In this document: in pieces, positions 1 to 64,000 of the stretch | Layout: each line of letters starts with the position of its first letter | How positions within the stretch are numbered: position 1 is the stretch's first letter | Source: an uncultured Candidatus Saccharibacteria bacterium | GTDB taxonomy: Bacteria > Patescibacteriota > Minisyncoccia > Phycocordibacterales > PALSA-1337 | Reading direction: 5' to 3' | Assembly: GCA_964542675.1 (NCBI GenBank) | Contig: CAZIUH010000002.1 | Span: forward strand, 98 to 64,097 | Length of the DNA: 64,000 nucleotides | The notes under the pieces: model-generated | Databases searched by the model: none | What the model saw: the letters and a program-made list of their open reading frames with translations, nothing else | Told to the model about the DNA's origin: nothing | Program-made: the position numbers and the translations under genes

Positions 1-189
1 TAGGATAGTTTCAACTACTTTATGATTTGAGTTCTCGAAAAATTCATATTTAAGGAAGTGCTTATCTGTTCATGTCAATACTGACTTTGAATATTGAAAA
101 GAGTAGGCCGGTAATATCTCAGGTGATAATCCATGCTTCATATAGATGTAAGCAACATAAGAACAGAACCACTTCGGCGGTTTTTATGT

Positions 190-2127
190 TTACACCACCT
201 TTTGTTCCCTCTTTGGCGTTATCCCATTTGTACTAAGCAAAGTCTCGAATTCATCGCGTTCAATAGTCTCGATCTCAATCAATTTTTTCGCGATCGCTTC
301 AAAAGCTTTTTTATGTGTCGTTATAACTTCTATCGCCTTTTCGCGCCCTTCCGTCATGATGCGATTCACTTCTCCATCAATTTCTGACGCGATCTTTTCC
401 GAATAATCGCGATCGGATACTCCCATGCCGAACATTACTCGGCCAACGGGACTTTCCAAAGCCACCGGACCGAGCTTATCCGACATTCCATATTGCGTAA
501 CCATGCTTCGCGCCAAAGCCGTGGCAATTTGCAAATCATTCGACGCCCCGGTTGTAATATCGTCGAACATCATTTTTTCGGAAACATAGCCACCCATAGA
601 GACCGCGATATCATCCAAGAATTCTTTTCGCGACTGCAATTTTCTATCTTCAATGGGTAATTTCAAAGTGTAACCAGCCGCACGACCGCGCGCGATGATA
701 GAAATCTTGTGCACCGGATCGGAATTCGGCAAAACGGAAGCGACGATAGCGTGTCCAGCCTCATGATACGCCGTAATCTCTTTTTCTCTTATCGATAGAA
801 TGTGACTCTTGCGTTCCGGTCCCATCATTACTTTTTCAATAGAACGAATAAGATCAAACTGCCCGATCTTATTCCTATTTTCCCTAGCCGCCAAGATTGC
901 GCTTTCATTCATTAGAGATGCCAGATCGGCTCCGGAGAATCCCGGTGTTCTCTCGGCAATCACTTTGAAACTGACATCTTCGGCCAATTGTTTCTTCACG
1001 GCATGAATGCGAAGAATTTCTTCGCGATCATTCCTGTCCGGTAAATCTATGACAACTCGCCTATCAAATCTGCCCGGTCGCAAAAGTGCCGGGTCAAGAA
1101 CATCCGGCCGATTCGTCGCCGCCATAACAATGACTTTCTGATTCTGCTCAAATCCATCCATTTCCGTCAAAATCTGATTCAAAGTCTGTTCGCGTTCATC
1201 ATTGGCGCCGCCCATTCCTGAACCTCGAGCACGTCCAACCGCGTCTATTTCATCAACGAAGACGATCGCTGGCGACTGTTGTTTCGCCATATTGAAGAGA
1301 TCACGCACGCGCGACGCGCCGATGCCAACGAACATTTCCACGAATTCGGAACCAGAAATAGCGAAGAATGCGACATTAGCTTCTCCTGCCACGGCGCGAG
1401 CCAACATCGTTTTTCCCGTGCCCGGGCCACCCATCAAGATAACGCCCTTAGGAATTTCTGCGCCAATATCTATGAATTTTTTCGGATTTTTGAGAAAGTC
1501 AACAATTTCTAATAATTCCTGTTTGGCTTCTTTGCATCCAGCCACGTCTTTGAAAGTAATTCTTGTTTTTTTATCATCCGGCATTGTTATGCGCGCCTTG
1601 GATTGCCCGAATGAAAGGACTTGCATGCCTGCCCCGCGAACTTGTCTAGACATTATCCAAATGAAGAATATTAAAAATATTACCGGTGCCAGAAATGGAG
1701 CCAATTGCCCCGTCCAGAACCAGAATCCCGACGGCTCCGCGACCATGATGGAAGTTGAAGCCAATTGCGCGGCAGATACGCCCATTCGAGCCAATGAATC
1801 CGTCAGAGACGCGTCAATCTCTTTTTGCGCGTGTTTTATCGTTTTATCTGAATATTCCACGAGCACCTGATCAGTTTCCAATGTTACTGAAGCGACTTTA
1901 CCAGTTTCAACGTCTCTTGCTAGCTCAGAAAGCGAAATAGTTTGCAGGGTTGTTCGAGACGCACCGAATTCGGAATATATTCCGGAAATTAAAAGGAATA
2001 TCAGAATAGCCGATACAATCATATTCAAAAAACTCATTTTCGGCATGGAAAAACCTTTTTTGCCATTTTTGCCCTTATTGTTCGTGTTATTTTGTTGTGG
2101 CGCCTGGCCACCGAAAAGTGGGTTCAT
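190..2127 (-). CDS. ftsH: ATP-dependent zinc metalloprotease FtsH
   Basis: 645 aa. N-terminal TM segment, AAA+ Walker A GPPGTGKT, HEAGHA zinc motif, FtsH-like C-terminus. Confidence 0.93.
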
Positions 2128-2254
2128 TGGGAATGAATTATGGATTGTGAATTAAGAAAGCTAGCACCTATTGATTATACATAAGTAGCTAGGAAATGGA
2201 AGAAAAAAGGCGGGTGTCATAGAACATCCGCCATTTGAGCCGTTTCGCGTCATT

Positions 2255-2860
2255 TCAGCCCACCGATTCAATCTTTAGTGAAGTTATTGGAGATGGAATC
2301 GGCTTGAATGGCGATTTGGGCTTGATCTCGTGAGTTGAGGACTTTTTCGCGAGGACTTGAGCGCTTTTCACGCCGCCAGTCTGGGCGTTTAATTGTGGCA
2401 GAATACTCAAGTCAGGATGAAAATTTGCCTTGTTTTTATGCGCAACCGCTTTGTTCGGTGGATGCGCACGAGGGACGATCCCGGCCTTTTCCAACAAGAT
2501 ATAACTATCGGGCCGAGTGAATTCACTTGGATGGAAGACATGTCTCCACCAAAGTTCTGATGCGGTGAATCGTTTGTGGATTATTTTGTATTGATGGACC
2601 AATCCGCATACGCATACTCCCAGTATGTACGCGAAATACATTTTGCCAACGATATCATCATCGAAAGCGTCTGGGTCTTCCTCCATTATCTTGACTCGTT
2701 CAACCAATAGCCATCGGCCGCATTCGCATCGCCTGGTGAATTTTTTTATGAGCCGATACATTGTTGAAACCAAAAAAATAATTACGGCGATCGTGAGCCA
2801 CTGCCGTCCTGTAATATTGATTTGAATGTGCATTTTTTCTCCTATGTTTTCCAACACCAA
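2255..2860 (-). CDS. hypothetical membrane protein, one predicted TM, Cys-containing
   Basis: 201-aa ORF with a hydrophobic N-terminal segment and no recognisable family. It sits between ftsH and the ssrA scar region. Confidence 0.35.
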   Translation of the reverse strand: MVLENIGEKMHIQINITGRQWLTIAVIIFLVSTMYRLIKKFTRRCECGRWLLVERVKIMEEDPDAFDDDIVGKMYFAYILGVCVCGLVHQYKIIHKRFTASELWWRHVFHPSEFTRPDSYILLEKAGIVPRAHPPNKAVAHKNKANFHPDLSILPQLNAQTGGVKSAQVLAKKSSTHEIKPKSPFKPIPSPITSLKIESVG

Positions 2861-3007
2861 AATCTAACGGCATATTACTATTGAATATACATTTCGTCAA
2901 TATTTTTGATTACTGGATCCATAATAGTTTTAGACATCAAAAAAAACCAGCATCTAGCCGTAATTCAGAAAAAAGCGGCCCGCCATGAGCGAGCGAAGCG
3001 AGTCGAG

Positions 3008-3029
3008 TGGAGATGCTGGGAGTCGAAGC
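3008..3029 (-). repeat. direct copy of the ssrA 3' end (TGGAGATGCTGGGAGTCGAA), a tRNA-like fragment
   Basis: 21/21 nt identical to the tmRNA T-arm/acceptor 3' segment at 3183-3203. It lacks the 5' half of the T stem, so it is a fragment and not a gene. Confidence 0.6.
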
Positions 3030-3100
3030 TTACAGCTTCTGTACAGGTCTCACATTTTCTCGTCCCAATGTACATTGGGACTCGAAAATATGTTCGACCT

Positions 3101-3148
3101 CTTCGACTCCCAGACGCAAGTCGCGCAGGCGACTTGCTCATCTCCACA
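3101..3148 (+). repeat. inverted, interrupted copy of the ssrA 3' end
   Basis: TTCGACTCCCAG ... CATCTCCACA on the plus strand, with a 25-nt perfect hairpin (GCAAGTCGC/GCGACTTGC) inserted. Its tail forms a 20-bp perfect inverted repeat with the genuine ssrA 3' end. Confidence 0.5.
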
Positions 3149-3182
3149 AACAAAAATCACCCTTTCGGGCAGATTTTTGTTT

Positions 3183-3547
3183 GTGGAGATGCTGGGAGTC
3201 GAACCCAGGTGCAATCGAAGTTGATCGAACGATTCTACGGCGATAGAAATCTTTGAAGTTTAGAAGCCATGTTATGAAAGAAAACAAAACGCATAGCTTC
3301 GATCTCTAAGTTTCGGATAATACGACGAGAAATCGTACTACCCTACATCCAGGTAATAACGCCTATCCAGAAGGTCAGGATCCCCCTCTAGTAGACGCGC
3401 GCTTATACAAACGCGAATGCGAAGTCCTTGGCTCCGAAATACGGAGAAACAGAAGATTTAGCAATTAGGTTTTGCATCGGATTTATAAGTCGATACTGCT
3501 TACGCCGCACGAACAATAACATACGATTGTCGATGCCTTTCATCCCC
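3183..3547 (-). ncRNA. ssrA: tmRNA (transfer-messenger RNA)
   Basis: Minus-strand 5' GGGGATG pairs with 3' CATCTCC, including a G3:U70 wobble (alanine identity). T-arm CTGGG-TTCGACT-CCCAG, discriminator A. P2a-like pairing CAATCG/CGATTG. About 365 nt. Candidate tag ORFs end at TAA (...AKDFAFAFV* or ...AKPNC*). smpB lies immediately upstream on the same strand. Confidence 0.7.
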
Positions 3548-3552
3548 AGTGT

Positions 3553-3623
3553 GGAATTATGAATTGTGAATGGAAGCCGAAATTGACTATATTCATAATT
3601 CCTAATTCTTAATTCATAATTCG
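3553..3623. repeat. GAATTAN heptamer-array inverted pair between smpB and ssrA
   Basis: GGAATTATGAATTGTGAATGG and TTCATAATTCCTAATTCTTAATTCATAATTCG. Confidence 0.7.
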
Positions 3624-3628
3624 CGCTG

Positions 3629-4105
3629 TCAACGATCTTTCATAACTCTTCCCATCTCCCTATCACTCTCGCGGCGTTTCGTCGTTTCTCTTTTGTCATA
3701 CTTCCTTTTGCCGCGTACCGAAGCCACGCTTACCTTGATTCGGTTATTCACACTATAAGCCGAAATCGGTACTATTGTCAAGCGCCGACCTGCTTCAATG
3801 GTCGCCAGTTTTCTGATCTCATCCTTATTCAATATCAACTTCCTATTCCTCCTCGGTTCATAATCTCCCGGCGTGTTCTTTTCCTGATACGGCGGAATGA
3901 ACATATTCACGACATACGCCTCCCCACCGCGCACTATCACATACGCGCCATCAAACGAACCTTGACTTTTCTTCAATGATTTTACTTCGAACCCGAGTAG
4001 CTCTATACCCGCCTCGAATGTATCCTGGATTTCATAGTTGAATCGCGCTTTTTTATTGTCTATTAATATCGTCATGACAATATCATAATCGTAACATATT
4101 GACAT
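3629..4105 (-). CDS. smpB: SsrA-binding protein SmpB
   Basis: NKKARFNYEI, GIELLGFEVKSL and LILNKDEIRKL match SmpB hallmarks. The start may be the internal Met in MTILIDNKK. It is adjacent to ssrA. Confidence 0.85.
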   Translation of the reverse strand: MSICYDYDIVMTILIDNKKARFNYEIQDTFEAGIELLGFEVKSLKKSQGSFDGAYVIVRGGEAYVVNMFIPPYQEKNTPGDYEPRRNRKLILNKDEIRKLATIEAGRRLTIVPISAYSVNNRIKVSVASVRGKRKYDKRETTKRRESDREMGRVMKDR

Positions 4106-4147
4106 ACTTGTGACGAAGGTTTAGCCTGAAAATGCTATAATCCCTTC

Positions 4148-5227
4148 ATGTCATCATTAACCGACTGGAATCTATACGCCACCAACGAAGATGCCTGGAA
4201 TGCTATGCTCGTCGACTGCGCGCAGGCAAAAGAGAGTATAGTTCTGGAGCAATTTATTTTTGTGGCCGATGATTTCGGGCAAAGACTCATAGATATTTGC
4301 GCCAAGAGAGCCGCTGAAAGCGTCAAAGTACGATTTCTTTGGGATGCCGCCGGTAGCTTCACATTTTGGGGTTCTAATATCGCCGAAGATTTGCGACAAA
4401 AAGGTATAGAACTTATGTTTTGGCGAACTCTTATCCCAGGATACTTCAAGACTCCAAGTTTGCGTTCTTGGTTTTTGAGAAACCATCGTCGCACTTTGGT
4501 TATCGACAGTGAGATCGGATATACCGGCAGTATTTGCATGAATGATCGCATGAAGAACTGGCGCGACACGAATCTTCGATTGGAAGGTATCGCGGCAAAA
4601 CAAATGGAAAAAGCGTTCAATCGCATGTGGGAACGCGCCCACGGTTCCAAGAATTTGCCCGGACACGCCCGCGTGAAAGATCACGAGTTTCGTTATGTCA
4701 CGAATTACCCCGCACCGGGAAGAAGACATATCAATTATGAACTCATAAAAGCCGTGCGCAACGCGAAAAAATCCATCCTGATCACGACTCCGTATTTCAT
4801 CCCGACTCATCGTCTGGCACGCGCGCTCAAACTGGCGGCCAAGCGCGGTGTAACGGTGAAAATAATATTACCCGAAAAATCCGATTATTACGCTGTTGAT
4901 CTTGGCGCGCGTTCGTATTTCAACACGCTCCTTGAAGCTGGCGCGAAAATATTCCTATATGAAGGTAATATGATACATAGTAAAACGGTTACCATTGACG
5001 GTATTTGGTCAACTGTCGGTACAATGAATCTGGATAATATCAGCATGCTCTATAACTTTGAAGCGAATATCGTGAGCACGAATGTCAAATTCGCCCATGA
5101 ATTGGAAAAGCATTTCACCGATGATCTCGCTGAGTCCAAGGAAGTTATCTTGAATGAATGGCATAACCGCTTCTTCGTTGAAAAAATTCCCGAGATACTC
5201 ATTCGTTTGGTTCGCAAATTCTTATAA
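4148..5227 (+). CDS. phospholipase D family protein, cardiolipin synthase-like
   Basis: Two PLD-type motifs: a degenerate HRRTLVID and a canonical HSKTVTIDG...GTMNLD (HxKxxxxD). 359 aa. Confidence 0.7.
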   Translation: MSSLTDWNLYATNEDAWNAMLVDCAQAKESIVLEQFIFVADDFGQRLIDICAKRAAESVKVRFLWDAAGSFTFWGSNIAEDLRQKGIELMFWRTLIPGYFKTPSLRSWFLRNHRRTLVIDSEIGYTGSICMNDRMKNWRDTNLRLEGIAAKQMEKAFNRMWERAHGSKNLPGHARVKDHEFRYVTNYPAPGRRHINYELIKAVRNAKKSILITTPYFIPTHRLARALKLAAKRGVTVKIILPEKSDYYAVDLGARSYFNTLLEAGAKIFLYEGNMIHSKTVTIDGIWSTVGTMNLDNISMLYNFEANIVSTNVKFAHELEKHFTDDLAESKEVILNEWHNRFFVEKIPEILIRLVRKFL

Positions 5228-5248
5228 TCATCTTCTGGTTGTTTTTCC

Positions 5249-5393
5249 GCGAACTCCCGCAAGGGCAAAACACATCCCCACGCGAAGTATTGTAAGAGGC
5301 ATAACCTGTGGCACATTATACTTTGGCCTGGCGTATTTATGCAGGTGCCATCCACTTCGCGTGGGGATGTGTTTTGCCCTTGCGGGAATTCGC
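5249..5393. repeat. long near-perfect inverted repeat (about 40-bp arms, 34 bp perfect, about 65-nt spacer)
   Basis: TCCCGCAAGGGCAAAACACATCCCCACGCGAAGT at 5255-5288 is the exact reverse complement of 5354-5387. It lies between the PLD-family gene and infC. Confidence 0.8.
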
Positions 5394-5401
5394 GAAGTAG
5401 A

Positions 5402-5956
5402 ATGTTGCGCAAATCACGGCGTTATGCTATAAATATCCTTGTAATCCACGTGATAAAAGTACGCATAAATCATCAAATCAAAGTCTCCGAATTACGGGTC
5501 ATCACAGAAGATGGGGACAATCTTGGCGTGTTATCCCTTAGCCAAGCGCTTATCGAGGCCAAAAATCGCGGGTTGGATTTGATAGAAGTTTCCCCCAATG
5601 CCACACCACCTATCGGTAAGATAATGGATTATGGCAAATATCAGTACGACGAGAAGAAGAAAGCCAAAATCTCCAAAAATCGTTCACAAGTGAGCGAGAT
5701 GAAGAGTATCCAAGTCAAGATTGGCACTGGCGAACACGATCTGGAACTAAAAGCTAAGAGGGTTTCCGAATGGCTTTCAGAAGGAAATCGTGTTAGGGTT
5801 GACCTCTATTTGGTGGGACGCGCTAAATACATGGAATTAAAATTCTTAAAAGAGCGTTTGGACAGGATCTTGAAACTAATCAGTGTTGAATACAAAGTAT
5901 CACAAGAACCAATCAGAGGACCAAGAGGATTGGCATTAGTAGTTGAGAAAAAGTAA
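5402..5956 (+). CDS. infC: translation initiation factor IF-3
   Basis: ELRVITEDGDNLGVLSLSQALIEAKNRGLDLIEVSPNATPPIGKIMDYGKY... The start is uncertain: Met at 5402, or a non-AUG start (ATA/ATT near 5465, as is common for infC). The upstream part of the 5339 ORF is probably not translated. Confidence 0.8.
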   Translation: MLRKSRRYAINILVIHVIKVRINHQIKVSELRVITEDGDNLGVLSLSQALIEAKNRGLDLIEVSPNATPPIGKIMDYGKYQYDEKKKAKISKNRSQVSEMKSIQVKIGTGEHDLELKAKRVSEWLSEGNRVRVDLYLVGRAKYMELKFLKERLDRILKLISVEYKVSQEPIRGPRGLALVVEKK

Positions 5957-5960
5957 GATT

Positions 5961-6149
5961 ATGATCAAAACAAATAAATCATATATAAAAAGATTGAAGA
6001 TTACCCGTACGGGGAAGATTTTGGGACGTAAGATTGGACAAAATCATTTCAACGCAAAAGAAGGTGGTAATTCAACCATGAGCAAGCATAGGATGCGGAC
6101 GATTCGCATGAGTAATAAGATTAAAAGTCGATTTTTAGCTAATATTTAA
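5961..6149 (+). CDS. rpmI: 50S ribosomal protein L35
   Basis: Small basic protein (KTNKSYIKRLKITRTGKILGRK...) in the conserved infC-rpmI-rplT position. Confidence 0.65.
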   Translation: MIKTNKSYIKRLKITRTGKILGRKIGQNHFNAKEGGNSTMSKHRMRTIRMSNKIKSRFLANI

Positions 6150-6210
6150 TAACAAAGAGACCAGAACAGAAAAATTTTTATTTCTGTTTACCAGTTTCTA
6201 ATACAATAAT

Positions 6211-6555
6211 ATGAGTCGAGTCAAAAAAGGAGTTAATGCCATGAAAAATCGCCGCAGTGTCCTCAAGACGGCCAAAGGTTTTCGGTTTCGCAGATCAAGG
6301 ACGGAAAAAGCCGCCAATGACGCGCTTACTCACGCGGGCGTATATGCCTTCGCTCATCGCAGAGACAAAAAAGGAGATTTTCGTCGACTTTGGAACGTGA
6401 AGATCAATGCTGCTTTACGTCCACTCGGTTTTTCGTACAGCAAATGGATCGGTGAGGCAAAGAAGAAAGGTATAGCCCTTGATCGCAAATCTCTAGCTCA
6501 TTTGGCTGAATTCAGGCCGGAGACTTTCCAAAAAGTTGTTAATATGGTAAGGTAG
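6211..6555 (+). CDS. rplT: 50S ribosomal protein L20
   Basis: MSRVKKGVNAMKNRRSVLKTAKGFRFRRSR...NAALRPLGFSYSKWI matches bL20. Confidence 0.9.
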   Translation: MSRVKKGVNAMKNRRSVLKTAKGFRFRRSRTEKAANDALTHAGVYAFAHRRDKKGDFRRLWNVKINAALRPLGFSYSKWIGEAKKKGIALDRKSLAHLAEFRPETFQKVVNMVR

Positions 6556-6675
6556 CCAAGCTAGTACATCTAGCTGGCCCCAATCATCGGGGTCATCTGG
6601 AAGCGCCGTCAAGGCGGGTCCCGATGGGTTGTTGTTGATCCTATTCGGACTTAAGGGCGTGTCATCGCTCTTTCG

Positions 6676-6739
6676 CCTCGGAGAAGCTAGAGCCGGGTCC
6701 TCCTTTCCCTGCCTCTATCTCTCTCCGAGGTCTTTTTTA
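6676..6739 (+). terminator. candidate terminator after rplT (long stem plus T-run)
   Basis: CCTCGGAGA...TCTCCGAGG stem followed by TCTTTTTT. Convergent with the beta-CASP gene. Confidence 0.4.
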
Positions 6740-6769
6740 TGCGTAAGGTTCAATCTTATGCATATAAGA

Positions 6770-8215
6770 TTAAACCTCAATGGACTGTAAATTAACTTTG
6801 TCCCCTATTTTCGGCACGACTGCTTTCACTTTCAGTTCTTCATTTATTTTCTGCGCCAAAAACATCGATGCTTTCGGCTCGCCCATGGTGACAAAAACTT
6901 GTTTCAGACGGTTTGTGGCATTAGAAACAAATCCTAGAAGATGATCACTGTCTTTATGCGCTGAATAACCGTACAATTTTTCAATACGCGCGTGAATTTG
7001 TACTTTCTGTTTGTGAATATGAACTTTTTTCGCTCCGTCAGCCAATCGCCTGCCAAGAGAACCAACTGTTTGATAGCCGACTAACAGGATCGTATTCTTG
7101 GAATCAGGCAAATATGTTTCTTCATGACCTGTAACTCTCCCGCCAACCGACATGCCTGAACCAGCCAGAATTATTTTGGCGCCTTTTATTTTATCTATGT
7201 CTCGCGATTCATTCTGGGACATGATGAATTCTAGATTTTTGAAATCAAATATATCATCACCTTTAGCTATTTGATTTCTTACATAATCATTAAAAAGGTC
7301 AGTATTTTCCGCATAAATTTTCGTCGCTTTTATCGCCATGGGAGAATCCACGAATATTGGAATTGACGGGATTTTTTTCTGTTCAACCATATTATTTAGC
7401 TCATACAAAAGGACCTGCGTGCGATCTATTGAGAAAGTTGGAATGACCAATGTCCCGGCATAAGCGATTGTTTTTTTTATTACCCTTTCGAATTCGCTCA
7501 CTCTTTGTTCCTTCGATTCATGGTTGCGGTCCCCGTAAACACTTTCCATTATTAGATAATCAATATCACCGATAGATTCCGTGTCTTGGAGTAACGGCGC
7601 CGGTGAATTGCCGAGATCTCCGGTAAATAGAATTCTAATCAGATTCGTGTCACTTCCATCTTGCGTACTTGCGCGTTTGCGTACTTGCGCACTGATCTCC
7701 ACCATCGCTGATCCGAGAATATGGCCCGCGTCTTTGAGAAGAATGGATATACCCGGGACAATCTCCAAATTTTCATGATATCGAATAGTACGCCACAGTA
7801 GAAAAACAACCCGAATATCATTCAAGTCAAATAATGGCGCGACACCGTCTTGTCTGGCTTCAAGGGCGAGAATACCAGCGGCATCCGTCAGAACCAATTC
7901 GGCAAGTTCCTTTGTTTGAGGAGTTGAATAAATGACGCCATGGAAGCCTTCCTTAACCAGTTTTGGAATGCGACCGATGTGATCGAGATGAGCATGGGTT
8001 ACAATCAGAGCTTGAATGGAAACCGGATTGTATGGAAAAGGTTCGCGATTTTTCTCTTCATCAAATCGCTCTCCTTGCATCATGCCGCAATCCACTAATA
8101 TTTTTGAATTATTCGCGAAATCATTTTCTTGACTGCCTTCACGTTCAAGTAAAAAATTTGCTCCGGTGACGGCACCGACTCCGGAACAAAAAGTTATTTG
8201 TAAAGCTTTTGACAT
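6770..8215 (-). CDS. MBL-fold metallo-hydrolase, beta-CASP/RNA-metabolising type (RNase J/CPSF-like)
   Basis: HAHLDHIGRIPKL metallo-beta-lactamase motif, about 480 aa, and a C-terminal region typical of beta-CASP nucleases. Confidence 0.65.
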   Translation of the reverse strand: MSKALQITFCSGVGAVTGANFLLEREGSQENDFANNSKILVDCGMMQGERFDEEKNREPFPYNPVSIQALIVTHAHLDHIGRIPKLVKEGFHGVIYSTPQTKELAELVLTDAAGILALEARQDGVAPLFDLNDIRVVFLLWRTIRYHENLEIVPGISILLKDAGHILGSAMVEISAQVRKRASTQDGSDTNLIRILFTGDLGNSPAPLLQDTESIGDIDYLIMESVYGDRNHESKEQRVSEFERVIKKTIAYAGTLVIPTFSIDRTQVLLYELNNMVEQKKIPSIPIFVDSPMAIKATKIYAENTDLFNDYVRNQIAKGDDIFDFKNLEFIMSQNESRDIDKIKGAKIILAGSGMSVGGRVTGHEETYLPDSKNTILLVGYQTVGSLGRRLADGAKKVHIHKQKVQIHARIEKLYGYSAHKDSDHLLGFVSNATNRLKQVFVTMGEPKASMFLAQKINEELKVKAVVPKIGDKVNLQSIEV

Positions 8216-8565
8216 AGAAAAACAATGATACCTCCGCCGATAATATCATTGAATAAATCTTTCGCGGTATCAATATAATACGGCATAGTCCAAAGCGGAG
8301 CACTTGCGATATTGTAATATATTTCGAATGATTCCCAGATCATTCCCATAACTAAAACACCGATAATAATCACGCGGCCCTTATGCGCAATATTACCGCC
8401 GTGCAGTTTCACGGCCGCGCAAACGGCTAAACCGACGCCTATTCCGCCTAATATATGCATGAAAATATTGTACGACGGACAAGCTGCGTACATACCATTA
8501 ACGCCAACGATATGAGTAATAAGCACGAGACAAAGAATGACAAGAGAATAAAAGTATATGCGCAT
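8194..8565 (-). CDS. small integral membrane protein (4 predicted TM), unknown function
   Basis: 123 aa and highly hydrophobic. GGAGG SD 5 nt upstream of the ATG. Preceded by a structured leader. Confidence 0.5.
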   Translation of the reverse strand: MRIYFYSLVILCLVLITHIVGVNGMYAACPSYNIFMHILGGIGVGLAVCAAVKLHGGNIAHKGRVIIIGVLVMGMIWESFEIYYNIASAPLWTMPYYIDTAKDLFNDIIGGGIIVFLCQKLYK

Positions 8566-8823
8566 GAACCTCCATTATAGTTTATTTTCCCGAAAGAACC
8601 AAGAACATGTCTTTTCTTGGTTTTGTCGTAACGCGAAACAAAAACACCCCAACATACATCGGGATGTTTTCGATCGATCGCGAGAGTACCATACCTGATA
8701 CAGTCAGGTGGGTGGCCTCACATCGAACACCAAAGTGCCGACGAATTTGAATGCAAGCATTCATTGGCCTCCCAAAATTTACGGTATAGGGTTTTACTCT
8801 CGCAATCTGTATATATTTTATTC
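8566..8823 (-). promoter_or_regulatory. structured 5' leader (riboswitch/attenuator-like) of the small membrane protein gene
   Basis: A 9-bp closing stem (GCGAGAGTA/TACTCTCGC) encloses about 110 nt with several internal hairpins. Followed by a hairpin CCAAGAAAAGACATGTTCTTGG plus TTCTTTC about 25 nt before the SD. Confidence 0.4.
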
Positions 8824-9432
8824 CTATTCGAAAATCCCGTCCATATTGACATCGTACAGTATTCGCTCCGTAATGATTTTATAATTCATTATCTCCTCCT
8901 TTTTGAACCAATGAGTGATTTCATCTTCGGCTTCTTTGACTGAACCGGAAGCATGCACGACATTGCGCACAGCACGACCATCTATATCGCTCATAACGTA
9001 TGAATCAAGCACATAATCGCCACGAATAGTACCGACATCGGATGTTCTAGGTTCCGTTCCACCGGTCAATTTCCTGACAAGTTCTACCGCGTGGGCTCCT
9101 TGCCAGACCATAGCCACAACCGGACCACTTGTCATGTATTTTACAAGATTCTTGAGCACAATTTCCGTGACTTTCATTGGGTCAGTATACGGTGGTTTGA
9201 GATCTTTGTCCGTGTATCCCTTTATAGTCTTTATACCAGTTTTCATGCGCCATTCTGGATCCAGAGTATAGTGCCTTTTAACCAAATCCGCTGTCGGCAC
9301 TAACATCTTTATACCTATTAATTTCAGTCCGACTCTTTCATAACGCTTCACTACTTCCCCGATTAAACCTCGCTGTATCCCATCTGGCTTGATAATGACC
9401 AAAGTTTTTTCATCTTTATGATGTGTTTTCAT
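8824..9432 (-). CDS. ndk: nucleoside diphosphate kinase (with insertion/extension)
   Basis: VIIKPDGIQRGLIGEVVKRYERVGLKLIGIKM... and the YVLDSY...HASGS region match NDK. It is 202 aa, longer than typical. Confidence 0.8.
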   Translation of the reverse strand: MKTHHKDEKTLVIIKPDGIQRGLIGEVVKRYERVGLKLIGIKMLVPTADLVKRHYTLDPEWRMKTGIKTIKGYTDKDLKPPYTDPMKVTEIVLKNLVKYMTSGPVVAMVWQGAHAVELVRKLTGGTEPRTSDVGTIRGDYVLDSYVMSDIDGRAVRNVVHASGSVKEAEDEITHWFKKEEIMNYKIITERILYDVNMDGIFE

Positions 9433-9496
9433 AGTTGTTGATTATAACGGTAATTATGTTGTTGAAGCAAGCATGACCGCACGGTATTCCAAATAA

Positions 9497-10267
9497 CTAT
9501 TGAGCTGTCAATATCTCAGCATTTCCTTTTGTGACAAGAATAGTGTGCTCAAAATGCGCGCTTGGCTTGTGATCGGCAGTACGGTATGTGAAATCATCAT
9601 CGGCAAGAATGATATCTTTCGTGCCAAGATTGAACATAGGCTCTATAGCAATGATCATACCAGGCTTCAAAACTGTACCTTTACCCGCTTCACCATAATT
9701 CGGCACGAATGGCTCTTCATGCACATCATAGCCAACGCCGTGCCCCGCCAATTCTTTTACAATACCATAGCCATTCGTCATAGCGAATCTTTGCACCGCC
9801 GCTCCGATATCTCCAGTTTTTTTTCCACCCTTTGCCGCTTTTATTCCCGCCATCAAAGCCTCTTTCGTAACTTCTAGTAACTTTTCCAATTCAGGACTAA
9901 TAGACCCAACAGCCACCGTCATCGCCGCATCTGTAAATAGTCCGCGATGATTCAAGCCAAAATCCAAACTAACAATATCACCTTCTTTCAAGATCTTATC
10001 ACCTTCATTTGGTATACCATGAACCACTTCATCATTCACAGAAACACAAAGTGATGCCGGATACGCACGCGCCGCACCTTTCGGCTTGAAATTCAAGAAA
10101 GCAGACTTATCACCGCCCTCCGCTATCATCTTATCGGCAGAAGCATTCAATTCGGCGGCACAAATTCCCGGACGAACCATAGCCGCAAGTTCGCGTAAAA
10201 TAACCGCGTGACGACATCCCCCTTCGCGAAGAATGGCAATATCTTTCTTTGTTTTGATTGTGACCAT
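9497..10267 (-). CDS. map: type I methionine aminopeptidase
   Basis: Metal-ligand context HGIP...D..D...GHGVG..HE.P...E..E in a 256-aa protein. Conserved position after adk. Confidence 0.9.
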   Translation of the reverse strand: MVTIKTKKDIAILREGGCRHAVILRELAAMVRPGICAAELNASADKMIAEGGDKSAFLNFKPKGAARAYPASLCVSVNDEVVHGIPNEGDKILKEGDIVSLDFGLNHRGLFTDAAMTVAVGSISPELEKLLEVTKEALMAGIKAAKGGKKTGDIGAAVQRFAMTNGYGIVKELAGHGVGYDVHEEPFVPNYGEAGKGTVLKPGMIIAIEPMFNLGTKDIILADDDFTYRTADHKPSAHFEHTILVTKGNAEILTAQ

Positions 10268-10276
10268 TAATGAAAA

Positions 10277-10870
10277 CTACACCAAACCAATCATTTTCAC
10301 AATATCAGTGTGAATTTCCGGAATCGATCTTTCACCATTCACGTCATGAAAAATATATAATGGATTGTTCCTGTAATAATCAATTGTTGGCACTACTTCG
10401 GTTTCATACCAATCAAGCCGCGCTTCTATATCAACTTCTTTATCATCTTCCCTCTCTCTCGCGAGCATTCTCTCTTTTGACCAAGCTCTTGAGACATTAA
10501 TAAATATAACATGTGGCTTTTCGCGTTTGTAAAATTCAAAAGCGGTATTCAAAACTTTGGCTTCGTTGATTTTCCTCGGTGTACCATCGGTAATGAGATG
10601 CGTATTATTCGTCAGATTTTTCACAAAAAAATCCGACCACAAATGTATAGTCAAAAATTCCGGTTGCAATCCGCCTTCTTTGTTAATAGCTTTTGATAAT
10701 CTTTGAGAATATGATTGCCCCATGACAAAATCGCGGAAAAGTTTACCCGTTTCCATATAAGTGATCGGGATTTCCGAAGATTTTTCCGCTAGTACCTTAC
10801 GTAACAGATCCGCCTGCGTACCTTTGCCGCAACCAGAACGTCCGATAAAAATATAAGTTTGTGGGGTCAT
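10277..10870 (-). CDS. adk: adenylate kinase
   Basis: P-loop GRSGCGKGTQADLL. Conserved position downstream of secY. Confidence 0.8.
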   Translation of the reverse strand: MTPQTYIFIGRSGCGKGTQADLLRKVLAEKSSEIPITYMETGKLFRDFVMGQSYSQRLSKAINKEGGLQPEFLTIHLWSDFFVKNLTNNTHLITDGTPRKINEAKVLNTAFEFYKREKPHVIFINVSRAWSKERMLAREREDDKEVDIEARLDWYETEVVPTIDYYRNNPLYIFHDVNGERSIPEIHTDIVKMIGLV

Positions 10871-10913
10871 GATAATTAGTAGCTTGTTATCAGTAATCGG
10901 TAATCAGTCATAT

Positions 10914-13772
10914 TCATTGAATAATCGTCTCCTCCTTCTCATATTTCTTCATAATCTCCGTTTCAACATCCGCCCTTGGCCTACCGAATGTGAGGAATGA
11001 AAGTTCTTTCAGTTTATCAACCTGTTCCATGTTCCCTTTCGATCTCGGCATCGCTTGGATATTGAACGGCTTCAAAGGTTTACCATTCGCGAGTAATCGA
11101 ATATACGCGCAGAAATTATTCTGATTCACAATATCTTTCGCCGTGAATGTCGGGGCAAATTGTTTTTCCATTAACTCCGCATCCTCCGTGCCGAGACGAT
11201 ACGCCGCCATGGAGCCGACATTGCCGAAAACGGCATTTTTTATCTTATCATCAAGCTGGCCGATGAATTGGTGAGCGAGCGTGAGAGCCAGACGATATTT
11301 GCGCGCTTCGGATAGAATCGTCGCGATGGAATCCGTCGTGATATTCTGGAATTCGTCCAAATACAGGTAGAAATCCGGCATATTTTTGCCGAATGAATCC
11401 ACGCGCGATAGCGCCGCCATCAGGATTTTGCCGACTAAAATAAGTCCGATCAAATGAGAGTTGATATCGCCGAGCCTGCCCTTTGAAAGATTGACTAGTA
11501 ATATCTTCTTATTATCCATAATATCGCGCATGCTAAAAGAAGATTTTTCCTGCGCGATAATAGGTCGCATTATTTCATTCGCCAGGAATACGTCGAATTT
11601 CGACGTAATATACGGAACTACATTTGCCAATGACACTTCCCCACCGGCTTTTTCCGCGATTTCTCTCCAGAATTGAACTATAATCGGATTCTTGCATCTG
11701 GAAATTTTCAAGTCGCGAAATACTTTGTTTGACATAACGCGCGAAACATCGAGCAGAGTGCATCCGGATTCCGGATCTTCTATGACAAGACCGGTTGCGT
11801 TGCGAAAATACTGTTCAAATATTGGGCCCATAGATTCCGGTATGGCTCCGTACAATTTTTGAAAAATAGAAAACATCTCGTTCACGACAAAAGTTTTCTG
11901 TTCCGGAAAATTCTGATCATATTCGAGCATATTGAGAGCCATAGGGCGATCGACGGATGCGGGATCAAAGTAAACCAAATCCTTGAATCTTTCAGATGGT
12001 ATTGAGGCTAGAATATCGACAACATCGGAACCGTGAGGATCTATGAAACAGACGCCATTTCCCGCTCGAATATCTTGAATGATCATATTCTTGAGAAGCG
12101 TGGTTTTACCAGTTCCAGTCTGACCGATAACATAGAGATGACGCATTCGGTCTTCCGGTGCTATGAAAATATTTGTTTTCACTCCACGGTTTTCATTGAC
12201 ACCGAGTAATGTCCCCGATTCCGGAACGCCGAGCGGCGCCGGCGCCGTACCAGAAGCGCTTTGTTTCAATTGCGGCGCGGCGGGATGAATATTGCTTGCC
12301 GGGAAATGCATGCATGTCGTCAACTCCTCAAGATTCAAAATCACCTGCTCGTCCTCGTCAAAAGTGCGGAGTGAAAATTGTTCCAGAACTTCTTGCAATC
12401 TTCCGCTATTCTTACCACCGAAAATATGATGCCCGGTCCCGACCTTTTTCCATTCAATTCTATTGCCATATCCATTCTCCATCTGATTGAAACTTGATTC
12501 AAGATCATTCAGAACGCTTTGTGCCTCCGCTTCCGTAGCCGCCGAAGTCGCTATACGCAAATTGACAGAAATGAATGGACTTTTCAGCTTTCGCGTGAAC
12601 TGATCTATAATCGCCTGATCAACGGCTTGCGCCCGTTTCACTTCCGCCTCCTTTTCCTTTTCCATGGCTTTCTGGCCCTTGAAAAAATCAGTCATTCCCC
12701 TGCCTATATTGCTAATAGCCGAACGACCGACTTCTTCCAGAGCTTCTCCGATTTTCTTACCATTCCGAACTTTTTCGAGAACTTTGGTGCATTCTTTGGC
12801 ATAACCATCCTGTCTTTTTCCGACAATCATCTGTATAGCCGCGCCTTCACCCATTCGGTCAATTTTGGAAAAACCATTCAGAATCGCGTTTAGCGGATCA
12901 ATATCGAAATCTTCGTATGATTTGAGAGGATACAACGGATGTTTCGAAAGCGCGGCATAAGACACGGCGCATGCGCCGTCAGAGTTGAAAATATTGTAAT
13001 CGTCCTTGTGTTCATGGACATGACTACCGGGAAATACGGCCATGATTTGTTTTTCAAATAAATCTTCGCGCGCCGTCGGCACGGAGACGTAGAAAATGAA
13101 TTCATTACTGCCGTTCGAGTTCGCGATCTCCACGGAGAACCATGCGGGATTTTCTTTATCATCTGTAATAGAGAGCATTCCCGCATAGAATTGTTCCATG
13201 CCGGAAATGAGTTCGCTTAATTGCTTTTTTTTGTCTTCCTCACTGGCCTCCGGCAGAGACACTTCAAATAGAGTCATATGAAGTGGTTTCCATAGAGGAT
13301 CACTTTCATTCAAACCTTGAATAGAGTAACCGGAGGAAATGAATTGGACCAAGAATCGATGGAGATCGTCGTAGAGATGCGGATTATTCATTTTTTCCAC
13401 GACATGAATAGCGTTCTTTACGCCCTTTTCTTGAATAACCGCGAGGAGTTCGCTCATTTGCGCGTCATGTGTTTCAGGCGAAAGCTCCAACACTATTTCA
13501 TTCGCCTCATGATCCTTAAGCGTGTATTCCGGCGCCAAAACTTGATGAGGTTTCGCCGCCGAATAATCTTCTACCACCCGCTTAGCGACCGCGCGTTCAG
13601 TTACACTCTCCCCTTTTTTCTCCGCGGCCGAATGCCGTTCAGCCACGATCCCGCGCAATCGCGCCAATTCCTCTCCAGGATTTTTGACCGGCTCGCGTCC
13701 TTCAAATATTGTCGGGTTCATGGGTAAATTATAGCATATGTTGAACGATATCAGGATAGTTTTCTGATGCAA
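10914..13772 (-). CDS. large protein with a C-terminal P-loop NTPase resembling type IV secretion/conjugation coupling ATPases (VirD4/TraD/TraG-like); N-terminal half unknown
   Basis: HLYVIGQTGTGKTT Walker A, FIDPHGS, and LYLDEFQN...LAHQ (Walker B / HerA-TraD-like). About 450 aa of unknown soluble N-terminus. Inserted between secY and adk. Confidence 0.5.
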   Translation of the reverse strand: MHQKTILISFNICYNLPMNPTIFEGREPVKNPGEELARLRGIVAERHSAAEKKGESVTERAVAKRVVEDYSAAKPHQVLAPEYTLKDHEANEIVLELSPETHDAQMSELLAVIQEKGVKNAIHVVEKMNNPHLYDDLHRFLVQFISSGYSIQGLNESDPLWKPLHMTLFEVSLPEASEEDKKKQLSELISGMEQFYAGMLSITDDKENPAWFSVEIANSNGSNEFIFYVSVPTAREDLFEKQIMAVFPGSHVHEHKDDYNIFNSDGACAVSYAALSKHPLYPLKSYEDFDIDPLNAILNGFSKIDRMGEGAAIQMIVGKRQDGYAKECTKVLEKVRNGKKIGEALEEVGRSAISNIGRGMTDFFKGQKAMEKEKEAEVKRAQAVDQAIIDQFTRKLKSPFISVNLRIATSAATEAEAQSVLNDLESSFNQMENGYGNRIEWKKVGTGHHIFGGKNSGRLQEVLEQFSLRTFDEDEQVILNLEELTTCMHFPASNIHPAAPQLKQSASGTAPAPLGVPESGTLLGVNENRGVKTNIFIAPEDRMRHLYVIGQTGTGKTTLLKNMIIQDIRAGNGVCFIDPHGSDVVDILASIPSERFKDLVYFDPASVDRPMALNMLEYDQNFPEQKTFVVNEMFSIFQKLYGAIPESMGPIFEQYFRNATGLVIEDPESGCTLLDVSRVMSNKVFRDLKISRCKNPIIVQFWREIAEKAGGEVSLANVVPYITSKFDVFLANEIMRPIIAQEKSSFSMRDIMDNKKILLVNLSKGRLGDINSHLIGLILVGKILMAALSRVDSFGKNMPDFYLYLDEFQNITTDSIATILSEARKYRLALTLAHQFIGQLDDKIKNAVFGNVGSMAAYRLGTEDAELMEKQFAPTFTAKDIVNQNNFCAYIRLLANGKPLKPFNIQAMPRSKGNMEQVDKLKELSFLTFGRPRADVETEIMKKYEKEETIIQ

Positions 13773-13799
13773 ATATCAAAATATTCAACAAAAAAATCA

Positions 13800-15083
13800 T
13801 TAATACTCCCTCATCGCGACCTGGGCGTCTATCTTCTTCAAGAGATCCAGAACCACGGAAACAACGATGAGAAGCGCGGTGCCGCCGATAGCAACGGAAC
13901 GATCACCACCATTAAAAGCGGAGATAATAAGCGGTAGAATGGCAACAGTACCGAGGAAAAGCGCACCAACAAGAGTGATGCGGGTAACGATATTGGCAAT
14001 ATGATTTTGAGTATGTTCACCTGGTCTAATTCCCGGAATGAATGCGCCAGAATGTTGCAGGTTCTCGGAAATCATCTTCGGGTCGAATGTTACGGCCGTA
14101 TAGAAATACGTGAAAGCCACAACCAAGACAAAGTACATAATGCCGTAAACCCATTGATTATTCAGGAAAATAACAGCCGATGAAGCTATGCCGGAAATAG
14201 TCGTATTGGAAACGTGCGACAGAAAATTGGCGATAATTTGAGGAAAGATGAGAATCGAAAGAGCGAAGATTATGGGGATAACGCCGGCTTGATTCAAACG
14301 TAAAGGCAAATAGGTCGAAGCGCCACCATAAACTTTATTGCCACGAACTTGCTTGGCATAAGTCACAGGTACTGATCTTTCAGCTTCAGTAACATAGACA
14401 ACACCGGCAGTTACTATTACCGCAACGACGAGGACCGCAACATAGATAGGAATAGACGAAGGTCCCGCTGAAATAATTTTCTGATAGGCTTGAATAATGT
14501 CCAGAGGCAATCGCGAAACAATACCGGCAAAAATGATAAGTGATACGCCGTTACCTATACCAAATTCAGATATGAGTTCACCAAGCCACATAAGGAGCAT
14601 GGAACCAGCGGTAATAATAATCGAATTAAAGACAAGTGACGTCGTCGTAAGATGCGGTAATACATTCTGAGACTGAAGAAGCATGATAAAACCAATAGCG
14701 GAAATAAAGGAAAGAGGCACGGCTAGAAGTCGTGAATATTGTGAGAGTTTCATCCTACCCGCCTCTCCTTCCTCGTGCATGAGCGCCTTCCATTTTGGGA
14801 ACATCATGGTAAGAAGCTGAATGACGATAGAACCAGTGATAAAAGGGCCGACTCCAAGCATTACTATTGAAAGATTAGAAAGTCCGCCACCGGAAAAAAT
14901 ATTGAAAAGACTGAAAAATTGATTGGATGAAAGGAGCTTTGCCAGAGCCGCAACATCAACGCCGGGGATAGGAATGGTCGCCATGACACGAAATAATACG
15001 AGTATTCCAACGGTAAAACCAATTCTTTTCCTTAGAATTGGATCCTTGAGCGCGCTTAAGAATTTTTGCCAAAAGTTTTGCAT
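13800..15083 (-). CDS. secY: preprotein translocase subunit SecY
   Basis: 427 aa, 10 TM, GGGLSNLSIVMLGVGPFITGSIVIQLLTMMFP. Confidence 0.93.
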   Translation of the reverse strand: MQNFWQKFLSALKDPILRKRIGFTVGILVLFRVMATIPIPGVDVAALAKLLSSNQFFSLFNIFSGGGLSNLSIVMLGVGPFITGSIVIQLLTMMFPKWKALMHEEGEAGRMKLSQYSRLLAVPLSFISAIGFIMLLQSQNVLPHLTTTSLVFNSIIITAGSMLLMWLGELISEFGIGNGVSLIIFAGIVSRLPLDIIQAYQKIISAGPSSIPIYVAVLVVAVIVTAGVVYVTEAERSVPVTYAKQVRGNKVYGGASTYLPLRLNQAGVIPIIFALSILIFPQIIANFLSHVSNTTISGIASSAVIFLNNQWVYGIMYFVLVVAFTYFYTAVTFDPKMISENLQHSGAFIPGIRPGEHTQNHIANIVTRITLVGALFLGTVAILPLIISAFNGGDRSVAIGGTALLIVVSVVLDLLKKIDAQVAMREY

Positions 15084-15086
15084 AAA

Positions 15087-15698
15087 TTATTTTTTACCGG
15101 TTTCTGAAACCAAAGTTTTAGACTTTTTTACACTTGTTTTAATATCTTTTTTCACCGCAGCATTTTGAGTGGAAATTTTCGTTTTTTCAATTTTAGGCGC
15201 AGGTTCTTTTTTCCGAGCGACGATTTCCGGCACCTTCGTCATCGTAATTCCCGCTTTCAAAACAATTTCGCCTTTTGCTTCTTCAATCTTTTTCTTTGCG
15301 GATTTGGAAACTAGACAACCGGAAACTTTCAGGACCTTTTTCAATTCTCCGTCACCGAGAATTTTTACGACCGGAATTCTACCTGATACAAGCTTAATCA
15401 CGCCTTTTTCCGCGAGAATAGTCGGCGTAATAGCATCGCCTGACTTGAATATTTCTTCTATAATGCCGAGATTTACAATGACTGGCTTATCGCTCACAGG
15501 TTTATTCTGATTAACACCCCGACCGCGTAATTTCGGCATTTTCTTTATGATATCGCGCCATTCCGGACGTCTTTTGTTTCCGGCACGCGCCGATTGACCT
15601 TTGCCTCCACGGCCAGAAGTTTTACCGCGCTTGCCTCCACGAGCAACTGTCATTCTTTTTCTATTTTTATGAGTTCTTTTCAGTTGATTTGCTTGCAT
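15087..15698 (-). CDS. rplO: 50S ribosomal protein L15 (Lys-rich C-terminal extension)
   Basis: RGGKRGKTSGRGGKGQSARAG uL15 motif. Start taken at MQANQLK. The ORF extends about 60 aa beyond typical uL15. Confidence 0.85.
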   Translation of the reverse strand: MQANQLKRTHKNRKRMTVARGGKRGKTSGRGGKGQSARAGNKRRPEWRDIIKKMPKLRGRGVNQNKPVSDKPVIVNLGIIEEIFKSGDAITPTILAEKGVIKLVSGRIPVVKILGDGELKKVLKVSGCLVSKSAKKKIEEAKGEIVLKAGITMTKVPEIVARKKEPAPKIEKTKISTQNAAVKKDIKTSVKKSKTLVSETGKK

Positions 15699-15711
15699 GT
15701 TATTTAGTGTA

Positions 15712-15808
15712 AAAATTAAAACGCAAAATGACATTGTGATATGTAAAATCGTTCCGTGATGTTATTTTTATTTTTGAATTGTGATTTTTCATTTTGATTT
15801 TTGCATTA
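15712..15808. repeat. second intergenic inverted-repeat family (degenerate), rpsE–rplO spacer
   Basis: AAAATTAAAACGCAAAATGACATTGTGATATG ... TTTTTGAATTGTGATTTTTCATTTTGATTTTTGCATT. Confidence 0.55.
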
Positions 15809-16612
15809 CTTTACTACCGTCCTCCCCCTTAAAATCACCTTTGTAATCTTCGACAAATTCTCCAGGGCAACAATTGTCGCTCTCGCTATATTCACCTTGT
15901 TCTTTGAACCTGACATGATTTTGGCACAAATATCCTTAATGCCAGCAAGCTCAATAACGGCGCGAGCCGAACTGCCGGCGACAACACCACTGCCGCGCGC
16001 CGGAAAAACTTTTATGATAGCACTGCCAAATTTACCTTCCACAGCATGGGGAATAATCATTTGCGGCGAAAGTGAAACTTTTATAAGGTGTTTTTTTGCT
16101 TCGCGCACGGCTTTCTCTATGGAAAGCGCCGTATCAGAACCTTTACCAAGCCCGACACCGACACGTCCTTTATGGTCACCGACCACGGCCGCAACACTGA
16201 AAGTGAATCTGCGTCCGCCGGCAGCCACGCGAGTCACACGGCGAATATCAATAGTCTTGAAATCAAATTCTGGTTTGACGCGCTCCCTGCTTTCTCCACC
16301 GCGTCCACTATCCCTGCCTCTGCCACCTTTCGGAACATCTGAACCTCGCGTACCGCCTCTCCTGGCGGAATCACGCATACGTCTGCCTGGAGTTATTTTA
16401 CCGCGCGCGACAATTGGAACGACAACTGGCGTGGCAACAGAAATAATTTCGCCATCTGCAATATTGGGAATGACGATGTCATCAGCACCAACAGATCCCG
16501 TGATTTCTTCAGCGACAATGGATTCCATGGCTTCTTCGTCTGTCATAATAGGCAAAGCGACAGCGCTTGTATTTGCGTCTTCTTTATTGATTTTTGTATT
16601 ATCGTCTTTCAT
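15806..16612 (-). CDS. rpsE: 30S ribosomal protein S5 (N-terminal extension)
   Basis: RVTRVAAGGRRFTFSVAAVVGDHKGRVGVGLGKGSDTALSIEKA...GSGVVAGSSARAVIELAGI. There is no rpmD (L30) between rpsE and rplO. Confidence 0.9.
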   Translation of the reverse strand: MKDDNTKINKEDANTSAVALPIMTDEEAMESIVAEEITGSVGADDIVIPNIADGEIISVATPVVVPIVARGKITPGRRMRDSARRGGTRGSDVPKGGRGRDSGRGGESRERVKPEFDFKTIDIRRVTRVAAGGRRFTFSVAAVVGDHKGRVGVGLGKGSDTALSIEKAVREAKKHLIKVSLSPQMIIPHAVEGKFGSAIIKVFPARGSGVVAGSSARAVIELAGIKDICAKIMSGSKNKVNIARATIVALENLSKITKVILRGRTVVK

Positions 16613-16613
16613 A

Positions 16614-16645
16614 TTCCTAATTCATAATTCTTAATTCATAATTCA
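16614..16645. repeat. GAATTAN heptamer array (rplR–rpsE spacer)
   Basis: TTCCTAATTCATAATTCTTAATTCATAATTC. Confidence 0.7.
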
Positions 16646-16999
16646 TTAGAAAATCAATCCTCCCTCTCTAGCCCCTTCCGCAACCAATTTGATCTTCCCC
16701 GCGTACAAATATCCTCCTCTATCGAATACAACCTTTTTTAGCTTAGCTTCCAATGCCTTTTTCGCAATACCCAAACCAACTTCCTTGGCTTTTTCCGACA
16801 TGGTCTTGCCTTTCGCTTTCCTTGAATCAAACGAAGTCAAAGTATTTCCTTTCGTATCATCAATCACTTGAGCATATATATATTTATGAGATTTGAAAAC
16901 AGAAAGCCTCGGCATTTCTTTTGTACCGAAAATTTTCGCCCTGACTCTTCTATGACGTCTGTTGAATTTCTCGTTATTTATTTGAATTAAGCTTTTCAT
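16646..16999 (-). CDS. rplR: 50S ribosomal protein L18
   Basis: [36 protein letters not shown]. Confidence 0.9.
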
Positions 17000-17056
17000 T
17001 GTATTATTTGATTGAATTATATTTTGTTGTTTATTGTGTACAATTCATAATTCCTT

Positions 17057-17590
17057 TTACGCCGCCTTTTTACCTTGTTTCCTTCTGATAATTTCATCGG
17101 AGTATCGAATACCTTTTCCCAGATATGGCTCCGGCTTCTTCGTTGCCCTTACAATCGCGGCGAATTGTCCAACTTTTTCGGTATCAATTCCCGAAACAAT
17201 AATAGTGCTCTTCTCCGTCGTTACTTTCAAATCAGCAGGAATGGGAATATTGACAGGATGTGAGAAACCGACAGCCAAAACCAAATCCTTACCTCGTACA
17301 TCTGCTTTGAAACCGATGCCTTCTATGATCAATTTCTTTTCATATGGCTTATTGACGCCTGCGATCATATTTTTCAAATGCGAAGCATATGTACCCCAAA
17401 GCGCTTTATTTTGAAGACTTTCATGACCCAGAGTCAGAACAACGGCGTCTTTTGTGATTTCAAATTTGATATCATCACGAAAATTCTTTTTGAGTTCACC
17501 GAGAGGACCTTTGACGGTCATAACGCCGCCGGAATAAGAGACTTCGGTTTTCGGTGGTATTTGTATGGGTTTTTTTGCGATTCTGGACAT
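17057..17590 (-). CDS. rplF: 50S ribosomal protein L6
   Basis: MSRIAKKPIQIPPKTEVSYSGGVMTVKGPLGEL. Start taken at the internal Met. Confidence 0.9.
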   Translation of the reverse strand: MSRIAKKPIQIPPKTEVSYSGGVMTVKGPLGELKKNFRDDIKFEITKDAVVLTLGHESLQNKALWGTYASHLKNMIAGVNKPYEKKLIIEGIGFKADVRGKDLVLAVGFSHPVNIPIPADLKVTTEKSTIIVSGIDTEKVGQFAAIVRATKKPEPYLGKGIRYSDEIIRRKQGKKAA

Positions 17591-17618
17591 GTTTTTTATA
17601 ATCGGAAAAATCAAACGC

Positions 17619-18005
17619 TTACCAAATCTTGAATAATATCTCTCCGCCAACCTTCATTTTTTTCGCGTCTGTATCCGTTAATATTCCTTTAGGGGTTGAG
17701 TAGATAACATTACCGTACCCACTTTTGAATGAACGGATATCACGAGCCTTCTGATACATTCGCTTTGACAGTTTTGAGATCCTCTGAACGCCGTGTACGC
17801 GCGGCTCATCGTTAAAATAAACAAGTCCAAGTAACAGTTCCTTATTTTCTTTGTCCTTTTCAACAGATGAGAGATAACCTGCTTTCTTCAAAAGATGCGC
17901 GACGTTCTCTGCAAACTTGGAATCCTGAACAACAACAACGGTCTTACCGGCATCACTGCCGTTTTTGATTCGAATTATTAAATCTGAAATTGGATCTGTT
18001 ACCAT
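17619..18005 (-). CDS. rpsH: 30S ribosomal protein S8
   Basis: MVTDPISDLIIRIKNG... Confidence 0.9.
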   Translation of the reverse strand: MVTDPISDLIIRIKNGSDAGKTVVVVQDSKFAENVAHLLKKAGYLSSVEKDKENKELLLGLVYFNDEPRVHGVQRISKLSKRMYQKARDIRSFKSGYGNVIYSTPKGILTDTDAKKMKVGGEILFKIW

Positions 18006-18131
18006 AAAATTAAAATACGTAAAACATATTGGAAAATAATAAATTAAAATTTAATTATCTGTTACGATTATGTTATTCATTTTTGCATTGTGATTTTGCA
18101 TTTTATTTTTTAATCTTTTGCGTTAAACATA

Positions 18132-18317
18132 TTACCAAGATGATTTCTTAACGCCCGGAATCATGCCTTCATTGGCGAATTCTCGGAAACAAATGCGGCA
18201 AATATCGAAATCACGCATATAGCCATGCTTTCGGCCACAGCGGAAACAACGTCTAACAACGCGTGATTTGAATTTCGGTTTTTTTTTCGATCTAGCTATT
18301 ACCGCTTTTGTCGCCAT
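18132..18317 (-). CDS. rpsZ: 30S ribosomal protein S14 type Z (zinc-binding)
   Basis: 61 aa, [23 protein letters not shown]. Confidence 0.9.
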
Positions 18318-18675
18318 AAATGTTTGTCCTTGAAGCAGAAGCAAAGAAAAGGCGATTGGTTAGCTTCCTCTCCGATTTACATCGGAATAGCTTGCTTCCA
18401 ATCATTACCTCATTCCTTTCACTTATTTCGAGGTAATTCGATACTAGCAGATATACGTAATGAAGTCAACAAAATAGCCTGAGCGGTTGAGCACACCCAG
18501 GCTGAAGCGATTTTGTGGTCCTAGAACACTGAGACTGCCCTGTCTAATCGAATGGATAGTAGTTTTAGATAGAACACTCAACATTATGCACGATTTGGTA
18601 GGAAGACAGAACAAAAAGACCGCTGTAACTCCCATTGTCTAGCTCCGTGAATTATACTCTTATTACAGAAAATAA

Positions 18676-20220
18676 TCAATGGTATGAATATGAAAATTTT
18701 ATTTTTTTCTTTTTATCCTTTTTGATCTTTCTTGCTCGATTCATATTCATGGATTTTTCCTCCGGCGTTGGTTCTGGTCCCAAAAATAAGAAATGTAGCT
18801 TACGAATTTCGTCTTGTGGCATAATGGAAAATTCGGCATTATGATCAGCCGATAATTCCTTAAATTTCCTGTCATATTGAAGTGCTTCTTCATGCACTTG
18901 CAATGCCGTGTTATTCAATCCCAGAAGATGTAGCCCAGTCAAAGACCTGAGTCGAGACAATGCCACATAACCCATTCCTTTCTCGAATGATTGGGACAAA
19001 TCTATGTATGCCGCGTCCAAAGACATGCCTTGGCTTTTATGAATCGTGATCGCCCAAGCAAGACGAAGTGGATATTGTTCTATCTCCGCGAGTAATCTAT
19101 CATCGTCTTCAACGCGCCACTTTTCTTTTTCAACATGAATATTACCTCTAGTCGTACGCACGATAATTGATTCATAACCGCAATTTTCGACAATCCCGAG
19201 CGTGCCATTCACGTAACCTTTCTCATAATTATTCTTGACGAACATGACTCGCGCGCCGTGTTTCAAGCGCAAATTGGCAGGCGCCAAGCAACTTTTTTTC
19301 AAACCTTCAACAATCCGTTTATTGCCATGGCTATCCATTTGATATTCGAATACTCGTCCGCCGAGCTTAGCCAGCTCGCGCTCATTCTCGACATCTACAT
19401 TCAAATTGTGAGAATATAATTTCGTTGGTTCAATCCCAGAATTCGGGATCGCTCCTGAGCCGACGCTCCCCGTAGCGGACTTTAGCAAAGCGGAATGATT
19501 AGTGACCCCCGGAGGGAATGTGCCGGCGATACGAGTGGCTGACGACCGACTCCGAAGCAGATCAATAATATCCTTTGTGACTTTGGCGTCTCTAATAGCG
19601 TTCAAAATAGCCAAATATTGCGGGTCGTTTTGGCGGAATTGTTCTTCAAGATAACAAACTATAAATTGGGTTTCTTTCCAGGCTCTTGAATGATAAGCGA
19701 ACTCTGAACTTCCACTCTTATTATATTCATCACATTCGAAAAGTTGTCCATTATCGTCGCTTGGAGAATATGCAGACGCGCGCGAAATAGGCGGCAATTG
19801 AAAAAAATCTCCACAGACTATTATTTGTAAACCACCGAATGGTAAATGTGAATTGCGTACACGTTTCAAAACCCGATTTATCATATCCAATCGGTAATGA
19901 TGCAACATTGAAACTTCATCGATAATCAATACTCTTGCCGCCATTATTCTTTTTGCGGTATTCTCTTTTCCGGCAATTTCATCAATATCATATTCACTAA
20001 GCTTATCCTTTACCCCTATTCCCGCCCAGGAATGTATAGTTATGCCACCCATATGCGTTGCCGCTATACCTGTGGATGCCGTCACGCCAACAGGTATTCC
20101 GCGTTCACACAAGCAGGTCAAATATTCCCGCAAAACATGTGTCTTTCCGCTTCCGGCCGCGCCAGTTAGAAATACATTCGCCCCGGTTTTCAGAATCTTG
20201 AGAGCTTCAACTTGAGTCAT
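18676..20220 (-). CDS. PIF1/RecD-like ATP-dependent DNA helicase (AAA_30/Pif1 family)
   Basis: Walker A GAAGSGKTHVL, LIIDEVSM Walker B, QLPP, C-terminal SH3-like/HTH region, Lys-rich tail. Inserted between rplE and rpsZ. Confidence 0.8.
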   Translation of the reverse strand: MTQVEALKILKTGANVFLTGAAGSGKTHVLREYLTCLCERGIPVGVTASTGIAATHMGGITIHSWAGIGVKDKLSEYDIDEIAGKENTAKRIMAARVLIIDEVSMLHHYRLDMINRVLKRVRNSHLPFGGLQIIVCGDFFQLPPISRASAYSPSDDNGQLFECDEYNKSGSSEFAYHSRAWKETQFIVCYLEEQFRQNDPQYLAILNAIRDAKVTKDIIDLLRSRSSATRIAGTFPPGVTNHSALLKSATGSVGSGAIPNSGIEPTKLYSHNLNVDVENERELAKLGGRVFEYQMDSHGNKRIVEGLKKSCLAPANLRLKHGARVMFVKNNYEKGYVNGTLGIVENCGYESIIVRTTRGNIHVEKEKWRVEDDDRLLAEIEQYPLRLAWAITIHKSQGMSLDAAYIDLSQSFEKGMGYVALSRLRSLTGLHLLGLNNTALQVHEEALQYDRKFKELSADHNAEFSIMPQDEIRKLHFLFLGPEPTPEEKSMNMNRARKIKKDKKKKIKFSYSYH

Positions 20221-20322
20221 GGAAACATTATAGAGGAATATTCAAAAAAGACACATTGATGGGTTCGGTAAAACATGTTGATAAACAAAAACACGGATTG
20301 ATTCGTATTTTTTTATAATTTA

Positions 20323-20874
20323 TTATTTCTTCCCCTCCCTCTTTATCGGGAATCCCAAATGTTCCAGAAATGCCAGCGTGGAATTCTTGTCATGTGAGGT
20401 TGTAACGATGGTGATCGCCATGCCAAAAACGTCTTTCAAATCTTCATCGGAAGTTTCGGCAAAAATAGTATGTTCCTTGACGCCAATAGTGAAATTGCCC
20501 ATATCGTCTACAGCCGTGCGATTTAACCCGCGAAAATCCTTCGTGCGAGGAAGAGCGATATGGATCAAACGGTCAAGAAATTCACACATGCGCTTGCCAC
20601 GAAGAGTGACTTGATATCCGACAGGGTCGCCGATACGAGTCTTGAATGTGGCAATAGCTTTTTTTGTCGCTCTTATCGCGGGTTTTTGTCCGGTAATTCT
20701 GGCAAGACGCTCGGCAATGAGTTCAATTTTCTTTTTATCCTTCACGGATCCGAAACCATTGGAAACAACCACCTTTGTAAGCCGGGGCACCTGCATAGCA
20801 TTCGTAAGTCCCAGCTTCTCTTTCAAGGCTTTGAATGACTCTTTATTAAGTTCATAAATGGATTTGTATTTCAT
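20323..20874 (-). CDS. rplE: 50S ribosomal protein L5
   Basis: MKYKSIYELNKESFKALKEKLGLTNAMQVPRLTKVVVSNGFG. Confidence 0.9.
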   Translation of the reverse strand: MKYKSIYELNKESFKALKEKLGLTNAMQVPRLTKVVVSNGFGSVKDKKKIELIAERLARITGQKPAIRATKKAIATFKTRIGDPVGYQVTLRGKRMCEFLDRLIHIALPRTKDFRGLNRTAVDDMGNFTIGVKEHTIFAETSDEDLKDVFGMAITIVTTSHDKNSTLAFLEHLGFPIKREGKK

Positions 20875-20937
20875 ATAATTAAAATTGGATTTTATATCTT
20901 AAATATATCTTTCTTTTTGAGACTTGAAATTTAATTT

Positions 20938-21156
20938 TTAACTTATCTTTGCAACCTTACACGCGTATATTGGCATCGCTCTTTCGACTATTTGTCCTTT
21001 TGCCCCTTGTTTCTTGGGTCTTTCGGTTTTCTTTGTTATATTCACACCTTCCACTAGGACTTTTCCGAGAGCCGGAAATGCCTTGACAACTTTGCTTTTC
21101 TTACCTTTATCATCTCCTGCCAAGATTTTAACTGTATCTCCTTTTTTTATATGCAT
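20938..21156 (-). CDS. rplX: 50S ribosomal protein L24
   Basis: MHIKKGDTVKILAGDDKGKKSKVVKA. Confidence 0.88.
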   Translation of the reverse strand: MHIKKGDTVKILAGDDKGKKSKVVKAFPALGKVLVEGVNITKKTERPKKQGAKGQIVERAMPIYACKVAKIS

Positions 21157-21200
21157 GGTATTAAGTTAAAAGTGTAAAGTGCGCAAGGCACAAGTTGTGA

Positions 21201-21572
21201 TTAAACGATTTCAGCCGCCTTCGATGCTATGGTTTTGAATCCGGCATCTTGAACTTCTCTCGGAATAGGCCCGAAAATACGGCCCGCGAGAGGTTCTTTT
21301 TTGCCTTTTTCCAAGATGACAACGGCATTCCCATCGAAACGAATATATGAACCATCTTTTCTCCTCGTCGGTTTGACCTGACGAACAACTACCGCCTGAA
21401 GAACGTCTTTCTTCTTGACCGATTTCCTCGGCTCAGCTTTTTGTACAGAAAGAATGACCATGTCTCCGATTTCCGCGTATCGCTTTCTTGTGGCGCCAAG
21501 TACCTTGAATATGCGTCCGATTTTGGCTCCGGAATTGTCTGCGATATTTACGATTGTTCGGGGTTGTATCAT
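21201..21572 (-). CDS. rplN: 50S ribosomal protein L14
   Basis: MIQPRTIVNIADNSGAK... Confidence 0.92.
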   Translation of the reverse strand: MIQPRTIVNIADNSGAKIGRIFKVLGATRKRYAEIGDMVILSVQKAEPRKSVKKKDVLQAVVVRQVKPTRRKDGSYIRFDGNAVVILEKGKKEPLAGRIFGPIPREVQDAGFKTIASKAAEIV

Positions 21573-21579
21573 AATAGTT

Positions 21580-21648
21580 GAATTATGAATTACGAATATA
21601 CATTCTACTTCATTGTTTTATATTCATAATTCGTAATTCTTAATTCAC
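21580..21648. repeat. GAATTAN heptamer-array inverted pair (rpsQ–rplN spacer)
   Basis: GAATTATGAATTACGAATA ... TTCATAATTCGTAATTCTTAATTC. Confidence 0.7.
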
Positions 21649-21902
21649 GCGATGACTCGAAACGCCTTCCTCTTTGAAATCGGCTTACAGGCTTCTACCG
21701 TTGCCTTGTCGCCTAATATTTTCGTATTACCAATGTCTGAAGCCATGATCTTCGTTTTCCTGTTCATGTATTTGTGATACTTCGGATGCTTCACATATCG
21801 TCTGATTTCTACAACAACAGTATCTTTCATCTTGTCGGAAATGACCACACCTTTGAATGTCTGGCGATTTTTCTTATTTTCCTTTGTTTTTATTATTTCC
21901 AT
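21645..21902 (-). CDS. rpsQ: 30S ribosomal protein S17
   Basis: KGVVISDKMKDTVVVEIRRYVKHPKYHKY. Confidence 0.88.
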   Translation of the reverse strand: MEIIKTKENKKNRQTFKGVVISDKMKDTVVVEIRRYVKHPKYHKYMNRKTKIMASDIGNTKILGDKATVEACKPISKRKAFRVIA

Positions 21903-21967
21903 GAATTTCTGATATTACTTGAAATACGTTGATTTGTCTAGTTTAATCTGACTTTTCTTGCCATTGA

Positions 21968-22174
21968 TTATTTATCTTCCGTATTCATCGCGTTTACCGC
22001 TGTCATTATCCTGGCAATATCTTTTTTTACCGCTTTACCCTCCTTTACGTTCTTGGTCTTCGCCCCCGCTCCGCCGAAGCAAAATACGCGCAAAATTTCC
22101 CGTTTTTCACCGAGCATTTTGGCAAGATCTGCGTGCGTCTTATTCTTTATGTTCTTCATTTTTATTGCTTTCAT
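21968..22174 (-). CDS. rpmC: 50S ribosomal protein L29
   Basis: MKAIKMKNIKNKTHADLAKMLGEKREILRV... Start taken at the internal Met; the upstream ORF extension overlaps a hairpin. Confidence 0.75.
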   Translation of the reverse strand: MKAIKMKNIKNKTHADLAKMLGEKREILRVFCFGGAGAKTKNVKEGKAVKKDIARIMTAVNAMNTEDK

Positions 22175-22282
22175 GATATAAAAAAGCTCATCCGAGCTAT
22201 GAAAAGATATTATCAAGTAAGTTTAATCAAGTCAATAGAAGTCAATAGAAGTTGTTATTTGTACTCATGGTATAATGAGCGT

Positions 22283-23476
22283 ATGAAGACTATGCCACCA
22301 TTGATATATAGTTCACAGACTCAAATAAATCTGTTCTCAACAGATCCAGTTGAGACTTTGAACCTAAAAAATCCGTATTTTAGTTCTCATCTAATTACTT
22401 ACATCGGAAACAAGCGACGCTTGCTTCCTTTTCTCCACAAAAGTTTTTTGAAAGTTCGTGAGAAAATCGGCACACGTAAACTTGTCATTCTTGATGGATT
22501 CGTTGGAAGTGGTGCCACGGCACGATTACTGAAATCCTTCGCAAGTGAGCTTCATGTGAATGATCTAGAAGACTACTCTGAAACCATAAATCGCGCTTAT
22601 CTTGCTAATAGAACAAAGATTAATCTAGATGAACTCGAGAAAAATATAAACTGGTTAAACAAAAATAAATTACCAATAAATAACACATACAAACCTGGGT
22701 TTATCGAGAGAAATTATGCGCCAAAAGATGATAAAAACATTATGCCTGGAGAAAGAGTCTTTTATACAAGAAATAATGCACGGATAATTGATTATGTTCG
22801 TCAACTGATTGAGGAAAAAATCCCAACAGAATATAAACATCTCTGTCTCGCTTCATTATTGGTGAAAGCATCTGTAAATACAAATACGTCTGGAGTTTTT
22901 AAAGGTTTTCATAAAAAAGATGGTAATGGGCATTTTGGAGGACATAGTGAAAATGCGTTGTCACGGATTAAGAGAGAAATAACGCTCGACACGCCAATAT
23001 TCTCTGAGTTTGAATGCCCTGTAACCGTTCATAAACGAGACATAAATGAACTAATAACGGACAGCAAGCTACCAATATTTGATTTGGTTTATTATGATCC
23101 CCCATATAATCAACATCCTTATGGATCAAACTATTTCATGTTAAACCTAATCAATAGTGGAAAAGAGTGTGAGATTCAAGATGGAGTTAGTGGCATAATA
23201 AAACATTGGAATAAATCAGCATATAATAAAAAAAATGATGCTGAGGATGCTATGGAAAGATTATTACGGGATACACGCGCAAGATTTGTTGTAATTTCAT
23301 ACAATGATGAAGGTATAATACCTGTGAGTAATTTCAGAAATATATTGTCAAAATATGGAAAGATTGAATTAATGGAACAAGAATATAACACCTATCGAGG
23401 TTCAAGAAATTTAAATAATAGAAATATAAAAGTTAAAGAACTTCTCTGGATATTAGAGAAAACAAATGCTAACTAA
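22283..23476 (+). CDS. site-specific DNA N6-adenine methyltransferase (D12/Dam-like, alpha class)
   Basis: FxGxG-type motif I (LDGFVGSGA) and DPPY catalytic motif (VYYDPPYNQ). TATAAT 8 nt upstream of the chosen ATG. Convergent with, and overlapping, the EcoRI-like restriction endonuclease gene. Confidence 0.75.
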   Translation: MKTMPPLIYSSQTQINLFSTDPVETLNLKNPYFSSHLITYIGNKRRLLPFLHKSFLKVREKIGTRKLVILDGFVGSGATARLLKSFASELHVNDLEDYSETINRAYLANRTKINLDELEKNINWLNKNKLPINNTYKPGFIERNYAPKDDKNIMPGERVFYTRNNARIIDYVRQLIEEKIPTEYKHLCLASLLVKASVNTNTSGVFKGFHKKDGNGHFGGHSENALSRIKREITLDTPIFSEFECPVTVHKRDINELITDSKLPIFDLVYYDPPYNQHPYGSNYFMLNLINSGKECEIQDGVSGIIKHWNKSAYNKKNDAEDAMERLLRDTRARFVVISYNDEGIIPVSNFRNILSKYGKIELMEQEYNTYRGSRNLNNRNIKVKELLWILEKTNAN

Positions 23477-24086
23477 TCGGAAAATAATGTTTGATTGCCA
23501 TTTCCGCCACATCAGTAATAATATTCAGCATTTCATTAATTTTCCAATCTTTATGCCGGAAAAACATGGAAACTGGTTCAAACGGTAAATTATTTTTTTG
23601 TATAAAAAGCTTTTTCAGAGGGAAAAAATCATTCATTGTCACAACTCGATCACGAATTGTTGATTCATCCTTGAAATCATCACCACTTCCAAAACATACA
23701 AAAGGAATGACTTCCTCTTTTTTGAAGATTGCTCGAATCCCAATCAGATTTTTTCCGAGCCGTTCAACGGCATTTCCTCTTGCTTGTTTTGGTAATCCTT
23801 CATCTTTTCGTTTATCATTAGTCCCTTGCCTTTTTACTTCAGCAATAAGAATAAGCCTCCGACTTCCATTTTTGTCAGTAGCATAGAGAAACCCTCCATC
23901 TGGTTTAATATAACTCCTTTTCAAGACCTGAGAAAACTCCTGGGAATATTCTGGATATTCCAGACGTAAGTCATTGATTATTGTTGAAAGTAATAATTGT
24001 TTTTTATGTTCAAAAATCAGTTGTGGATATTTTTCACCTAAACGCTTCATAATTTTTTTAACAACTATCATAATGTCACTATCCAT
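23469..24086 (-). CDS. Type II restriction endonuclease, EcoRI/RsrI/MunI family
   Basis: KPDGG...LILIAEVKRQG (PD-ExK) and ARGNAVERLGKN closely parallel EcoRI KPDGG...LVAEAKHQG...AAGNAIERSHKN. Confidence 0.75.
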   Translation of the reverse strand: MDSDIMIVVKKIMKRLGEKYPQLIFEHKKQLLLSTIINDLRLEYPEYSQEFSQVLKRSYIKPDGGFLYATDKNGSRRLILIAEVKRQGTNDKRKDEGLPKQARGNAVERLGKNLIGIRAIFKKEEVIPFVCFGSGDDFKDESTIRDRVVTMNDFFPLKKLFIQKNNLPFEPVSMFFRHKDWKINEMLNIITDVAEMAIKHYFPIS

Positions 24087-24168
24087 TTTTTTGACATAGA
24101 GTTTTTAATACTATGTTGATTCTTATTTTTTCTCAATAAATCAGAATTTGCCATGTTATATAGAAATA

Positions 24169-24594
24169 TTACATTCTAGCAACTATCCTTGTCTTTAGTG
24201 GCAACTTTGTTCCCGCTTTGCGGAGCGCTTCTTCGGCAATTTTGGGCTCAACACCGTCAATTTCAAAAACGATTCTACCCGGTTTGACCTCGGCGATGAA
24301 ACCAACGATGTCGCCTTTACCTTTACCCATTTTCACTTCGGCTGGTTTCTGAGTATACGGATGATCTGGAAAAACGCGAATCCAGACTTTACCTGTTTTC
24401 CCCGCCTTGTGCATAGCCGCCTTGCGCGCCGCTTCGATCTGATTTGACGTCACACGAGCGTATTCGAGTGCCTTCAAACCAAATGAACCAAAAGCAATGC
24501 TAATACCGCGAGTATCGGCATGAATAGCCTCCTTCAAAGGATTTTGTCTCATTGTGAACCATTTGCGATGCTTTACTTTTTTGGGAATTAACAT
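24169..24594 (-). CDS. rplP: 50S ribosomal protein L16
   Basis: MLIPKKVKHRKWF... Confidence 0.92.
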   Translation of the reverse strand: MLIPKKVKHRKWFTMRQNPLKEAIHADTRGISIAFGSFGLKALEYARVTSNQIEAARKAAMHKAGKTGKVWIRVFPDHPYTQKPAEVKMGKGKGDIVGFIAEVKPGRIVFEIDGVEPKIAEEALRKAGTKLPLKTRIVARM

Positions 24595-24606
24595 GGTAGT
24601 AATTTA

Positions 24607-24701
24607 GAATGTAAAAATCAAAAAATGACAAATAAAAGCGTTAAAATCCGAAACGATTATATTTTGTTTTTTACATTGTCATTTTTCATTTTGATTTTTT
24701 T
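24607..24701. repeat. second intergenic inverted-repeat family (ACATTGTCATTTTTCATTTTGATTTTT type), rpsC–rplP spacer
   Basis: GAATGTAAAAATCAAAAAATGACAAATAAA ... TTTTTTACATTGTCATTTTTCATTTTGATTTTT. Confidence 0.65.
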
Positions 24702-25380
24702 ATATTTTACCCGTAGTTTGATCTTTCTTAAAGACTTCTCCTTTGTAAATCCAAACTTTGATGCCTATATCTCCGTATGTCATATGAGCTTTTTCGCGAG
24801 CGAAATCTATATCCGCGCGCAGTGTCTGGAGTGGCACACGACCACGCTTGGCTTCTTCAGATCGCGCGATTTCAGCTCCACCTAGACGACCGCCGAGGAA
24901 GATGCGTACGCCTTTTACTTCCTTATTGGCCATGACTTTTTCTATCATTTGTTTCAACACACGGCGATACGGCAAACGTTTCTCCAATGATTCGGCAACC
25001 ATCATTCCGACAATCGCGGCGTTGGATTCGGGACTGCGGATTTCTTCTATGTCTAGCTTGAATTCTTGTCCACCCAAATCTATTTTATTTTTGCGAAGTA
25101 AAGACAGGATTTTCTCGCGAAGTTTCGTCGCTCCATCACCACTTTTTCCAATGATCATTCCAGGCCTGGAAGATTTCACGATAACGCGAACAAATTTCCT
25201 CGTTCTTTCTATATCAATTCCACCGATAAAAAACAGGCGCAACTCTTCACGCAAAAATTCACGAATAAGAAGATCGGTTTTTAGCGCTGTTCTGTATCCC
25301 CTGTCCATGCCAAACCAGCGACTTTTCCAGTCTCTAATGATTCCTATCCTATGAGAATATGGGTGTACAGTGTGTGACAT
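24700..25380 (-). CDS. rpsC: 30S ribosomal protein S3
   Basis: KH domain and C-terminal S3 domain, 226 aa. Confidence 0.92.
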   Translation of the reverse strand: MSHTVHPYSHRIGIIRDWKSRWFGMDRGYRTALKTDLLIREFLREELRLFFIGGIDIERTRKFVRVIVKSSRPGMIIGKSGDGATKLREKILSLLRKNKIDLGGQEFKLDIEEIRSPESNAAIVGMMVAESLEKRLPYRRVLKQMIEKVMANKEVKGVRIFLGGRLGGAEIARSEEAKRGRVPLQTLRADIDFAREKAHMTYGDIGIKVWIYKGEVFKKDQTTGKI

Positions 25381-25387
25381 TTTTATA

Positions 25388-25473
25388 ATTGAATTGAATT
25401 ATAAATTAATTATGGATAAACTCATATCTTCTTGTTCTTTTTTCTTAATTCGTAATTCTTAATTCGTAATTCT
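25388..25473. repeat. GAATTAN heptamer-array inverted pair (rplV 3' end–rpsC spacer), partly coding
   Basis: TTGAATTGAATTATAAATTAATTATGG ... CTTAATTCGTAATTCTTAATTCGTAATTC. The latter encodes the L22 C-terminal tail. Confidence 0.65.
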
Positions 25474-25808
25474 TTTGTTTCCTTGGGCGCAAGCACAATG
25501 TTAACATGACTTGTCCTCTTCTTGATCGGATGCGCCGAACCTCTAGATACCGGCATACTGCGCCTCAAGACGAATCCCTGATCGACGCGAATTTCCTTTA
25601 CATAAAGACCGGTATTTTCTATCTTGAAATTATTCTTGGCGTTGGCGATGGCGGAATCGAGGAGATCACCGAGCGGATGTCTCGCCTTCTTATCGGCATG
25701 CTCCAAAATGAGTTTAGCGTCAATAACATTCTTGCCGCGAATCATATCTGCCACAATGCGAACCTTGCGAGGAGATATTCTATAATTTTTGAGCGAGGCG
25801 ATGATCAT
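25422..25808 (-). CDS. rplV: 50S ribosomal protein L22
   Basis: ISPRKVRIVADMIRGKNV... The C-terminal tail (KELRIKNYELRKKNKKI) is encoded by the heptamer repeat element. Confidence 0.88.
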   Translation of the reverse strand: MIIASLKNYRISPRKVRIVADMIRGKNVIDAKLILEHADKKARHPLGDLLDSAIANAKNNFKIENTGLYVKEIRVDQGFVLRRSMPVSRGSAHPIKKRTSHVNIVLAPKETKELRIKNYELRKKNKKI

Positions 25809-25817
25809 GGCTGTGAA

Positions 25818-26168
25818 TTATTTCTTTGCGGCGGCGGTTGTCGCGGCTTCTTTGGCAGATTTGGCGGCTGTAACCTCGGCTTCTTTGGCTTTCATCTCTA
25901 TTTCTTTTTGCATCTTGCCTCCATGACGCACAAACTTGCGCGTAAGCGCAAACTCACCGAGGCGGTGTCCAACCATATCCTCGGTTACTAGTACATCTAT
26001 ATGAATTTTGCCGTTATGAACCCCGAATGTAAAACCGACCATTTCGGGTGAAATTTGGCTTCTTCGCGCCCATGTCTTAATAACCCCCGATGTGGCGGGC
26101 TTTTTTCCGGAGATTTTCTTCAAGATCCTCTCCTCAACATATGGCCCTTTTTTTAGTGATCGTGACAT
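25818..26168 (-). CDS. rpsS: 30S ribosomal protein S19 (Ala/Lys-rich C-terminal extension)
   Basis: [13 protein letters not shown]...[24 protein letters not shown]. Confidence 0.9.
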
Positions 26169-26426
26169 GAATTATTGCGAGCGAAAGTAATTATTCAAAT
26201 AATAGAATAAAAGAAGCTCTGCCGAGCTCATAAATCATACTAACAGAGCCATATCTTGAAGTCAAGGAAAGTTGTCTGACCGGATATGTACACTATCGTA
26301 ACATTTATAATATGAAGAAGATGAGATATGTCGGTAACGCCCCTGATATGATTAAATTCATTAAAGGTCAAGGTATTACCAATCTAACTCGTCTTCTTTA
26401 GTCCAGAAATTCAATTATTTGACCAG

Positions 26427-27401
26427 ATGCGCTATAATACGAATATGACGATATTTAGTCGTAAAGTAGTCAGAGAAAACATGATAAAGGTATGGGACAA
26501 ACACCGCGCTGTTACCTGTATCCTCACAGTCATCGTCCTCGCCATTATATTCGGGGCTTGGTACGGTCAAAATAATATCAATATTTTAACGAAAAATGTA
26601 AACGATCTTTCTTTGCAAATCACTTCCTTAGAAAACAAATTATCATCAACAACCGTGGGACTTCAAGAAAATATCGCAAAGACGCATGATTCCCTTTCCA
26701 ACGAACTCAATCAAGAAAAGCAAAATTCCGCGGCGATAGAACAAAAACTTGGTAGTTATCAACAACAAGTTACTTCGGTCACCGGCACCATAGACACTTT
26801 GCAGAAACTTAGCAAAACTGATCCACAACTATTACAGAAATATTCCAAAGTTTTCTTTTTGAATGAATACTACTCTCCAGCCAGACTGACCGAGATACCG
26901 GGCGATTATGCGTACAGCGATACAAGAATATTGAAATTTGAGACCGATGTATGGCCACATTTGAAACAAATGATAGATGACGCTAGAAATAACGGCATCA
27001 TTATATATGTTTATTCGGCGTTCCGTTCATTCAACGAACAGAACGCCATTAAAGGCCAATACAAAATCACCTACGGCGCCGGTAGTGCCAATTCATTCTC
27101 CGCGGATCAAGGATATTCAGAACATCAGCTCGGTACGACTGTAGATCTCATCACAACCGGTCTAGGAGGTTCTCTAGACGGCTTTGACGGCACAAAGGCT
27201 TACGCATGGCTAACTGACAACGCATACCGCTACGGCTTCATCCTTTCATACCCGAAAGACAATTCATTCTATGTCTATGAACCGTGGCATTGGCGTTTCG
27301 TCGGAGTGAAACTAGCTACCGATCTTCATAATCAAAACAAAAACTTCTATGATCTAGATCAGAGGAAGATCGATGAATATCTGGTCAATTTCTTCGAATA
27401 A
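26427..27401 (+). CDS. peptidase M15 family D,D-carboxypeptidase (VanY-like) with N-terminal TM and coiled coil
   Basis: YSAFRSFNEQ and GYSEHQLGTTVDL motifs of M15B/VanY-type carboxypeptidases. Confidence 0.7.
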   Translation: MRYNTNMTIFSRKVVRENMIKVWDKHRAVTCILTVIVLAIIFGAWYGQNNINILTKNVNDLSLQITSLENKLSSTTVGLQENIAKTHDSLSNELNQEKQNSAAIEQKLGSYQQQVTSVTGTIDTLQKLSKTDPQLLQKYSKVFFLNEYYSPARLTEIPGDYAYSDTRILKFETDVWPHLKQMIDDARNNGIIIYVYSAFRSFNEQNAIKGQYKITYGAGSANSFSADQGYSEHQLGTTVDLITTGLGGSLDGFDGTKAYAWLTDNAYRYGFILSYPKDNSFYVYEPWHWRFVGVKLATDLHNQNKNFYDLDQRKIDEYLVNFFE

Positions 27402-27480
27402 TTATATTCCCCGCATAACATTCGGTCAAAACACAAAAAAACCACTGTTCAAAAATGAACCGTGGTTTTTTTGCTTGGAT

Positions 27481-27738
27481 TTATGACAAATGCTTAGAGA
27501 CAAGTTTAGTCATTTCGAACATATTGACCACATCTTTACCGCCGAATACTTTTTTAAGATTCTCGTCGGCATTGATATTACGCTTATTCTTCGGATCCTG
27601 AAGATTCTTCTCCTTGATATAGACCCAAAGTTTCTTCACGACTTCAGACCTGGGCATCGGACCGACACCGACAACGACTGCTAAGTCCGCACTGATATTA
27701 AGCGGCTTCATAAACGCAGAATTTGATTTTGTTGGCAT
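27481..27738 (-). CDS. SWIB/MDM2 domain protein
   Basis: PMPRSEVVKKLWVYIKEKNLQDPKNKRNINADENLKKVFGGKDVVNMFEMTKLVSKHL matches the SWIB consensus. Confidence 0.8.
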   Translation of the reverse strand: MPTKSNSAFMKPLNISADLAVVVGVGPMPRSEVVKKLWVYIKEKNLQDPKNKRNINADENLKKVFGGKDVVNMFEMTKLVSKHLS

Positions 27739-27811
27739 ATGTTTCTATTATGTCCTAATAAGACTTACATAATAGCACATTCAAGGAAATATTAGGAGAT
27801 GGCTAAAGACA

Positions 27812-37196: not shown

Positions 37197-38441
37197 TTAT
37201 CCGACAATCGGTTTGACAACCAGCATCGGGCAATTCTTTTCGGATACTGTGTCTGGGGCTTGGCTACCATTTCTCTTAACAAGCAATGCCCCGACAATGA
37301 GCACAATTCCGGAGACGATCCATGCAAACGATATACCGCAATATTGCGCTATCGCCCCACTTACGAGAAGCCCGAAAACTCCCCCAATATGAGGCGCAAT
37401 GGCGCAGAATGATGTTATCGTCGCCCTTTCAGCCGAAGGAATCCTCTTTTGCAAGAAACTGTCTTTCAAAGGAGGACACATACCACGCGTCATTTCATGT
37501 AAGAGGAATAGAGTTAGAATGATCGGCAAGGATGAAAACATCACGGTTAGAATAACAAATATTCCCGTAATGATCTGAATTCTGAGGATTAATGACTTTT
37601 CTCTTCCAGTACTTTTCATGCGCAACACCAGAAATGAACCGATGGCAACAAAAGCCATGATACCAGCGTATATGAATCCGAAACTGGATTCATTAACTCC
37701 ATAACTCTTGAAGAATGGCTGCCAATACATATTCAAGGCTTGCACCGCGAATATTTGCATGAATGTTATAAGCAGAATGAATCGAACCGCTTTATCATTC
37801 ATGCCATAATGAATACTTGTTTTTACCGTATCCCTCATTGAAACCATACCTTTTTTCCATGAGAGTTTTTGTCTCTTGAAATAGTTTTCCTTCATGGTTA
37901 TTTGTGCGGCAATGGTCACTACGAGAAGCCCAGTACCACCGCAATACCAAGGCCATGTGGCATTGAATGTGTAGAGATATGATCCTGCGATTGCTCCGAG
38001 ACCGCCACCGATCTGACAAAAGAGATTTTCGCGAGCGAATATCTTCGTCAGATCACCTGTGTAGTTCGTATGTTTCAGACTATCAACGAACCAAGCCTGG
38101 AACGCTCCACTTCGAAATGTAACACCAATAGCACAGATGACTTCTGCCAGAATAAATCCTGACAAAGAATCTGAGCTACCATAGACGAACATACTGAGTG
38201 ACATAAGCGCGCAAGAAAAAACGAATGCCGTTTTTCTCCCAAATATGTCAGCGAACGCCCCTGTCGGTATTTCACAGGCGAAGAGAGTTAGAAAAAAGCA
38301 TGTGTTTACCATATTCACCTCGAATAGGCTCAAGCCGTTTTTCATAAGGAATGTCACATATATAGCAGACTGAAGAGACAATCCGATAGCACTGAAAAGT
38401 GCCGACAACACGATATACTGACCAATAATTTTCTTTTGCAT
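37197..38441 (-). CDS. MFS transporter (12 TM)
   Basis: 414 aa with the pattern of 12 hydrophobic helices and MFS-like loop motifs. Inserted between rplD and rplC. Confidence 0.7.
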   Translation of the reverse strand: MQKKIIGQYIVLSALFSAIGLSLQSAIYVTFLMKNGLSLFEVNMVNTCFFLTLFACEIPTGAFADIFGRKTAFVFSCALMSLSMFVYGSSDSLSGFILAEVICAIGVTFRSGAFQAWFVDSLKHTNYTGDLTKIFARENLFCQIGGGLGAIAGSYLYTFNATWPWYCGGTGLLVVTIAAQITMKENYFKRQKLSWKKGMVSMRDTVKTSIHYGMNDKAVRFILLITFMQIFAVQALNMYWQPFFKSYGVNESSFGFIYAGIMAFVAIGSFLVLRMKSTGREKSLILRIQIITGIFVILTVMFSSLPIILTLFLLHEMTRGMCPPLKDSFLQKRIPSAERATITSFCAIAPHIGGVFGLLVSGAIAQYCGISFAWIVSGIVLIVGALLVKRNGSQAPDTVSEKNCPMLVVKPIVG

Positions 38442-38747
38442 AACCGTCTCCGATATTATTTTGTTAAGGAACTATTTGCCCTGAACGCGGAATTGAAAAT
38501 CCCGACTTATGTCCAGTCGGGGTGTTTCTAATGGGTTTCAAAAAGATTTATGAAAAGTTTAAGGATGATTTGAATGTTTAGAAAAATCACGATTGGACGC
38601 AAATGCGTTGGTATTTTCAGTAGATACTGTGAAATATCCGGCGCGAAGATTGGTCGGTTTATCGCACATATTCGTGATATTTATGCATTTACGCATAACC
38701 AAGATAATACACTGGCTATTATCAAGCTGTCAAACTGTAAAAATAAG

Positions 38748-38785
38748 ACCAAAAAAACCGTTCCGATACGCGTCGGAACGACTTT
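38748..38785 (-). terminator. rho-independent terminator downstream of rplC
   Basis: On the minus strand, CGTTCCGACGCGTATCGGAACG stem followed by TTTTTTT. Confidence 0.55.
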
Positions 38786-38803
38786 TATTCCAAATTATAA
38801 AAA

Positions 38804-39412
38804 TTATTCCCCCATCACTTCAACCAATGTCCCTCTCCTTCCCGGTACCGCGCCCGAGACATAGAGAATATTTTCTTCAGGATCAATATGGACAACTTTC
38901 AGATTTGTCACGGTCACACGATCACTACCCATTCTTCCGGCCATACGCATACCGACTGGGACGCGATTGCGAAGACCGCCGCCGATGGAACCCGGTTCAC
39001 GCTCACTGTGTTTTTGTCCATGGGAGCGAGGACCGCCATGAAAGCCATGGCGTTTGACAACACCTTGGAAACCCTTACCTTTGGAAATGGCGCTTACAGT
39101 TACCATATCCCCCAGCTTGAATTGCGCCAAATCAACTTTGTCGCCAACCTTTAGGGTTGAAGCTTCGGTTCGAAATTCTTTAACCGACACGAAATTGCCC
39201 ATGTCCTTGAAATGACCTTTCTGCGGTTTTGTAATACGATTCGGATTTCTGGAACCTTCGCCAATTTGAACTGCTTCATAACCATCAGCATCTTTCGTAC
39301 GAACTTGCGTTACGACATTATTTCGCGTAGCGATAAGAGTTACAGGAATAGCCGTACCCTTTTCATTGTATATCTGCGACATATTCAGTTTTCTTCCCAA
39401 AATGAATTTCAT
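38804..39412 (-). CDS. rplC: 50S ribosomal protein L3
   Basis: 202 aa. GKGFQGVVKRHGFHGGPRSHGQ... Confidence 0.92.
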   Translation of the reverse strand: MKFILGRKLNMSQIYNEKGTAIPVTLIATRNNVVTQVRTKDADGYEAVQIGEGSRNPNRITKPQKGHFKDMGNFVSVKEFRTEASTLKVGDKVDLAQFKLGDMVTVSAISKGKGFQGVVKRHGFHGGPRSHGQKHSEREPGSIGGGLRNRVPVGMRMAGRMGSDRVTVTNLKVVHIDPEENILYVSGAVPGRRGTLVEVMGE

Positions 39413-39442
39413 GGTATTTGTTTTTTACTAAGCACTAATTCA

Positions 39443-39550
39443 GGAAAAGTCTCGTAACGGAACCGACACTTCTCGGAGTGAGCCTTAGCAGAGCGGAGCG
39501 ATTAAGGGCTCACGGAGAGAATGTGTCGGTGAAGGAAACGAGATTTTTCC
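39443..39550 (-). promoter_or_regulatory. long, highly structured GC-rich intergenic RNA element between rpsJ and rplC
   Basis: 13-bp outer stem GGAAAAGTCTCGT/ACGAGATTTTTCC and inner CCGACAC...GTGTCGG, GTGAGCC/GGCTCAC pairings, about 110 nt. No T-run after it, so it is not a simple terminator. Confidence 0.45.
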
Positions 39551-39580
39551 TGACCACATGACACACGAATTAAAGTTAAA

Positions 39581-39994
39581 TTACATCATCTTCACATCGA
39601 TATTCACTCCCGACGGCAAACTCATATTGGTCAGCGCTTCGATAACTTTCGGATTCGGATTTACAATATCAATAAGACGCCTGTGAACTCTCATTTCGAA
39701 CTGCTCACGCGCGTTCTTATCTATGAACGAAGAGCGATTTACCGTGTATTTCTTGATCTCCGTCGGCAAAGGCACTGGACCGTGAATTTCCGCGTCATAG
39801 CGCGCCGCCGTGTCCATGATCTGTTTAAGTGACGCGTCGAGAATTTTGTGTTCATACGCGCGGACACGGATGCGGAGATGCGGGACTTCACCCTCTGTTT
39901 TTGCCGCCTTCTTAACACGAGAAGACTTCTTGACTGCGTGTTTTGTAGCCTTAACAACTTCATGCTCTTGAATTGTTGTCTTCGTCGCTGACAT
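39581..39994 (-). CDS. rpsJ: 30S ribosomal protein S10 (N-terminal extension)
   Basis: LRIRVRAYEHKILDASLKQIMDTAARYDAEIHGPVPLPT... Confidence 0.9.
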   Translation of the reverse strand: MSATKTTIQEHEVVKATKHAVKKSSRVKKAAKTEGEVPHLRIRVRAYEHKILDASLKQIMDTAARYDAEIHGPVPLPTEIKKYTVNRSSFIDKNAREQFEMRVHRRLIDIVNPNPKVIEALTNMSLPSGVNIDVKMM

Positions 39995-40000
39995 TAGAAT

Positions 40001-41188
40001 TTATGCGATAACCTTGGTTACAACTCCGGCGCCAACCGTCTTACCGCCTTCACGTACCGCGAATCTCTGTTTGTCTTCTAGAGCGACGGGAGCAACAAGT
40101 TTAACCTTGAAAGTGACGGTGTCGCCAGGCATAACCATCTCTACTTTTTCAGGCAAAGTCACTTCACCAGTAACATCGGTAGTACGAATATAGAATTGTG
40201 GCTTGTAACCCGTGAAGAACGGAGTATGACGGCCGCCTTCTTCCTTCTTTAGAACATAAACTTCTGATTCAAATTCGGTATGTGGTTTGACGGAACCCGG
40301 TTTTGCCAATACTTGCCCGCGTGATACATCATCCTTTCCGGTACCACGGAGAAGCACACCGGCATTGTCTCCACAAATACCTTCCTTCAAAGATTTATTG
40401 AACATTTCAATGCCCGTAACAACAGTTTTGGATGTATCTTTGAATCCGACGATTTCAACTTCTTCGCCGACCTTGATTTTCCCGCGTTCAATACGGCCTG
40501 TTACGACTGTACCGCGTCCTTCAATAGAAAAGATATCTTCTATCGGCATTAGAAACGGTTTATCGGTTTCGCGAACCGGTTCAGGAATATACGTGTCTAG
40601 AGCGGTTATAAGTTCATCAATCTTGGTTGTCCACGCCGCGTCACCAGCCAAGGCGCCAGAAGCCGAACCGCGAATAACCGGAGTATTCGCTCCATCAAAT
40701 TTGTTCTTGGTCAAGAGTTCACGCACTTCCTCTTCGACTAGATCAATGAGATCTTTTTCCGGCACAAGGTCACATTTGTTTAGAAAGACGACAATCTTCG
40801 GCACACCGACTTGATACGCGAGTAGGACATGCTCGCGAGTTTGCGGCATAACACCATCTGTCGCTGAAACCACGAGTATAGCTCCGTCCATTTGGGCGGC
40901 GCCGGTAATCATATTTTTAATGAAGTCGGCATGTCCCGGACAATCGATATGAGCGTAATGACGAGTTGGTGATTCGTACTCCACATGCGAAAGTGAAATC
41001 GTAACGGTTTTTGTCGCGTCACGAACCGTGCCTCCCTTTGTAATGTCGGCATAAGCTTTGACTTGAGCTAGACCTTTCTTGCTTTGAACAGCGAGAATAG
41101 CGGCGGTCAAAGTCGATTTGCCGTGGTCAATGTGACCAATTGTGCCCACATTCATGTGGGGCTTACTGCGATTGAATTCTGTAGCCAT
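40001..41188 (-). CDS. tuf: elongation factor Tu
   Basis: [26 protein letters not shown] motifs. 395 aa. Confidence 0.95.
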
Positions 41189-41487
41189 AATATTGTTTTA
41201 TTGCTTTAGCTCGCTTCGCGTGTGTGTGATTCGCCTGTAATTCATCTCCGCCACTTGAAGTGAAAGAAATGAAAACAGAACAAAACGCGGCGAGAGCCAA
41301 AGATAAATTATTAATAGTTTTAATAAATACTAACAAAGACGCTGTATAGCGCGTACTCTGTAGGATAGCATGACGAGAAATATTGTCAATCATCTCATAA
41401 ATATCTTTATAAATTCACCGAACAAACACTCGCAAATCATAGGCGATTGTTCGGTGAATTATCAATGCATGTCACAATTCAATGCGA

Positions 41488-43500
41488 TTATTGCGGTTTT
41501 TGGAGATATTCTTTGAAGGCGTCCCAGATATTGGCTGTTGGTATTGTACTTACTGTTGTAGCCGGTTGTACCGTGACTTGCGATGAAACACCAACAGCAT
41601 AGTTTGGATTATCAGACAAATATTCATAGAAGTTCGGTACGATATTTTGAGCCGAAAACGTTGTATTATCGATTCGGAAAACAACGCTTCGTACTGTGGC
41701 TGAATTGAATTTTGTCATTTTGTTGCATAGAGATGTATTGCCACCTATATCACCGATCCATACAGCCGAGACTCCGGACGGACAACTCAAATAAAGCGCT
41801 GATGACACTGCGTTGCTATGTGTAGTGAAGTTCAGGGTTACAGTACTACCAGAATTAACCATTGAAACAGAAGGGGTGATAGAGAGTGAGCCAGTAGGAG
41901 TACTTGAGGTTACGGTAAAGATATGTGTGTTACTATTCTTTCCTATAGTCAGATCAGAATCATTAACCACACTCAGTCCATATGATCCAATCGAAACTGA
42001 ACCTGGAATAGCAAAAGAGATTGTTGAACCGTTACTTGAAGAGGCTAGATAAGTGTTTCCGGCAATTAGAATCCGATTATATGAACCAAAACCTGAACCC
42101 GTAATCGAAACCATGCTTCCTACTGGACCTGATGTTGGATAAATAGAAGTTATAGATGATTGGGGTAAATCTGATATTTTAGGATTAATTAGAGTTACTA
42201 TATGTCCTGCACTTGTTTGACCCGATGAGTTCGTAACATAGACCGCAGGGAATCCAGATGGTAATGATGGAACAATAAATCTTGCAGTTGTACCATATGT
42301 TTCTGTTACCGTAACAGGGTTTGTTGAACCGCCAACTTTTACTGACAACATTCCACTAAGCCCAGTACCATAAATGGTTGCCCAATTATTTGCATGGATA
42401 GTATTTTCAGGATCGCCAGCTGATTGGACATTCGAAATAGTTGGTCTAATTGAAGTTACATCTGAAGCCGTTGTCTGTGTCGTTACCTGTGTTGGCGTAA
42501 TACTAGAAGCAGGAATTATACCTACCGCTTGCGTGCCATCGGTAAATTCCACATAAATCTTTCCACCACTGAACCTAGAACTTTCTGGTTGGCCATATAG
42601 TTTGAGATTGTATGTGCCAGTACCCGTCATAATATTCTGATTATAAACAGTATTCACTTGTGAACCATCACGAGTGACTACAAGTGGATATGGTGTCTCT
42701 TTGTAACCATAAAGATCTGCTCCATCATTCAAGTAACGGGAATCCCCTGTTGACCATACTTCACCAGCCAAATTGTGCTTGACTGTAATACGAGAAATTG
42801 TTTTTTGTGAAGGAAGTGTTACGGTTGCATACCATTGCCAATCATTCGGATTTGAATTTACATTGGCGGCATTTGGACTAAACTGACCCCAAGCACCAGC
42901 TTTGTCTTCTCCAGCATAATAGAGATACGCGGATACAGTAGTGCCGGGAGCTTGGGACGTATCGGTTTTGATATTGGTGCTGGTATTGGTATTAGCATTT
43001 GTACCTGTCAATGAAGATGCTGTACAAACCGTATTGAACTTCGCACGCGTCAGAGGTCCAAAGTATGATTCGGTAATACCATTCGCATTTTGATATCGTT
43101 GTAATGCCGTTACCGTTTGAGAACCATAATATCCCTTCGTGGCTTGTCCAGAAGATATTGCTGGAATATCATAACCGAGTTTCATAAGCCATGATTGGAG
43201 AGTTTCTACATCTATTCCCATGCTTCCTTGTCGTAGATTTGTTGTATATTGATAGCATTTATTACTATTTGTGGCTGTTGTGACTGTCGTATCAGTTGTC
43301 GCTTTACAAATATATCCAGTAGGACAATTTGATATTTGTGCGACGGGAGTACATATATACCCTTCCGGACACGCGGGAAGCACAGTACATATGTAACCTG
43401 CAGGACAAGTAACGGCCTCCACATTCACTGGACTCGACACTAGTACCACGAACGCGAAGATCGCAATCGGTACAAGTGACGAAATTAATATTTTTTTCAT
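41488..43500 (-). CDS. secreted protein: signal peptide, three CPxGYIC(T/K) Cys repeats, peptidoglycan-binding (PG_binding_1-like) domain, Thr/Ser-rich Ig-like C-terminal region
   Basis: MKKILISSLVPIAIFAFVVLV signal. CPAGYICT, CPEGYICT, CPTGYICK repeats. LQSWLMKLGYDI...TVTALQRYQNANGI. 670 aa. Inserted between fusA and tuf. Confidence 0.6.
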   Translation of the reverse strand: MKKILISSLVPIAIFAFVVLVSSPVNVEAVTCPAGYICTVLPACPEGYICTPVAQISNCPTGYICKATTDTTVTTATNSNKCYQYTTNLRQGSMGIDVETLQSWLMKLGYDIPAISSGQATKGYYGSQTVTALQRYQNANGITESYFGPLTRAKFNTVCTASSLTGTNANTNTSTNIKTDTSQAPGTTVSAYLYYAGEDKAGAWGQFSPNAANVNSNPNDWQWYATVTLPSQKTISRITVKHNLAGEVWSTGDSRYLNDGADLYGYKETPYPLVVTRDGSQVNTVYNQNIMTGTGTYNLKLYGQPESSRFSGGKIYVEFTDGTQAVGIIPASSITPTQVTTQTTASDVTSIRPTISNVQSAGDPENTIHANNWATIYGTGLSGMLSVKVGGSTNPVTVTETYGTTARFIVPSLPSGFPAVYVTNSSGQTSAGHIVTLINPKISDLPQSSITSIYPTSGPVGSMVSITGSGFGSYNRILIAGNTYLASSSNGSTISFAIPGSVSIGSYGLSVVNDSDLTIGKNSNTHIFTVTSSTPTGSLSITPSVSMVNSGSTVTLNFTTHSNAVSSALYLSCPSGVSAVWIGDIGGNTSLCNKMTKFNSATVRSVVFRIDNTTFSAQNIVPNFYEYLSDNPNYAVGVSSQVTVQPATTVSTIPTANIWDAFKEYLQKPQ

Positions 43501-43518
43501 AGTAAAAAAGAAAGTGAG

Positions 43519-43545
43519 GGTTTTATAAATTCGACCCTCGTTAGC
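43519..43545 (-). terminator. rho-independent terminator downstream of fusA
   Basis: On the minus strand, GAGGGTCGAATTTATAAAACCCTC followed by ACTTTCTTTTTT. It abuts the start of the downstream gene. Confidence 0.5.
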
Positions 43546-43646
43546 TTCTATGTATATAGAATAACACCCCCCCTATTGAAAACAATAGAGAGGTTATCAA
43601 CAGTATTTACAGTGATAAATAAATATCTTTTCTGGAGAAAATAATA

Positions 43647-45791
43647 CTACTTCCTCTTCTCCTGAATCTCCAAGGCCACATTCGCCGGCACCACCTCATA
43701 ATGGTCAAATTCCATCATGGCACTACCCTGTCCCGAAGTCATGGAACGAAGCTGGGTTGTATAACCGAACATTTCAGATAACGGAACTTTGGCATGAATG
43801 GCCAGCGCCATACCGCGGGGCTCGGAACCTTCCACTTGACCGCGCTTGGCGGCGATAGAACCATTGATATCGCCCATGTACTTTTCCGGAGCGACGATTT
43901 CCAGTTTCATAATAGGTTCCAGAATAACCGGTTTGGCGCGCTTGGTGGCGTCTTGGAAAGCTTGAGAAGCGGCAATCTTGTAGGCGATTTCTGAAGAGTC
44001 AACATCATGATATGAACCGAACGTCAGTTCACAAGAAATGTTCACCATCTTGTATCCAGCCACAATACCGCGATCCATGGCTTCATGAACACCTTTTTCA
44101 ACCGCCGGAATAAATTCATTCGGAATAACGCCACCCTTGATAGAGTTTACGAATTCGAAATCATCGAAGCGATGAACGGTTTTCGGCATTTTCTTGTCTT
44201 CTGGCCATGGCTCCATAGGTTTGATATTGAGTTTGACATGACCATATTGTCCTTTACCGCCAGTTTGTTTGATGTATTTGTGTTCCGCCTCCGCCGAACC
44301 GAGGATTGTTTCGCGATACGCTACCTGCGGTTCGCCCGTGTTCGTCTCCACGCCAAATTCGCGCTTCATGCGTTCAACCATGATTTCCAGATGTAATTCA
44401 CCCATTCCAGAAATGATAGTCTCACCTGTTTCCTGATTCGTGGAAATCCTGAATGTCGGATCTTCATTGCCAAGTTTGCGAAGTGCCATGCCCATTTTCT
44501 CTTGATCAGCTTTCGTTTTTGGCTCAACGCGCAAAGAAATGACCGGTTCCATGAATTTGATCTTCTCGAGAACGATCGGATTGTTCTCATCACAAAATGT
44601 ATGCGAAGTCAGAGCGTCCTTGAGTCCCACCGCGGCGGCAATCTCTCCGGCAAAAACTTTTTTTACTTCTTCACGATCATTGGCTTGCAGACGCACTATT
44701 CGGCCAAGCCTTTCTTTCTTGCCCGTCGTGGAATTGTAAAGATATGTTCCCGATTCAACAGTTCCGGAATATACGCGGAAAAATGTTAACTGTCCGACGA
44801 ACGGGTCGCTCTGGAGTTTGAATGCCAAAGCGGCAAAAGGTTCTTCATCCGAAGCGTGGCGAATAATTTCTTCGCCCGTATTCGGATTGACGCCTTTGAC
44901 CGGTGGCATATCGAGAGGTGACGGTAAATAGTCAACGACAGCGTCCAAAACGAGTTGAACACCCTTGTTTTTCAGAGCAGAACCGGTAAATACCGGGAAA
45001 ATCTTATTCTCAATAACAGCTTTCCGAACCGTTTTTTTGAGTTCATCCAGAGGAATTTCTTTACCCTCAAGATAATGACTCATCTGCGTATCATCATGTT
45101 CGACGATTTTTTCTATGAGTTCGGCGTGAAATTTCTTCGCGTCATTCAACAAATGTTCCGGGATTTCCTCTTCACGAACTATTTCGCCCATTTTTCCATC
45201 AAAGTAGTATGCCTTCATGCGAAGAAGATCAACAACACCGTTATGTTGCTCCTCCATGCCGATAGGGATTTGAAATCTGACTGCCTTCAAACTCAAACGC
45301 TCTAATATGGACTTGAATGAAAACTCAAAAGACGCGCCCATGCGATCCATTTTATTAATGAAACAGAGGCGCGGCACATTACCTTCATCGGCATAACGCC
45401 AATTTGTCTCGGATTGCGGCTCAACACCGGCAACGCCGTCGAAAACAACTACCGCGCCGTCCAAAACACGCAAAGATCTCTTTACTTCGGCGGTAAAATC
45501 GATATGCCCGGGAGTGTCGATTATATTAAAACGAACCTTTCTTGAAGTATCCGTAGGCGACATATATGTCGGATTCCAGAAGCATGTGATGGCGGCTGCC
45601 GTAATCGTGATACCGCGTTCTCTCTCCTGCTCCATCCAATCGGTTACCGTATCACCTTCATGTACCTCACCGATCTTATGTGTCATACCGGTATAAAACA
45701 AAATACGCTCGGAAGTTGTCGTCTTGCCAGCGTCAATATGCGCTATGACGCCAAAATTACGCACTTTTTCTAATGGACAGTCGCGATTCAT
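43647..45791 (-). CDS. fusA: elongation factor G
   Basis: 714 aa. NFGVIAHIDAGKTTTSERIL, DTPGHIDF. Confidence 0.95.
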   Translation of the reverse strand: MNRDCPLEKVRNFGVIAHIDAGKTTTSERILFYTGMTHKIGEVHEGDTVTDWMEQERERGITITAAAITCFWNPTYMSPTDTSRKVRFNIIDTPGHIDFTAEVKRSLRVLDGAVVVFDGVAGVEPQSETNWRYADEGNVPRLCFINKMDRMGASFEFSFKSILERLSLKAVRFQIPIGMEEQHNGVVDLLRMKAYYFDGKMGEIVREEEIPEHLLNDAKKFHAELIEKIVEHDDTQMSHYLEGKEIPLDELKKTVRKAVIENKIFPVFTGSALKNKGVQLVLDAVVDYLPSPLDMPPVKGVNPNTGEEIIRHASDEEPFAALAFKLQSDPFVGQLTFFRVYSGTVESGTYLYNSTTGKKERLGRIVRLQANDREEVKKVFAGEIAAAVGLKDALTSHTFCDENNPIVLEKIKFMEPVISLRVEPKTKADQEKMGMALRKLGNEDPTFRISTNQETGETIISGMGELHLEIMVERMKREFGVETNTGEPQVAYRETILGSAEAEHKYIKQTGGKGQYGHVKLNIKPMEPWPEDKKMPKTVHRFDDFEFVNSIKGGVIPNEFIPAVEKGVHEAMDRGIVAGYKMVNISCELTFGSYHDVDSSEIAYKIAASQAFQDATKRAKPVILEPIMKLEIVAPEKYMGDINGSIAAKRGQVEGSEPRGMALAIHAKVPLSEMFGYTTQLRSMTSGQGSAMMEFDHYEVVPANVALEIQEKRK

Positions 45792-45872
45792 GATTTATTA
45801 TGTCATTCCCACGAAAGCGGGAATCCATGATTAAATTGATTTGATAATTAATTACAATTAAATAAAAAAGCA

Positions 45873-45902
45873 GTAGCTGCTTAATATAGATACGATACAG
45901 GA
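45873..45902 (-). terminator. candidate terminator downstream of the ORF6N gene
   Basis: On the minus strand, AAGCAGCTACTGCTT followed by TTTTTTATTT. Confidence 0.4.
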
Positions 45903-45940
45903 AAATGGATAAATAATCAAATTGTATTCATTCTTTATTC

Positions 45941-46492
45941 TTATACTCTCCTTATGTCAAATCTAAGTTTATGCTTCGGTGATATTGGTTTGTCCATAAA
46001 TCGCTTCATATGTGAATATAATTCAGTAAGTCCTATCCCCTGCCGAATCTGTTCCAGCTCCAATTTATCAACTTTATTCGCAAGATCTTTGTTATTTGAG
46101 ATCATTCGACGAAGTTTGACGAATGCGCGCATGATGAAAATATTCATTTGCACAGCCTTATCACTATTCAGAACTGAGGAAAGCATGGCCACACCAAGCT
46201 CGGTAAAGACATATGGCAATTGATGAGAAAATCTCCGAACAGAAAGGTGGTCGCAAATTGCGACCACCTTATTCTTTTCATCGGCAGTTAATCTAAACAT
46301 AAAGTCATTTGGAAACCTAGCTATATTACGTTTTACTTGTTCATTCAATCATTTTGTTGGTATCTGATAAAGTTCTGCCAAGTCAAAATCAAGCATGACT
46401 TTCTGTCCACGGATCAAATGAATCCGTCGTTCTATGAATGCTGGAGTAACTGGCATAATCAAACTTGTTTCAATTATTTTAACTTCTTTCAT
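45941..46492 (-). pseudogene. ORF6N-domain (KilA-N/antirepressor-like) gene interrupted by an in-frame TGA
   Basis: Upstream frame MKEVKIIETSLIMPVTPAFIERRIHLIRGQKVMLDFDLAELYQIPTK, then TGA (46351-46349), then LNEQVKRNIARFPNDFMFRLT... in the same frame. Together they span the complete ORF6N domain. Confidence 0.6.
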
Positions 46493-46617
46493 CGCCACAG
46501 TTTATCAACACAAAACATCCCGTCAATATTGACAGGATGTTTTGTAATTTTAGAAACTATTCACATGAAATCCTCAGTATGCTACAATTAATTAAACAAT
46601 TCAAAAGAAAGGTTCTC

Positions 46618-46734
46618 ATGAAAAAATTCTTACTCGAGCTCTTTGCACCATTTCGTAATCCAAAGATAACTGGGGGCCTACTAATAATCTGTATTATCGT
46701 CTCAATTATCCTCACATGGCTATTTCCGAGATAG
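46618..46734 (+). CDS. possible small hydrophobic peptide (38 aa, 1 TM)
   Basis: MKKFLLELFAPFRNPKITGGLLIICIIVSIILTWLFPR. Followed at about 46755-46783 by a plus-strand hairpin plus T-run. No SD evident. Confidence 0.25.
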   Translation: MKKFLLELFAPFRNPKITGGLLIICIIVSIILTWLFPR

Positions 46735-46792
46735 GATATGGAGATAGGTATACAAAGAGATCAACCAAAGGTCTCTTTTTTCTTCTTTCCTT

Positions 46793-47263
46793 TTACCACG
46801 CAAAGTGCGCGAAAGCCTTGTTTGCCTCTGCCATTTTGTGAACATTCTCGCGTTTCTTCACGGCTTCGCCTTCATTCTTGGAAGCGGCGATGATTTCGTC
46901 TGTAAGTTTGAGATGCATCGGCTTGCCTTTCTTGCCTCGCGCGGCCTCGATAATCCATTTCATGGAAAGAGCTTGCTTGCGCTCTGGACGGACTTCACGC
47001 GGAACTTGATAGTTGGCGCCACCGACGCGACGAGAACGGACTTCCATAGCCGGAGTCGTATTTTTGAGGGCAAGCTCGAATATTTCCATCGGATTTTCCG
47101 TCTTGGCTTGCTCCTTTATAGCCGTCATACAATCATGCACGATTGTACGAGCAATGTTTTTCTTGCCTTCTTGCATAACATAATTCACGAATTTGGAAAT
47201 CTTCACAGAATCATAAATCGCGTCTGGTCTCAATTCTCTCTTTGTTTTTATTTTGCGTCGCAT
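46793..47263 (-). CDS. rpsG: 30S ribosomal protein S7
   Basis: [38 protein letters not shown]... Confidence 0.92.
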
Positions 47264-47274
47264 GGTTTTGGAAT

Positions 47275-47329
47275 AAATTATGAATTACGAATTAACACAA
47301 GAAAATTTATTCATAATTCTTAATTCGAC
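47275..47329. repeat. GAATTAN heptamer-array inverted pair (rpsL–rpsG spacer)
   Basis: AAATTATGAATTACGAATTAAC ... TTCATAATTCTTAATTCGAC. Confidence 0.7.
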
Positions 47330-47334
47330 TTATT

Positions 47335-47754
47335 CTAGCTTTTAACCGCCTTCGGCCTCTTATTGCCGTATTGACTGCGACCTTTTCTCCTAGCCTCCAC
47401 GCCAGCACAATCCAATACGCCACGAACGATAGAATATCGCAAACCGACATCTTTGACGCGACCGCCGCGAAGCAGAACCACAGCGTGTTCCTGTAGATTA
47501 TGCCCCATTCCCGGAACATAGGCTGTAACTTCCATACCGTTTGTTAGGCGCACGCGGGCGATTTTGCGTATAGCGGAGTTAGGTTTTTTCGGAGTCTTGG
47601 TTGTAACCTTAGTGCAAACTCCCCTCTTGAATGGCGCCGGGAAAAATATTGGACGATTTTTGATACTATTGAATGTACGCGTCAGAGCGATGGATTTTGA
47701 CTTCCTCTTGAAAAGTTTCCTATGAGTTTTCGTCAACTGATTGATTGTTGGCAT
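47335..47754 (-). CDS. rpsL: 30S ribosomal protein S12
   Basis: [13 protein letters not shown]...PKKPNSA.RK. Start taken at the internal Met. Confidence 0.92.
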
Positions 47755-47996
47755 ATTATTTTTAGACGCAAGTGCGCAAGGCACAGGTACGCAGGTGGCA
47801 AGTTTGAATTCTTCACCGCTTTTAGTTTGAGTTATGGTCCTTTTTAGCCTTGAATATGATTCCCGGCTAATTCTTGACCGACCAAACGCGATTACTCATT
47901 CTTGCCCGTAAATTACATATCCCGAATAATAGTGGGACAGTGGGGATACATTAACATCTGAATAATAATAATGCAAGCCATTTAGGTTCCTTGATA

Positions 47997-48605
47997 TCAC
48001 AATCCAATCCCAGTAAACAGCTGAAACACCCAAGGAATTATCGGTGAAATAATCTGCCATAGAACGAAGACGGTAATAATAATGAAAATTGGCGCATACT
48101 GTTCCATAACAAGACGGGCTCGGCCATATTGATTCGGGAGAATTGCAAATAATAGTTTGGAGCCATCGAGAGGCGGCAGTGGAATCAGATTGAAAATCGC
48201 GAGCACGATATTGATAATAATTATATATGAGGTAATTTCAAGAAATGGAGTGATAGCCGTCACTCCTGCGGAGGCATAACGAATGAATATGCCGAAAACG
48301 AGTGCAATCAAAAGGTTGGAAACTGGACCAGCGGCGGCAATAAGAAACTCTCCCTGACGCTTATTTTTCAAATTATACGGATTGTACGGCACCGGCTTAG
48401 CCCAGCCGAATGTGAAGCCAGCGACAAGATATGTCATAAGAGGAACTATGATGGAACCGATCGGGTCAATATGTTTGAGAGGATTCAAGGTAAGCCTCCC
48501 TTCCAGACGCGCCGTCGGATCACCGAGCATATCAGCCACATAGCCATGTGAAAGCTCATGAATGATGACAGAGAGTATTAGAATGGCAATTATTGCAATA
48601 ATCAT
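47997..48605 (-). CDS. site-2 protease family (peptidase M50) membrane metalloprotease
   Basis: HELSHG HExxH motif within a TM, multi-TM. 202 aa. Confidence 0.7.
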   Translation of the reverse strand: MIIAIIAILILSVIIHELSHGYVADMLGDPTARLEGRLTLNPLKHIDPIGSIIVPLMTYLVAGFTFGWAKPVPYNPYNLKNKRQGEFLIAAAGPVSNLLIALVFGIFIRYASAGVTAITPFLEITSYIIIINIVLAIFNLIPLPPLDGSKLLFAILPNQYGRARLVMEQYAPIFIIITVFVLWQIISPIIPWVFQLFTGIGL

Positions 48606-48630
48606 ACTGTAATGATACTATACCACAACT

Positions 48631-48873
48631 ATGGCAAAAATCTGCGCGATAACAAAGAGAGGTTCAGTTTCCGGTGGTCGCTACTCGAATCGCACTCGTG
48701 CTACCCAATTCAATCCCGGTGGCACTATTCGCCGTTATCCGAATCTCCAGAAAAAGCGCATTTATATTCCAGAATTAAAAAAGACCGTGAATATTGTCGT
48801 ATCAGCGAGGGGCTTGCGCACGATAGAAAAGAACGGACCATTCAAAGCGCTCAAAAAAGCTGAGGTTATCTAG
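48631..48873 (+). CDS. rpmB: 50S ribosomal protein L28
   Basis: MAKICAITKRGSVSGGRYSNRTRATQFNPGGTIRRYPNLQKKRIY. Confidence 0.8.
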   Translation: MAKICAITKRGSVSGGRYSNRTRATQFNPGGTIRRYPNLQKKRIYIPELKKTVNIVVSARGLRTIEKNGPFKALKKAEVI

Positions 48874-49844
48874 TTTTCTATTTTTAGAAGCGAGCCGTCA
48901 GAAACAATTTTGATAATTCCTTTTTCTTTTATGTTAAATCGTCGGTTATTCATGACATAAAATAGCGGATCCAGTTTATTATTCTTGGAATTGGCGACTT
49001 TTGGACTCGAACTATTCAATGATTTTGAATATATTAAATATTTTGGCTTCAATATATCCGTTAATTCTGATGTGAGATTGTCAGGGGAGGCATTGTTGAA
49101 TACCATGAGCGCATTGACCACTCCCATCGCCGACACATTCCCTCCGCGAGCCATTAATCGCTCCGCTCCGTTAAGGCTCGCTACGGAAAGTGTCGGCTCA
49201 GGAGTGGTCAACGTTGACGCAATCGCCTTCTGGATTTTCGGCGTTACATTATTCAAAAGCATCACAGAATTATCGCCATATGAAATATTCAAGACCAATT
49301 CTGGCGAACTGGTTTTGGAATATTTGAATGATTCCGCTAATATCGGAAATAACACATCAGCAAATACTGAGTCATTCAATGATAATCGATCCCCAGCTTT
49401 CATATTCGCGATAGGAATCCCCTTCTCCTTTACCGTGTCCAAGAAAACAGAATAAATCTGATCAGTAGTCGTTGAAATACCGAGTGATTTCAATGTTATT
49501 GCTGGCAGGACGACTCTTCCAACCGGATATCTATTCAAAACATCTATGAGCCCGCTTACATTCTTGCCGACAGTGTCAGTCGCAATCACAGTGTCGATTC
49601 GGCGGGAATAGAATGGTAAAATCTTCGTAATTTCACGAATAATTCCTGAATTCGCCCCACCATTTATGAGAATGCGTTTATCATCCGGCGTGCGAATAAA
49701 AACGGCCTGACTGTTATTCAAGTCAAAAATGTATATTTCTAGAATGTGTGGCCGAGTTTCTTGTCGCCAAATATAGCCCGCAATGAAAGCCGTGACAATC
49801 ATGATCGCAACTATGTATGAAAAAGATTTTGATATGATTTTCAT
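48870..49844 (-). CDS. ComEC C-terminal MBL-like domain protein (degenerate metal-binding motif), N-terminal TM
   Basis: LEIYIFDLNNSQAVFIRTPDDKRILINGG resembles the ComEC beta-lactamase-like domain entry. It is encoded separately, immediately downstream of the ComEC core. Confidence 0.5.
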   Translation of the reverse strand: MKIISKSFSYIVAIMIVTAFIAGYIWRQETRPHILEIYIFDLNNSQAVFIRTPDDKRILINGGANSGIIREITKILPFYSRRIDTVIATDTVGKNVSGLIDVLNRYPVGRVVLPAITLKSLGISTTTDQIYSVFLDTVKEKGIPIANMKAGDRLSLNDSVFADVLFPILAESFKYSKTSSPELVLNISYGDNSVMLLNNVTPKIQKAIASTLTTPEPTLSVASLNGAERLMARGGNVSAMGVVNALMVFNNASPDNLTSELTDILKPKYLIYSKSLNSSSPKVANSKNNKLDPLFYVMNNRRFNIKEKGIIKIVSDGSLLKIEN

Positions 49845-50013
49845 TTTTGACTTTTTATTAAGATTGCACTAAACTGTCAGTAGTAAAATATCTTGTAGGT
49901 TTTGATCTTCTCTAAGAGCGGAAAGTCGGGTCGGCCGCCAGCGTTCGTTTCTAACGAATATGCCGATGGAGGGATCGTCTCATGAAAGTGAGCCGCCCGT
50001 CCTCCAGAGAAGA

Positions 50014-51393
50014 TCAAAGTTCTTGAGATATTTTTCTTTTCCTGAATCTGATGGATATGAAACTTCTAATAATCTCATTTTTCCAATAAATCATCGGAAA
50101 AATCGCATAAAACCCCACAACCCACCAGATGGAGAATTGCGGAACATAAGCGGCGGCATATGGGAGTCGCGCGAAATTTTCAACCATGAATAGTTCATAT
50201 GAGAGCAAGAGGTGTGCGACCCAACCAACGACTTGCGAAAGAGAAAGTGAAACGAAACCGATAGCACCGGTAAGAAAAACAAAGAGCATAGTGATCGGAA
50301 TAAAAGGCAGAACCAAAATATTCACCACAACCCCAATGATAGAAATCTGACCCATCATATAGAGGATAAAAGGTGATACGAAAATTTGCGTGGCGAATGT
50401 GGTAGCGATAGTGCCGCGCAAGCTGAATTTCTTGGGGATAAATATTAGACGATCTTCTAAGGGTTTTGCGAGTAGGATAAGACCGAGTGTGGCCAAGAAT
50501 GAAAGCTGGAATGAAGGGTCATGTAGAAGGATATTCGGATTCTGAATAAGCATCAGAAGCCCGGCAAATCCAAGGGCACGTACAACATTATAATCCCGAC
50601 GAATAAGATCGGCTGAAAGCGCGACGCCGGACATGAAGCATGAACGCACAACCGTCGCTCCCCCACCAACCAAGATGCCGAATGATGTTATTCCCAATCC
50701 ACCGATAATAATTCCCCAAACTCTGGGCAAGAATGAAAGCATCCGGCGTAAAGCATCGGCAACAATTGTAATATTGAAACCCGACAATACCACAATATGT
50801 ATGAGTCCGACTATTCTGAAATCGTTGAGTAGATCTTTTCCAAGCGCGGCTTTTTCCCCGACGACCAAGCCAGCCGCAAGTGCCGCATGCGGTTCACCAA
50901 GAGTAATATTGAGATTATCCACGAAACCACGCTTTAATTCGTACAATATTGATGTAATGAGATTTCCACGCGCTTCAAGTGGAATGCTAGAGACTTGCGC
51001 ACTTTTTATTTCATAGTAAATGTCATCTTTTGCCAAATAACCCTTATAATCGAACGCTTTGCCGGAATCGCTTTTGAAATTGAACGGCTCATTCAATTTT
51101 CCCGTAAATTGAACATTCTTACCATAAGTAAATCTCGGATATAGTTTCGTCTTCATTCGTACTTGAATTTCACTTGCGCAATAGATATTCCCATAATACA
51201 AATCGCCAACCGTAACCACCAAAGCCTGGCCACTTTCCGTGAAAGTGGGTTCTTCAGCTACAATTCCTGTGCCATTTACACTTTGTTTCAAACAATCGCC
51301 GATGCCGGGCGCCGTGTGAAAAAGAGAAAATACGAATCGCATAATCGCAATAGAGATAAATAATGACCAGAAAATATAGACTCCTCTTTTCAT
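50014..51393 (-). CDS. comEC: ComEC/Rec2 competence channel (DUF4131 + Competence domain)
   Basis: Multi-TM. LAAGLVVGEKAALGKDLLNDFRIVGLIHIVVLSGFNITIV is the Competence-domain signature. Confidence 0.8.
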   Translation of the reverse strand: MKRGVYIFWSLFISIAIMRFVFSLFHTAPGIGDCLKQSVNGTGIVAEEPTFTESGQALVVTVGDLYYGNIYCASEIQVRMKTKLYPRFTYGKNVQFTGKLNEPFNFKSDSGKAFDYKGYLAKDDIYYEIKSAQVSSIPLEARGNLITSILYELKRGFVDNLNITLGEPHAALAAGLVVGEKAALGKDLLNDFRIVGLIHIVVLSGFNITIVADALRRMLSFLPRVWGIIIGGLGITSFGILVGGGATVVRSCFMSGVALSADLIRRDYNVVRALGFAGLLMLIQNPNILLHDPSFQLSFLATLGLILLAKPLEDRLIFIPKKFSLRGTIATTFATQIFVSPFILYMMGQISIIGVVVNILVLPFIPITMLFVFLTGAIGFVSLSLSQVVGWVAHLLLSYELFMVENFARLPYAAAYVPQFSIWWVVGFYAIFPMIYWKNEIIRSFISIRFRKRKISQEL

Positions 51394-51512
51394 GAAGAGT
51401 CATTTTACCCATCACATGATAAAATCCCGATAAAAAAAGTATGAATTTTTGATAAAAAATGTATGAAAAAATGATAAAAAAAACCTCAAGAAAGTATGAA
51501 TTTTCTAGAAAA

Positions 51513-52202
51513 TCAAAACTCCCCGAACTTCTCTATAATCCTTTCCTCATCATTTGTATCGAGCGACTTTTTGTACCTTGCGCCTTTTGTTCCCTTCACC
51601 CGTCTCTCACATTCCTCCCAAGAATGATGCACTTTGATGATCCCACCGATTGAACTTACATATGAATACGCCTTAGTTTTCTTGCACGATTTTGTTTTCG
51701 CTTTGAATTCACTCTTTTTAATATTCAGGATGTTCGGAATCTTATAATCACTCAAATCGCCTCTGAATAGCTTCACCTTCTTTCCATCGGCAAAACCGGT
51801 CGCTATTTCATCGCATCTTTCATTACCGGAAATACCCGCATGTCCACTCACATAATTCCAATCAATAGTCCTTTCACGCGCCAAAGTATCAATTTCCATC
51901 CACAAATCCTTATTCAAGACTTCCTCGCGAGCGCGCGTCAACCAACCGTTCCTCTTCCAACCTTTCACCCATTTCGTAATACCGTTTATGAGATATGACG
52001 AATCCGTATACAAAGTGATTTCCGCTTCTTTTGATGTATGAGAAAGTACCCCGATAGCCGCGGCCATTTCCATTCTATTATTCGTCGTTTTCTTTTTTCC
52101 TCCTCCGAGTTCCAATACTTTCTTGTTATGAATCACAATTGCCCCCCAACCACCTGGCCCTGGATTACCCCGCGACGAGCCGTCTGTGAAAATTATGATC
52201 AT
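51513..52202 (-). CDS. rnhA: ribonuclease HI with C-terminal hybrid-binding-like domain
   Basis: DGSSRGNPGPGGWG, and the TNNRMEMAA...DS.Y RNase H fold motifs. The C-terminal YSYVSSIGGIIKVHHSWEECERRVKGTKGARYKK resembles the RNase H1 hybrid-binding (Cauli_VI-like) domain. Confidence 0.8.
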   Translation of the reverse strand: MIIIFTDGSSRGNPGPGGWGAIVIHNKKVLELGGGKKKTTNNRMEMAAAIGVLSHTSKEAEITLYTDSSYLINGITKWVKGWKRNGWLTRAREEVLNKDLWMEIDTLARERTIDWNYVSGHAGISGNERCDEIATGFADGKKVKLFRGDLSDYKIPNILNIKKSEFKAKTKSCKKTKAYSYVSSIGGIIKVHHSWEECERRVKGTKGARYKKSLDTNDEERIIEKFGEF

Positions 52203-53977
52203 GACTGCATAATAACTTCTACAATCCTAAGTCGCAACTCTGCCCTATTCATGAACATAGATTTTTCCAGAGACGCCACAAGATCGATTACCCTATTTCC
52301 TTCAAAATTTTTCGCCCATACGCTTTCGGCGCCGAAAAACGAAATTGCCGGAATCTTCTCACCATTTTTTTTCTTGAAAATAAGTTCAATATGATCGTTT
52401 CCTTTTCCAAATCGGCGTACCGAGACCGGCATTACATTTTTGAACAGGAAAATTGGCTTCGGATTTCCTTTCCCGAAAGGTGCCAATCTATCAATATCTT
52501 TGAATAGATTCCAATTCACTGAATCAAGCATAAGTTCCGCGTCAATATAATTTTCATCTAAATCTAATAACTGTCCAGAAATCCCTTCCCCATTCAAGTT
52601 TTTTTGATTCATAATTCTTAATTCATAATTCTTTGCAAATGCCTCATTCAAATATTTATCCAGAAAATGTATTTGCTCACCACTGACTGTGAATCCACCC
52701 GAATGCCTATGACCACCCATTTGCGTGAACACTCCTTCAGGCATCGCTTTCATGATTTCCATCATATTTGTTCGTCCTTCCGAACGGCAAGATCCCTTGA
52801 TCGCGTTATCGCCGTCACGACCCCAGAGGAATACGGGACGGTTGAATTCCTGCGCACATGTGTTGGCGACTAATCCCAATAATGACGGCCGCCAGGCGGG
52901 ATTTCCTAGAACAATCACATTCGGGGGTGAATTTATTTCAATTTCACCAAATCGTTCTTTAATAATCTTTCTTACTTCCTTGACCAGAGCCGCGACAACT
53001 CCCTTGCGTTCACTATTGATACCATCAAGATGCGTGACATAATGATTCGCATCTTCATCATTGTCGGCTGATAATAGGTTAAACGCGTCCATAGGCACGC
53101 CCATTCGAGACGCGGCATTGATACGGGGCGTTATCATAAAACCAACATCATCTTCGGTCAGATATTTCTGATTAATTCGTAATTTTTCAAGAAGTCGTTT
53201 CAAACCTTTTCTTTGACTTTTGCGTAAAACCGACATGCCGTAATACGCGAATACTCTATTTTCACCGGTAAGTGGCACCATATCCGAAAGAGTGGCGATA
53301 CCGACCATATCAAGAAACCATTTTTCATGCCCTTTTTTCAAACCAAATCGATCTTTCGCGAGAATTGCTTGAATAAGCTTGAAAGCCACGGCCGAACCAC
53401 AAATATTTTTGTCAGGATACGCGCAATTGGTTTGTTTATGATCAATAATCGCGTACGCCATTGGTAATTCAGTAGGCGGTTCATGATGGTCAGTAATTAT
53501 TACGTCCATAGTCAATTTGTTCGCACACGCGACTGCCTTCATATCGGAAATTCCGCAATCAACTGTTATCAAAATTTTTACACCCTCACTCGCCAACCGT
53601 TTAACAGCTTCCACATTCAAGCCAAAACCTTCGTCATGGCGATGCGGAATGTAAATAGAAAAATTCTTGTAACCAATTCTAGCGAAAAAGTCGTGAAAGA
53701 TGACGGCGCCGGGTATGCCATCGGCGTCATAGTCGGAATATATGGCTATTTTTTCATTACCTTTTATCGCATGAATGATTCTCCCGACAGCTTTTTCCGC
53801 GTCTTTTAATAGAAATGGATCATGGATATCGCGTTCATATTCCGGTTCCAAGAATTTGTTCGCGTCCGCGCTCGTCGTGATACCACGATGGAACAATAAA
53901 TGCGAAAGTAGTCGCGAATATCCGACCAGCTGTGCCTGCTCTTCATTCGAGAGTTGACGGTGAATCGAGTATTGCAT
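52199..53977 (-). CDS. recJ: single-stranded-DNA-specific exonuclease RecJ
   Basis: DHH motifs ([14 protein letters not shown]) and DHHA1. 592 aa. Confidence 0.85.
52608..52631. repeat. GAATTAN heptamer array inside the recJ coding sequence
   Basis: TTCATAATTCTTAATTCATAATTC, translated in recJ as ...NYELRIMN... Confidence 0.6.
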
Positions 53978-54053
53978 GGAAAAAAGTATAGCACGCCCCT
54001 ATCAAAAACCAGTGAGGCCTATTTTCGCTCAATATTTGTTATATAATGGATAC

Positions 54054-54413
54054 ATGCCCGACTGCATTTTCTGTAAAATTGTCAAGGGAGAAATTCCCGC
54101 GCATATCGTCTATGAAGATGACGATTTTCTGGCTTTTCTCGATATTCATCCGCAATCTCCTGGCCACACACAGGTCATTCCGAAGAAGCATTATCGCTGG
54201 GTTTGGGACATTCCTAATACCGGCAAGTATTTCGAAATTGTTACGAAGATCGCACGAGCTCAGCAAAAAGCGTTCAATGATGAATGGGTTTTGAGCAGGA
54301 TTATTGGAGATGAAATTTCGCACGCCCATATCTGGGTTTTTCCGAACACTAAGGTTAAAGGCGACAAAAACAATTTTGAGGAGAATAAGAAGAATATTAT
54401 CACGAATTTGTAA
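54054..54413 (+). CDS. HIT family (histidine triad) hydrolase
   Basis: [13 protein letters not shown]...[15 protein letters not shown]. Start taken at MPDCIFCK. Confidence 0.85.
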
Positions 54414-54488
54414 CATTAAAAATGCTCTTGATGACTTGTAAATAAAATACGCCATCAACAATGAAGTGGTGGCGTGTTTTGTGAAGCG

Positions 54489-54779
54489 TCAGTCGTATAA
54501 TAAAATATCATCAGATGAAAGACGTTGAAACTCTTCAGCTTCCTTCGCTAGTTTTTCCTTCCATTCATTAAGACTGAAGACAATCGTTCTCAAAAGTTCG
54601 TTTCTAAACGAAATTGGCAACGCCTTGTCGGGATGTTCCTGAACGTGATATTTAATTCGCATCAACAGGTCTTCCAACACCGCAGATCTGCATCTGACGC
54701 AGTAATAGTCACTGACCACAGAAATTCCACAAATTGAGCAGGTTTTGGTCTGCTCAGCGTTATTATTGTTCATATTCAT
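54489..54779 (-). CDS. small Cys4 zinc-ribbon protein, unknown function
   Basis: CSICG...CVRCR pair near the N-terminus, followed by a helical tail. 96 aa. Confidence 0.4.
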   Translation of the reverse strand: MNMNNNNAEQTKTCSICGISVVSDYYCVRCRSAVLEDLLMRIKYHVQEHPDKALPISFRNELLRTIVFSLNEWKEKLAKEAEEFQRLSSDDILLYD

Positions 54780-54897
54780 AAAGAACCTCCATTATTTATT
54801 CTGTCTCATAGCATACTTCAATACGCAATAAAATCAACCTTAATAATTTTGCGAACTCAACGCACACATTTGATAAATCACCTGGAAGAATGACATA

Positions 54898-56037
54898 TTA
54901 CGAATTCCCCTCCAGCGCCGAAATTCCCGGCAATGTTCCTTTTGCCAAAAAATCAAGCATCGCGCCGCCACCGGTTGAAACAAAAGTGAATTTATTCTCG
55001 ATGTGAAGCTCCTCGAGAGCCGCTAACGTGTCGCCACCGCCTAAAATCGATTGAACAGTCTTATCGTCCCGCGTCGCGTCCCCTATTATTCTCGCCAATT
55101 CCAAGGTTGATCCTTTGAATCCTTCCTCGAACAAGCCGAGCGGACCGTTCCAAAGAATGAATTTCGCCTGATTGACCTTTTCTTTCAATATTCCCAATGT
55201 CGTCGGACCAGCATCTATTATCTTGTCATTTTCCGTAACATTCTCCGGCAATTTTACTTCATCTCGTTGATTTGTAATATCGACGGGAATCATCAGTTTC
55301 GCACTATTCAAAAATTCCGCAAAGTCGAAATCACCTTCGGAAACCCGTGACTGCCCTATCTCATACCCTTTCGCTTTGAAAAAATCATTGGCCAAGGCTC
55401 CGCCAACAAAGACCGTATCGGCAACATCCAAGAATTTCTCAAGTAAAGGAATTTTCGTCTCAAATTTTGCACCGCCCAATATGAAAAGAAAAGGGTGATC
55501 CGGCTTAAATGCGCGAGATAAATTTAACACCTCATTTTCGAATAGAAAACCGACATAACTTGGCAGGATGGTCGGAATACCAACAATAGAAGCATGCTCG
55601 CGATGCGAAACTGAAAAAGCTTCATTCACAAAAATATCGCCGAGAGACGCTAATTCCTCGGTAAATTTCTTGTTATTGCTTTTTTCACCTTCAGAAAAGC
55701 GCAAATTCTCCAGAAGTACACATCCACCATTTGCGATTTGATTTTCAATGATTTCGTGGGCTTTCTTCAAATCTTTTATGAAAGTCATTCCGACCATTCC
55801 CAGCATATTCATATGATCCCACACTGGTTCCAGAGTTAGATTTTGTCCGTCGGATGATTCCAAATGGCTTATTAGTATCACTTTGGCGCCTTTCTCTTGT
55901 AGGAATTTCACGGTTGGCAAAGCTGTTCGAATTCGAAAATCATCGGTAATATTTCCATTTTCCATCGGGACATTGAAATCAACGCGCATAAGTATTCGCA
56001 CGCCTTCGAAGTATTCAATGTCGCGAATCGTTTTCAT
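54898..56037 (-). CDS. pgk: phosphoglycerate kinase
   Basis: MKTIRDIEYFEGVRILMRVDFNVP..., a PGK N-terminal signature. 379 aa. Confidence 0.9.
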   Translation of the reverse strand: MKTIRDIEYFEGVRILMRVDFNVPMENGNITDDFRIRTALPTVKFLQEKGAKVILISHLESSDGQNLTLEPVWDHMNMLGMVGMTFIKDLKKAHEIIENQIANGGCVLLENLRFSEGEKSNNKKFTEELASLGDIFVNEAFSVSHREHASIVGIPTILPSYVGFLFENEVLNLSRAFKPDHPFLFILGGAKFETKIPLLEKFLDVADTVFVGGALANDFFKAKGYEIGQSRVSEGDFDFAEFLNSAKLMIPVDITNQRDEVKLPENVTENDKIIDAGPTTLGILKEKVNQAKFILWNGPLGLFEEGFKGSTLELARIIGDATRDDKTVQSILGGGDTLAALEELHIENKFTFVSTGGGAMLDFLAKGTLPGISALEGNS

Positions 56038-56149
56038 ATGACAATTATAGCAGAAACACGAGACAGGCAGGCAAGTTTTTTCAAATCCGAGTATTTATTT
56101 CACCCTTAAAAAACTCGCCTGCCTGTCTCGTGTTTCTGCGTAGACTGAA

Positions 56150-56914
56150 TCACACAGAATCAACCGCTTTCAAAAGCTCGATAAATCCCGACGCGTTCAC
56201 GCTTTCGCGACCGACCAGAAGACCATCGATTTTACCAACTGTAACAATATCCATCGCGTTTCGAAATGTCACCGAACCACCATATAGCACTTTTACCCGA
56301 AGTCCATTTTGCACGCCGTAAACATCTGAGAAAACCTTCTTGATGAAAAGGGATGTTTCATATATCTGATCCGTAAGCATCGCCTCTTGCGCGCCAATAG
56401 CCCAGATAGGTTCATAAGCAATAACAATATCCCCGGCATATTTTTTGGGAATATCGGCAAAGCTATTTTTTATCTGATTTTTCAAATCTTCGAGATATAA
56501 CCCGCCAGAATCACGCGCCGCTTCCCCAACACAAACAACGGCTATCATTCCGGAATCGAGCACAATTTTCATCTTTTTCGAGACAACCGCATCAGTATCG
56601 CCCCTCTTACGCTGTTCAGAATGTCCGACTATCACATATTCAACATCGAGATCACAAAGCATCGGCGCACTTACTTCTCCAGTAAAAGGACCGCCACCGT
56701 CTTCGGCTGAAACATTCTGAGCTCCAATATGGAAATTTTTGACAGGTTTTTTCGGCGTGCACCCGGCAATATATAGAAACGGCGGACATATGACCGCTTC
56801 AGTCTTTATGAGATCTGGTGTTAATCTTCTGACCCGTTTCGCGATTTTGCGCGCCTCTGCGAGAGTAGACGGATTCATTTTCCAATTGCCAATAATTAGT
56901 CGCTTTGAACTCAT
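56150..56914 (-). CDS. tpiA: triosephosphate isomerase
   Basis: IIGNWKMN, VGHSEQR, and the IAYEPIWAIG active-site motifs. Confidence 0.9.
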   Translation of the reverse strand: MSSKRLIIGNWKMNPSTLAEARKIAKRVRRLTPDLIKTEAVICPPFLYIAGCTPKKPVKNFHIGAQNVSAEDGGGPFTGEVSAPMLCDLDVEYVIVGHSEQRKRGDTDAVVSKKMKIVLDSGMIAVVCVGEAARDSGGLYLEDLKNQIKNSFADIPKKYAGDIVIAYEPIWAIGAQEAMLTDQIYETSLFIKKVFSDVYGVQNGLRVKVLYGGSVTFRNAMDIVTVGKIDGLLVGRESVNASGFIELLKAVDSV

Positions 56915-56957
56915 GGCGTCTATTATATCAAAAATAAGGATATATAACCTCCCGATT

Positions 56958-58472
56958 TTATTCATTCACCTCCTGCCATGAAATCGTCTGGTATTGATCC
57001 GATGTCAGTGGAAATGAAGGTGGCGGCGAGTAAAGTAGATTGCTATCGTAAATAATATCGCGCAATGTATAACCGGTTTCATCGGTATAGGAAAAACCGT
57101 ATCTGCCTTTGGTCGCGATCATGCCGTAGAGAGTCAGTTCGGCACGACTAGCATAGCTACCGCAATCACTTGAATAATAATATCTACCCACTCGCCCATT
57201 TTGTGCCACAAGAGCGGCATCGATGCGCATAGTATTTTCACTTATGAGACCAATGTTTATATCACCCTGCGCGATGAGTCCGATAACATCTGAACCGTCA
57301 TAATTAGAATAGAGCAAATTCGTATTTACCGTAATATCACGATACTGACCGGGTGCCTCGGGAAAACGTCCGACGGCAATGGTTATTCTTGCGCCATCTA
57401 TCTTGCCACTGACCCAAATATGATCTTCAGCGAAGATCACACCATTCGCCGGAAACGGATAATTGGCTATGAATGTTTTTTCGCCTATACTCCATGAATT
57501 CCATCCATCCTGTTTTTGATCATTCTTACACTTTTTATCCACTGGTTCGAGAGATGTTACTTTGTAAAGATCGAAAGTGTCATTTGTTTTGAGTACAATA
57601 TCGTATCCTTGCGCGCCGGAAGCCGCAAGATATTTGCCGCCATTTTTTGATATTGTCTTCAATTGCGAGATATCCGCGGTCAAACCTTCAAAATCGACAA
57701 CTGGTACCGGAAATTGTCTGCCGGCCATGAATACGTCAGGACGATCCGGCGTGACCGCGGGCGACCTCGGGTCTCCATCGGGCCATGTCGCGTTTGACAC
57801 CGTGGTATACACGCCGAAAACATAACCTCCGGGATTTTCCGTATCATTGAATTTTTCTTTGGCGCTCGTCACAAGATTATGAGCTAGAGCGTCAAAACGA
57901 ACGCCATTATTGGAATGAATTGGACCATATATCTCTGTTCCCGATCCGAGACGAATGAAATCGTTAGCCACAATTGAATATTTCGCCAGTGACGGCACGG
58001 CCATAGTTGCCAGAATAGTTCTCTCAATTATCGAATCCGTCGTACTGGAATACACGGTTCCCTTTGATTTGATTTGTACGATATTTGTGCCAACTGCCGA
58101 CGGCGTAATAGTCAAATTAAACTGTCCGATAATATTACCGTCTGCGTCTTTCATATTATGAATGAAAGGTCCACTGCCGGAATCCATACCGTCGGAATAA
58201 TCCGTTGGCGCATGCGCCAAATGCCAACGATAATAATCAATTCCCGCTTCAGCGTTCTGGAATGCCTGCTCTCTAACGGCCATAACACGAGTCGTTTTTA
58301 ATATCAAGGCTCCCCAATTGACCAGAGCGATAGTGACAGTGATAGCGATTGCCGCAAAAATAATAACATTCACAAGGATTATTCCCCGCGTGGAGATTGT
58401 TTCGCGTTTCCGCGCAACTCTTTTCTCAAGATTTGAGATTTCGTTCCTAATATTTAATATTTGATCTTTCAT
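56958..58472 (-). CDS. pilus-associated membrane protein (N-terminal coiled coil + single TM, large extracellular domain)
   Basis: 504 aa. It sits at the distal end of the type IV pilus operon and has no canonical prepilin cleavage motif. Confidence 0.4.
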   Translation of the reverse strand: MKDQILNIRNEISNLEKRVARKRETISTRGIILVNVIIFAAIAITVTIALVNWGALILKTTRVMAVREQAFQNAEAGIDYYRWHLAHAPTDYSDGMDSGSGPFIHNMKDADGNIIGQFNLTITPSAVGTNIVQIKSKGTVYSSTTDSIIERTILATMAVPSLAKYSIVANDFIRLGSGTEIYGPIHSNNGVRFDALAHNLVTSAKEKFNDTENPGGYVFGVYTTVSNATWPDGDPRSPAVTPDRPDVFMAGRQFPVPVVDFEGLTADISQLKTISKNGGKYLAASGAQGYDIVLKTNDTFDLYKVTSLEPVDKKCKNDQKQDGWNSWSIGEKTFIANYPFPANGVIFAEDHIWVSGKIDGARITIAVGRFPEAPGQYRDITVNTNLLYSNYDGSDVIGLIAQGDINIGLISENTMRIDAALVAQNGRVGRYYYSSDCGSYASRAELTLYGMIATKGRYGFSYTDETGYTLRDIIYDSNLLYSPPPSFPLTSDQYQTISWQEVNE

Positions 58473-59152
58473 ATATTATCCTTCAAATTACGAAGAGAAA
58501 CTTGCGCCGAATAAGTAATCGGCATCGGTGATTTTTTCACGTCAGTATCTATCGTAATATTGATTCTAACAAGTCTGATCGCGTAAATCGCCGGTGGATA
58601 TGAAAGCGGTGATCCATTGCCATCGTATGAACTGTTGAAATATTCAAAAAGTGCGGATGATGTCGCGTTTCTGACGCCTGCGACGATAATATTCACGCTT
58701 TCACCGGACAAATCATATGTTTGCGAGGGCTCTGAGGGCTCGGTAATCCCGCGATATAAAGTCGTGGACGCGAGATAATATCGGATTTGTTCCTTCATGC
58801 CATTCCCGTTGATGTCAGAATAGAATGAAATGGAACTCGTAGAAACAGAGATGATTGGATATGAGCCGTTGGATGACGGTGACATTGTGCGCAATTCTCT
58901 ACTCATGTATTTCAAAATATTCGTCGCGTCCTGAATATTCGTGAGCGCAACATGCGAATGTCGATTGTAATCGAGAACGTTGTATTGGAACGTGGATACG
59001 GCGATCATAACGATAACCATGATGGAAATAACGACAACAATTTCAACAAGCGTCATGCCACGCTCTTTTCCGCTTGAAAATCCGATCATTGAATGTAATT
59101 TATTTATCATTTTATTTTTTCCCCAAGGTTCAACCCTCGGGATATATTTCAC
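58469..59152 (-). CDS. prepilin-type N-terminal cleavage/methylation domain protein (minor pilin/pseudopilin)
   Basis: G|MTLVEIVVVISIMVIVMIAV class III signal. The start is probably an internal Met. Confidence 0.7.
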   Translation of the reverse strand: MKYIPRVEPWGKNKMINKLHSMIGFSSGKERGMTLVEIVVVISIMVIVMIAVSTFQYNVLDYNRHSHVALTNIQDATNILKYMSRELRTMSPSSNGSYPIISVSTSSISFYSDINGNGMKEQIRYYLASTTLYRGITEPSEPSQTYDLSGESVNIIVAGVRNATSSALFEYFNSSYDGNGSPLSYPPAIYAIRLVRINITIDTDVKKSPMPITYSAQVSLRNLKDNI

Positions 59153-60939
59153 GGTCCCATCAATATTTGTGTTTCTCGCCAGTTCAAATCCGAGCCGATC
59201 GTAACTGAAGTTAAATTGGTAGAATAACCCGATTTTGACACCTCAATATTATAATCCCGCGCCAATAGACCCGTAAAAATAACTTGACCGGAGGGCACGC
59301 AATTTGAAGTGTAAGTAAAAGCAATATCGGAAATATTCGGCGAGACCGTTTCATCATCGGTGGCGAGATAGACGCGATATCTGGCATATCTGTCAGCATT
59401 ATGAACAGAGTTCAAAGAAGAATTTGAAGCGAGATAATAACTCGCGTCCGTGCCGTCAGGACCCTTGAATTTCCAAGTTGTCGTTGCCGTATTCGTGGCA
59501 TTCGTGGCAAATTGCATTCGCACGCTATTTATCCCCGCAAGAATCGGTTGATCTATAGGCGACCAAATCAGAGAAAAGAAATTACTGATTGAACCCGTGT
59601 CAAAGGTGGATGATTCAAGAATACCGCTTTGATTGTATTCATCAAACGCGCCGCGCAATCTGATCTGTCCAGCCGTCGTCGTAACATCAATGTTACCGTC
59701 ATCAGAAAAATATTTCGCTTTGTTGGAAAAATCCACTTCTCCAGAACCAGAAGACCAATCCGTTTGTGAGAGATATCCTTGTCCCGTTACCAATGTTCTT
59801 CCGGATTCTTCACCTTGATACAATCTGACGGTCGCGCCGGAAAGTGGCAATTGAGTGGTACTATCTTTGACCGTCACAACCAGACCTTTTTCTTCCTTCG
59901 GCGTCACTATCATCTGAATATTTTGTGAACCACCGGGATTCACGGCCACGAAATTCAATGGATTTATTCCTGACAAGAATCGTGTCGCATCATTCGAGGA
60001 AATGTTGTATGAATCCCATTCCATGGAGTTCAAGTCGAAAATCCCGGAGCTATTCGTCGTCATATTCTCGCTATATTTCGGAATATTTTCACCGATTTGT
60101 TTTGAACCGACCATCTTGAATCCAAAATTTGAAGCTGGTTCGCATGTTGGCGATACGGCGGAAAAATGGATAGTACTCAATCGATCGATCGCGAAACTCA
60201 CTTGCGTTACCCGTTGAAGCAAGATCGTTGAATCTGGTTTCGTAGGATTTGGATTGGATGGATCGCTTATCGGATATGTTCTGTCAGTGGAATAGCCACT
60301 TTTCGAAACAATAATCCTATAAGCATTGTCTCCGGGTGGAACGTCGACGAGTTGTAGCATGCCATTTGCGTCGGTTACATCATCGATCACAATAGTCGTA
60401 CTTGTCGCCACATTCACGACATGCACGGAAGCACCTTGAACAGGTTGGCCATTTGCGTCGAAAACGCGAATGAACAGCGCGCCGTTGACCGAGGCTGTTT
60501 CCAAATTTTTTGGCGCGACTTGCCCGACAAGCGTGATCGGCTGCATATTCTTGCAACCATCGCATGAAACTTCGACTTGAACCAGTTTATTATCCGCCGG
60601 AGAAAGATCACTCGGCGTACCACCGATGATGCCGTCGAAAGGTAGATCAATATTGCGTACTGTCGTTGTCACCGTGAATGTGATTCCTCCCCTCGTCAAG
60701 TTTTGTATGCGTGGAATATTTCCATTCGGAATACCGCCCACCACCCCAACCACGGCATAAGGCATATTCCGCGCGATTTCGAATTGTTCATTAGCGAGGT
60801 CCAATGCCAGCACTTTATTTTGATTGAGCGCGATAAGTTGGAACAAAGAAACATACGCGTTGTACGCGGCAATAGCGATAATCACGAAAACCGCCGTACC
60901 GACCAGAACTTCAACTAATGTGAATCCTTTTTTATTCAT
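59149..60939 (-). CDS. large type IV pilin-like protein (596 aa)
   Basis: MNKKGFTLVEVLVGTAVFVIIAIAAYNAY prepilin N-terminus, followed by a roughly 560-aa Thr/Ser/Gly-rich beta domain. Confidence 0.7.
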   Translation of the reverse strand: MNKKGFTLVEVLVGTAVFVIIAIAAYNAYVSLFQLIALNQNKVLALDLANEQFEIARNMPYAVVGVVGGIPNGNIPRIQNLTRGGITFTVTTTVRNIDLPFDGIIGGTPSDLSPADNKLVQVEVSCDGCKNMQPITLVGQVAPKNLETASVNGALFIRVFDANGQPVQGASVHVVNVATSTTIVIDDVTDANGMLQLVDVPPGDNAYRIIVSKSGYSTDRTYPISDPSNPNPTKPDSTILLQRVTQVSFAIDRLSTIHFSAVSPTCEPASNFGFKMVGSKQIGENIPKYSENMTTNSSGIFDLNSMEWDSYNISSNDATRFLSGINPLNFVAVNPGGSQNIQMIVTPKEEKGLVVTVKDSTTQLPLSGATVRLYQGEESGRTLVTGQGYLSQTDWSSGSGEVDFSNKAKYFSDDGNIDVTTTAGQIRLRGAFDEYNQSGILESSTFDTGSISNFFSLIWSPIDQPILAGINSVRMQFATNATNTATTTWKFKGPDGTDASYYLASNSSLNSVHNADRYARYRVYLATDDETVSPNISDIAFTYTSNCVPSGQVIFTGLLARDYNIEVSKSGYSTNLTSVTIGSDLNWRETQILMGP

Positions 60940-61023
60940 AATTCATAATTCGTAATTCAAAGGTTTATCAAAAAAAAGTTTGTGACCTAGTATTATGAAT
61001 TATGAATTATGAATTATGAATTA
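60935..61023. repeat. GAATTAN heptamer-array inverted pair (pilC–pilin spacer), with a 4x tandem TGAATTA
   Basis: TTCATAATTCATAATTCGTAATTC ... TATTATGAATTATGAATTATGAATTATGAATTAA. Confidence 0.75.
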
Positions 61024-62241
61024 AACCGCGTTCACTAAAGAATATATCGGTGAAATCATCGACACCGCGAAAAATCCGACCGCCGCCGCGATAATGACCA
61101 TAAGTATCGGCTCAATAACCGTTGACATATCCTTCGTCTTTTGATTTACGTCTTCTTCGTAATAACGCGCCACGCCTGTTAACATTTCCGAGATTTTACC
61201 CGTCTCTTCACCGACGCTCATCATTTCCGCCAAGAAAACCGGGTACAGATCCGAATTATCATTGAAGACTTTCGACATTAGATCTCCTTTTTTGATCGCT
61301 TCTTTGGCTTTCAATAGGACAGCGCGAAAATGTACATTCTGAACAACTTCACCAGTAATCTCGACGGATTCAATAACAGGAACACCGGCCGACAATAGAG
61401 AGGCGAGCGTTCTTGCCGTTCTCGCCGCGTTCACTTCCCGCACCAAGGTGCCGACAACGGGCGTTTTCAACATAAGTAAATGATTGAATCTTTTCCCTAT
61501 TTTCTGTTTTGACCACCAATACAAAGCGCCAACAAGCATGATCAATCCAATCAAAATCAATATTCCATAATGTTCCATGGCCGTACTTATTCCCAGAATA
61601 ATTCTAGTTGAAAGTGGCAGAGTCACATTCATTTCCGTGAATGTTTTCATGAGTGTTGGAATAACAAAGATTAACATGAGTATAGCTATGACAATCATGA
61701 TGAAGACAATAATCGTCGGATATATAAGCGCGCCGCGAACACGTCTTTCAAGGGCATATGAATTGTCCATCTGTTCAGCCACGATTTTGAGCGAATCGGC
61801 TAGTGTGCCGGACTGCTCACCGGCATGCGCCATGGAAATGAAAACTTGAGGAAAAACACGTGGATATTTCGCCAGCGAATCGGAAAATGTCATACCACGG
61901 CTTATCTCAGCCGTGATATTACCGAGAATTTTTTTGAATGTGTTATTATGGCTTTGCTTCTCCAAAACCGAAAGAGCGCGCGAAAGCGCCAACCCGGCTT
62001 CTAGCATTGACCCGAGATTACGCGCGAAATTGATTTTTTCAACAGTTCGCACGCGCTTGAATATTGCATTCCAATAAATATTCACGCGCGTGCCGCGCCC
62101 GGCTTTCTTCTCATTGACAGAAATTATTTCATCGCCGTCTTCCCTGATCAGACGATATAATTCAAAACGATCGGTGGCGTCTTTCTCGCTTGAATATATT
62201 TCCCCGTCGGGTTTTTTTGCTTTGAATATGAAATGGGACAT
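61021..62241 (-). CDS. pilC: type IV pilus assembly platform protein PilC (GspF family)
   Basis: Two T2SSF repeats and 3 TM. 406 aa. Confidence 0.85.
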   Translation of the reverse strand: MSHFIFKAKKPDGEIYSSEKDATDRFELYRLIREDGDEIISVNEKKAGRGTRVNIYWNAIFKRVRTVEKINFARNLGSMLEAGLALSRALSVLEKQSHNNTFKKILGNITAEISRGMTFSDSLAKYPRVFPQVFISMAHAGEQSGTLADSLKIVAEQMDNSYALERRVRGALIYPTIIVFIMIVIAILMLIFVIPTLMKTFTEMNVTLPLSTRIILGISTAMEHYGILILIGLIMLVGALYWWSKQKIGKRFNHLLMLKTPVVGTLVREVNAARTARTLASLLSAGVPVIESVEITGEVVQNVHFRAVLLKAKEAIKKGDLMSKVFNDNSDLYPVFLAEMMSVGEETGKISEMLTGVARYYEEDVNQKTKDMSTVIEPILMVIIAAAVGFFAVSMISPIYSLVNAV

Positions 62242-62257
62242 GATAGTTAATTGGGAA

Positions 62258-62370
62258 TATAAAAATTAAAAAATGACAATGTTAATATCGGCAATAAAGA
62301 CTGCCACTAGGCGTATTCGTGGATGTGATTAAATTATTTATTTTTACATTGTCTTTTTTCATTTTTAATT
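62258..62370. repeat. second intergenic inverted-repeat family, pilB–pilC spacer
   Basis: ATAAAAATTAAAAAATGACAATGTTAATA ... TTTTTACATTGTCTTTTTTCATTTTTAATT. Confidence 0.65.
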
Positions 62371-64000
62371 ATTCCGACACAACGCGCAAGACTTCCTCGA
62401 TCGTCGTCAATCCCGACACACATTTGAATATTCCATCTTCAATCATTGTGAGCATGCCTTCTTGTTTTGCCTGCGTCTCAATCTCGCCTGAAGTCGCGTT
62501 TTTCATAACCAGATCTTTGATGGACGGCGTCATATTCAAAACTTCGTGAATCCCAACGCGACCCTTGAATCCATCATCTTCGGCACCAACCACCGGCTTG
62601 TAAAATGATATTTTATTCCAATCTTCGGTCGACTTGATGATTTTTTCAGCTTTGAGAGCCGTGAGAACCCTATTCAAGTCAACAATTTTCGATAATTCAG
62701 CGAATTCGGCCTTTGTCAGAGAATATTTTTCTTTGGATTCAGTGAGACGGCGGACAAGTCTTTGGCCGATAATGATATCGAGAGTGGACACGAGCAAGAA
62801 TGATTCGGCTTTCATATCGAGCAATCGTGGAATGGCGCCAGCGGCAGAATTGGTATGCAAAGTGGAAAGCACGAGGTGGCCAGTAAGAGCGGCGTTAATA
62901 GCCAGTGAAGCGGTTTCTCCATCGCGGATTTCACCGACCATTATTATGTCCGGATCCTGACGCACGAGCGTGCGTATTCCCTGCGCGAATGAGAATCCGA
63001 TATCGGGTCGGACCTGTGTCTGGTTTATACGGGCCATTTGATACTCTATCGGGTCTTCAATCGTGGAAATATTCACGTCCGGTTTATTCAAAATATCGAG
63101 CATAGTATAGAGTGTGGTTGTTTTTCCAGAACCAGTAGGACCTGTCGTGAGTATCATGCCCGTGGTTTTATTGAGAGCCTTATGGATTCTTTCTAACGCC
63201 TCTCCGTGGAAACATAAAAATTCAAGCGTAAATCCGGAAATATTTTCGCGCAAAAGACGCATGACGGATTTCTCTCCGTAATATGTCGGTAAAATGGATA
63301 CGCGGAATGACACATTCTCGCCATTGACGTCTACTTTGAATCGGCCGTCTTGAGGCAAGCGTTTTTCGTCAAGTTTCAAATTGGACAGGACTTTTATGCG
63401 AGCGGTAATAGACGCGCCGGCGTGTTTGGGCAAAACCATGGCATCATGCAAGAGTCCGTCTATACGATATCTGACTAGGACTTGTTCTTCCATGGGTTCT
63501 ATGTGTATGTCGGAAGCGTTTTGAATGATGGCATGCTTCAAGAGAGTGTCTACTATGCGTACTACGGGCAAATCATCGGCGATTTTCTTCAAGTCAGCGG
63601 TGGACAGCGCCTCACCTTTTTCATCAGAAACCATTTTCAATGTTTCAGTTTCTTTCTGAATAATATCGCCGAATTCGGCTTTGAGACTTTTTTGATATTG
63701 CACAAGAGCTTCTTTTATGGAATCAGCGTCGGTCAGTCTCGGCAGAATTTTCAGATGAACTTTCTTTTTTATGAAATCAATCGCCGAGAGATCATTGACA
63801 TCCAGCATAGCGACCTCAAGAGACACATCGCTTTTCTTGAACGCGATAATGTTGTGCCCACGCGCTATGGGTTCTGGTATTAGCGATAATACTCCGCTCT
63901 CGATTTTCTTACCCTTTAGATCCACGAATGGTATTCCGAGTACATACGCCTGCATGCGCCGCAGATTATCCGCTGTTATTTTACCCTGAGTTACCAGAAT
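62369..64000 (-). CDS. pilB: type IV pilus assembly ATPase PilB (GspE family), 5' end runs off the window
   Basis: GPTGSGKTTTLYTML Walker A, Asp/His boxes. The N-terminal domain frame (…ITADNLRRMQAYVLGIPFVDL) stays open to the window edge. Confidence 0.85.
   Translation of the reverse strand: MLVTQGKITADNLRRMQAYVLGIPFVDLKGKKIESGVLSLIPEPIARGHNIIAFKKSDVSLEVAMLDVNDLSAIDFIKKKVHLKILPRLTDADSIKEALVQYQKSLKAEFGDIIQKETETLKMVSDEKGEALSTADLKKIADDLPVVRIVDTLLKHAIIQNASDIHIEPMEEQVLVRYRIDGLLHDAMVLPKHAGASITARIKVLSNLKLDEKRLPQDGRFKVDVNGENVSFRVSILPTYYGEKSVMRLLRENISGFTLEFLCFHGEALERIHKALNKTTGMILTTGPTGSGKTTTLYTMLDILNKPDVNISTIEDPIEYQMARINQTQVRPDIGFSFAQGIRTLVRQDPDIIMVGEIRDGETASLAINAALTGHLVLSTLHTNSAAGAIPRLLDMKAESFLLVSTLDIIIGQRLVRRLTESKEKYSLTKAEFAELSKIVDLNRVLTALKAEKIIKSTEDWNKISFYKPVVGAEDDGFKGRVGIHEVLNMTPSIKDLVMKNATSGEIETQAKQEGMLTMIEDGIFKCVSGLTTIEEVLRVVSE

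Follow-up and report, generated by a model that had tools for sequence, protein, structure and literature searches.

The S10-spc-alpha cluster is the classic bacterial example of a gene arrangement that has been frozen, and the proteins encoded by it are standard markers for placing uncultured bacteria. Known insertions at breaks of ribosomal-protein gene clusters are mostly located between operons and each represents a single event; extra genes are tolerated there and synteny is relaxed after the break. The rpsN gene is, in addition, a known site of replacement by recombination in these clusters. In Escherichia coli, the ribosomal protein S8 represses the spc operon at rplE, the genes rpsN to rplO being coupled to rplE, and this S8/spc element is confined to Gammaproteobacteria (PMC3616713).

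The locus described here is located in a 64,000-nt stretch of DNA, analysed as a whole and hereafter called the window. In this window, rplE and rpsZ are separated by a helicase gene (pif1) and a spacer, and all the features listed below are on the minus strand:

20323..20874 (-), rplE (uL5), open reading frame; closes the upstream ribosomal transcription unit and bounds the variable gap on the left
20221..20322 (-), rplE-pif1 intergenic region, AT-rich (GC 0.275); predicted promoter of a leaderless pif1 mRNA
18676..20220 (-), pif1, encoding a 514-aa Pif1-family SF1B DNA helicase (open reading frame, Pfam and solved structures)
18504..18675 (-), segment of ~170 nt, most simply the pif1 3'UTR; no homologue, Rfam match or protein remnant
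18466..18503 (-), intrinsic-terminator-like hairpin and tail; hairpin at 18476-18503 with 10 pairs, 6 of them G-C, and a loop of 8
18441..18469 (-), putative rpsZ promoter: -35 box TTGACT (18464-18469), 17-nt spacer, extended -10 box TGCTAGTAT (18441-18449)
18405..18436 (-), hairpin P1 of the leader (UUACCUC...GAGGUAA), where the rpsZ mRNA is predicted to begin
18354..18403 (-), leader element P2 with its invariant core: GAUUGG-A-AGC, 3 nt, variable hairpin, 3 nt, GCU-AA-CCAAUC
18318..18353 (-), region between P2 and the rpsZ start, with a U-rich tract (18341-18353) and a Shine-Dalgarno-like AAGGA (18327-18331)
18132..18317 (-), rpsZ (uS14, zinc-ribbon type; Pfam Ribosomal_S14, 2.8e-22); right border of the gap and first gene of the downstream unit rpsZ-rpsH-rplF-rplR-rpsE-rplO-secY

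The helicase gene and its predicted expression

The pif1 product matched the Pfam family PIF1 (2.5e-34) as well as AAA_30 and AAA_19, and possessed the SH3-like 2B domain (Pif1_2B_dom, 6.5e-08, residues 306-344). Solved Pif1 structures were matched at 1e-53 to 3e-67 (3e-67 for 7otj), including those from yeast (5o6b), human (6hph) and Bacteroides (5fhd). Helicase motifs I (Walker A), Ia, II (Walker B, DExx), III, IV, V and VI were all found, with GAAGSGKT, VTASTGIAA, LIIDEVSM, GDFFQLPP, EEQFRQ, TIHKSQG and YVALSR aligning with the motifs of 7otj, while the Pif1 signature motif located between motifs II and III, also aligned to 7otj, reads LDMINRVLKRVRNSHLPFGGLQIIVCGDFFQLPPI. A first-pass annotation of this DNA had described a complete Pif1/SF1B helicase gene, co-directional with rplE and rpsZ and carrying GAAGSGKTH, LIIDEVSM, QLPP (within GDFFQLPPI) and a Lys-rich tail; all of this was borne out, including the location of both flanking genes on the same strand.

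More than 8000 Pif1 homologues were found, the best-matching ones belonging to Patescibacteria. The full helicase core is common to the window Pif1 and the known Pif1 helicases (yeast Pif1/Rrm3, human PIF1, Bacteroides BaPif1, Thermus oshimai Pif1). The window Pif1 differs from these by its position in a very large Patescibacteria-specific branch, whose members usually bear a C-terminal HTH_40 domain, by its short Lys-rich tail and by its apparently leaderless expression. ATP-dependent 5'->3' unwinding of DNA and the resolution of G-quadruplexes are biochemical traits of this family that the window Pif1 may share. Comparison of the C-termini showed that HTH_40 is present in most Patescibacterial orthologues but absent from the sub-clade of the window pif1, where the Lys-rich tail stands in its place in the window protein and its closest relatives. 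The helicase is in itself ordinary; out of the ordinary are two by-products of its analysis, the break in the ribosomal gene cluster and the rpsZ leader, both described below.

A TATAAT -10 box was located at 20227-20232, 6 nt ahead of the pif1 ATG, with no Shine-Dalgarno sequence; the -10 element reported by the first-pass annotation is thus present, although at 6 nt from the start codon rather than 8. A TATAAT, TATACT or TAnAAT box was found 6-7 nt before the ATG in nearly all of the ~24 Pif1 orthologues examined, including orthologues unlinked to rplE. This conserved spacing across orthologues suggests a leaderless pif1 mRNA driven by a promoter of its own, and points to the use of leaderless mRNAs in this lineage. 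A terminator-like hairpin with a T-run was detected within 150 nt after rplE in 44/79 relatives, though none was found there in the window, and transcription from the ribosomal promoter may therefore also extend into pif1. At this gap, the promoters, the terminator and the leaderless start were all predicted by consensus.

The rplE-rpsZ junction in related genomes

With rplE as the query, 80 orthologous loci were recovered from related Paceibacteria genomes (GTDB species representatives). The rplE-rpsZ junction was open in all relatives with both genes, by 155 to >5,500 nt: the distance from L5 to S14 exceeded 150 nt in 52/52 loci and 1 kb in 35/52. In 20 further loci, no rpsZ/S14 gene was found within the 1.5-6 kb of sequence left after rplE. 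Among the other ribosomal-protein junctions from S3 to L18, the range over which these statistics are reliable (the S5 and L15 junctions are unreliable, their queries being shortened or weak), median distances were 2-41 nt, and none exceeded 150 nt except L16-L29 (5/72).

The genes carried in the gap were highly varied among relatives and mostly ordinary. They included recA, ssb, pyruvate kinase (pyk), thyA, pif1, and genes for FolD, TatD, RadC and a PemK-like protein, as well as an ECF sigma factor co-occurring with a putative anti-sigma factor and a surface protein. Only 2 of the 114 cargo families were rve transposases. Nothing relevant on Patescibacterial Pif1, or on a spc-operon break in CPR, turned up in the literature searched.

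Like the known cluster insertions, this break tolerates extra genes, with relaxed synteny after it. It differs from them by its location inside the spc operon, by its universality in the clade sampled, where it comes with its own predicted terminator, promoter and leader, and by a cargo that differs in almost every species.

The pif1 gene was part of this cargo in 13 related genomes, with 12/80 GTDB species representatives carrying it there, and further gap-located orthologues were found in metagenome contigs (L084, L085, L087, L161). Identities of the gap-located orthologues of related genomes ranged from 45 to 73%; homologues P0002 (71% identical) and P0021 (57% identical) share the gap. As the deep species tree was poorly supported, parsimony with a permutation test took the place of a single-clade test: the presence of Pif1 in the gap was phylogenetically clustered, with 4-6 Fitch steps required where 2000 permutations gave 12.1 (minimum 8). 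A single clade with all Pif1-linked genomes appeared in one neighbor-joining tree (bootstrap 2-10 of 200). In the Pif1 tree, the gap-linked genes fell in two clades. Given these two clades and the weak deep species tree, one ancestral placement and two are both compatible with the data, and pif1 may have entered the gap once or twice.

The first-pass annotation had proposed an insertion into an otherwise intact operon, possibly related to defence, and had suggested checking whether the junction is empty in relatives. The junction was open in 52/52 relatives, with varied cargo and with Pif1 in some of them, and the window does not represent a one-off insertion. Conservation across the lineage, which the same annotation took as the mark of a core gene, was found for a sub-lineage and not for the whole clade. 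A recently acquired mobile or anti-phage gene is very improbable here and already largely refuted, even though pif1 interrupts an operon that is usually unbroken, SF1B helicases standing alone are known from defence systems, and a truly foreign restriction-modification (R-M) gene pair is inserted 2 kb away in the same cluster. That pair is foreign-looking in GC and GC3 (0.33 and 0.26), whereas pif1 is host-like (GC 0.427, GC3 0.394; GC of the window 0.424). PADLOC gave no complete defence system, only partial ATPase-domain matches to the RecD_like and PDC-S68 models (residues ~3-150, against models 700-1270 positions long); no defence partner gene was found near pif1, whose neighbors are rplE and rpsZ, and more distant Pif1 orthologues are neighbored by housekeeping genes. 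Inspection of open reading frames and repeats revealed no integrase, transposase or repeat flanking pif1, which showed neither the atypical composition nor the border repeats, mobility genes or patchy distribution expected of an island gene acquired horizontally. The orthologues in the same gap of 13 related genomes, their phylogenetic clustering, and a junction open in every relative whatever its cargo also stand against recent acquisition. The open junction everywhere, the varied cargo, the host-like GC, the Pif1 genes in the gaps of relatives and the lack of a complete defence system together indicate that pif1 is a native, vertically inherited resident of a lineage-wide break in the spc operon.

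The spacer, the predicted rpsZ promoter and a conserved leader RNA

The rpsZ start is most likely the ATG at 18317 (M-A-T-K-A..., aligned with all homologues) and not the TTG at 18344; the spacer between pif1 and rpsZ is therefore 18318-18675, or 358 nt. It had first been annotated as a 330-nt non-coding stretch of unknown function: its non-coding nature was retained, its length was not, and its last ~160 nt were resolved into a terminator-like hairpin, a putative promoter and a conserved leader RNA. The covariance-model search of the spacer suggested at that stage returned no known RNA family (E<=10). Over 17900-20500, Rfam at E<=10 gave only a chance snoRNA match within the helicase open reading frame, and over the whole window at the gathering threshold it gave tmRNA only. 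A 63-aa open reading frame in the spacer had no Pfam match, and the spacer had no protein similarity. A decayed remnant of HTH_40 or another gene was considered and rejected, only weak reverse-strand matches (E 2-7, with an internal stop) being found.

The segment 18504..18675 is probably the pif1 3'UTR. A promoter-like site at 18679..18651 (TTGATT-17-TATAAT, 10/12 promoter positions), overlapping the pif1 stop codon, and the good terminator at 18476-18503 do bracket ~170 nt, as would be expected if the segment encoded an independent small RNA starting at the one and ending at the other. We regard this as improbable: no homologue of the segment was found among 162 loci, even where Pif1 is 70-73% identical, promoter-like sites in the spacer were not enriched relative to shuffled sequences (12 vs 7.7±3.4), and the site in question lacks the TG-extended -10 typical of the conserved promoters of this lineage. 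Moreover, folding was unremarkable (whole-spacer z-score of only -1.6) and an Rfam match was absent.

The terminator-like hairpin is followed by ATTTTGTTGA, and then by the putative rpsZ promoter and the leader; this order of terminator, promoter and leader was also found in relatives with minimal gaps (e.g. L070, L053, L047, L079). The extended -10 pattern TGnTAnn[AC]T was present upstream of P2 in 47/53 relatives, at a fixed distance (median 40 nt), 35 of these 47 also having TTGAC further upstream, and the promoter nucleotides T17, G18, T20, A21 and T25 were invariant in an alignment of 55 sequences.

Both in the window and in 58/58 relatives, a structured leader of ~125 nt made of P1 and P2 lies between the extended -10 and the ATG of rpsZ (the promoter itself being assigned by consensus and conservation). 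The P1 hairpin had a folding energy of -7.2 kcal/mol in the window (z -4.2), and a P1-like hairpin was predicted in most relatives (z < -1 in 32/47), its stem alternating between ACCUU/AAGGU and ACCUC/GAGG. The P2 motif was found upstream of rpsZ in 58/58 relatives by regular expression, only 8-70 nt from the ATG. The covariance model built for the leader (R1) matched the window at 18342-18407 (56.2 bits, E 1.7e-13) and the relatives at 38-71 bits, with exactly one match per rpsZ locus; elsewhere in the 1.64 Mb searched no match exceeded 23 bits, and the scanned viral contigs contained no match to the leader core.

Within P2, 21 nucleotides around two small internal loops were invariant, next to a freely variable hairpin that is conserved in structure and neither in sequence nor in length (folded in 54/55 sequences, z < -1 in 52/55). 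Four pairs showed double changes (C-G to U-A in P2b; 3/4 pairs in the hairpin), and the observed covariation score was reached by 0/500 shuffles. As the outer 6-bp helix is invariant and never varies, its pairing is unproven by covariation. The U-G wobbles of P2 work on the sense strand only. The two invariant arms are separated by 9 to 47 nt, a variable spacing which argues for P2 being an RNA rather than a DNA operator. Further downstream, the TT at alignment positions 117-118, within the U-rich tract, was also invariant. Judged from these sequences, the leader is a previously undescribed conserved RNA, so far seen in this Paceibacteria clade only.

Candidate functions of the leader and comparison with known regulators

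Taken together, these features are likely to reflect a spc cluster that, in this Paceibacteria lineage, would have been split at the rplE-rpsZ junction to give two transcription units, with an interval that appears to tolerate extra genes and whose content would turn over quickly between species. In the window, this interval holds one resident housekeeping-type gene, pif1, encoding a presumed 5'-3' DNA helicase, which would be transcribed from its own predicted promoter as a leaderless mRNA and ended by the putative hairpin terminator. Directly after it, the conserved rpsZ promoter would drive an mRNA starting with the ~125-nt leader (P1 and the invariant P2 internal-loop element). Uncoupling at rplE entails the need for a new control site downstream, and the leader most likely is a new ribosomal-protein autoregulatory leader. 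It would bind a protein encoded downstream, with S8 as the leading guess by analogy, and this binding would feed back on the translation or transcription of rpsZ-rpsH-rplF and later genes. Such feedback would stand in for the control seen in E. coli, where S8 has its site of action at the beginning of rplE and translational coupling links the downstream genes to rplE.

A stronger form of this proposal, suggested by the sequences and which we put forward tentatively, sees the rplE-rpsZ interval as a permanent cargo bay of a whole Paceibacteria clade, with frequent gain, loss and swapping of genes, combined with a new Patescibacteria-specific ribosomal-protein-binding RNA that controls the downstream half. 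The leader would then be a re-invented operator for S8 or another protein, and the 21 invariant nucleotides and the flanking genes might serve as homology anchors for cargo exchange. More generally, a clade-wide hypervariable break shows where the constraint on gene order can lift, the predicted terminator, promoter and new leader uncoupling the two halves of the cluster, and gives work on Patescibacterial gene turnover a natural locus that is easy to find.

Two other readings of the leader were weighed against autoregulation. It is rather unlikely, though less so than the second, that the leader is a structural mRNA element (a 5' stabilizer, a processing site, a constitutive attenuator or a standby site) or a sensor of a small molecule or ion, with no protein-binding role. 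The position of P1 at the very 5' end recalls mRNA-stabilizing hairpins, P2 is followed by a U-rich tract, the S14 encoded by rpsZ is of the zinc-ribbon form, and rRNA mimicry could not be demonstrated for P2. Invariant nucleotides beside a freely varying hairpin are, however, the usual signature of a ligand site and not of a generic stabilizer; the U-tract begins 3-5 nt past the helix, making a poor intrinsic terminator; P2 falls short of most riboswitch aptamers in size and complexity; and the leader is placed where operon-specific ribosomal-protein feedback would be expected. That the inverted repeat GATTGG...CCAATC is instead a DNA recombination or attachment site (integron attC-like or att), which would explain the cargo turnover, is hardly credible. 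The repeat does border the hypervariable region, it is imperfect with a variable center, and GCTAAC loosely resembles the attC R'' core. The repeat is nevertheless found once per locus, on the rpsZ side in all cases, with no copy between cargo genes, and it lies downstream of the conserved promoter, within the transcript, with G-U wobbles that would pair on one strand only; no integron integrase was found among the 114 cargo families, where transposases accounted for 2. Inspection of the P2 loops against the consensus sequences of kink-turns, loop-E/sarcin-ricin motifs and attC sites gave no fit either.

In a comparison of the leader with ribosomal RNA, its core had no match in E. coli 16S, 23S or 5S rRNA; only scattered partial matches, mutually unpaired, were found in the E. 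coli rRNA operon (23S GAC loop region, H101), and these were rejected as mimicry. No rRNA gene of the lineage itself, which would allow a comparison with helix 21, was found in the window or in the 162 loci.

To our knowledge, no feedback regulation by a ribosomal protein has been described in the phylum Patescibacteria, and the rpsZ leader, a compact motif with strong statistical support, provides a concrete candidate for it. Among its closest described counterparts is the E. coli S8/spc operator, an mRNA mimic of 16S helix 21 located at the start of rplE. Both are cis-acting structured RNAs in the spc cluster, and the leader likewise stands upstream of the unit encoding S8. The S8 site (AAG/UACU) has a 2-nt bulge displaced by two pairs, its core being A595 A596 G597 / U641 A642 C643 U644 with a bulge at 641-642 (PMC4176348). 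P2 is likewise a helix with a small asymmetric internal loop and seven invariant nucleotides, with 5'-AAG-3' on its 5' strand and C-U pairing with G and A, as in the S8 operator (PMC4176348). This resemblance is partial and compositional. Unlike the E. coli operator, P2 is located before rpsZ and not rplE, its 3'-strand loop is CUAA rather than UACU, its two extra purines face an unpaired A (1x2 loop) with no 641/642-type bulge two pairs away, and it has a second, A-rich 3x3 loop and no Rfam match. An operator of the E. coli S8/spc type was accordingly rejected for this core (A A G / C U A A), and P2, as read from its sequence, is no straightforward mimic of the S8 site.

Among the other ribosomal-protein leaders, no S14/rpsN leader is present in PMC7247131, and the rpsZ leader differs from the described families in having no match in Rfam 15 at E<=10. 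It is nonetheless similar to them (L10, L20, S15 and the 20 candidates of Eckert & Weinberg 2020) in its location in an operon 5'UTR near the start codon, in its conservation across a clade and in a structure backed by covariation.

The ribosomal cluster and its break between rplE and rpsZ

Eighty related loci were fetched from GTDB species representatives with uL5 as the query; all belonged to the Patescibacteria, under the labels Paceibacteria, Parcubacteria, Taylorbacteria or Nomurabacteria. Among the distances taken at each junction of neighbouring ribosomal genes, those for S3-L16, L29-S17, S17-L14, L14-L24, L24-L5, S14-S8, S8-L6 and L6-L18 had medians of 2-41 nt, with none above 150 nt. 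The first-pass annotation had raised the possibility that the L5-S14 (rplE-rpsZ) junction is empty in relatives; it was open in every locus where it could be measured (>150 nt in 52/52, >500 nt in 43, >1 kb in 35, maximum 5.6 kb), and S14 was not seen in 20 further loci with 1.5-6 kb of sequence left past L5. Gaps of the smallest size (about 155-250 nt) consisted of terminator, promoter and leader alone, and a T-run hairpin lay within 150 nt past rplE in 44/79 loci. Given these open distances, minimal gaps and post-rplE hairpins, the spc cluster is split between rplE and rpsZ across the whole sampled clade, a noteworthy clade-wide hypervariable break within this operon.

The 223 ORFs called in the gaps formed many small families and 100-odd singletons. 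By Pfam, they included RecA, SSB, pyruvate kinase, thymidylate synthase, FolD, TatD, RadC, MsrB, dCTP deaminase and transporters, as well as a PemK-like protein; only two were rve transposases. The gap is a general gene-turnover site and not a defence island; for the helicase it holds in the window, PADLOC returned partial ATPase-domain matches only. A three-gene module recurred in the gap of 10-16 species of another sub-clade (L007, L016, L021, L023, L026, L042, L044-L046, L050, L055, L058 and others), encoding an ECF-type sigma factor (Sigma70_r2/r4), a putative anti-sigma protein of ~370 aa that always follows it, and, in divergent orientation, a surface protein of ~430 aa bearing Fn3-like repeats (an assignment by eye).

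The minus-strand order in the window is rpsC, rplP, [insert], rpmC, rpsQ, rplN, rplX, rplE, [pif1 and spacer], rpsZ, rpsH, rplF, rplR, rpsE, rplO, secY. The first of these interruptions, 2 kb from pif1, is a type II restriction-modification pair (22133-24086):

24169-24594 (-), rplP
23469-24086 (-), EcoRI-like endonuclease (Pfam EcoRI, 4e-16)
22133-23476 (+), D12-class N6-adenine methyltransferase (PADLOC MTase_II, 9e-105)
about 21968-22165 (-), rpmC

With a GC of 0.33 and GC3 of 0.26 against 0.42 for the window, the pair is foreign; 162 related loci contained no homologue of it. The cluster has another variable site, less often filled, at the L16-L29 junction: 5/72 relatives (L022, L039, L043, L060, L063) carried 1-2.2 kb of unrelated cargo there, e.g. 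membrane proteins and nucleotidyltransferase-like or DUF3800-like ORFs (assigned by eye), and the distance was 4-114 nt in the remaining ones.

Elsewhere in the cluster, rpmD (L30) was absent between rpsE and rplO (15734-15806), whose ORFs are only ~70 nt apart. Absence of L30 has been reported for many CPR bacteria. As called, these two ORFs (268 and 215 aa) exceed the usual length and bear Lys/Glu-rich extensions. A tmRNA gene (3181-3547, minus strand; Rfam 97 bits; ARAGORN tag peptide AKSSVSPYFGAKDFAFAFV) was the sole Rfam family above gathering score in the window, and no tRNA genes were found across its 64 kb.

The Pif1 helicase as a resident gene

The ORF at 18676-20220 (-) encodes a complete Pif1 helicase of 514 aa, as first annotated, with matches to Pfam PIF1 (2.5e-34) and the Pif1 2B domain, and to solved Pif1 structures of fungi, human and Bacteroides (3e-67 to 5e-53), with which all helicase motifs and the Pif1 signature motif align. 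The family is very large (>8000 90%-identity clusters with E < 1e-10), and its named members were all Patescibacteria. Most patescibacterial orthologues (about 545 aa) terminate in an HTH_40 domain; the window protein and its closest relatives (homologues P0002 and P0003) lack it and possess a short Lys-rich tail instead (...KKDKKKKIKFSYSYH; C-terminus at 18676-18830). This absence is a clade-specific domain loss, and its sharing, together with the tail, among nearest relatives points to a maintained gene.

Pif1 had been read as an insertion into the operon, which was not borne out. Co-directional orthologues occupied the same gap in 12/80 species (45-73% identity), in the contigs of P0002 (71% identical) and P0021 (57% identical), and in four metagenome contigs (L084, L085, L087, L161), and the composition of pif1 is host-like (GC 0.427, GC3 0.394; window 0.424). 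Orthologues of ≤56% identity with enough flank lay away from ribosomal genes, among housekeeping neighbours. In the Pif1 tree, the gap-resident genes formed two clades with non-linked Pif1 between them; their residence is clustered, requiring 4-6 changes on ribosomal-protein trees versus 12.1 (minimum 8) in 2000 permutations, and is therefore mostly vertically inherited. As the deep topology of these trees is not settled, one old placement followed by losses and two placements are not separable. Overall, pif1 is a resident gene, neither a recent nor a defensive insertion; it adds a new member to a known family, and its position is unusual yet lineage-typical.

The TATAAT box reported 8 nt before the pif1 ATG is present, at 6 nt (20227-20232). 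Of about 24 orthologues, rplE-linked or not, nearly all had a TATAAT, TATACT or TAnAAT box ending 6-7 nt before the start codon, often preceded by TGC (extended -10), with no Shine-Dalgarno upstream of the ATG; in several relatives, a terminator hairpin lay just upstream. From this arrangement we infer an independent promoter and a leaderless pif1 mRNA. The lineage's conserved promoters, as seen before pif1 and rpsZ in the window and about 70 loci, shared an extended -10, TGCTAnnAT (TGCTAGTAT, TGCTATACT, TGCTATAAT), whose abutment on the pif1 start codon implies leaderless translation.

The spacer and the rpsZ leader RNA

The mechanical rpsZ ORF (18132-18344) begins at a TTG (18344) that falls in the U-rich tract of the leader. 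The alignment with homologues begins at the ATG at 18317 (MATKAV...), which follows an AAGGA and is most likely the start; the non-coding spacer, first given as 330 nt, would thus measure 358 nt. Its function had been considered unknown, which holds for about 170 nt only. By nhmmer, conservation was confined to the last ~130 nt, invariably right upstream of rpsZ. The spacer comprises:

18504-18675 (-), stretch without homologue, Rfam match or protein remnant, folding unremarkably
18476-18503 (-), terminator-like hairpin of 10 pairs with T-run
18469-18441 (-), predicted rpsZ promoter: TTGACT, 17-nt spacer, TGCTAGTAT
18436-18405 (-), hairpin P1, at the predicted 5' end of the mRNA
18403-18354 (-), element P2, the invariant leader core
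3' of P2 (-), U-rich tract, AAGGA, then the rpsZ ATG at 18317

The extended -10 was found in 47/53 relatives, where its median distance upstream of P2 was 40 nt. P2 reads GAUUGG-A-AGC, 3 nt, a variable hairpin, 3 nt, GCU-AA-CCAAUC. A two-arm regex matched 58/58 rpsZ-upstream regions, in which the invariant arms were 9 to 47 nt apart; the inner segment, widely different in sequence and length, folded into a hairpin in 54/55 distinct sequences (z < -1 in 52). RNAalifold gave a 6-bp outer helix, an unpaired A opposite AA, and a 3-bp AGC/GCU helix. In 16 equal-length sequences, 92% of cells paired versus 13-47% with slid partners, double changes occurred at four pairs (including C-G to U-A in P2b), and the observed covariation score was reached by 0/500 shuffles. 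The outer helix never varies and so cannot be confirmed by covariation; its six U-G wobbles work on the sense strand only. A covariance model matched exactly once per rpsZ-bearing locus (38-71 bits; 56.2 bits in the window, 18342-18407), with nothing above 23 bits elsewhere in 1.64 Mb. No Rfam match was found for the leader, and it is not among published leader candidates. It is a noteworthy new candidate ribosomal leader RNA.

Proposed function of the leader

E. coli S8 recognises a mimic of 16S helix 21 in the mRNA, at the rplE start, and translation of rpsN-rplO is coupled to that of rplE (PMC3616713). With rplE uncoupled in this lineage, control of the downstream unit by feedback would require a site before rpsZ, and P2, which lies down to 8 nt from the rpsZ ATG in some relatives, occupies that place. 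Because of this position and a partial likeness to the S8 core, we propose the leader as a candidate ribosomal-protein-binding autoregulator, with S8 as the best guess for its ligand. Nothing comparable to the P2 loop was found in E. coli rRNA. The S8 core comprises seven nucleotides, AAG / UACU (PMC4176348); the seven invariant loop nucleotides of P2 (AAG / CUAA) are alike in composition and in their A-U and G-C pairs, whereas the two extra purines sit elsewhere.

Follow-up and report, generated by a model that had tools for sequence, protein, structure and literature searches.

A predicted EcoRI-type restriction–modification cassette wedged between rplP and rpmC of a Patescibacteria genome

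The window analysed here, a stretch of 64,000 nt, comes from an ultra-small Patescibacteria bacterium, and it carries what its sequence indicates is an EcoRI-type two-gene restriction–modification (R-M) cassette wedged between the ribosomal-protein genes rplP and rpmC (Table 1). An R-M pair at this place had been proposed in the original prediction, and Pfam matches of both cassette genes and of both flanking genes confirm it. The endonuclease gene, R, and the methyltransferase gene, M, are convergent, and their 3' ends overlap by 8 nt (23469-23476). The module had been thought to begin at 22133, but this is a mechanical GTG start of an ORF running over rpmC; the real start of M is the ATG at 22283, which gives a homologue-like product of 397 aa, and the true start of rpmC is ATGAAAGCAAT at 22174, in agreement with the empty-site relatives L009 and L011. 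A small HTH controller (C-protein) gene is absent, as the 108-nt M-rpmC spacer and the 14-nt rplP-R spacer fit no further ORF, and an Rfam scan of 20000-27000 with E values up to 0.1 returned no RNA family. The R-M system itself is ordinary and its cassette family is common in Patescibacteria; the unusual part is its position inside a ribosomal-protein operon.

Table 1. Features of the cassette and its flanks, in window coordinates; promoters are predictions
Feature	Position	Strand	Basis or remark
rpmC (L29), first host gene past the insertion	21968..22174	-	Pfam L29
Palindrome/hairpin AGCTC-GGAT-GAGCT plus T5 run	22180..22198	-	2 nt past the predicted transcription start
Outward promoter TTGACT-N17-TAATAT, TG-extended	22207..22235	-	Predicted restart of rpmC and downstream ribosomal-protein genes
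10-bp tandem duplication AGTCAATAGA, 2.3 copies	22230..22252	.	Duplicates the minus-strand TTGACT -35 box
Extended -10 box TGgTATAAT, putative leaderless M promoter	22268..22276	+	Sequence; conserved in L006, L008, L091
M, D12-class N6-adenine DNA methyltransferase, 397 aa	22283..23476	+	Pfam PF02086; PADLOC MTase_II
R, endonuclease core ORF, 205 aa, EcoRI family	23469..24086	-	Pfam PF02963; PDB EcoRI; PADLOC REase_II
Detached 5' part of the endonuclease gene	24068..24154	-	Three-frame translation; encodes arm MANSDLLRKNKNQHSIKNSMSKK, then out of frame to stop
A7 run with 1-nt deletion	24086..24092	-	TC A AAA AAA TGG; L006 reads TCAAAAAAGATGG
rplP (L16), last host gene ahead of the insertion	24169..24594	-	Pfam Ribosomal_L16, E=5.9e-41
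Same promoter-palindrome module, upstream of rpsS	26216..26265	-	Also conserved there in most relatives

The endonuclease exhibits clear similarity to EcoRI. Its 205-aa ORF matches the Pfam EcoRI family with 59.4 bits (cutoff 22, E=3.7e-16), PADLOC calls it REase_II (E=2.8e-19), and EcoRI is its sole significant sequence match in the PDB, at E=5.6e-13 for R itself by phmmer and 5.5e-21 for the family profile. The motifs KPDGG (aa 61), AEVKRQG (aa 82) and ARGNAVER (aa 102) align with EcoRI D91, E111/K113 and A138-R145, and this phmmer alignment and the Pfam match bear out the earlier assignment of an EcoRI-like PD...E-x-K core to the ORF. No catalytic residue has been lost: D63, E83 and K85 align with EcoRI D91, E111 and K113 and are invariant in 36 homologues, as are the G, N, A, E and R of G104-N-A-V-E-R109, which aligns with the G-N-A-x-E-R of EcoRI 140-145. 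An AF2 model of the ortholog P0002, which is 82% identical to R, has a pLDDT of 83 and matches EcoRI in Foldseek with a TM score of 0.72 over 232 columns (E=2e-14); judged on this ortholog, R is predicted to have the EcoRI fold over its whole chain. Modelling on both EcoRI and MunI had been suggested; MunI (PDB 1D02) is absent from the significant phmmer, profile and Foldseek matches. R homologues are named 'EcoRI family type II restriction endonuclease' by NCBI, and an NCBIfam scan of R and M gave no match. Overall, R belongs to a compact EcoRI-fold family for which about 226 aa is the normal size and which has hundreds of members in Patescibacteria.

The methyltransferase matches PF02086 with 61.7 bits (cutoff 22, E=1.2e-16), and the PADLOC model MTase_II PDLC03257 matches it over its full length (E=6.6e-105). 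It carries FVGSG and DPPY, both invariant in alignment A2, and has at least 7989 homologues. The Pfam match, these motifs and the coordinates agree with the convergent DPPY methyltransferase and 8-nt overlap described previously. Because PF02086 is its only Pfam match, M is not of the M.EcoRI type. Searches of the PDB with M by phmmer and with an 18-member profile returned nothing, and the AF2 model of M matches generic class-I methyltransferases in Foldseek at E>0.01; because this model is of low quality (pLDDT 61), its fold matches are uninformative. M is a predicted m6A enzyme for the site of R.

M probably has its own promoter. A TATAAT had been noted 8 nt ahead of its ATG; the box (22271-22276) exists and forms part of an extended -10 element, with a spacing of 6 nt. 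TGnTATAAT or TGnGATAAT stands exactly 6 nt ahead of the M ATG in four of the six homologous cassettes examined, and this fixed distance makes the leaderless transcript of the original prediction plausible, so that M is probably translated from a leaderless mRNA. This and the other promoters and transcription units described here are predicted from consensus matches plus conservation.

The end of the insert next to M has a predicted promoter that points outward, toward rpmC, followed by a palindrome ending 5 nt ahead of the rpmC ATG. TTGACT-type promoter sites number 4 in the 64 kb (1.28 expected) and all lie on the operon strand, the outward promoter is conserved in L006, and GCTCGGNNGAGC is found twice, against 0.13 expected, with its second copy upstream of rpsS. 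The promoter-palindrome module occurs in 75 copies across the sequences compared, all on the strand of the ribosomal-protein genes, and a promoter plus GCTC-N4-GAGC is typical of ribosomal-protein operons in this clade. The copy upstream of rpsS is the probable promoter of an rpsS-rplV-rpsC-rplP-R transcription unit. RNA folding upstream of rpmC gave no significant hairpin or start-codon pairing (z=-0.8 and -1.0), and, because in addition only the 4-bp palindrome core is conserved, the palindrome may be a DNA operator and not an RNA element. A tandem repeat had been placed at 22232-22253 as an 11-mer and proposed as an operator of the cassette. The repeat exists and is specific to the window, with a period of 10 and slightly different limits, but it coincides with the -35 box aimed at rpmC and is present as a single copy in the orthologous cassette of L006, and therefore it is not a conserved operator.

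The spacer between rplP and rpmC is just 11-117 nt in about 70 of the 77-80 related Paceibacteria genomes, and L009 and L011, the closest relatives by ribosomal-protein identity, have no cassette and a spacer of 15 nt; because relatives mostly show this short empty spacer, the cassette is an insertion. Across 80 Paceibacteria genomes, L16 is 70-90% identical to that of the window. The GC content of the cassette (0.31-0.35) is below that of the flanks (0.39-0.46), and this difference, in a metagenome-derived sequence, might suggest that assembly fused an R-M island to a ribosomal operon in one chimeric contig. However, the identical arrangement is seen in six contigs from five samples and different assembly pipelines, and recurs, at a nucleotide identity of about 80%, in an independent metagenome from JGI, and the junctions are tight and coding-consistent; an assembly artefact is exceedingly improbable.

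In the diverged lineage L006 this cassette occupies the identical site in the same arrangement, with amino-acid identities to the window of 82% for R and 84% for M. In this comparison dS is at least 1 for the cassette, similar to that of the flanking ribosomal-protein genes, and dN/dS is 0.08 for R and 0.04 for M, and both genes have been under purifying selection. The shared position may stem from vertical inheritance, with loss in L009 and L011, or the cassette may instead have reached the same site by lateral transfer. An identity gradient towards the junction, as a recombination tract would leave, was looked for and none was seen, and a repeat scan for target-site duplications and terminal inverted repeats around the cassette found chance-level matches only.

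The junction is not used by this cassette alone. Insertions of more than 500 nt occur between the L16 and L29 genes in 6 of 77 relatives and at none of six neighbouring junctions, and the cargo at this junction includes R-M genes, DUF3800, Fic, toxin-antitoxin-like genes, SocA/Panacea with a nucleotidyltransferase, a bPH membrane protein, a VOC-type protein and others, so that unrelated cargo has repeatedly been inserted at rplP|rpmC. At this junction all eight cargo insertions end in the promoter-palindrome module, a short way ahead of rpmC. Where the cassette family has inserted independently after rplE (L137/L174), the module again follows it, and cassettes located outside ribosomal-protein clusters have no such module beside them. 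The left junctions of the eight insertions have no sequence in common, and there is therefore no evidence for an att site. A literature search on R-M insertions in ribosomal-protein operons or CPR ribosomal clusters found nothing relevant.

R lies on the operon strand with apparently no room for a promoter of its own, since only 14 nt separate it from the rplP stop. A TTGAGA-N17-TAGTAT at 24136..24108(-) was rejected as an R promoter, as it falls inside the conserved N-terminal coding segment, and a terminator-like hairpin at 23759-23771(+) was rejected as well, because the conserved NAVERLG motif is encoded there. R is co-oriented with its upstream gene in all six gene-called contexts. A crude ORF-based count of the same property gave 18 of 26; this count is noisy and has one known case mislabelled, and it was set aside. 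The original prediction had readthrough from rplP running about 1.3 kb antisense to M; the geometry is right, and the length is about 1.2 kb. By this layout operon transcription would be coupled directly to R, and not just to the antisense strand of M. In addition, R and M are convergent in 43 adjacent pairs wherever the cassette sits, and because this arrangement is built into the cassette everywhere, the antisense geometry is not specific to the ribosomal context.

The conserved G-N-A-x-E-R motif leads us to infer that the recognition site of R may have an AATT core. As noted before, GAATTC shows no clear depletion in the window, with 37 sites observed and 48 expected (O/E 0.76). Just before GNA, the residue that corresponds to EcoRI A139 varies in the R family (K/R/L/Q/M) and is therefore no fixed determinant of specificity. 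These observations bear on a reading in line with the original prediction, in which the cassette is a GAATTC isoschizomer, readthrough from rplP couples the level of M to ribosome synthesis, and the tandem repeat is an operator. EcoRI is indeed the closest solved relative of R, the antisense geometry is real, antisense and reverse-promoter control has been documented in the EcoRI system itself (PMC3141266, PMC3874152), and the GAATTC O/E is lower in six cassette-bearing loci (0.79) than in relatives without the cassette (1.08; 80 relatives). However, palindrome statistics over the window and the six loci show the AATT-related depletion to be mild and non-specific, with TAATTA similarly depleted; the residue before GNA varies; M is of the D12 class; the convergent arrangement comes with the cassette in every context; and the repeat is single-copy in the ortholog and coincides with a -35 box. 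We consider this scheme improbable.

The 205-aa ORF is real, but it is not the whole gene, as a conserved N-terminal segment of 23 aa is encoded in another frame. This arm begins at an ATG at 24154, 14 nt past the rplP stop; in L006, R starts 11 nt past the rplP stop. The arm is in frame in L006, L008, L089, L091 and L092 and in every R homologue checked, and ten of its residues (S4, F6, L7, R8, N10, N12, Q13, H14, K17 and N18) show a conservation of 90% or more in alignment A1. In the window genome, the 1-nt deletion in the A7 run shifts the frame and detaches this arm from R; a repaired gene would encode 228 aa. The run is common to all five independent contigs L001-L005, which come from related samples; the frameshift is real for the sampled population, and the allele could vary elsewhere.

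The explanation that we favour, and regard as probable, is that a Type IIP cassette has entered a rplP-rpmC spacer of about 15 nt, that its endonuclease is attenuated or inactive, and that the module at its end restarts rpmC. R would lack a dedicated promoter and be co-transcribed at the tail of the rpsS-rplV-rpsC-rplP unit, and this transcript would run on antisense through M. M would use its extended -10 promoter to produce a leaderless mRNA in the opposite direction. The TTGACT-N17-TAATAT module would then re-initiate transcription of rpmC and later genes. Because of the frameshift, the endonuclease is probably attenuated or inactive: apart from rare products of slippage, it would be made solely as the 205-aa protein without the arm, and the locus would now be mainly a methyltransferase locus.

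A fully active R-M system, with a functional 205-aa protein made from the internal Met and the arm either dispensable or missing from a natural short isoform, is rather unlikely. M24, the start of the 205-aa form, is nearly invariant in the family and is often chosen as the start by gene callers (203-aa entries), the core ORF has no disruption and shows past purifying selection, and the catalytic and recognition motifs are all present. However, each '203/205-aa' database entry checked has the arm in frame upstream, and no natural arm-less R gene was found among these entries. The high conservation of the ten arm residues also argues against this possibility, as does the loss of the first 5 residues of a helix (19-42) in the ortholog model upon truncation. 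EcoRI without its N-terminal residues reportedly binds DNA and does not cleave it.

The frameshift might also be a throttle, with low amounts of full-length R produced when ribosomes shift by -1 or RNA polymerase slips on the A7 run, which would keep the dose of a toxic enzyme low despite a strong ribosomal-protein transcript. In the upstream frame the run forms an A_AAA_AAA heptamer (X_XXY_YYZ), and a -1 slip would yield exactly the ...SKKMDSD... of the ortholog; the position of R, 14 nt behind rplP and with no promoter of its own, would suit such control. A second ribosomal-protein-embedded cassette, in L137, also carries a homopolymer frameshift in R, and the near-identical L174 is intact; but the L137 frameshift lies elsewhere, near the catalytic region, and resembles decay, and homopolymer indels are the commonest route of gene death. 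Moreover, no significant frameshift-stimulating structure was found downstream of the run (z=-0.6), a hairpin present in L006 and L174 is weaker in the window, and a throttle is not needed in L006, whose gene is in frame (AAAAAAG) in the same genomic context. We hold this alternative to be very doubtful, and attenuation or inactivation of R remains the preferred reading.

A more far-reaching proposal, quite unlikely in our estimation, is that the cassette is an 'operon-anchored' selfish element. It would land in the single permissive S10/spc junction, borrow ribosomal-protein transcription for a toxic R, and carry or recruit the restart promoter used by ribosomal-protein operons of the clade; with essential downstream genes dependent on the end of the insert, only precise excision would be viable. 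R would be throttled by the slippery A_AAA_AAA and not simply lost, and the promoter-GCTC-N4-GAGC module could make rplP|rpmC a site of cargo exchange in Paceibacteria.

The enzymes themselves add little, as their homologues are already named by NCBI and both genes are recognized by PADLOC. The gene order of the S10/spc ribosomal-protein cluster is among the most conserved in bacteria, and cargo at rplP|rpmC together with a restart module gives a concrete picture of insertion tolerance in essential operons of streamlined genomes. A selfish R-M element would here ride on a highly expressed essential unit and be maintained for a long time, given the dS of the cassette. In addition, new specificities with an AATT core may be found in the compact 226-aa EcoRI-fold family.

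Compared with EcoRI and RsrI (PF02963; PDB 1ERI, 1CKQ), R has the same predicted fold, the same catalytic P-D...E-x-K and the same G-N-A-x-E-R, and intact members of its family likewise have a basic, disordered N-terminal arm. There are also significant differences: the R family is about 50 aa shorter (226 versus 277 aa), its identity to EcoRI is about 20-23%, its sequence similarity fades past EcoRI residue ~178, and the window copy is frameshifted. MunI (CAATTG) and MluCI (AATT) are EcoRI relatives with an AATT core, and R is small like these enzymes, with MunI being about 202 aa long. An Arg stands right before GNA in window R, at the position equivalent to MunI R115, which reads the outer G. 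In EcoRI, N141, A142 and R145 of the G-N-A-x-E-R element contact the inner AATT, and possible 'mosaicism' among EcoRI, MunI and MluCI has been discussed (PMC4081073).

The partner of R is of another family than that of EcoRI. M shares with D12-class (Dam-like) methyltransferases the order N-terminal Y-x-G-N-K, FxGxG, a long middle region and DPPY, and it is too distant from Dam, T4 Dam and DpnM for PDB detection by phmmer or profile. In the EcoRI system (ecoRIR-ecoRIM) the R gene lies upstream of M in the same orientation (PMC3141266), whereas R and M of the window are convergent; with M matching only PF02086, the idea of an orthologous EcoRI/RsrI module is not supported. R-M systems have been viewed as selfish elements resembling toxin-antitoxin systems (PMC3141266, PMC3874152). 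As in EcoRI-type control, the strong putative promoter of M would favour methylation before restriction, and opposing transcription across R and M is likewise available as a regulator. Unlike the case for EcoRI, the opposing transcripts in the window would be those of whole convergent genes, with R apparently on the host ribosomal-protein promoter.

The 205-aa ORF downstream of rplP is a member of the EcoRI family, and in this respect the original prediction of an EcoRI-family restriction–modification (R-M) pair was right. It matches the Pfam EcoRI model (PF02963; E=3.7e-16, 59 bits vs a cutoff of 22) and is assigned to REase_II by PADLOC. Its sole significant relative of solved structure in a PDB sequence search is EcoRI (E=5.6e-13), a match that sharpens to E=5.5e-21 with a 36-sequence family profile, and the catalytic D91, E111, and K113 of EcoRI align with D63, E83, and K85 of the window protein. 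Furthermore, the AF2 model (pLDDT 83) of P0002, an intact ortholog with 82% identity, matches EcoRI with a TM of 0.72 (E=2e-14), while MunI is absent from this model's significant structure matches.

The ORF that had been taken for the endonuclease (R) is, however, not the whole gene. REase homologues are ~226 aa long and start with a strongly conserved arm, MANSDFLRKNKNQHSIKNxxSKK; the arm is in frame upstream of the "203/205-aa" database entries as well, for which gene callers picked an internal Met. In the window the arm is coded from the ATG at 24154, 14 nt past the rplP stop, and because an A run has lost 1 nt (TCAAAAAAATGG in the window vs TCAAAAAAGATGG in the ortholog locus L006) arm and core lie in different frames, a lesion that was previously overlooked. 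This A7 allele is found in 5/5 contigs carrying the window's R protein. EcoRI is reported to bind DNA without cutting it when its N-terminal residues are missing. In the P0002 model the arm is disordered, and the truncation would also clip helix 19-42. Because the window R lacks the arm unless the frame is restored, and M is intact, the present state is most likely a methylase accompanied by an attenuated or inactive nuclease. Restoration by programmed frameshifting is a minority reading: the lesion reads TC A AAA AAA TGG in the upstream frame, where a -1 slip would give exactly ...SKKMDSD... and full-length R, but no stimulatory structure is detectable there and the ortholog is plainly in frame. 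In addition, Met24 of P0002 (Met1 of the 205-aa ORF, 24084-24086), directly after the arm and often taken as the start by gene callers, is kept in at least 90% of homologues (REase alignment A1), and a natural short R isoform may start from it.

The partner methyltransferase (M) aligns along its whole length with a PADLOC Type II MTase model (E=7e-105) and is convergent with R, the two sharing 8 nt (23469-23476). The start coordinate first given, 22133, is a mechanical ORF start overlapping rpmC; the real start is 22283. The M family has at least 7989 members, with top matches ~70-77% identical. No solved-structure relative of M was found by sequence or profile, and AF2 with a shallow alignment folded it poorly. 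In some close MTase homologues (P0143, P0202, and P0240; ~72-75% identical), the enzyme is joined to LexA-like DNA-binding and peptidase S24 domains (PF01726, PF00717), which hints at SOS-type autoregulated cassette variants.

Coordinates of features in the window and of cargo-bearing rplP/rpmC gaps in relatives
Feature	Position	Strand	Remark
rpsS	25818-26168	(-)	r-protein cluster
rplP	24169-24594	(-)	directly upstream of cassette
REase core ORF, 205 aa	23469-24086	(-)	Pfam EcoRI PF02963, PADLOC REase_II
M, D12-class N6-adenine MTase	22283-23476	(+)	PF02086; FVGSG ... DPPY
rpmC	true start 22174	(-)	directly downstream of cassette
Predicted promoter TTGACT-N17-TAATAT	22235..22207	operon strand (-)	upstream of rpmC
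Module copy upstream of rpmC	22180-22235	(-)	sequence
Module copy upstream of rpsS	26216-26265	(-)	sequence
Pif1 helicase	18676-20220	on or around minus-strand cluster	between rplE and rpsN
~8.7-kb block	26169-34921	on or around minus-strand cluster	between rplB and rpsS
MFS transporter	37197-38441	on or around minus-strand cluster	between rplC and rplD
670-aa PG-binding protein	41488-43500	on or around minus-strand cluster	between fusA and tuf
Cargo gap	L024 6420-8622		rplP/rpmC
Cargo gap	L028 6420-9627		rplP/rpmC
Cargo gap	L037 2489-4473		rplP/rpmC
Cargo gap	L038 4694-6056		rplP/rpmC
Cargo gap	L040 6420-8375		rplP/rpmC
Cargo gap	L050 700-1709		rplP/rpmC
Cargo gap	L073 6423-7700		rplP/rpmC

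The cassette interrupts the minus-strand order rpsS, rplV, rpsC, rplP, [two cassette ORFs], rpmC, rpsQ, rplN, rplX, rplE. An L16 scan of species-representative genomes gave 80 Paceibacteria/Taylorbacteria-like relatives, none of which carries the window's cassette; ~70 have an rplP–rpmC gap of 11-117 nt, among them the two closest, L009 and L011, in which the spacer is 15 nt and rpmC starts as in the window. The GC content is 0.31-0.35 in the cassette vs 0.39-0.46 in the flanks. L006, from an independent metagenome, shares cassette and insertion site with the window, with amino-acid identities of 82% (R) and 84% (M), a nucleotide identity of ~80% comparable to that of the flanking r-protein genes, dS of at least 1, and dN/dS of 0.08 (R) and 0.04 (M). 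From the shared site, high dS, and low dN/dS, the insert is taken to be old: both genes have stayed under purifying selection since the window and L006 diverged, unless the insert passed between the two lineages. The window is slightly closer to L009 and L011 than to L006, a pattern that fits loss as well as lateral transfer. The frameshift in R must be recent relative to the insert's history.

As a unit, the cassette is mobile. Convergent R/M pairs lie between unrelated housekeeping genes in other genomes, and the pair is adjacent and convergent at 43/85 further loci. In the loci of distant REase homologues (L140-L173; 41-52% identity), M precedes R in tandem on the same strand; judged from these arrangements, gene order is rearranged within the family. 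A 69%-related cassette, with R co-oriented with the operon, represents an independent insertion at rplE/rpsN (L174 2187-3993 and L137 3739-5612). The two copies are near-identical; R is intact in L174, whereas in L137 a +1 frameshift lies within an A run immediately before the catalytic E-x-K.

From rpsS to rplE, seven junctions in a row were compared in the 80 relatives; insertions of >500 nt occur at rplP/rpmC in 6/77 relatives and at none of the other six junctions, which makes this junction a site-specific hotspot; one further insertion there, cut off by a contig end, is outside this count. Unrelated genes make up the cargo: DUF3800 (three times), Fic, a nucleotidyltransferase with a SocA/Panacea protein, a VOC-type protein, a bPH membrane protein, and a 975-aa surface protein. 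The left ends of the insertions have no common sequence. However different their cargo, L037 and L040 have right-end sequence in common. The window's str/S10/spc cluster is interrupted at four more places, one by an ~8.7-kb block encoding a tRNA-binding protein, a DEAD helicase, HlyD-like/ABC/MacB proteins, a histidine kinase, SWIB, and VanY; many relatives also have Pif1 after rplE.

A predicted promoter/palindrome module lies at the end of 8/8 cargo-bearing gaps (window included) and in none of the short empty rplP–rpmC gaps; it is also present at the rplE/rpsN cassette insertion and absent next to R-M cassettes outside r-protein clusters. It consists of TTGACT and TAnnAT separated by 17 nt, usually with GCTCTGT at the end of this spacer (a TG-extended -10), followed after 7-8 nt by (A/C)GCTC-N4-GAGC and a T-rich stretch; before rpmC, the promoter is followed by AGCTC-GGAT-GAGCT, a T run, and the ATG. 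The pattern TTGACW-N16-18-TANNAT has four copies in the 64-kb window vs 1.28 expected, each intergenic and on the operon strand: before rpsN (after the Pif1 insert), rpmC (after R-M), rpsS (after the ~8.7-kb insert), and the MFS gene inserted after rplC. The rpmC and rpsS sites each have one copy of GCTCGGNNGAGC, a total of two vs 0.13 expected. The 75 copies of the full module (window and loci L006-L174, including the relatives L009 at 4494 and L025 at 1441 and 4454) are all on the r-protein gene strand: 2 in the window, 5 at rpmC-proximal ends of relatives' cargo insertions, 2 each in L006 and L137/L174, and the remainder chiefly before rpsS or at a second site ~3 kb further upstream, which we infer to be rpsJ. 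The module is not in Rfam. Only the 4-bp core of the palindrome is conserved, the outer pair lacks covariation, and the fold energy is unremarkable; the module could be a promoter with a 5' hairpin, an attenuator, or an operator, and the palindrome may act as an RNA 5' hairpin, an attenuator, or a DNA operator. The tandem repeat once proposed as an operator (AGTCAATAGA, period 10, 22230-22252) is instead a window-only 10-bp duplication of the module's -35 box, single-copy in L006.

R starts only 14 nt (11 nt in L006) past rplP and thus has no room for its own promoter; its co-orientation with the operon had escaped the original prediction. The TATAAT box reported 8 nt upstream of M is present, but at 6 nt and TG-extended: TGnTATAAT or TGnGATAAT stands exactly 6 nt before the ATG in the window and three cassette-bearing loci (L006, L008, and L091), a spacing that fits a leaderless mRNA. 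From the R spacing, the M -10 box, and the rpmC and rpsS modules, three transcription units are likely: one from P(rpsS) would cover rpsS-rplV-rpsC-rplP-R and read through antisense to M, one from P(M) would cover M and run antisense to R, and one from P(rpmC) would cover rpmC and the following genes. The coupling of M level to ribosomal-operon transcription first proposed from such read-through is hypothetical.

The cassette occupies an unusual and well-documented place in the genome, and the r-protein module found clade-wide, which closes all insertions at the one permissive junction, is a side finding worth its own follow-up.

With regard to specificity, EcoRI G140-R145 aligns with G104-N-A-V-E-R109 of the window, and N141, A142, and R145 of EcoRI contact the inner AATT (PMC4081073); the conserved GNAxER supports a predicted recognition site with an AATT core. 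In relatives, K, L, Q, or M takes the place of the R that precedes GNA in the window. Observed/expected ratios in cassette-bearing loci vs cassette-free relatives are 0.85 vs 0.94 for AATT and 0.79 vs 1.08 for GAATTC.

Overall, the R-M system is of a known kind, and its family, with at least 773 REase homologues, mostly from Patescibacteria, is populous and already annotated. The proposed EcoRI/RsrI-type module holds as far as the enzyme family is concerned, but the system is a different one: its gene order differs from that of the EcoRI system, and its methyltransferase is not M.EcoRI-like.

What the first reader, a model, noticed from the sequence alone, without database searches (positions are those of the whole stretch)
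45792..46792. ORF6N (antirepressor-like) gene with in-frame TGA, palindromic operator-like site and a small convergent peptide gene between rpsG and fusA
Both halves of an ORF6N domain are present in one frame but separated by TGA at 46351-46349 (…LYQIPTK*LNEQVKRNIARFPNDFMF…). ORF6N/KilA-N proteins are typical of prophage regulatory modules. Upstream lies a 15-bp near-perfect palindrome containing TGTCAATATTGACA (46513-46545), which looks like a repressor operator or terminator. A 38-aa hydrophobic peptide ORF with its own terminator follows on the opposite strand. All other genes in the window are intact under the standard code, so the TGA is either a recent nonsense mutation, a sequencing error or programmed readthrough.
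Basis: seen in the sequence. Interest (0 to 1): 0.5.

Follow-up and report, generated by a model that had tools for sequence, protein, structure and literature searches.

The report
Broken regulator gene containing its target
A small DNA-binding-protein gene sitting between two translation genes has been knocked out by a genuine stop-codon mutation, and the whole gene family turns out to carry, inside its own coding sequence, the palindromic DNA site that the protein itself appears to recognise.

Summary
An ORF6N-domain ORF (45941-46498, minus strand) between rpsG and fusA is interrupted by TGA at 46349-46351. It has a long palindrome just upstream and a 38-codon ORF on the other strand.

The TGA is a true nonsense mutation. 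It is identical in six assemblies from six sample accessions. It replaces an Arg codon found in the closest homologues. TGA is an ordinary stop elsewhere in the window.

The prophage reading is not supported. Intact orthologues occupy the same rpsG-fusA spacer in at least five related Patescibacteria. This subfamily is almost absent from phage genomes.

The unexpected result is family-wide. About 90% of homologues from many phyla carry a perfect palindrome, T-NN-CAA-W-TTG-NN-A with arms of up to 17 nt, inside the coding sequence. The window copy is at 46244-46270. Four-fold degenerate codon positions obey arm complementarity. The palindrome is read in two different frames in two subfamilies, and there is no G:U bias.

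Its variable base pairs co-vary almost perfectly with residues of the predicted HTH recognition helix: CG with R..E, CA with V/A..Q, TC with N/D..K, GC with Q/H/Y..R. This held in 6 of 6 held-out loci.

Best reading: a dimeric winged-helix protein binds a site embedded in its own gene. The window copy is a recent pseudogene.

The parts
45941..46498 (-). ORF6N-family gene, now a pseudogene. Start is GTG 46498 or ATG 46492; stop is TAA 45941-45943. It is the orthologue of intact 170-225-aa genes in the same rpsG-fusA spacer of related Patescibacteria.
   Evidence: Pfam PF10543 E 4.3e-29. PADLOC PDC-S05 E 3e-54. Synteny. It is the only copy in the window.
46349..46351 (-). In-frame TGA. It replaces the Arg codon at recognition-helix position x34 in K-x34-L-N-x37-x38-V-K-R-N.
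   Evidence: Translation. Homologues have R at this column: P0002, P0006, P0016, P0026, P0038, P0056 and P0081. L167 uses CGT here. The base is identical in six assemblies. TGA is a normal stop in the window.
46244..46270 (.). Intragenic perfect palindrome AAGGTGGTCGCAA-T-TTGCGACCACCTT (13+1+13). It is the family-wide T-NN-CAA-W-TTG-NN-A element and the inferred binding site of the gene's own product. Here it is in the 'type A' frame and encodes KVVAICDHL.
   Evidence: Found (I4). Family survey. Covariation. Synonymous-site constraint. No G:U bias. Co-variation with helix residues.
46510..46545 (.). Upstream palindrome with 18-19-nt arms and one mismatch, which is a G:U pair on the minus-strand RNA. 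Its half-site TGTCAA fits the family pattern T-NN-CAA, but with a 2-bp centre and a non-cognate core. It is a candidate operator and/or bidirectional terminator between rpsG and the ORF6N gene.
   Evidence: I1. Fold of -24.3 kcal/mol, z = -8. Single copy in the window. Its centre lies 270 nt from the internal palindrome, as do motif copies in other loci.
46499..46526 (-). Promoter-like site for the ORF6N gene: TTGACG-16-TAAACT with TG. The -35 lies in the right arm of the upstream palindrome, and the implied transcription start is at or near ATG 46492.
   Evidence: Consensus scan only. The number of promoter-like sites in the region is not above the shuffled expectation.
46619..46735 (+). 38-codon hydrophobic ORF, MKKFLLELFAPFRNPKITGGLLIICIIVSIILTWLFPR. 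It diverges from the ORF6N gene and converges on rpsG. Whether it is a gene is uncertain.
   Evidence: ORF list. Promoter-like site 46560-46588 and terminator-like site 46754-46778. No Pfam family. No homologue in any fetched locus apart from identical copies. Not present as a called protein in the 15-billion-protein collection.
45892..45921 (-). Conserved non-coding block TTTGATTATTT-N5-TTTTCCTGTATCGT just after the ORF6N stop. It reads as TTGATT-17 nt-TATCGT and is probably the fusA promoter.
   Evidence: The block is conserved across window, L167, L169 and L007, with an invariant TTTGATTATTT run. The pattern TTTGATTATTT-N3-12-T[C/A]CTGTA occurs only at the rpsG-ORF6N-fusA loci (L001-L007, L167-L170) among 278 fetched loci. 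The promoter reading is inference.
45868..45882 (-). Terminator-like hairpin AAGCAGCTACTGCTT plus TTTTTT downstream of the ORF6N gene. It is conserved in the orthologous loci.
   Evidence: Scan. Conserved as AAGCAGTTACTGCTT in L167 and AAGCAGTCTCTGCTT in L169. The fold is weak, -5.2 kcal/mol, z = -1.4.
45802..45826 (-). Hairpin GGATTCCCGCTTTCGTGGGAATGAC, 10 nt upstream of the fusA start codon.
   Evidence: Fold of -12.3 kcal/mol, z = -3.0. Only one good copy in the window. Not conserved in L167, L169 or L007.
46793..47263 (-). rpsG (ribosomal protein S7), the upstream flank.
   Evidence: Pfam annotation of the identical locus L001.
43647..45791 (-). fusA (EF-G), the downstream flank.
   Evidence: Pfam annotation of the identical locus L001.

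Best explanation
The locus is a recently inactivated copy of a gene that normally lives in the str operon of this Patescibacteria clade (Taylorbacteria-like), between rpsG and fusA.

The gene encodes a protein of about 180 aa. It has an N-terminal ORF6N winged-helix/HTH domain and long C-terminal helices that are presumed to act as a dimerising coiled coil. One substitution turned the Arg codon at the start of the recognition helix into TGA, probably CGA or AGA to TGA. Translation therefore stops after 47-49 residues, before the DNA-reading helix.

In its intact form the protein is inferred to bind, as a dimer on double-stranded DNA, a perfect palindrome T-NN-CAA-W-TTG-NN-A that lies inside its own coding sequence (window 46244-46270). 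In some genomes it would also bind extra copies just upstream of the gene. Helix residues x33, x34, x37 and x38 read base pairs -7/-8 and -4/-5 of each half-site.

The most likely consequence is autoregulation through a promoter-proximal and/or intragenic operator, with a private specificity that keeps changing. The cellular role of the protein is unknown; it belongs to a candidate single-gene anti-phage family.

Shown: the ORF6N domain, the TGA and its reproducibility, the synteny, the nucleotide-level constraint on the palindrome, and the residue-base co-variation. Inferred: binding itself, dimerisation, autoregulation, the ancestral codon, and that the upstream palindrome in the window acts as an operator or terminator.
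For: Pseudogene:
- The ORF6N match spans the stop.
- The same TGA is present in six assemblies.
- Arg occupies this column in the nearest homologues.
- TGA is an ordinary stop in 11 of 48 ORFs.
- Every family-invariant residue is retained.

Resident gene, not a prophage:
- P0002, P0006/L167, P0008/L169, P0010/L171 and L007 all lie between rpsG and fusA.
- Against the window, EF-G is 84-88% identical, S7 79-80% and ORF6N 57-73%.
- The window neighbours are ribosomal and elongation-factor genes.
- Homologues occur in 5 of 50,697 phage records.

The palindrome is selected at the DNA level:
- 142 of 155 homologues have a centred palindrome of at least 6 nt per arm, and 90 have at least 11. Flanking coding segments of equal length have a mode of 4 and a maximum of 8.
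- 86.9% of cells are paired, against 66.5% in shuffles (0 of 500 reach the observed value) and 32-41% when slid. The covariation score is 0.513 against 0.165.
- Four-fold degenerate sites follow the opposite arm. In type B, 78 of 78 and 78 of 78 are complementary. In type A, the first base of the Ala/Thr codon against the third base of the Cys codon gives 39 G:C, 17 A:T and no discordant pair.
- The same palindrome is read in two frames. The centre is codon position 1 in 79 genes and position 2 in 62, with offsets of -2 nt and -1 nt on either side.
- Mismatches show no wobble bias: G:T 19, A:C 25, other 43.

The protein reads it:
- In the AF2 model, helices 23-30 and 34-43 form an HTH, followed by long C-terminal helices.
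- The site core co-varies with helix residues: CG with R..E in 48 of 51, CA with V/A/T/I..Q in 36 of 39, TC with N/D..K in 4 of 4, GC with Q/H/Y..R in 4 of 4.
- Mutual-information z-scores are 14-34 for the top two helix columns in each frame type and up to 53 in the base-by-base scan. All non-helix columns score 4.4 or less and 5.9 or less.
- The same pattern appears in both frame types, and base -7 co-varies with residue x33.
- The rule held in 6 of 6 held-out viral and plasmid loci.
- Among the syntenic orthologues themselves: TKRLNEQ with GGTCGCAA, TKVLNQA with GGTCACAA, PRVLIQA with AATCACAA, TRDLNKA with TGTTCCAA.

Extra motif copies lie upstream of the gene in roughly 15% of loci, as arrays in L167 and L023.
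Against: - There is no experimental evidence of binding. Co-variation could in principle reflect linked inheritance of the N-terminal region and the palindrome. However, columns lying between them in the gene do not co-vary.
- Upstream copies in the same locus often have a different core from the internal site (L007, L017, L047, L153). The same protein may therefore not bind them equally.
- Outer stem positions are also symmetric but have no identified reading residue. Hairpin or cruciform formation, or quasi-palindrome correction, may contribute.
- The window's own upstream palindrome has a 2-bp centre and a GT core, so its link to the family motif is weak.
- Most family members have no upstream copy and are tightly packed in operons, so autoregulation at a promoter cannot be the universal role.
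- Part of the sequence sample was drawn with peptide patterns that overlap the palindrome-encoded residues, such as EKKKVVAN. This biases the ratio of type A to type B.
- Five of the six sample accessions are from two sources (four adjacent ENA accessions and one JGI sample), so they may represent one environment rather than independent populations.
Confidence: 0.72

Rival explanations
1. The TGA is decoded (selenocysteine, Trp or Gly recoding, or programmed readthrough) and the gene is intact.
For: Both halves of the domain remain in frame, and all invariant residues downstream are kept.
Against: TGA ends 11 of 48 long ORFs in the window. Homologues have R, N, V, D or S at this column and never C or W. 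No tRNA gene other than tmRNA is in the window, and there is no Rfam hit. The bases after the TGA (UUGAAUGAACAAGUAAAACGU) are A/U-rich with no obvious stem by eye; this stretch was not folded. The nearest relative, P0002, is also damaged, by a C-terminal truncation, which fits decay in this sublineage.
Confidence: 0.03
2. The TGA is a sequencing or assembly error and the real gene is intact.
For: A single-base difference is the kind of change an error could make.
Against: The 1200-nt region is 100% identical in six assemblies from six sample accessions and three pipelines: four ENA accessions (ERZ272488xx-9xx), JGI 3300028156 and Logan SRR8437287. It is a substitution, not a homopolymer indel.
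Confidence: 0.03
3. The gene works as a split gene. A 135-aa product re-initiates at the TTG (46348-46346) directly after the TGA, or at Met 46300, and keeps a function. The conserved DNA palindrome may also still act on its own.
For: TGA-TTG are adjacent codons. The downstream ORF is intact, and gene callers did- and 135-aa products. The palindrome is still perfect at 13+13.
Against: The fragment would lack the two beta strands, the first helix and the start of the recognition helix of the ORF6N domain. No Shine-Dalgarno sequence precedes the TTG. A recent mutation would leave all of this intact anyway.
Confidence: 0.1
4. The intragenic palindrome is an RNA hairpin in the mRNA (an RNase III site, a translational brake or a protein-RNA autoregulatory site) and not a duplex DNA site.
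For: It folds strongly as RNA, -21.8 kcal/mol, z = -6.5. Type B proteins carry a GRGGRR motif right after it. The same 17-mer is enriched as terminator-like intergenic hairpins in viral contigs: 87 stretches against 14 and 4 for two controls.
Against: There is no G:U excess on either strand: G:T 19, A:C 25, other 43. The five innermost pairs never mismatch in 124 sequences. The central base is A or T with equal ease. Extra copies lie upstream of the promoter or start codon and downstream of the stop. The co-varying residues sit on an HTH recognition helix with classical pairings for duplex DNA: Arg/Lys with G, Gln with A, Glu with C.
Confidence: 0.1
5. The symmetry is kept because the DNA must extrude as a hairpin or cruciform, or it is maintained by quasi-palindrome template-switch correction. 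The protein recognises structure rather than sequence, or the palindrome is a small mobile hairpin element that colonises these genes.
For: Stems stay perfect out to 13-17 nt, beyond the positions that have a co-varying residue. Different perfect palindromes coexist in one locus (L023, L167, L007). Tandem in-frame duplications of the palindrome segment occur inside some genes (L039, L043, L069, L153, L155, L278). The centre is AT-rich.
Against: This does not explain the near-deterministic residue-base code. It is compatible with the main explanation as an added factor rather than a replacement.
Confidence: 0.15
6. The region is a remnant of a prophage or other mobile element, with an antirepressor gene, an operator and a small toxin-like peptide inserted into the str operon.
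For: ORF6N hits PHROG anti-repressor families, phrog_4792 at E 1.7e-26. Across phyla the family is scattered as solitary genes among unrelated housekeeping genes, which implies horizontal spread. The small ORF is hydrophobic, like type I toxins.
Against: No integrase, repeat boundaries or phage genes are present. The same gene sits in the same spacer in at least five related genomes, with divergence in step with S7 and EF-G. It is almost absent from phage genomes. The peptide ORF is absent from the related loci.
Confidence: 0.05

Closest known systems
Pfam ORF6N domain family (PF10543), annotated in RefSeq only as 'ORF6N domain-containing protein'
   Same: Full-length domain match well above the curated cutoff. 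Same size and architecture as thousands of homologues of about 180 aa.
   Different: The window copy is truncated by a stop codon. I found no function, DNA target or intragenic palindrome described for the family in the searchable literature.
PADLOC PDC-S05, a candidate single-gene anti-phage defence system
   Same: Strong matches to three PDC-S05 profiles: E 3e-54 to a 177-position model covering nearly the whole protein. One PDC-S05 representative lowered plating of T7, T5 and T4 in E. coli B (bioRxiv 10.1101/2024.09.26.614923).
   Different: The tested representative was described as having a RhuM domain. The window gene is in a ribosomal operon rather than a defence island, and it is inactivated. 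No mechanism is known for PDC-S05.
Phage antirepressors with an ORF6N, KilA-N or Bro-N type N-terminal domain (PHROG 4792 and relatives)
   Same: Homologous N-terminal DNA-binding domain.
   Different: Only the first 130 or so of 268 profile positions match. There is no prophage context. The subfamily is found in 5 of 50,697 phage records.
DNA-binding proteins whose cognate site lies in or next to their own gene: B. subtilis Spo0J/ParB with parS inside spo0J, gal repressor with operator OI inside galE, lambda O with ori inside gene O, and pSK1 Par with its centromere upstream of par (from general knowledge)
   Different: Here the site is embedded in the ORF throughout a family that spans many phyla. 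It overrides codon choice, is read in two alternative frames, and co-diversifies with the recognition helix. No sequence homology to those systems was shown.
Heteroimmune repressor-operator pairs and C-protein/C-box controllers of restriction-modification systems (from general knowledge)
   Same: There is rapid co-diversification of recognition-helix residues and palindromic operator bases, giving private specificities.
   Different: A different fold family, with the operator inside the coding sequence. No partner genes are present: neighbours of 64 homologues share no recurrent family.

Membership tests
Pfam ORF6N (PF10543) | Sequence match to the domain HMM above the gathering score | tested here: met
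   101.1 bits against a cutoff of 27.8, E 4.3e-29, profile positions 2-86 of 86, spanning the TGA.
Pfam ORF6N (PF10543) | An uninterrupted reading frame giving a complete domain | tested here: not met
   TGA at 46349-46351 falls at domain residue 48, which is the start of the second HTH helix in the model of the orthologue.
PADLOC PDC-S05 candidate defence | Match to the PDC-S05 protein HMMs | tested here: met
   PDLC04856 E 3.3e-54, PDLC04869 E 6.6e-54, PDLC04849 E 6.1e-37.
PADLOC PDC-S05 candidate defence | Location among defence genes, or demonstrated anti-phage activity | tested here: not met
   The window neighbours are rpsL, rpsG, fusA, tuf, rpsJ and rplC. Neighbours of 64 homologues are diverse housekeeping genes. 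Activity cannot be tested with these tools, and the window copy is truncated.
Prophage antirepressor or regulatory module | Neighbouring phage genes such as integrase, repressor or structural genes, and presence in phage genomes | tested here: not met
   No phage families in the 10 flanking ORFs. Five of 50,697 phage records have a homologue, all unannotated metagenomic contigs. The position is conserved in the str operon of relatives.
Recoded UGA gene (selenoprotein or alternative code 4/25) | UGA aligned with Cys/Sec (or Trp/Gly) in homologues, and UGA not used as a stop elsewhere | tested here: not met
   Homologues have R, N, V, D or S at this column. TGA is the stop of 11 of 48 long ORFs.
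Recoded UGA gene (selenoprotein or alternative code 4/25) | tRNA-Sec, selA/selB or a suppressor tRNA in the genome | not testable with these tools
   Only the 64-kb window is available, and it holds no tRNA gene. The rest of the genome was not searched.
Self-site DNA-binding module (protein with a palindromic operator in or near its own gene) | A palindromic site under nucleotide-level selection | tested here: met
   Covariation, synonymous-site complementarity, two reading frames and controls.
Self-site DNA-binding module (protein with a palindromic operator in or near its own gene) | Specific correspondence between DNA-reading residues and site bases | tested here: met
   Mutual-information z-scores of 14-53 for the two strongest helix columns (x34, x37) against 5.9 or less for non-helix columns; x33 and x38 are weaker, 6-16. 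Contingency tables. Six of 6 held-out loci conform.
Self-site DNA-binding module (protein with a palindromic operator in or near its own gene) | Physical binding of the protein to the site, and a regulatory effect | not testable with these tools
   Needs EMSA, ChIP or reporter assays.
Intrinsic (Rho-independent) terminator, for the upstream palindrome 46510-46545 | A stable stem-loop followed by a U-run on the transcribed strand | tested here: inconclusive
   The minus-strand RNA folds at -24.3 kcal/mol, and the 3' arm plus tail reads GGGAUGUUUUGUGUUGA. The terminator scan did not list it, and the U-run is partly inside the stem.
MerR / RacA / pSK1-Par-like winged-helix plus coiled-coil DNA binders | Structural superposition of the DNA-binding domain | tested here: inconclusive

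The most novel reading that the evidence does not exclude
The ORF6N (PDC-S05-like) family is a self-contained protein-plus-site module found across bacterial phyla. Each gene carries, inside its own reading frame, the perfect palindrome that its own product reads. DNA-level selection overrides the encoded peptide, so the same palindrome is translated as EVVANCDHL in one subfamily and LRSQFATS in another. The recognition helix and the site have switched specificity many times along a simple, predictive amino-acid-to-base code (R..E with CG, V/A..Q with CA, N/D..K with TC, Q/H..R with GC, x..L with TT/TG). This would be a natural, compact and re-programmable DNA-recognition system. Its rapid co-diversification suggests selection for mutually orthogonal 'private' specificities, as in immunity or kind discrimination.
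Probability: 0.55. Interest if true: 0.85.

Novelty: new variant of a known kind. Interest (0 to 1): 0.7.

Why it matters
For the window itself the result is a clean annotation call. The gene is a pseudogene of a clade-conserved str-operon resident. It is not a recoding event and not a prophage.

The wider value lies in the family.

- A very abundant, functionally unnamed protein family now has a concrete, testable molecular function: sequence-specific binding to a defined palindrome. The search returned at least 8,000 clusters at 90% identity. The family is also a candidate anti-phage gene.
- It is an unusually clear natural case in which a cis-element constrains a coding sequence so strongly that four-fold degenerate sites are fixed and two reading frames are tolerated.
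- The residue-base table gives a small recognition code that predicts the target from the protein sequence. It can be tested directly by mutagenesis.
- Gene finders and selection tests (dN/dS) on these genes will be misled unless the embedded site is taken into account.

Tried and rejected
- **Alternative genetic code.** Rejected on stop-codon usage.
- **Sequencing error.** Rejected: six assemblies are identical.
- **Known RNA family at either palindrome, the hairpins or the spacer.** No Rfam match near any gathering score.
- **Solved structure by sequence.** None; only spurious PPAR hits at E 0.02.
- **Recurrent partner genes (toxin-antitoxin, restriction-modification, phage module) next to homologues.** None among 64 upstream and 64 downstream neighbours.
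- **DNA of the closest relative, P0002.** Not available from the look-up. The one metagenome scan did not recover it. Its codon at the TGA position and its C-terminal truncation therefore could not be inspected.
- **Structure prediction of the repaired window protein.** The orthologue P0006 was modelled instead.
- **The 38-aa peptide.** No homologue by tblastn in any fetched locus, and not on record as a called protein. I ran no further search on it.
- **Hairpin near fusA and GTCAATATTGAC core as dispersed repeats.** Both are single-copy in the window.
- **First automatic split of types A and B by translation.** It was wrong, because both frames translate plausibly. It was redone from the codon phase.
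- **First pattern for the downstream conserved block.** It had the wrong spacing and was redone with a regex.
- **Viral scan for the core 17-mer.** It mostly found terminator-like intergenic hairpins unrelated to ORF6N genes: 81 of 88 matches. It says little about targets, although the motif is enriched over two controls.
- **Literature.** Searches for ORF6N, PDC-S05, KilA-N with palindrome, and the core sequence found no description of the palindrome.
Full report
**What is in the window.** On the minus strand the order is rpsL (47335-47784), rpsG (46793-47263), a 1,001-nt spacer, then fusA (43647-45791). Further downstream lie a PG_binding protein, tuf, rpsJ and rplC. The spacer holds one ORF6N-type reading frame from 46498 (GTG) or 46492 (ATG) to TAA at 45941-45943. 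It is interrupted by TGA at 46351-46349. The joined 183-residue product matches Pfam ORF6N over the whole domain and across the stop (E 4.3e-29). A near-perfect palindrome lies at 46510-46545, with 19-nt arms, one mismatch and a perfect core GTCAATATTGAC. A 38-codon hydrophobic ORF lies at 46619-46735 on the plus strand, with a promoter-like site and a terminator-like hairpin.

**The stop codon.** The 1,200 nt around the gene are 100% identical in six assemblies from six sample accessions. These are four adjacent ENA accessions, one JGI metagenome and one Logan assembly. A random sequencing error is therefore very unlikely, although several of these samples may share one environment. TGA terminates 11 of the 48 long ORFs of the window. 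ARAGORN and Rfam find only a tmRNA. The organism therefore uses the standard code. In the alignment of homologues the column holds Arg in the nearest relatives: P0002 at 85% identity, and P0006 at about 70%, whose codon is CGT. More distant homologues have N, V, D or S, and none has Cys or Trp. A single substitution in an Arg codon, CGA or AGA to TGA, is the simplest history; this step is inferred. Every residue that is invariant in the family is still present downstream, so the lesion is recent. Recoding, readthrough and a functional split gene are not excluded outright, but nothing supports them.

**Not a prophage module.** The closest homologues were traced to their contigs. All of the following lie between rpsG and fusA, with the same wider synteny of L28, M50 peptidase, S12, S7, ORF6N, EF-G and a PG_binding protein:
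- P0002 (148 aa)
- P0006/L167 (Candidatus Taylorbacteria, 170 aa, intact)
- P0008/L169 (180 aa, intact)
- P0010/L171 (225 aa, intact)
- L007 (183 aa, intact)

Against the window their EF-G is 84-88% identical, S7 79-80% and the ORF6N protein 57-73%. This fits vertical descent of a faster-evolving resident gene. The ten ORFs flanking the locus in the window are housekeeping genes. A protein search of 50,697 phage genomes found five weak, unannotated hits. A search of 72,556 plasmids found 28, all named only 'ORF6N domain-containing protein'. Outside this clade the family is very large and occurs in many phyla: 7,999 of the 8,000 candidates scored reached E 1e-3 or better. It sits as a solitary gene among unrelated housekeeping neighbours with no recurrent partner. 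It matches the PADLOC candidate single-gene defence family PDC-S05 (E 3e-54). One representative of that family was reported to reduce plating of T7, T5 and T4 (bioRxiv 10.1101/2024.09.26.614923). It also matches PHROG 'anti-repressor' profiles, but only over the N-terminal domain.

**A palindrome inside the gene.** The repeat scan showed a perfect 13+1+13 palindrome, AAGGTGGTCGCAA-T-TTGCGACCACCTT, at 46244-46270 within the coding sequence. The same feature appears in nearly all homologues:
- In 155 loci, 142 have a centred perfect palindrome of at least 6 nt per arm between the conserved DFMF and FTExG motifs. Ninety have at least 11 nt per arm, and the longest is 17.
- Equal-length coding segments on either side of the same genes have a mode of 4 and a maximum of 8.
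- The consensus half-site is T-N-N-C-A-A next to a single central A or T, usually extended by GAGG or GTGG and TT.
- On an ungapped alignment of 124 distinct 45-mers, 86.9% of cells pair, against 66.5% after shuffling (0 of 500 reach the observed value) and 32-41% when the partner is slid. The covariation score is 0.513 against 0.165. The five innermost pairs never mismatch.

**The constraint acts on nucleotides, not on the peptide.** Four-fold degenerate positions follow the opposite arm:
- In type B genes, both tested third-position pairs are complementary in 78 of 78 sequences.
- In type A genes, the synonymous third base of the Cys codon (C or T) follows the first base of the Ala/Thr codon in 56 of 56.
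- The Ala/Thr codon ends in A in 56 of 56.

The palindrome is also read in two frames. In 79 genes its centre is the first base of a codon, giving the peptide LRSQFATS followed by GRGGRR. In 62 genes its centre is the second base, giving EVVANCDHL followed by LKFS. The offsets to the flanking conserved motifs are fixed and differ by -2 nt and -1 nt. The window (type A) and its syntenic orthologue L167 (type B) differ in exactly this way. In the AlphaFold model of P0006 the segment spans the end of a helix and the lowest-confidence loop of the domain. That is a place that could tolerate two different peptides.

**DNA rather than RNA.** Among non-Watson-Crick cells there is no wobble excess on either strand: G:T 19, A:C 25, other 43. 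The central base is A or T with equal ease. Further copies of the motif lie outside the transcript-internal position. They occur just upstream of the start in roughly 15% of loci, with five tandem copies in L167 and two in L023. They also occur just after the stop codon in a Legionella plasmid copy. The palindrome is also present in finished sequences of cultured isolates, Legionella pneumophila and Bacteroides ovatus, so it is not a MAG artefact.

I tested every variable half-site base against every variable protein column outside the palindrome:
- Bases -4 and -5 associate with helix residues x37 and x34 of K-x34-L-N-x37-x38-V-K-R-N.
- Base -7 associates with x33.
- In one search the z-scores are 14-34 for x34 and x37, against 4.4 or less for all non-helix columns.
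- In the base-by-base scan the helix columns reach 53, against 5.9 or less for non-helix columns.
- The result is independent in the type A and type B subsets.

The contingency table is close to a code:

| Site core | Helix residues (x34..x37) | Conforming |
|---|---|---|
| CG | R..E | 48 of 51 |
| CA | V/A/T/I..Q | 36 of 39 |
| TC | N/D..K | 4 of 4 |
| GC | Q/H/Y..R | 4 of 4 |
| TT | S/A..L | 3 of 3 |
| TG | I/N..L | 3 of 4 |

At base -7, G goes with Lys at x33 in 80 of 85 sequences, while A goes with Arg in 10 of 20.

The site state is interspersed on a tree built from the rest of the protein. Fitch parsimony gives 34 changes, against 44 when shuffled, and the nearest neighbour differs in 45 of 106 cases. 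Columns lying between the helix and the palindrome do not co-vary. Simple shared ancestry or linkage is therefore an unlikely cause, although the tree is poorly resolved. The rule held in 6 of 6 viral and plasmid loci not used to derive it. It also holds among the syntenic orthologues:
- TKRLNEQ with GGTCGCAA (L167)
- TKVLNQA with GGTCACAA (L171)
- PRVLIQA with AATCACAA (L007)
- TRDLNKA with TGTTCCAA (L169)

The window has TK*LNEQ with GGTCGCAA. Its helix and site are a cognate pair, and the stop codon has hit residue x34 itself.

**Interpretation.** The best-supported model is a dimeric winged-helix protein that binds a palindromic duplex site embedded in its own gene, with changing private specificity. 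This explains the symmetric compensatory changes without invoking a hairpin. Both half-sites must match the current helix. What binding achieves is inferred. Where upstream copies overlap the promoter, autorepression is the obvious reading. An intragenic operator or roadblock is possible for the majority that have only the internal site. Several points remain unexplained:
- The stems are perfect beyond the positions that have a co-varying residue.
- Upstream and internal copies in one locus can have different cores.
- Tandem in-frame duplications of the palindrome segment occur in some genes.

Cruciform formation or quasi-palindrome correction may contribute to these.

**The other elements of the finding.**
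- *Upstream palindrome.* The window's upstream palindrome sits where motif copies sit in other loci, with its centre 270 nt from the internal centre. Its right arm carries the -35 of a promoter-like site, TTGACG-16-TAAACT with TG, that would start transcription at about ATG 46492. Its half-site TGTCAA fits T-NN-CAA, but the centre is 2 bp and the core is not the cognate CG. It folds very stably on the minus-strand RNA, with one G:U pair, and is followed by U-rich sequence. A terminator or attenuator for transcripts leaving rpsG is an equally good reading, and the two are not exclusive.
- *The 38-codon ORF.* It has good expression-like signals, but it has no homologue in the related loci, where the spacers are 30-390 nt and differ in content. 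It was never called as a gene. I regard it as unproven.
- *Downstream of the ORF6N stop.* A block is conserved among the syntenic loci: TTTGATTATTT-N5-6-TTTyCTGTATyGT, which reads as TTGATT-17-TATCGT. It is followed by a conserved hairpin and T-run. It is most simply the ORF6N terminator plus a promoter for fusA; this is inference.

**Verdict.** The finding as written is an ordinary, recent pseudogene of a clade-conserved accessory gene. It is not recoding and not a prophage. Following it led to a family-wide feature that I could not find described in the searchable literature. A DNA palindrome is conserved inside the ORF, in two reading frames, and co-evolves with the recognition helix of the encoded protein.

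Noticed in passing
window 46244-46270; L007-L171, L277, L278: A perfect palindrome T-NN-CAA-W-TTG-NN-A lies inside the coding sequence of nearly all ORF6N-family genes. It is read in two frames and co-varies with the recognition helix. This became the main result.
   Followed up: yes
L167 1420-1600; L023 3896-3957; L151 1984-2097: Tandem arrays of 2-5 motif palindromes lie upstream of some family genes. Each copy has a different self-complementary stem. In L167 the two perfect copies share the cognate CG core, while the imperfect ones do not.
   Followed up: partly
L039, L043, L069, L153, L155, L156, L278 (inside the ORF6N genes): In-frame tandem duplication of the palindrome-encoding segment, for example ..LRSQIATLEKGADDETNLRSQTVTS.. 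This gives two palindromes in one gene.
   Followed up: no
viral contigs L172-L258: The 17-mer GGTCGCAAWTTGCGACC occurs in 87 viral stretches, against 14 and 4 for two composition-matched control palindromes. Of 88 matches, 81 are not in or near ORF6N genes. Many of these look like bidirectional terminators with an A-run, stem and T-run. Many of the 87 are homologous regions of one phage group, so the enrichment is only indicative.
   Followed up: partly
window 45892-45921 and 45868-45882 (minus strand); L167 2193-2260; L169 630-690; L007 4555-4620: A conserved non-coding block, TTTGATTATTT-N5-6-TTTyCTGTATyGT, is followed by the hairpin AAGCAGnnnCTGCTTTTTT directly after the ORF6N stop. It occurs only in the rpsG-ORF6N-fusA loci. 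It reads as a -35/-10 pair with a 17-nt spacer and may be the fusA promoter.
   Followed up: partly
window 45802-45826: Hairpin GGATTCCCGCTTTCGTGGGAATGAC lies 10 nt upstream of the fusA start codon. It is single-copy in the window and not conserved in the orthologous loci.
   Followed up: partly
L171 2455-4290: In one relative the rpsG-fusA spacer also holds a SPOUT methyltransferase gene before the ORF6N gene and a LysE-like gene after it. The spacer seems to be a tolerated site for accessory genes in this clade.
   Followed up: no
window 41488-43500: A 670-aa protein with a PG_binding_1 domain is encoded between fusA and tuf, inside what is normally the contiguous str operon. The same arrangement is seen in the related contigs.
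   Followed up: no
P0002 contig (JGI 3300075153; no DNA available): The closest relative of the window gene (85% identity, also type A) has an intact N-terminus, with Arg where the window has TGA. It ends at 148 aa, within the C-terminal helices. Both type A copies in this clade therefore look damaged, in different ways.
   Followed up: partly
window 3181-3547: tmRNA gene (Rfam 97 bits; ARAGORN tag peptide AKSSVSPYFGAKDFAFAFV). It is the only RNA gene detected in the window.
   Followed up: no
L277 3403-3427 (Legionella pneumophila plasmid NZ_CP048619.1): A second motif palindrome, TTAAGGTCACAATTTGTGACCTTAA, lies 18 nt after the stop codon of a 298-aa ORF6N protein. It has the same CA core as the internal copy, so sites can flank the gene on the 3' side as well.
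   Followed up: no
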